Positions 1 to 15,385 are shown, counted from the first letter of the stretch. The stretch: 15,385 nucleotides of DNA from an uncultured bacterium (GCA_964521965.1 CAZFUM010000046.1:1-15385), one strand, 5' to 3'. Made by a program: numbers and translations. Notes: generated by a model not told the origin, from the sequence alone.

Positions 1-720
1 CCCTATGTTTTCTTAGCTGCTGCCTTTGCCAGCCCCGTGGTTTTTCTCTCACCCACCCCCACCCCCTCTTATTCTGCCTCGCGCACCGCCACAGTTACTC
101 GGTCTGCCTCGCCGACATTTAGCGACAGCCCGACCCCTTCAGCGCCCACGGCGACGCGTTCTGCCACAGCAAGCGCCACTGAGTCAGCCAGCCCGTCGCC
201 TAGCCCCACGGCCAGCCCGACGCTTGCTGACAGCGCCACGGTTTCGCCTACTTTCACCGATGTGCCGGCTGGCAGCAGCCCGACGGCTACGCTCACAGCT
301 ACTTTAGTTGAAACTTATACCAACACCCCGACACCTAGTGTCAGCCCGACTGCCAGCGACACGGCGAGTCTTAGTGCAACGCCCAGCAACGTGGTCGTTG
401 GCCCTAGTCTGACCAACACCTTGGTCGCGCCCTGCTGCGTTAATGGCCAGGTGATTGATGCCCAGGCCGTGCCCAACCCTGCCTGGGGCTCGGCAGTCTT
501 GTTGGGCGTGAAGCTCGATGCCGCTGCATCTAAGATACGCGTGAGCATTTACAGCAGCGCGCACACATTAGTTTGGAAGGGAAGCTTTGAGAGCGGCTAT
601 GCCTTGGGTTGGAATAGCCTTGCCTTGCCACCCCTTTCATTGGCTTCAGGGTCCTACTACTTGGTGGTCGATAGCGGGGCTGCGCCCAAGAAAGTTGTAA
701 AAGCGTTTATTTATCGCTGA
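1..720 (+). CDS. Secreted Ser/Thr/Pro-rich protein with a T9SS-type (Por_Secre_tail / FlgD-Ig-like) C-terminal sorting domain. It is 5'-partial: frame 1 is open from nt 1, and the GTG at 37 is only the first in-window start.
   Basis: Frame 1 is open from the window start. It codes a long S/T/P/A low-complexity region. The C-terminal ~110 aa (nt ~388-720) reads VPNPA...IRVSIYSSAHTLVWKG...GWNSLAL...SGSYYLVVDSGAAPKKVVKAFIYR. It aligns by eye with the C-terminus of the 1246-aa protein (YPNPS...VTVFDLLGEKIAVWDKG...GWACWDLKN...PGLYYLMLVVDGKLIWGKMTIRP) and with the general T9SS CTD pattern (xPNP, alternating beta-strands, G.YY motif, basic C-terminus). Confidence 0.6.
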   Translation, partial: PYVFLAAAFASPVVFLSPTPTPSYSASRTATVTRSASPTFSDSPTPSAPTATRSATASATESASPSPSPTASPTLADSATVSPTFTDVPAGSSPTATLTATLVETYTNTPTPSVSPTASDTASLSATPSNVVVGPSLTNTLVAPCCVNGQVIDAQAVPNPAWGSAVLLGVKLDAAASKIRVSIYSSAHTLVWKGSFESGYALGWNSLALPPLSLASGSYYLVVDSGAAPKKVVKAFIYR

Positions 721-730
721 AATAGATTGA

Positions 731-1774
731 ATGAAAGCCAACAGCTACCTCATCTGCCCCAATCCCTTTAAAGGTACCTACACAGCCCTGCAGGCTGCGC
801 GCCTGCTTGCCCGCAAGGTCAGGCAAGCTGACCCTCAGGCGCGCATAAGCCTCTTGCCCCTAGCTGACGGCGGGCCTGGCACGCTCGAGGCAGTGCATGC
901 TGCCCGCGGAGGCCAGTGGCGCAAAGCGCGGGTGCGCGGGCCTTTGGGTAAGACTGTGAGGGCGCGTTGGCTTAAATTGGGGCGTATTGCTGTGATCGAA
1001 TCTGCCGAGGCGATAGGGCTGCAAGTTCTAAAAAGTGGCAGGGGTAACGCGAAGAGTTCGTTGCAAGCGAGCAGTTTTGGCTTGGGTCAACTTATCTTGG
1101 CGGCTCAGCGAGCTGGCTGTCGTGAGATTTGGATAGGATTAGGCGGTAGTTGCACGAGCGATGGCGGCAAGGGCATGGCCCAGGCTCTGGGCTGGCGTTT
1201 TTTGGATAATCAGGGTAGTGAATTAAAAAGTGGCGGAAAAAGTTTAGTGGACCTTGCCACCGCGCTTCCTTCTAATAAAAAATTATTTAGGACGCGTATT
1301 CACATTCTAAGCGACGTTAAAAATCAATTAAATGGCCCGCAAGGCGCGGCCCGAATATTTTCACCGCAAAAAGGCGCTGGGCCCCGTGAAGTCAAAATCT
1401 TGCAGCGGGGGCTGGCTCGACTCTCAAAGATTTGTGGGGGCAAGCAGGCCAAGCGGGCTGGTGCTGGCGCCGCAGGCGGTTTGGGTTATGGCCTGCTGGC
1501 GTTTGCGGGCGCGCGCATGGAGCCCGGGGCTGATACGTTGATGAAATGGGCGGGTTTTAGCGCGCGTTTAAAGCACTGTGATATTTTGGTGACGGGTGAG
1601 GGGTGCTTTGATCGCTCGTCCAGCATGGGCAAATTGCCATGGCGCTTGGCCCAAGCCGGGCTCAAAGCTAACAAAAAAGTCTGGATCGTGGCAGGCCAAG
1701 TGGCCTGGCGACCCAGACTTAAAGATTTGACTCTCATTGATTTGAAAATTAATCGCTATTTTGGCGCTCTTTAA
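731..1774 (+). CDS. glxK: Glycerate kinase (GlxK/GarK family, glycerate 2-/3-kinase).
   Basis: N-terminal ICPNPFKG (compare IAPDSFKGS), LADGGPGT, GLGGSCTSDGGKGMAQALG, GAGAAGGLGYGLL and LVTGEGCFDRSSSMGK are family-typical motifs. The 347-aa length is appropriate. Confidence 0.8.
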   Translation: MKANSYLICPNPFKGTYTALQAARLLARKVRQADPQARISLLPLADGGPGTLEAVHAARGGQWRKARVRGPLGKTVRARWLKLGRIAVIESAEAIGLQVLKSGRGNAKSSLQASSFGLGQLILAAQRAGCREIWIGLGGSCTSDGGKGMAQALGWRFLDNQGSELKSGGKSLVDLATALPSNKKLFRTRIHILSDVKNQLNGPQGAARIFSPQKGAGPREVKILQRGLARLSKICGGKQAKRAGAGAAGGLGYGLLAFAGARMEPGADTLMKWAGFSARLKHCDILVTGEGCFDRSSSMGKLPWRLAQAGLKANKKVWIVAGQVAWRPRLKDLTLIDLKINRYFGAL

Positions 1775-2087
1775 TTAATTTCAGTGCCTTGCGCTCGGCG
1801 ACAACTTTCTTCAGCGCAGCTTGGGAATTTTGATTGCGGTAGTTGTAGTCCAGCGAGTCGCGCCAAAGAAGTTCGGCTGTGCCGTATTTGTTGGCTAGAT
1901 ATGCCTCAAGGCCCCTTTGATAAAGTCGATCACTCTCTTTGCGTTCGTAGGCTGTTACTTTTTTGGGCGTTGCTTTGGCGACCGGTCTCGACTTGCTTGG
2001 ATAAATGTTCCGGCAACCTGCTATGCCCGGCGCTGCGCCTATAAAGACGGCAAGGGCAGCACCGCAGGCTAGCTGGTTAAATTTCAT
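1749..2087 (-). CDS. Small lipoprotein of unknown function, last gene of the minus-strand operon.
   Basis: The signal peptide MKFNQLACGAALAVFIGAAPGIAGC carries a lipobox (IAG|C). The rest is hydrophilic and rich in K/E/R, and looks helical. A 4-nt start/stop overlap with the upstream SPFH gene suggests translational coupling. Confidence 0.5.
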   Translation of the reverse strand: MKFNQLACGAALAVFIGAAPGIAGCRNIYPSKSRPVAKATPKKVTAYERKESDRLYQRGLEAYLANKYGTAELLWRDSLDYNYRNQNSQAALKKVVAERKALKLIKERQNSD

Positions 2088-2953
2088 TCTTCGTCTTTGC
2101 GCTTTCTGATCGGCAGCGGAGCCAGGCCAGCCAGGTCGCCAATCACATTCACGAGATCTTTGTCAGCGGGCAATACAATTTTAGAATTGTGAGAGAGTGA
2201 TTTTTCGACGGCTTCGATGCGGCGTAAGACTTGCGCGTTGCCCACAAAATACTTTTCGGCAGCTTCGTTTACCAGCGCAATGGCCGCGGCTTCGCCTTCG
2301 GCTTCGAGAATTCGCGCTGTCTTGACGCCTTCAGCTTTCTTGATGCTGGCGCGTTTTTCGCCATCGGCCTCGGTTTCATGCGCTGAAGCAAAGTCCACGG
2401 CGGCAATCTTTTCGTTCTCGGCCTTCACCACTTTGTTCATGGTTTCTTGCACATCTTTGGGCGGGTCGATTTCTTTGAGTTCGGTGCGCACAATTTCGAG
2501 GCCCCATTTGCCGGTCTCAATGGTAAGTATGCGGTGCAGTTCTTCGTTGATACGGCCGCGCTCGCTGTTGGCTGACTTGAGTGTCATGGTGCCAATGATG
2601 GCACGCAAGGTCGTGCGGGCTAAATTGACGATTTGATAGGCGTGGTTGTTGACTTGATATTGGCTCGACTTGACCGACTCTTGATCGTCTTTAACCTTGA
2701 AATAGACCTGGGCATCGACGCGCGCGTTCAAGTTATCGTTGGTGATGATTTCCTGAGGTTCGGCATCGACCATTTGTTCGGTGATGTTGACGCGATACAT
2801 ATGGTCAACAAAAGGGATGATCCAATGAAAGCCCGGGTTGGCGAAGTGAACAAAGCGACCAAAGCGCTCGATCAGGCCGCGATGGGTGGGGCGTAGTATT
2901 CGCACGCCCATTATAAAGAATAGAAATGCAAAGAATCCGATCGCTGCGTACAT
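2084..2953 (-). CDS. SPFH / band-7 (stomatin-prohibitin-flotillin-HflK/C) domain membrane protein.
   Basis: An N-terminal transmembrane helix (AAIGFFAFLFFIMGVRIL) is followed by an SPFH core (RGLIERFGRFVHFANPGFHWIIPFVD...NITEQ...ITNDNLNARVDAQVYFKV...). The C-terminus is an Ala/Glu-rich coiled-coil region, the typical stomatin-like topology. A GGAG lies 8 nt upstream of the ATG. Confidence 0.85.
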   Translation of the reverse strand: MYAAIGFFAFLFFIMGVRILRPTHRGLIERFGRFVHFANPGFHWIIPFVDHMYRVNITEQMVDAEPQEIITNDNLNARVDAQVYFKVKDDQESVKSSQYQVNNHAYQIVNLARTTLRAIIGTMTLKSANSERGRINEELHRILTIETGKWGLEIVRTELKEIDPPKDVQETMNKVVKAENEKIAAVDFASAHETEADGEKRASIKKAEGVKTARILEAEGEAAAIALVNEAAEKYFVGNAQVLRRIEAVEKSLSHNSKIVLPADKDLVNVIGDLAGLAPLPIRKRKDEE

Positions 2954-2977
2954 GGTTTGCTCCGTTGAGAAGGGCCG

Positions 2978-5900
2978 CTAGGGCCGGATGGTCATCTTAC
3001 CCCAGATCAGCTTGCCGTCCACGACTAGCATCAAATAATAGAGGCCAGGCGCGCAGGTGGCGCCGCTTGAATTTTTGAGGTCCCAACAGGCCCAGCCTTG
3101 ATTGGCCGAGCCTTGTCCTTTATCCCATACAGCTATTTTTTCACCTAGCAGGTCAAAGACCGTCACTTCAGCTTTTTGACCTGGCGCAAAGGCCACGCAG
3201 GCTCGGCCTAGGGCCTGGCTGCTGGGATTGGGATAAACCAAAAGCCCGTCGCTGACGCGGGGATAGGGCGTGGCGGTGGGGGGCACGATAGGCGTCTGGG
3301 TCAAGCTTGGGCTGGCAGTGGCGGTGGGCGTGATGCTGGGCGTGGGTGAGGCGCTGTAAGTACCCGTCACCGAGTGGGTGGGGCTTTCAGTCGCACTCGC
3401 GCTTTGTGTCGGGCTGCTGCTGCGGGTGGCGCTCGGCGTGGGTGTTGCGCTGCGGGTGGGGCTGGCGCTAAAGGTATAAGTAGCAGTGCGTGTGGCCGTC
3501 TGCGTGGCCGTGGGGCTAATGGTAGCAGTCTGCGTAGGCGTGGCCGTGGGCGTGGCAATGCCCACGCCATTGCCGCAGCCGTAAATCAAAACGCGTTGGT
3601 TGACGCTGTCAGCCACCCAAAGGCTCTCGGGCGCATTGGCTGCAACACTGCGCGGGCCATTGAGGCTGTCGCTGCCCACGGTGGCAGATAAGCTGGTGAA
3701 GCTGCTTTGGCCATAAATCAAATCTGCGTTAGGGTTGAATAAAGGGTTCCAACCCAGCACGCGTGAAAAGCCGCTGTCAGCTACAAAGAGGCGGCCCGAG
3801 CTATCGAGACCCAGTCCTTGGGGACTTGAGAGGCTTTGAGCCGAGGGCGTGAGCGAGCCCTGACCGGCCAAATTGGCGTTGAAATTCACTTGGCCTAGTA
3901 CGACAAACGCTGTCTGACTCAGGGGCGCCAAAGAATAGCCCATAACGCGGTGGTTGGCTGTGTCTGAGACCCAAAGGCGTGAGGCGTCGATCGCTACGCC
4001 CTGGGGAAAAGAGAGACTGGCTGAACTGGGTGTGCTGCCGAGATTGTTCAAGGCCGTACTGAATGAGCCACCCTGACCCCAGACTTGGTTGGCTGAAGTC
4101 GAAAGTGTAGGGTCAGAAAAATACAGCACTCGGTGGTTATTGCGGTCGGCAACCGCTAAGCGGCTAAAACTATCGCAGGCCACTTGCATAGGCAGATTGA
4201 GGCTATCGGCTGCTGCTGGGCCGCCGCGGTTAGCGCTGCTCGAGGTGAAATCTGCCTGACCCAGCAGCAGGTCAGCGCTGGCTAAGCTGGCCACCGGCGC
4301 GGTGAAATGCAAGATGCGGTGGTTACCGCTATCGGCCACCCAGAGCGCACCATTGTTAGGATCGACCGCTAGACCTTCGGGCCCGTTAAGGCTGTTAGCG
4401 GCTGTGCTGCCGCCTTGATTTGCGCTGCTGGCAGTGAAATTGACTTGTCCTAACACGCCATTGGCCGGCATGCCCATGATCATGGCTGATACGTCATTCC
4501 ATATCAGCACGCGGTGATGGTTTGTATCGGCCACATAGGCGCGGTAAGGGAAGCTGCGCGTGTCGATGGCGATGCCGCCCGGGTTGGATAGGCCCGCAGC
4601 GGTGGTTGCACCTGTGCCTGTGCTGCTGAGTGAGTTAACGCCGAGGGCGAGACAGCCAGGTTTGACCGCAGGCGGCACGGGTGTGGGTGTGGATGTGGGT
4701 GACGCTGTGTAAGTCGCTGTGACGGTAAATGTCGGCGAAATGCTAAAGGTTTCAGTGGCCGTGAGGGTGGCGGTGCGTGACACCGTGGCCGTGCGCGTGG
4801 GCGTGGCGCTGCGCGAAGACGTGGGGCTGATGGTGCCGCTATGGGTGAACGACGGGCTCAGCGTGGCGGTGATGCTTTCAGTAGGCGAAGCGCTATAGGT
4901 GGGCGATTCACTGAAAGTGCTTGACTCGGTAAAACTTGCGCTTTGAGTGGGGCTCGCTGTCTCGGTTTCGCTGGCTGTGGCGGTAGCCGTAGGAGTCTCA
5001 GAATAGCTTGGTGTAGGGCTGGCCGTCATGCTGCGCGTATAGGTTGGGGTACCGCAAGCAGGCTCTATGCTGGGGTAGGTGAAGATGACCGCTAAATTGG
5101 GGAAGAGAGCAGCTTGGTCGCAGCTCATTTCTAAGCCTGTGCGATTAGGGCAGTCAAAGTAGCTGCGTATGCCGGATGAGGCCGTGGCCCCAAAGCTGGT
5201 TGATGCCGTGTCAAAATACTGCAAGGTAATGCTGTTGAGAGTCTCAGAGAGGATAGCTTCAACCGTGATGGTATTAGCAGATTGATAGAGCTGCACGTTT
5301 TGCCATTGAATCACAGCCATGCGCAAAGGCGCGCTGCCCAGCACCGCGACGTGCACGCTGCCACCTGCGCTGGGGTCTAAGTCAGTCCAGAAGGGAGCCA
5401 CGATACACAAAGGCGAACCTGCGGCATTGAGGCAGTTGTCAGCATATTCAGTTGAATAGCCGCTAAAACGAATCAAGCCATTGGTTGAAATCGAGATGGA
5501 CTGATAAGTGGCCCCGTAAAACTTGAAATTAAAGCCCATGTCAAAATTCACGGCGCCGTCATCATTGTTGGGATCAAAATTCAGGGCTGGAGCGCTGCCC
5601 GATATATCTATCCAATTGAAGCTCGTTTCTTGCAGGGTGTAGCCAAAGACATCGCTCTTATAAATAGGCGTGCGCGTGGCGGTGGGGCTGGCGCTATAGG
5701 TTTGGCTGGCCTGGGGCGTTTCGCTGGGCGTTCCTGTCAGGGTGCCTGTATCGCTAGCGCTGGGGCTGGCACTGAATGTGGGACTGATGGTGGCAGTCTC
5801 GCTGGCGCTGGGGCTAGCTGTGCTGGTGGGACTAGGGCTAAAGGTGGGTGTGACCGTGGGCGAGGCAGTGAAGGTCGGGCTCTCGGTGGCGCTGGGGCTG

Positions 5901-6718
5901 GCGCTAAAGGTAGGTGTTTCGGTGGGGCTGGCGCTAAAGCTGGGGCTGGCCGAAAAAGTCGGGCTGATGCTAAAGGTCGGGGTGATGCTGCTCGTGGGTG
6001 ATTCAGTGGCTGTGAGGGTGCCCGTGCGGGTGGGTGTGCCGCAAGACGGCTCAGGCGAAGGATAGCTGTAACGAATGGCCAAGCTATCGGTCAAGAAAGG
6101 CTGTTGGCAAGCGATCGCTAGGCCACTGCGATTGGGGCAGTCAAAGTAGCTGCGCAGGCCAGCCACGGCCAGTGAACCTGAGCCATTGCCAGAAGTGCTC
6201 AAGTATTGAACCAGAATATCGTTGGCGCCCTCAAAGAGCACCATTTGAAACGTCACGTCACCCCCACCTACGCGCGCGGTCACGCTCGTGAACTGAAAAA
6301 TCGTGGCGCGGTTGGGGCTGATACCTTGAGTCTGATAGCGAATTTCGCCGCCTAGGCCCGGGTCTAAATCGATCCAATAGCCCGCGGCAATGCCATAAGG
6401 CGCCAGATTGGCATTTACGCAGCTGTTGCCAAAGTAGGCGCTCTGAACGCCAAATTGCAGATAGCCATTGGTAGCGACCGAAACCTTGCTATAGCCTGCG
6501 CCATAGAACTTAAAGGTAAATGGCAGGTCGATGAGCGTTGAGCCGTCATCACTGTTGGGCGCAAAGCTGGCCAAGGGAATGAGCGTGCCGCTCGTACGGA
6601 TGTCGTTCCAGAAGATGGGCGTGTCTTGTCCGACATAACCAAAAGTATCGCTGACGCTGACGGCCGCCAATCTCGCGGCGCATAGGCCGAGCGCAGCGAT
6701 GAGGGTCAGTCGCCTCAT
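2978..6718 (-). CDS. Giant secreted or cell-surface protein of 1246 aa. Order: signal peptide, NIDO-like domain 1, STP linker, NIDO-like domain 2, STP linker, six-bladed NHL-repeat beta-propeller, STP linker, T9SS-type C-terminal sorting domain.
   Basis: Signal peptide MRRLTLIAALGLCAARLAAVS. Two homologous ~205-aa domains each carry F.FKFYG..Y..(V/I)S(V/I).TNG..(Q/R)F and ...APFWTDLDPSAGG / APYG..AGYWIDLDPGLGG, which is the NIDO hallmark iaPfWaDvD..gG. Each also ends in a conserved SYFDCPNR(S/T)GL...C. Six (V/A)(A/S)D..N(H/Q)R(V/I) blades are present (YVADTNHHRVLIW, WVADSGNHRILHF, AVADRNNHRVLYF, WVSDTANHRVMGY, FVADSGFSRVLGW, WVADSVNQRVLIY), which is the NHL repeat. The C-terminal 86 aa begin YPNP and end ...GKMTIRP. 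Confidence 0.85.
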   Translation of the reverse strand: MRRLTLIAALGLCAARLAAVSVSDTFGYVGQDTPIFWNDIRTSGTLIPLASFAPNSDDGSTLIDLPFTFKFYGAGYSKVSVATNGYLQFGVQSAYFGNSCVNANLAPYGIAAGYWIDLDPGLGGEIRYQTQGISPNRATIFQFTSVTARVGGGDVTFQMVLFEGANDILVQYLSTSGNGSGSLAVAGLRSYFDCPNRSGLAIACQQPFLTDSLAIRYSYPSPEPSCGTPTRTGTLTATESPTSSITPTFSISPTFSASPSFSASPTETPTFSASPSATESPTFTASPTVTPTFSPSPTSTASPSASETATISPTFSASPSASDTGTLTGTPSETPQASQTYSASPTATRTPIYKSDVFGYTLQETSFNWIDISGSAPALNFDPNNDDGAVNFDMGFNFKFYGATYQSISISTNGLIRFSGYSTEYADNCLNAAGSPLCIVAPFWTDLDPSAGGSVHVAVLGSAPLRMAVIQWQNVQLYQSANTITVEAILSETLNSITLQYFDTASTSFGATASSGIRSYFDCPNRTGLEMSCDQAALFPNLAVIFTYPSIEPACGTPTYTRSMTASPTPSYSETPTATATASETETASPTQSASFTESSTFSESPTYSASPTESITATLSPSFTHSGTISPTSSRSATPTRTATVSRTATLTATETFSISPTFTVTATYTASPTSTPTPVPPAVKPGCLALGVNSLSSTGTGATTAAGLSNPGGIAIDTRSFPYRAYVADTNHHRVLIWNDVSAMIMGMPANGVLGQVNFTASSANQGGSTAANSLNGPEGLAVDPNNGALWVADSGNHRILHFTAPVASLASADLLLGQADFTSSSANRGGPAAADSLNLPMQVACDSFSRLAVADRNNHRVLYFSDPTLSTSANQVWGQGGSFSTALNNLGSTPSSASLSFPQGVAIDASRLWVSDTANHRVMGYSLAPLSQTAFVVLGQVNFNANLAGQGSLTPSAQSLSSPQGLGLDSSGRLFVADSGFSRVLGWNPLFNPNADLIYGQSSFTSLSATVGSDSLNGPRSVAANAPESLWVADSVNQRVLIYGCGNGVGIATPTATPTQTATISPTATQTATRTATYTFSASPTRSATPTPSATRSSSPTQSASATESPTHSVTGTYSASPTPSITPTATASPSLTQTPIVPPTATPYPRVSDGLLVYPNPSSQALGRACVAFAPGQKAEVTVFDLLGEKIAVWDKGQGSANQGWACWDLKNSSGATCAPGLYYLMLVVDGKLIWGKMTIRP
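2981..3238 (-). other. T9SS-type C-terminal sorting domain (Por_Secre_tail / FlgD-Ig-like beta-sandwich), residues ~1161-1246.
   Basis: YPNPSSQALGRACVAFAPGQKAEVTVFDLLGEKIAVWDKGQGSANQGWACWDLKNSSGATCAPGLYYLMLVVDGKLIWGKMTIRP has an xPNP start, a vydl.G..v pattern, a W.D..N..G core, sGvYyl and a basic C-terminus. Confidence 0.6.
3239..3583 (-). repeat. Thr/Pro/Ala/Ser-rich low-complexity linker 3 (residues ~1046-1160), between the NHL propeller and the C-terminal domain.
   Basis: Codes TPTATPTQTATISPTATQTATRTATYTFSASPTRSATPTPSATRSSSPTQSASATESP... It generates spurious ORFs 3367..3570 and 3374..3691. Confidence 0.6.
3584..4663 (-). other. Six-bladed NHL-repeat beta-propeller domain (residues ~686-1045).
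   Basis: Six evenly spaced (~55-60 aa) repeats match the ..(W/Y/F)V(A/S)D..N(H/Q)R(V/I)..(F/W/Y) NHL signature, as in the PknD sensor domain. Confidence 0.7.
4664..5041 (-). repeat. Ser/Thr/Pro-rich low-complexity linker 2 (residues ~560-685).
   Basis: Codes TASPTPSYSETPTATATASETETASPTQSASFTESSTFSESPTYSASPTES... with biased composition. Confidence 0.6.
5042..5656 (-). other. NIDO-like extracellular domain, copy 2 (residues ~355-559).
   Basis: Motifs FNFKFYGATYQSISISTNGLIRF, IVAPFWTDLDPSAGGSVHVA, TITVEAILSE...LQYF and SYFDCPNRTGLEMSC. Conserved positions are shared with copy 1 over the full length, so this is an internal duplication. Confidence 0.5.
5657..6028 (-). repeat. Ser/Thr/Pro-rich low-complexity linker 1 (residues ~231-354) with imperfect nucleotide tandem repeats.
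   Basis: Codes SPTFSASPS-type units. On the + strand, ggggctggcgctaaag-like units recur (for example near 5871, 5921 and 5939). The linker generates spurious antisense and alternate-frame ORFs such as 5742..6065. Confidence 0.65.
6029..6655 (-). other. NIDO-like extracellular domain, copy 1 (residues ~22-230).
   Basis: Motifs FTFKFYGAGYSKVSVATNGYLQF, LAPYGIAAGYWIDLDPGLGGEIRY, VTFQMVLFEG...LVQY and SYFDCPNRSGLAIAC. Confidence 0.45.
6656..6718 (-). other. Signal peptide of the giant protein (residues 1-21).
   Basis: MRRLTLIAALGLCAARLAAVS has a positive N-terminus, a hydrophobic core and an A-x-V-S cleavage region. Confidence 0.6.
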
Positions 6719-7953
6719 GGCGCCACCACGATCAAAATATCACTGGCAGGGCCTTCGACACCATCACTGCCTAGGGGACGCACAAAGAATTTATAGCTGC
6801 GGCCGCGTTCGAGGTTTTTTAATTTTTGCTGCGTCTTGTTGATGGGTTTGATATTCAACTTGTCGAGGTTGACGCCCCAGTCAGCGTAGAGATTATAGCC
6901 TTCGACGCGTTCATTGGCGTCTTGCCACCGCAGTCGAAGCCCATCCGGTTCGCGTTCGCTGCCCAGGCCATAGGGTGCCGAGAGGCTAGCTCCGCGTGGG
7001 CCGGGCAGTCTGGCGTTTTCAAATCGAAGGCTTAAGCCAAAGCGGTGTTGCGCTGGCAGGGGCCCCACGCTGAGCAAGGCATAGTTGAGTTCAAGGTTGG
7101 GCTCAAAGATGACGCCTGCACCCGCGCTTAGGCGCGCGTCTTCAGTAGTCAAGAAGCCTTGGGCGATGCCGAGACGCAAGAAATAGCGCGAGAGCTTTTC
7201 TGATTTGCTGATTGCATCAAAGTCAGTCGAGCGAAAACCAAATTCGAGCCCGGCCATGGCGCGGGCCTGGCCTTCGTTGGGCAAAGCTTGGGCATCGAGA
7301 CTGAAGCGAGTTAGGTTATTTAAAAATGCGAGGCTGATGCCACCTTGCACACGTAAGGCCAGTGGAAAGTTTTTTAAGTGGCCGTCGATACCTGTGCCCA
7401 TATTTTGCGCAGCCAGGCCCCAGCGCAGGCGGGGCAGCAAGGGTCCTTGCAGGCCGACATCAGCGGCAAAGGCCGAGGCCTCGCTGCCGGCTAGATTTTG
7501 GCGAAAGTATTTGAGTTCGAAACCTAAGCGCCAGCGGGGCACAATTTCAAAACCTAGTCCAAGGCCTAGGAGCAGGTCTTGGTCGCCAAATTCACCGAGT
7601 ATATTGCCGAAGCCGTCGGTGAGTTTATCTTGGTCAAAAAGGTAGGCGGCTCGAATGCCTAAGCCCACGCCTTGAGAGAGGCCTAAGCCAAGCGACAAAT
7701 TTGAAAATTGCGTGCCCAAGAAGCCTAGGCTGTGGCCCGCATTGAGGCTGGCGCCGCGCAGCTTGGCCAGGCCCGCAGGGTTTAAACCCAGCGAGCTTTC
7801 TTGGTCAGCCGCAGCCACCCAGGCTTGGCCCAAGCTCAAGGCTCGGGGCTGCAAGGGGTCAGCCAAAAAGAGGGCCCCGCTTTGGCCCAAGGCCAAGGCT
7901 TGCTGGGTCAAGCCAGCGTAAAGCCCTATAAAATAAAGTAGGAATCGGCGCAT
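6715..7953 (-). CDS. Outer-membrane beta-barrel protein with a C-terminal fibronectin type III-like domain. It may be a T9SS-associated barrel of PorP/SprF or PorQ type (tentative). It is the first gene of the minus-strand operon.
   Basis: Signal peptide MRRFLLYFIGLYAGLTQQALA. Residues ~22-320 are rich in Gly and aromatic residues with alternating hydrophobic beta-strand segments (GLGLGFEIVPRWRLGFELKYF, GISLAFLNN, FGLSLRF). Early in the mature part, QQ...LGLNPAGL is reminiscent of the PorP/SprF N-terminal NPA region. Residues ~333-412 (PDGLRLRWQ...YNLYADW...SYKFFVRPLGSDGVEGPASDILIVVAP) look like FN3. Its TGA overlaps the ATG of the giant gene (ATGA). Confidence 0.6.
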   Translation of the reverse strand: MRRFLLYFIGLYAGLTQQALALGQSGALFLADPLQPRALSLGQAWVAAADQESSLGLNPAGLAKLRGASLNAGHSLGFLGTQFSNLSLGLGLSQGVGLGIRAAYLFDQDKLTDGFGNILGEFGDQDLLLGLGLGFEIVPRWRLGFELKYFRQNLAGSEASAFAADVGLQGPLLPRLRWGLAAQNMGTGIDGHLKNFPLALRVQGGISLAFLNNLTRFSLDAQALPNEGQARAMAGLEFGFRSTDFDAISKSEKLSRYFLRLGIAQGFLTTEDARLSAGAGVIFEPNLELNYALLSVGPLPAQHRFGLSLRFENARLPGPRGASLSAPYGLGSEREPDGLRLRWQDANERVEGYNLYADWGVNLDKLNIKPINKTQQKLKNLERGRSYKFFVRPLGSDGVEGPASDILIVVAP

Positions 7954-7962
7954 GCCGAGCCT

Positions 7963-7991
7963 ATGCTAGGGCCCTTGTTGCTGGCTGTCAA
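7963..7991 (-). promoter_or_regulatory. Putative sigma70-type promoter for the minus-strand operon: -35 TTGACA (complement of 7986-7991), 17-nt spacer, -10 TAGCAT (complement of 7963-7968). It would leave a very short leader or leaderless mRNA.
   Basis: On the minus strand a perfect TTGACA hexamer sits 17 nt from TAGCAT (4/6 of TATAAT), ending ~9 nt before the ATG at 7953. No Shine-Dalgarno is present. This is a by-eye consensus match only. Confidence 0.3.
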
Positions 7992-8114
7992 GAAAGCCCA
8001 GCTTTGCAAGGTTTGACGCTATATATGAAGAGAATTGCGCAAAGAATCTGGGTTTAGCTGCAAAGTGTGAGGGCGCCTATTATTTGCTAAGATAAGGGAC
8101 TTTTCGAGGCATGA

Positions 8115-8666
8115 GTGACTGACGACGAGCTTTATCAAGGCATGTTGAACGGCGAAAAGCAGGCCTTTGATGAATTCTATGGGCACACCAAAGAGACGGT
8201 TGAAAAAGTCTGCGCCTATTTCTTGGGTGAAGACCCAGCCATGGTTCAGGCCGCCGTGGGCGCCTATCATCACGCCTTTGAACAGATCAAGGCCAAGAAA
8301 AAGCCCGAGCTGCCGCCCAAAGCTTGGATGTCGGTGCTGGCGGTGCGCGAATGTTTTCCTGTGATTGCCAAATACCGCGATGACTTTGATGCCCAGAGCC
8401 AGGCCATGGAGCTCATGGCCAGCCAGATACCTGCCTTGCAAGAGATCAGTCAGGACCCCAAAGAGCGCGTAGGCTTTATGGTTCGCGGTGAGGTTGAAGA
8501 CCTGCCTGATCCGCACCGCGAGTTTCTCTCGTTTTATGAGTTGCAAGGCCTCTCGTTTCTTGAGATCGCCAAGCGCCTGGGCCAGAGCTGGTCCACGGTC
8601 GTGACCAAGCTGCACGCGGGCCGCCAGGCCTTGGTGCGCAAAGTCAAAGAACAGTTTGGGGTTTGA
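8115..8666 (+). CDS. ECF-type RNA polymerase sigma-70 family factor with a GTG start.
   Basis: Region 2-like: LYQGMLNGEKQAFDEFYGHTKETVEKVCAYFLG...AVGAYHHAFEQI and AWMSVLAVRECFPVIAKYR. Region 4 HTH: LPDPHREFLSFYELQGLSFLEIAKRLGQSWSTVVTKLHAGRQALVRKV. The 183-aa length is typical of ECF sigmas. Confidence 0.85.
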   Translation: MTDDELYQGMLNGEKQAFDEFYGHTKETVEKVCAYFLGEDPAMVQAAVGAYHHAFEQIKAKKKPELPPKAWMSVLAVRECFPVIAKYRDDFDAQSQAMELMASQIPALQEISQDPKERVGFMVRGEVEDLPDPHREFLSFYELQGLSFLEIAKRLGQSWSTVVTKLHAGRQALVRKVKEQFGV

Positions 8667-9544
8667 GTGTGGCTGAGCTGAACGTCGAACAAGCCCAAAA
8701 GCTGGCCCGTGATTTCCTCACCGGGCGGGGCGGTCCTGCTATTAGTGAAGACGCTCGCCGAGCCATGCAGGGCGATGAGCAGTTGGCTCTCGAGTTGCTT
8801 CAGCAGATGCAGACGGCGCTTGACGAGATAGCGCCCGCGCCCTTCACGCCGGACCAATGGCGCGAGGTTGATGCCCGTGTGCGCAGTTTGATCGCGCCCC
8901 TGGCCAAGTCTCGCTTTGGATTCATTGGCCGATTCTTTAGCAAGCTCTTTAGCCGCAAGCCTAAAGAAAAGGTTGAAGAGTCGAGTAGCCGCGTCAAGCG
9001 TCGGGGTGGGGTAGCCCCGGTCGTCGCGCCTGAGCCAACGGGACTTGTCGCCGCAAACGTGGATGGCATGGAAGAGATGGCGCCCATTGCCGCGCCGGCT
9101 GCCCTGCCTGAGGTTCCTTCCGGGGCCGCCGCCGCTGTCGTCGTTGCTGAGCCGCCGCCTGTCAAAGCCAAGCGGGTTCTGCCGGTTAAAAAAATTGCCC
9201 TGACTTTGGGCGCCTTCTTAGTACTGGGCGGCTTGGGTTATGGCGTCATGCTCTTGCACCCTATGGATCGCTGGCGCGCTTGGCGTGCCAGCAAAGTGGT
9301 CGTGCCGCTGCCCAGCCCTGTGCCGACCCTGGCGCCTCAGCCCACGCTGCCCCCCACGCCTCAGCCTAGCCCTACGCCGAAAGGCCCGCCTGCGCGAGGT
9401 TTTGATAAACCAGCCTACGATGCGCTGCCCGCCGAGTTGCCGCCGCAAACACCTCAGCCTGCAGGCGTAGCCTTGCATTTGAAGGGGCTTGAGGCCCAAG
9501 ACTCGACAGGGCAAAATCGTCTGCCTTTACCCGCCCCCCAATGA
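8663..9544 (+). CDS. Putative anti-sigma factor: single-pass membrane protein with a Pro-rich extracytoplasmic C-terminus, translationally coupled to the ECF sigma gene.
   Basis: The TTG start overlaps the sigma stop by 4 nt (GTG at 8669 is an alternative). A ~190-aa cytoplasmic region is followed by one transmembrane helix (IALTLGAFLVLGGLGYGVMLL) and a proline-rich tail (PLPSPVPTLAPQPTLPPTPQPSPTPKGPP...). Position and topology are typical of ECF-cognate anti-sigma factors, but no recognisable ASD motif was confirmed. Confidence 0.5.
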   Translation: MSVAELNVEQAQKLARDFLTGRGGPAISEDARRAMQGDEQLALELLQQMQTALDEIAPAPFTPDQWREVDARVRSLIAPLAKSRFGFIGRFFSKLFSRKPKEKVEESSSRVKRRGGVAPVVAPEPTGLVAANVDGMEEMAPIAAPAALPEVPSGAAAAVVVAEPPPVKAKRVLPVKKIALTLGAFLVLGGLGYGVMLLHPMDRWRAWRASKVVVPLPSPVPTLAPQPTLPPTPQPSPTPKGPPARGFDKPAYDALPAELPPQTPQPAGVALHLKGLEAQDSTGQNRLPLPAPQ

Positions 9545-9554
9545 AAGGTAAGCC

Positions 9555-10604
9555 GTGAGTGAAAACTTGAGTATTGCCGAAACCCTCGATGAGCTCGACA
9601 AAGAGATTCTTAATGTCGTGCAGAGTGAGTTTCCGCTGGTCACTAAGCCCTATGAGGCTGTGGCTCAGCGATTGGGTGTGAGCGAAGACGAGGTGCTCAA
9701 GCGCATGGCGGTTTTGAAAGAGAAGCAAGTCATACGCCAGACCTCGGCCATTTTTGACACGCGCGCCTTGGGCTATAAGAGCACCTTAGTGGCCATGAAA
9801 TTTGACGAGGCTAAACTTGACGCTGGCGCAGATGTGATCAGCCGTCATCCTGGCGTCAGCCATAACTATAAGCGTGAGCATGCCTATAACCTCTGGTTCA
9901 CCATTGCGGTGCCGCACGAAGCCAACCTGAAGCGTATCATCGACAAGCTGCATGCTGATTCGGGCGCCGAAGACACCATTATTTTGCCTACGCTGAGGCT
10001 TTATAAGATCGGCGTGAACTTTGACATGAAGAAAGAAATTAGTACTGAGAAGGGTGGTGAAGTCAGGCCCGATATGAAATTGGGCGACTACCGTCAAGTA
10101 ACCGAAGAAGATAGGGCCGCTATTCGCGTGGCCCAAGAAGACCTGCCCTTGGTGAGTGAGCCCTTTAAAGCTTGGGCTGAGCAACTTGGCTGGGATGAAA
10201 AACGCTTCTTCGACTGGCTGGCTGATTTTAAAGAGCGCAAGTTTTATCGTCGTTTTGCCAGCATCTTACGCCACCGCAACGCCGGCTTTGCCGACAACGC
10301 CATGGCGGTCTGGATCGTGCCCGAAGAGCAGGCCGAAGAAATGGGCCTCAAAATGGCAGCTTTCAAAGCGGTCACCCACTGCTATCGTCGCCCGACATTT
10401 CCGAGCTGGCCCTATAACGTCTTTACCATGGTGCATGGCCGCAGCAAAGATGACTGCGAGTCGGTGGTTGAAGCGATTCGAAAGGATTGTGGCCTGGCAG
10501 AATTCAAGCTGCTTTATTCAACCAAGGAATATAAAAAAGAGCGCGTCAAATATTTCTGTGAGACCGCAGACCAGATCATGGTCGACGCGGTCGCCCAGAC
10601 CTAA
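9555..10604 (+). CDS. Fused siroheme decarboxylase-like protein (NirD/NirL or AhbA/AhbB family), with tandem Lrp/AsnC-like modules.
   Basis: The second half, AFKAVTHCYRRPTFPSWPYNVFTMVHGRSK, closely matches NirL/NirH/AhbB [27 protein letters not shown]. The first half, ISRHPGVSHNYKREHAYNLWFTIAV, matches the NirD/AhbA VSHNYeR...yNlWF motif. Each half starts with an AsnC-type HTH (LDKEILNVVQSEFPLVTKPYEAVAQRLGVSEDEVLKRMAVL and DRAAIRVAQEDLPLVSEPFKAWAEQLGW). Confidence 0.75.
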   Translation: MSENLSIAETLDELDKEILNVVQSEFPLVTKPYEAVAQRLGVSEDEVLKRMAVLKEKQVIRQTSAIFDTRALGYKSTLVAMKFDEAKLDAGADVISRHPGVSHNYKREHAYNLWFTIAVPHEANLKRIIDKLHADSGAEDTIILPTLRLYKIGVNFDMKKEISTEKGGEVRPDMKLGDYRQVTEEDRAAIRVAQEDLPLVSEPFKAWAEQLGWDEKRFFDWLADFKERKFYRRFASILRHRNAGFADNAMAVWIVPEEQAEEMGLKMAAFKAVTHCYRRPTFPSWPYNVFTMVHGRSKDDCESVVEAIRKDCGLAEFKLLYSTKEYKKERVKYFCETADQIMVDAVAQT

Positions 10605-10606
10605 AC

Positions 10607-11572
10607 ATGGCCCTCGCGGCGCCCAGCCTAGATCAGGCATTGATCGATGACATCGCCCGGCTTAAGGCCGAGCGCCATGCCGTCATCTTGGCGCACAATT
10701 ATCAGAAGCCTGAGATTCAAGAGATCGCAGATTTTGTGGGCGATTCATTAGGCTTATCCCGCAAGGCTCAAAGCAGCCAGGCTGACGTGATTGTTTTTTG
10801 TGGTGTGCATTTTATGGCTGAAACGGCCAGCATTTTGAATCCTAGCAAGAAGGTCTTGTTGCCTGACCTGCTGGCGGGTTGCTCGATGGCCGATATGATT
10901 AGCGCTGATATTTTACTCGATCTTAAAGAGAAGAATCCTGGCGCTTTGGTCTGCAGCTATGTCAATACCACGGCCGAGATTAAGGCCGAGAGCGACATTT
11001 GCTGCACATCAAGCAATGCCGTCGAAGTGGTCAAGAGCCTGCCTGCTGATAAGCCTGTGATTTTTGTGCCGGATAAGTATCTTGGCGCTTGGGTGCAAAA
11101 GCAGACAGGCCGCGACATGATTCTTTACGATGGCTGGTGCCCCGTGCACATGGAACTCAAACAGCACGGAATTGCCCAGCTCAAGAAAGAGCATCCCCAG
11201 GCTTTGGTGGTGGCCCATCCTGAATCGCCGCTAGAAGTTTCAAGCCAGGCCGACGTGGTCTGTTCGACCGAACAGATGGTGCATTTTTGCCGCGAGTCAA
11301 AAGACAACGAATTTATCATTGCCACCGAGACCGGTATTTTGCACAAACTCAAGCGCGAGAACCCCGAAAAGCGTTTCTACGCCGCCAATGACCTGGCCAT
11401 CTGCCCCCACATGAAGATGAATAACCTTGAGCGCGTGCGTGAGTCTTTGCTGACCCTGAAGCCCGAGGTTAAGGTGCCCGAAGTCATTCGTGAGAGGGCC
11501 TGGGCCCCCATACAACGCATGCTTGATTTGAATTTGCCTTATCAAGAAACTTTTGTGGGGTGCAAGTGCTAA
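10607..11572 (+). CDS. nadA: Quinolinate synthase NadA.
   Basis: ILAHNYQKPEIQEIADFVGDSLGLSRKA...IVFCGVHFMAETASILNPSKKVLLPDLLAGCSMAD, YDGWCPVHM and LAICPHMKMNNLERV match NadA signature regions, including the three spaced Cys motifs for the [4Fe-4S] cluster. Confidence 0.85.
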   Translation: MALAAPSLDQALIDDIARLKAERHAVILAHNYQKPEIQEIADFVGDSLGLSRKAQSSQADVIVFCGVHFMAETASILNPSKKVLLPDLLAGCSMADMISADILLDLKEKNPGALVCSYVNTTAEIKAESDICCTSSNAVEVVKSLPADKPVIFVPDKYLGAWVQKQTGRDMILYDGWCPVHMELKQHGIAQLKKEHPQALVVAHPESPLEVSSQADVVCSTEQMVHFCRESKDNEFIIATETGILHKLKRENPEKRFYAANDLAICPHMKMNNLERVRESLLTLKPEVKVPEVIRERAWAPIQRMLDLNLPYQETFVGCKC

Positions 11573-11894
11573 TGATGAGGGTCGGGTGGAAAGCGAAGAT
11601 CTAGACCTTAAACCCGTCGCCGAGGTCCCGGTCCCTCAGCCTCGCTTGCGTCACGGCTTGGCACAAGCCGAAGGTTTTCTTCGCCAGAATCAGAATCGTT
11701 TGCTGATTTGGGGAACGGCAGTTTTTTGTTTGATGGCTTTGATTGCCATTGTTTTTGCGCTCCTGCAAGACGCGGGTAGTGCTTTTCAGGGCGAAAGCCC
11801 AGCTCGATTTGAGCGTGAAGGTGCAAACCGTGAATCTTTTGAAGAAAATTGGGCCCGTAGCCATCGGGTCGAAAAGCAAAAGCGGCGTCGATGA
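11553..11894 (+). CDS. Small single-pass membrane protein, hypothetical. The start is uncertain: TTG at 11553 or GTG at 11586.
   Basis: One strong transmembrane helix (LLIWGTAVFCLMALIAIVFALL). Its stop overlaps the downstream ATG (ATGA at 11891-11894), which supports a real coupled gene. The N-terminal extent is not defined and it overlaps the nadA 3' end. Confidence 0.4.
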   Translation: MWGASANDEGRVESEDLDLKPVAEVPVPQPRLRHGLAQAEGFLRQNQNRLLIWGTAVFCLMALIAIVFALLQDAGSAFQGESPARFEREGANRESFEENWARSHRVEKQKRRR

Positions 11895-13039
11895 ATACTA
11901 ATCTTAAATTAAACCTGAAGGGAACGAAGCGAATTTCTGCCGGCCATCCCTGGCTGCGGCGCGGGGACTTGCAGCGTTTTCGCGTCTTGCCTGAGGCGGG
12001 CCTCGTCGTGCGCCTGCAAGACGCCATGGGTAACTTCTTGGGCTGGGCCGTCAGCGATGGCCCTAGTTCAGGTGAGTCGGCTTTTCGCGTGCTCTCGCGC
12101 CAGCGTCATCCCATCTTTGATCAGGCCTGGTTCGAAGCTGCTTTTGAACTAGCCTTATCCAAGCGTCGCGGCTTGGCCAAACCCGGCCTCGAAACTTGGC
12201 TCAGGCTCGTGCACGGCGAGGCCGATGCTTTGCCCGGCTTGACCTTAGATCAAGTGGGTCCAGCCTATTTTCTCAAGATCAGTTCAGTGGGCATGGCCAG
12301 TTTTACTAAAGTCATCGAAGCAGCGCTGCGCGCCCAGCTTGCGCCCAAGACGCTTTGGGCTCATTGGCCTGGCGACGAAGATTGGCGCTGCCTGAGCGGT
12401 GAGGCAGCGCGCCGTGATTGGCCCGGCTCGCGCGATGGTTTACGCATGACGATGAGCCTCGAGCCAGACCTGCGCTGTCTCGATGCGGGAGGGCAGAGCG
12501 CGAGAGCGGCCTGGCTCAAGGCTCGTTGCGCAGACTTGCTGGGACCCGGCCTGGCTTTTGATCCATTGGGCGGACCGGCCTGGCCCGTGCTGGCCCTGGG
12601 TTCGCGGCCTCGCGTGTTGGTGGGCGCCCGGCTGCCCGGTGTTGAGACGGGGCAAGATGAAGTGCTCACTGGCGACCCCTGGGTAGCCCTGGAAAGGGCC
12701 GCAGCTCGCCAGCCAAAATTTAGCGTGATTCACGCGACTTTGCCCGAGTCATGCGCAGGCCCGCGTGGCCGCCTTAAGGCAGTTAAAGATTTAGAGAAGA
12801 TGGCCAGTCGGATTTTTGCAGCTGCGGCGCCCGGTGCTTGGCTGGGCTTTTATTTGCCTGGCGGGGGCATGACCCCGGCCCATTTTCAAGAACGCCTGCT
12901 GGCTACGGCCACGGGCCTGGGCCTGGGGCCCAAGCTTGAAGGCGTGTCCCGGCCATCTCAAGATTTCCCTGAAATCGACGCTTTTCCTGAAGGCAAGCAA
13001 GACCTTTGGGCAGGTTTCAGTTTGGCCCAAGCAAGCTAG
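11891..13039 (+). CDS. Divergent RlmI/YccW-like protein with an N-terminal PUA-like domain. The C-terminal methyltransferase motifs are not recognisable, so it may be degenerate or inactive.
   Basis: The N-terminus LKGTKRISAGHPWLRRGDL matches the RlmI start (..kgre..l..gHPWvf.g.i). The remainder is rich in Ala/Arg/Gly/Pro/Leu, with only faint counterparts of the SAM-binding motif (AFDPLGGPAW compared with vLdlFsYTGGFs) and motif IV (KFSVIHATLPES compared with kFDvIilDPPsF). By eye this gene is much more GC-rich than its neighbours. Confidence 0.5.
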   Translation: MNTNLKLNLKGTKRISAGHPWLRRGDLQRFRVLPEAGLVVRLQDAMGNFLGWAVSDGPSSGESAFRVLSRQRHPIFDQAWFEAAFELALSKRRGLAKPGLETWLRLVHGEADALPGLTLDQVGPAYFLKISSVGMASFTKVIEAALRAQLAPKTLWAHWPGDEDWRCLSGEAARRDWPGSRDGLRMTMSLEPDLRCLDAGGQSARAAWLKARCADLLGPGLAFDPLGGPAWPVLALGSRPRVLVGARLPGVETGQDEVLTGDPWVALERAAARQPKFSVIHATLPESCAGPRGRLKAVKDLEKMASRIFAAAAPGAWLGFYLPGGGMTPAHFQERLLATATGLGLGPKLEGVSRPSQDFPEIDAFPEGKQDLWAGFSLAQAS

Positions 13040-13093
13040 GTCACAGCCCCTTACGTTGACATGCTGATTGTCAGCGTGAAACAATGAAAGCCG

Positions 13094-14275
13094 ATGAGCC
13101 GCTCAGACGCCACATTCGCCTCTAAAGAAGGCCGCATCGAATTTTGCCAAGATTGCCTTGATAAAGGCTATCTCGACTTGGCCATGCGTGAATTGATCAA
13201 AGGCTTAAGCCTTTTTCCTGACGATCCTGACATTTATTTCTTTTTGGGCGTGGCTCATGACCAGCGCGGCAACCGCGAGCAGGCCATTGAGCATTATTTG
13301 CGTTGCCTTGATCTCAGCCCAGACCATGGTGAAGCCCAGTGCAACTTGGGTGCTGATTATCATGCCCTGGGCCGTTTGCCCGAGGCTGAGGCGCAATACC
13401 AGGCCGCTATTTCGAATTCGCAAGCGTTTCCCGAAGCCCATCTCAATTTAGGCCTCATCTACTATGAGCGGGGACATTACCCCCCGGCCGAAGAGCAGTT
13501 TCGCAAGGCCATAGAACTTAAGGCCGATCAGCCCATGGCTCTTTACTATTTGGGCGTGGTGCTTTCGCAGCTGCATCAGACGGCCGAAGCGCTTGATGTT
13601 TTCACGCGCTGCGTGGCTCTCGACCCCATCAATGCCGATGCCTATTTTAATTTGGGCGTACTGCTCGACAATCAAGGCAGCCGCGAAGAAGCGCTCGATG
13701 CCTATCTCGCTTGCCTTAACCTGAAGCCTGAGCATGAATGGGCCCATCAGAATCTCGTGGCGCTTTACACCGCAAAAGGTTGGTTTGAACAGGCGGTCGA
13801 TGCCTGCGAGGCAGCCTTGCGCATTCATCCCGATAATCCTGAGACCATGACCAATCTCGGCACCTTATATATGGAATTGGGCCGTGCCGATGAGGCGGCC
13901 GATGTGCTCTTAAAGGCCATCGATGCCAACCCCGAGTATTCGCGGGCACACTATCAGTTGGGCATGGTTTTCTTGCGTCAAGGCTTGAGCAAGAAAGCCC
14001 AAAAAGAGTTCGAGAAAGCGCTCGAAAAAGATCCACATAGCGCCAAGTCGCTTTACAACCTGGCCCTGCTGAATGATCAGCAAGGGCACAAGCCCCAGGC
14101 TGTCGGGCACTATCTTAAAGCGCTCGAGGCAGACCCTCGTTTTGTCGAGGCCATCTACAATCTGTCGCTGCTTTACCATGAGATGGGCGAGCATGATCTT
14201 TCGCGCATCCAAACCGCGCGTCTTAAAGAGATCGACCCTCACCTGGCGGCCGAGCTCCAAACTCATTTGAACTGA
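13094..14275 (+). CDS. Tetratricopeptide (TPR) repeat protein.
   Basis: About 10 consecutive 34-aa TPR units with the W/Y-LG-Y-A-F-A-P pattern, for example AHLNLGLIYYERGHYPPAEEQFRKAIELKADQP, AYFNLGVLLDNQGSREEALDAYLACLNLKPEHE and ALYNLALLNDQQGHKPQAVGHYLKALEADPRF. Confidence 0.85.
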   Translation: MSRSDATFASKEGRIEFCQDCLDKGYLDLAMRELIKGLSLFPDDPDIYFFLGVAHDQRGNREQAIEHYLRCLDLSPDHGEAQCNLGADYHALGRLPEAEAQYQAAISNSQAFPEAHLNLGLIYYERGHYPPAEEQFRKAIELKADQPMALYYLGVVLSQLHQTAEALDVFTRCVALDPINADAYFNLGVLLDNQGSREEALDAYLACLNLKPEHEWAHQNLVALYTAKGWFEQAVDACEAALRIHPDNPETMTNLGTLYMELGRADEAADVLLKAIDANPEYSRAHYQLGMVFLRQGLSKKAQKEFEKALEKDPHSAKSLYNLALLNDQQGHKPQAVGHYLKALEADPRFVEAIYNLSLLYHEMGEHDLSRIQTARLKEIDPHLAAELQTHLN

Positions 14276-14282
14276 GCCAGCC

Positions 14283-15385
14283 TTGCCGACCTTTGCACCG
14301 ATTTGGGCTCATGTGCGCCGTCATCGTCGTTTGGCGCTTTGGGGCGCCCTGGCGCTGTTCATCACGGACCTGGGCCAGCAGGCCATTCCGCTACTTCTTA
14401 AACATGCTGTTGATGATTTAAAGGGCGGCGCTGCGCTCACCATGGTGGCGCTTTGGGCCTTCTTGCGCGTGGGGGTCGTGCTCTTTCAGGCGGCTTTTCG
14501 ATATGGCTGGCGCTGGGGCCTCTTTGGTATGGCGCGTCGCGTCGAAGCAGGCTTGCGTCATGATGTTTTCGCCAAGTTTCTAAAACTGCCCCCGGCTTTT
14601 TATTTCAAGCATCGTTTGGGCGAGTTACTCTCGCGGGCCATGTCAGATCTCGCCATCATTCGTGAGTCATTGGGTTTTGGTTGGATGGCCTTGCTTGACT
14701 CGGTCACCATGGTCAGTCTGACCCTCGTTTTTATGCTTAGGCTCGATGCCAGCCTCACGGTCAGAATCTTGCTGCCCATGATTTTTCTGCCCTTGCTCAT
14801 CATGACCATGGGCCGCAAGGTTCGTCAGTATTCGCGCGAAGCGCAAACCGCGCTCGATGAACTGTCGCAGGCTGCCACTGAGAGCTTTCGCGGTGCGCGG
14901 GTGATACACGCTTATGGCCGCCAAAATGAAGAAACTGCCCGTTTTCTCGCCAAATGCGATCACTACCGCCTGCGCAACATGCGAGCCGTTCGCCTTGAGG
15001 CGATTTATTGGCCCTTGCTCACGGTGATGGCGGGCCTGGCCGAGCTGGCTCTCTTTTACTGGGGCGGCCAGGCCCTGAGTTTGGGCCGTATCAGTCTAGG
15101 CACCTTTGTGGCCCTCAATGACTATCTCATTCAAATTACCTGGCCGGTCATGGCCCTGGGTTTTTCAAGTAATCTCTATGTGCGCGGCAAAGTCAGTGTC
15201 GAACGCTTAAACGAGGTGCTCGATGCGCCCTCGGGCTTGCCTGGCGCCGCTGAAAATGAAGGTGCCCCCAGCAACCCAGTTGCCTTGCTAGAATTTCGTG
15301 GGGTGCGCTATGCCTATGAGCAGGGGCCAGAGGTTCTTAAGGGCGTGAACTTGAGCCTCAAAGCGGGTGAATGGGTGGGGCTTTG
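14283..15385 (+). CDS. ABC exporter with fused transmembrane and ATP-binding domains (MsbA/ABCB-like). It is 3'-partial and runs off the window. The start is TTG at 14283 or GTG at 14313.
   Basis: The frame is open to the window end. The N-terminus (M/L)PTFAPIWAHVRRHRRLALWGALALFITDLGQQAIPLLLKHAVDDL is the typical first transmembrane segment of ABC exporters. Further hydrophobic helices follow, then the pre-NBD segment GKVSVERLNEVLDAP...ALLEFRGVRYAYEQGPEVLKGVNLSLKAGEWVGL immediately before the Walker A position. This gene is absent from the supplied ORF track only because it has no stop in the window. Confidence 0.8.
   Translation, partial: MPTFAPIWAHVRRHRRLALWGALALFITDLGQQAIPLLLKHAVDDLKGGAALTMVALWAFLRVGVVLFQAAFRYGWRWGLFGMARRVEAGLRHDVFAKFLKLPPAFYFKHRLGELLSRAMSDLAIIRESLGFGWMALLDSVTMVSLTLVFMLRLDASLTVRILLPMIFLPLLIMTMGRKVRQYSREAQTALDELSQAATESFRGARVIHAYGRQNEETARFLAKCDHYRLRNMRAVRLEAIYWPLLTVMAGLAELALFYWGGQALSLGRISLGTFVALNDYLIQITWPVMALGFSSNLYVRGKVSVERLNEVLDAPSGLPGAAENEGAPSNPVALLEFRGVRYAYEQGPEVLKGVNLSLKAGEWVGL

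Follow-up and report, generated by a model that had tools for sequence, protein, structure and literature searches.

A PorV/PorQ-family barrel gene coupled to the gene of a giant secreted protein in candidate phylum FCPU426: a putative carrier-cargo pair of the type IX secretion kind

Gene layout at the locus

The DNA analyzed here (the window) is a complete 15.4-kb contig from an uncultured soil bacterium of the candidate phylum FCPU426. Four linked genes lie on its minus strand (Table 1), with an ATGA overlap at two of the three junctions and 24 nt at the third. The ATGA at 6715–6718 is common to the stop of the barrel gene and the start of the giant; the giant ends in a TAG at 2978–2980, followed by 24 nt containing a GGAG and then the ATG of the SPFH gene at 2953; and the ATGA at 2084–2087 is common to the SPFH stop and the lipoprotein start. 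In the other direction, 161 bp separate the barrel ATG (7953) from the GTG (8115) of a divergent sigma factor gene, which is followed by that of a putative anti-sigma factor. The same four minus-strand products were found by an independent gene caller (in a public protein collection). The layout and junctions described in an earlier, sequence-only reading stand. Its domain identifications also hold in profile searches of the four proteins (PorV/PorQ, fn3, NHL, NIDO, Por_Secre_tail, Band_7, and a lipobox).

Table 1. Features of the window, with coordinates, strand, and basis of assignment.
Feature	Position	Strand	Basis
Small lipoprotein, 112 aa	1749..2087	-	Lipobox APGIAGC, Cys25; AF2
Stand-alone SPFH/Band 7 membrane protein, 289 aa, N-terminal TM helix	2084..2953	-	Band_7 2.4e-39
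Giant secreted cargo, 1246 aa	2978..6718	-	Pfam, profile of N-terminal domain, linker composition
T9SS-type C-terminal sorting domain of giant	2981..3238	-	TIGR04183, motifs, alignment
NHL-repeat beta-propeller of giant	3614..4621	-	Pfam NHL 1.4e-29
RemA-N-like (NIDO-like) domain, copy 2	5033..5662	-	42% identity to copy 1
RemA-N-like (NIDO-like) domain, copy 1	6044..6661	-	Profile comparison
PorV/PorQ-family outer-membrane barrel with C-terminal FN3, 412 aa	6715..7953	-	NCBIfam profile, AF2, Foldseek
FN3 domain of barrel protein, residues 328-410	6724..6972	-	Pfam fn3, AF2, Foldseek
Candidate sigma-70-type promoter of barrel operon, TTGACA-17 nt-TAGCAT	7963..7991	-	Consensus scan, 10/12 matches
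Divergent ECF-like sigma factor, 183 aa	8115..8666	+	Sigma70_r4_2 25.8 bits (cut-off 25.7)
Putative single-pass membrane anti-sigma factor, 293 aa	8663..9544	+	Position and coupling only

The barrel-FN3 protein

The barrel protein has a signal peptide (residues 1–22), hatch helices (28–64), 14 strands (68–311), and the FN3 domain, with an internal beta-signal (...SLRF) closing the barrel part. The NCBIfam model for the PorV/PorQ family (PorV_fam, NF033709) aligns over positions 2–326 of 326, at 81.1 bits against a cut-off of 90. The PorQ model (NF033711) gives 50.2 bits, far under its equivalog cut-off of 220, so the protein does not classify as a PorQ equivalog; the PorV equivalog model has no match at E<=0.01, the PorQ score being the higher of the two. 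Orthologs in other FCPU426 contigs score 57–79 bits with PorV_fam. More distant barrel-FN3 relatives, which the window's profile picked up, exceed the family cut-off (157 bits in L015, 149 bits in L024), and here too PorQ scores above PorV. The AF2 model (pLDDT 93, pTM 0.81) has the 14 strands, hatch, and FN3, with the FadL-type 14-strand fold and N-terminal hatch expected of the PorV/PorQ family. Its best Foldseek matches in the PDB are the Flavobacterium johnsoniae PorV chains in the SprA translocon, 8gl6_F (4e-11) and 6h3i_F (1e-10), followed by FadL/TodX.

The FN3 region forms seven strands in the model and its Foldseek matches are FN3 domains; Pfam fn3 scores 19.8 bits over residues 330–406, and 23.4 bits in the L009 ortholog. 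Because it comes after strand 14, the even-strand topology rule for barrels would place it in the periplasm. In an exhaustive search, the fusion is present in about 35 of the 150 top-ranked cluster representatives. Judged by predicted fold and by a full-length profile match just under its cut-off, the window protein is a divergent PorV/PorQ-family barrel with an extra FN3 domain.

The giant, a putative cargo protein

The giant consists, in order, of a signal peptide (residues 1–19), a first domain (~20–225), a linker, a second domain (~353–562), a linker, the NHL propeller (~700–1035), a linker, and the sorting domain (1161–1246). The linkers are 42–50% Ser plus Thr and 12–16% Pro. A profile of the N-terminal domain matches residues 25–185 of F. 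johnsoniae RemA (E 8.3e-15); Pfam NIDO gives a partial match at 25.5 bits (cut-off 25). The orthologs in L002 and L009 have a single copy of this domain, vs. two in the window.

Por_Secre_tail (TIGR04183 / PF18962) scores 16.2 bits over the entire giant and 22.0 bits when the domain is taken alone; the cut-off is 23, which the orthologs in L002 (30.3 bits) and L009 (28.4 bits) exceed. The domain has the motifs YPNP, FDLLGE, and GLYY...K and two conserved Cys residues, and its L002 counterpart also matches the C-terminal domain of PorZ (8.5e-8). With the PorZ equivalog model (NF052228, cut-off 260), only the last ~90 model positions match, at 14–50 bits across the family, so these are not PorZ equivalogs. 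[quoted passage not shown]

Conservation of the barrel and putative cargo genes

A barrel-FN3 gene followed by a cargo gene is found in six FCPU426 contigs (the window, L001, L002, L003, L009, and the P0169 contig) and in four distant lineages (L015, L016, L018, L024). The genes overlap by 1–16 nt at all junctions except in L003, where ~80 nt lie between the matches. The arrangement is more than chance: the cargo gene lies directly 3' of the barrel gene in every related locus with visible downstream sequence. The pair with its tight junction is kept across lineages whose barrels share only 27–43% identity, and the cargo bodies in the four distant loci are different: two are tandem-95 repeat proteins of 962 and 1537 aa, one is an NHL protein, and one is 316 aa long. 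The window giant's propeller is 48% identical to the L016 cargo, though the barrels of these two loci are only 29% identical. A sorting domain is visible in three of the four distant cargos, as PorZ C-terminal domain matches at the C-terminus (L015 1.7e-6, L018 2.2e-13, L024 6.6e-12); the L016 cargo leaves its contig before this point.

These comparisons also bear on the barrel's likely function. FadL, TodX, and CymD are among its structural matches and Toluene_X and UPF0164 among the precomputed Pfam hits on its relatives, as would be expected if the barrel were simply a FadL/TodX-type channel for the uptake of hydrophobic compounds and the giant an incidental neighbor. However, PorV_fam and PorQ lead the profile hits and PorV the fold hits, and lineages with different cargo bodies keep the tight linkage to a CTD-bearing protein, which is not expected of an incidental neighbor. 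An uptake channel is thus very improbable.

SPFH and lipoprotein genes

The SPFH gene product, with its N-terminal TM helix and Band 7 domain, resembles stand-alone SPFH proteins (stomatin/QmcA-like) as well as those of HflKC and stomatin-NfeD operons. The window has no NfeD partner or second SPFH paralog, unlike either type of operon, and its HflK and HflC scores fall short (104.6 bits vs. a cut-off of 159.4, and 62.9 vs. 134.4). The top 120 of 8000 homologs are 72–84% identical and include proteins from Omnitrophota and Bacteroidia; the orthologs in those groups (72–79%) are stand-alone and in unrelated gene contexts. SPFH is next after the giant in four of the five informative FCPU426 contigs; in L002 no SPFH gene lies between giant and lipoprotein. 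None of the distant barrel-cargo loci has it, and its link to the pair is confined to FCPU426.

The lipoprotein is predicted to have a disordered tether (residues 26–45) followed by a TPR/MIT-like three-helix unit (46–111; AF2 pLDDT >90 over residues 41–110), for which no significant PDB fold match was found. It has a single close homolog among 5.8 billion proteins (66% identity), located after SPFH in L023. A 27%-identical counterpart lies directly 3' of the giant in L002, and there is no lipoprotein gene after SPFH in L009 and L019.

Both genes are probably co-transcribed with the pair in this genome. The sequence-only reading took them as integral parts of the unit, which the SPFH orthologs in unrelated contexts, the loci without SPFH, and the near-uniqueness and patchy occurrence of the lipoprotein argue against. 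Conservation of the four-gene synteny, which that reading named as a check, is seen in part: the barrel-cargo pair recurs, and the full order with a small ORF is found on the P0169 contig, but SPFH and lipoprotein are missing from other loci. From gene order in the loci compared, the conserved core is the barrel and giant genes only; SPFH and lipoprotein are probably lineage-specific passengers rather than conserved parts of the unit, the lipoprotein being a variable accessory gene.

Candidate promoter and the divergent sigma/anti-sigma pair

The 3' end of the candidate sigma-70-type promoter lies 9 nt upstream of the barrel ATG, which would give a near-leaderless transcript. A similar sequence, TTGACC-17-TAGCAT, is found 7 nt upstream of the barrel GTG start in L009, and another, TTGCCA-17-TAGCAT, upstream of a cardiolipin synthase gene in L013. 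By this consensus match, the barrel operon would have its own housekeeping (sigma-70)-type promoter.

The sigma protein begins MTDDE, an N-terminus supported by its orthologs. Its best NCBIfam match, SigW, is full length at 42.5 bits, far below the SigW cut-off; TIGR02937 gives 25.9 bits where 42.9 are required for the ECF sigma family, and region 2 (Sigma70_r2) was not detected at E<=10 in four orthologs. By profile it does not classify as an ECF sigma factor; in size and weak full-length alignments it is ECF-like. The putative anti-sigma gene starts within a 4-nt overlap with the sigma stop. Its product has one predicted TM segment and a Pro-rich C-terminal tail; no Pfam or NCBIfam family hit was found, and the N-terminal ~100 residues are ~50% conserved in orthologs.

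Sigma is adjacent to the module in six FCPU426 contigs; in the window and L001–L004 it points away from the barrel. Sigma/anti-sigma orthologs also occur without the barrel-cargo module (L011, L013); nirDL occurs without sigma in L010; and a methyltransferase gene lies between sigma and barrel in L009. The pair appears to be a neighbor anchored to nirDL-nadA, its regulatory link to the operon only putative. The loci with sigma but no module, the intervening methyltransferase gene, and the operon's own promoter match, conserved in L009, all speak against the ECF control of the operon that had been suggested.

The possibility of a single machine can be considered at this point, in which barrel-FN3, giant, SPFH, and lipoprotein together secrete and anchor one protein, induced by the divergent ECF pair upon an envelope signal. 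All junctions are translationally coupled; parts of the order recur, as far as the small ORF on the P0169 contig, as giant-SPFH in L009 and L019, and as SPFH-lipoprotein in L023; and sigma keeps its divergent position in several contigs. On the other side, SPFH is 72–79% identical to proteins of other phyla in unrelated contexts and is absent in L002, L009 and L019 lack the lipoprotein, and the distant barrel-cargo pairs are accompanied by none of the three additional genes. As for induction, the sigma/anti-sigma pair and the module, and likewise nirDL and sigma, occur apart, and in L009 the barrel keeps its sigma-70-like promoter behind the methyltransferase insertion. A four-protein, ECF-driven machine is decidedly unlikely. 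Since most informative FCPU426 contigs have SPFH after the giant and six have sigma next to the module, one or the other may nevertheless have a lineage-specific functional link to the pair.

Comparison with known carrier/cargo systems

The sequence-only reading could match this locus to no described system. It was right that this is not stomatin-NfeD, not HflKC, and not a cargo-then-SprF arrangement (there is no PorP/SprF hit, and the carrier comes first), but the statement was too strong, as the principle of a cognate PorV-like carrier with a CTD substrate fits, in the manner of PorQ-PorZ or of PorP/SprF with type B cargo.

A close parallel is PorQ-PorZ of the Porphyromonas gingivalis T9SS attachment complex, where PorQ anchors PorZ via an uncleaved C-terminal domain (PMC5562754, PMC10947112, PMC10202324). 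There, as would be the case here, a particular surface protein is tied to a PorV/PorQ-family barrel by the CTD that it retains (PMC5562754, PMC10947112); the window barrel also scores higher with PorQ than with PorV, and family cargo CTDs match that of PorZ. In contrast to PorZ, the cargo here lacks the PorZ propeller domains, with only the C-terminal ~90 residues matching, while the barrel differs from PorQ in its low score (50 bits vs. the cut-off of 220), its extra FN3, its overlapping genes with the carrier first, and its FCPU426 host. PorP/SprF with type B CTD cargo (SprB/SprF and other F. johnsoniae pairs) is similar in that each carrier gene is linked to the gene of the large adhesin that it serves, and the carrier keeps this cargo on the surface (PMC12618676, PMC9143113, PMC10994853), but in FCPU426 the barrel is of another family, the sorting domain is type A/PorZ-like, the carrier precedes the cargo, and there is an FN3 extension.

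PorV, the general type A carrier (6H3I, 8GL6), gives the best structural matches, sharing the FadL-type 14-strand fold, in which, in PorV, extracellular loops bind the substrate CTD (PMC10994853). Unlike the window barrel, it serves many substrates, is not encoded with one, and has no FN3. On the cargo side, the gliding adhesins RemA and RemZ of F. johnsoniae have a homologous N-terminal domain and are large multidomain surface proteins secreted via a C-terminal sorting domain, as the giant would be; the giant differs in its NHL propeller and Ser/Thr/Pro stalks, and no gliding machinery is evident.

A putative carrier-cargo pair

Overall, at moderate confidence, the barrel is probably the carrier and anchor of the giant as its cognate cargo, in the manner of type IX secretion, rather than a part of an ECF-controlled six-gene system. 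In this respect the earlier proposal of a dedicated secretion and anchoring unit for one adhesin-like protein is borne out as a predicted function of these two genes, given the conserved pair with its tight junction, the PorV/PorQ-like profile and fold, and the T9SS-type CTD and RemA-like N-terminal domain of the cargo. The giant would be exported by Sec via its signal peptide and its C-terminal sorting domain recognized at the outer membrane, where its own 14-strand, PorQ/PorV-like barrel would catch that domain with its extracellular loops. The barrel would then keep the giant on the cell surface via the retained C-terminal domain, like PorQ with PorZ, and the Ser/Thr/Pro linkers could serve as stalks that hold out the NHL propeller and RemA-like domains for binding, in the way of an adhesin or lectin. 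In described systems, a carrier recognizes its substrate at the translocon, from which a periplasmic hub then pulls it away (PMC10994853), and attachment-complex barrels sit on the PorKN ring (PMC12365241); the FN3, predicted to be periplasmic, may dock the carrier to such a hub or ring. The data show the gene layout, the barrel's family and fold, the domains of the cargo, and the pair's conservation; from them we infer binding between the two proteins, CTD retention, the location and a role of the FN3, the housekeeping-type promoter, and dependence on a T9SS translocon, the last being in effect assumed.

That assumption can be questioned. The T9SS is described as confined to Bacteroidota/FCB (PMC10202324, PMC12398890); FCPU426 is not known to be a member of the Bacteroidota; no T9SS core gene (SprA/Sov, PorK/L/M/N, PorU) was found in ~100 kb of FCPU426 sequence, a very small sample; and the FN3 fusion and carrier-first order are foreign to described T9SS carriers. 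In FCPU426 and lineages like it, the pair might therefore need no canonical T9SS, with the PorQ-like barrel-FN3 acting as an autonomous display device for its neighbor or as part of a reduced, still undescribed CTD-dependent pathway. Against this, a plugged 14-strand FadL-type barrel alone cannot pass a 1246-aa protein with a propeller, and the best structural matches are of PorV bound to SprA. Sorting-type C-terminal domains are also present on several further secreted proteins in these contigs (at window 1–720, on a GH18 enzyme in L009, and on a 621-aa protein in L019), so a general sorting pathway is favored. A T9SS-free pair is accordingly unlikely.

Beyond the single locus, it can be suggested tentatively, as something possible but not to be expected on present grounds, that PorQ-like barrels with a periplasmic FN3, each translationally coupled to a cargo with a PorZ-type CTD, make up a third class of carrier/cargo recognition, not described so far, in addition to PorV/type A and PorP-SprF/type B, and that this class is widespread among uncultured lineages other than Bacteroidota. 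The FN3 would then be a handle for the periplasmic hub or track that pulls the loaded carrier off the translocon; alternatively, in lineages lacking a T9SS, the pair would display the cargo on the surface by itself.

Gene arrangement and candidate promoters

The window is a complete public contig of 15,385 bp, and products identical to the four of its minus-strand run (see table) were recorded by an independent gene caller. The junctions are as the sequence-only reading described them. The barrel and giant genes have an ATGA in common (6715–6718), a 24-nt spacer with GGAG precedes the SPFH ATG, the SPFH and lipoprotein genes likewise share an ATGA, and the barrel ATG (7953) lies 161 bp from the GTG of the divergent sigma-like gene (8115), a start backed by orthologues beginning MTDDE. 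Because no terminator-like site was found at any junction of the four-gene run, co-transcription of the barrel, giant, SPFH and lipoprotein genes is plausible from the sequence. Rfam and tRNA scans found no non-coding RNA in the window.

Features of the window and gene arrangement at related loci (aa, amino acids)
Feature or locus	Coordinates	Strand	Length	Arrangement
Barrel ORF	6715–7953	-	412 aa	
Giant ORF	2978–6718	-	1246 aa	
RemA-N-like domains of giant	5033–6661	-		
C-terminal domain of giant	2981–3238	-		
SPFH ORF	2084–2953	-	289 aa	
Lipoprotein ORF	1749–2087	-	112 aa	
Sigma-like ORF	8115–8666	+		
Barrel promoter match	7963–7991			
Second secreted protein fragment	1–720	+		
L001–L004				Sigma/anti-sigma divergent from barrel, giant next
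L002				Giant (1012–1017 aa, one RemA-like domain), then 27%-identical lipoprotein; SPFH missing
L009				Sigma, inserted methyltransferase, barrel, giant (1000 aa), SPFH (85%), convergent GH18; lipoprotein missing
P0169 contig (protein products only)				In order, 410, 1015 (NHL), 294 (Band_7) and 96 aa
L019				Giant C-terminus, SPFH, convergent gene
L023				SPFH (91%), lipoprotein (66%), convergent glycerate kinase, the same as in the window
L010				Histidine kinase precedes nirDL
L011				Sigma/anti-sigma orthologues, Suf genes upstream; adjoins nirDL-nadA
L013				Sigma/anti-sigma orthologues, cardiolipin synthase upstream; adjoins nadA, no nirDL match
L015 (outside FCPU426)				Barrel overlaps tandem-95-repeat protein, 962 aa
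L016 (outside FCPU426)				Barrel overlaps NHL protein, 48% identical to window propeller
L018 (outside FCPU426)				Barrel overlaps tandem-95-repeat protein, 1537 aa
L024 (outside FCPU426)				Barrel overlaps 316-aa protein

A consensus match, TTGACA-17-TAGCAT, ends 9 nt 5' of the barrel ATG. At the related locus L009, TTGACC-17-TAGCAT (~6640–6690) precedes the barrel, although a methyltransferase gene intervenes, and a match of the same style lies 5' of the cardiolipin synthase gene in L013 (~2410–2450). Taken as a consensus match only, this points to a barrel promoter of housekeeping type. On inspection, the aligned intergenic regions had no GGAAC...CGT-like ECF motif common to the sequences 5' of the sigma and barrel genes; sigma-70-like hexamers near start codons were all that they showed. 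FCPU426 promoters (window, L009, L013) seem to carry the TAGCAT -10 box just 7–9 nt from the start codon and to lack a Shine-Dalgarno sequence, which implies that the operon's first gene is read from leaderless or near-leaderless mRNA.

The barrel and its probable cargo

Against the NCBIfam PorV/PorQ family the barrel scores 81.1 bits over the whole model (cut-off 90); its next NCBIfam match is PorQ (50.2 bits), and Pfam gives a weak C-terminal fn3 match. An AF2 model built from 65 relatives (pLDDT 93) has short N-terminal hatch helices, 14 strands (68–311) and a seven-strand FN3 domain (328–410). Its best PDB matches are to F. johnsoniae PorV in the SprA translocon (8gl6_F, 4e-11; 6h3i_F, 1e-10), followed by FadL/TodX. 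The last barrel strand ends ...SLRF, the point where ordinary PorV-like proteins stop, so the FN3 is an extension past the beta-signal, and the even-strand topology rule predicts a periplasmic location for it. An exhaustive profile search recovered 7952 PorV-like barrels, and ~35 of the best 150 representatives include the FN3, some having two or three such domains. The more distant PorV-like loci L005–L008 are without it.

The giant consists of a signal peptide, two ~205-aa domains with a marginal, partial Pfam match to NIDO, three linkers of ~125 aa each with 42–50% Ser+Thr, an NHL propeller, and a C-terminal domain with the motifs YPNP, DLLG and GxY...K. A profile of the ~205-aa domains matches RemA, a T9SS adhesin of F. 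johnsoniae, over its N-terminal domain (25–185; E 8.3e-15). The C-terminal domain scores 22.0 bits against TIGR04183, the T9SS type A sorting domain profile (cut-off 23), and its orthologues reach 30.3 bits (L002) and 28.4 bits (L009); that of L002 also matches the C-terminal domain of PorZ (8.5e-8).

The RemA-N-like domain is doubled in the window giant (copies 42% identical) and single in L002 and L009; the number of cargo domains changes quickly, and barrel length is constant. Two invariant cysteines (AC.AF ... ACWDL) are found in the C-terminal domains of the FCPU426 cargo (window, L002, L009, L019) and could form a disulfide; the pair is missing from distant PorZ-like C-terminal domains. 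Also in the window is a fragment of a second secreted protein, open at the contig start, in which a Ser/Thr/Pro linker is combined with a C-terminal sorting-like domain unlike that of the giant (VPNP...GWNSL...GxYY). This domain recurs in the L009 GH18 enzyme (24–1376) and a 621-aa protein of L019 (1478–3343), scores just 12–14 bits against TIGR04183, and suggests that FCPU426 has both a second sorting-domain class and a general sorting pathway.

Conservation beyond the host lineage

Four distant barrel-FN3 loci outside FCPU426 were examined (L015, L016, L018 and L024), in each of which the barrel gene overlaps the next one. The C-termini of three of these cargo proteins match the PorZ C-terminal domain (L015, 1.7e-6; L018, 2.2e-13; L024, 6.6e-12); for all three the generic type A model is the poorer fit. 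The barrels of L015 (157 bits) and L024 (149 bits) exceed the PorV_fam cut-off, and both score higher with PorQ than with PorV. No sigma, SPFH or lipoprotein gene is present at any of the four. Conservation across loci thus defines the unit as barrel-FN3 plus a cargo with a C-terminal sorting domain; the six-gene, ECF-controlled surface module of the sequence-only reading is unsupported.

The L015 and L018 pairs are located within polysaccharide-synthesis clusters. Their position is the same in a conserved polysaccharide/glycosylation cluster of two distant lineages (L015, 2731–17227; L018, 1–17245), in the order GT4, UDP-glucose dehydrogenase, deacetylase-like gene, the pair, epimerase, methyltransferase and two GT2 genes, which hints that the cargo is linked to glycan synthesis.

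SPFH, lipoprotein and sigma-like genes

The SPFH gene behaves as a near-invariant housekeeping gene. All 8000 scored candidate homologues have E<=1e-40, and the best 120 of the 8000 are 72–84% identical, Omnitrophota and Bacteroidia being among them. In Omnitrophota it is flanked by carD and DUF2062/antiporter genes, and in most, not all, FCPU426 genomes it lies 3' of the giant. The window NadA is just 47% identical to Gemmatimonadota NadA, unlike the cross-phylum conservation of SPFH (homologue loci L020–L022). Such conservation means that the gene is under extreme purifying selection or else has spread recently. Transfer was also considered from base composition, the SPFH and lipoprotein genes having 52% GC and the giant 57–60%, and was put aside because the Ser/Thr/Pro/Ala-rich linkers of the giant account for the gap.

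In the lipoprotein, a lipid-anchored tether leads into three helices that form a TPR/MIT-like unit. A homologue search returned a single match, to a close homologue, and a fold search found nothing significant, its only matches being to TPR/MIT folds (best E 0.05). A weak match to BamD (15.9 bits vs 81.4) was put down to generic TPR similarity. The 3' ends of the lipoprotein and convergent glycerate kinase genes overlap by 26 nt in the window (1749–1774) and 9 nt in L023 (751–759), so there is no space for a terminator between them.

Region 4 is recognisable in the sigma-like protein, and region 2 was undetected in any of four orthologues (window, L001, L009, L011). The orthologues are 45–52% conserved, always with an overlapping membrane protein next, and may represent a very divergent ECF group.

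Host lineage

The window NadA is 80% identical to that of MAGs labelled candidate division FCPU426, an uncultured, low-abundance lineage of soil, peat and hot springs with almost no functional literature. FCPU426 MAGs with the barrel-giant pair include the assemblies that contain JANLXT010000247, JAZKAF010000057 and DAIDJD010000018. Tightly linked to nadA is a gene for a fused double NirD/AsnC-like, siroheme-decarboxylase-like protein of 349 aa (window 9555–11572). The nirDL-nadA linkage is found in most FCPU426 contigs examined (L001, L009–L012), with nirDL 70–74% identical in full-length matches; in L013 nadA is present and nirDL has no match. An ABC exporter gene (14277–15385) is cut off by the contig end and so is open at its 3' end.

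Relation to known carrier-cargo systems

In current T9SS models, a cognate PorV-like carrier recognises each substrate and a periplasmic machine draws the loaded carrier off the translocon. PorQ holds PorZ at the surface via the uncleaved PorZ C-terminal domain (PMC5562754, PMC10947112), type B cargo genes adjoin those of PorP/SprF carriers (PMC12618676, PMC9143113), and a review puts forward cognate PorV-like barrels as the handlers of specific substrates (PMC10202324). Inside SprA, the extracellular loops of the carrier bind substrates, and energy is spent pulling the carrier-substrate complex away (PMC10994853); a periplasmic PorKN ring underlies the attachment-complex barrels (PMC12365241).

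The best-supported reading of the pair, and a reasonably likely one, is that the giant is exported by Sec, captured through its C-terminal domain by its own PorQ-like barrel, and retained on that barrel at the surface, where glycosylatable stalks would hold out its RemA-like and NHL binding modules. The predicted periplasmic FN3 could serve as a handle through which the barrel docks to a hub or ring. The weakest point of this carrier-cargo reading is its assumption of a T9SS translocon in FCPU426.

By analogy, the pair would work like the PorQ-PorZ and PorP/SprF-type B systems. It is not PorQ-PorZ itself, because barrel and cargo fail the equivalog scores and the PorZ match is confined to the C-terminal domain, and not a PorP/SprF-type B pair, because barrel and cargo match neither family. 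It differs from both in the FN3 fusion, the carrier-first overlapping genes, the cargo types and the host lineage.

For annotation, the locus is a warning that tight operon junctions do not prove a common machine, as SPFH merely travels with the pair. Carrier-cargo pairs of the PorQ/PorV-like kind occur in a barely known candidate phylum, and the barrel-FN3 family, PorQ-like carriers with a folded, predicted periplasmic domain, each tied to one cargo with a PorZ-like C-terminus, is a natural test system for carrier specificity and coupling.
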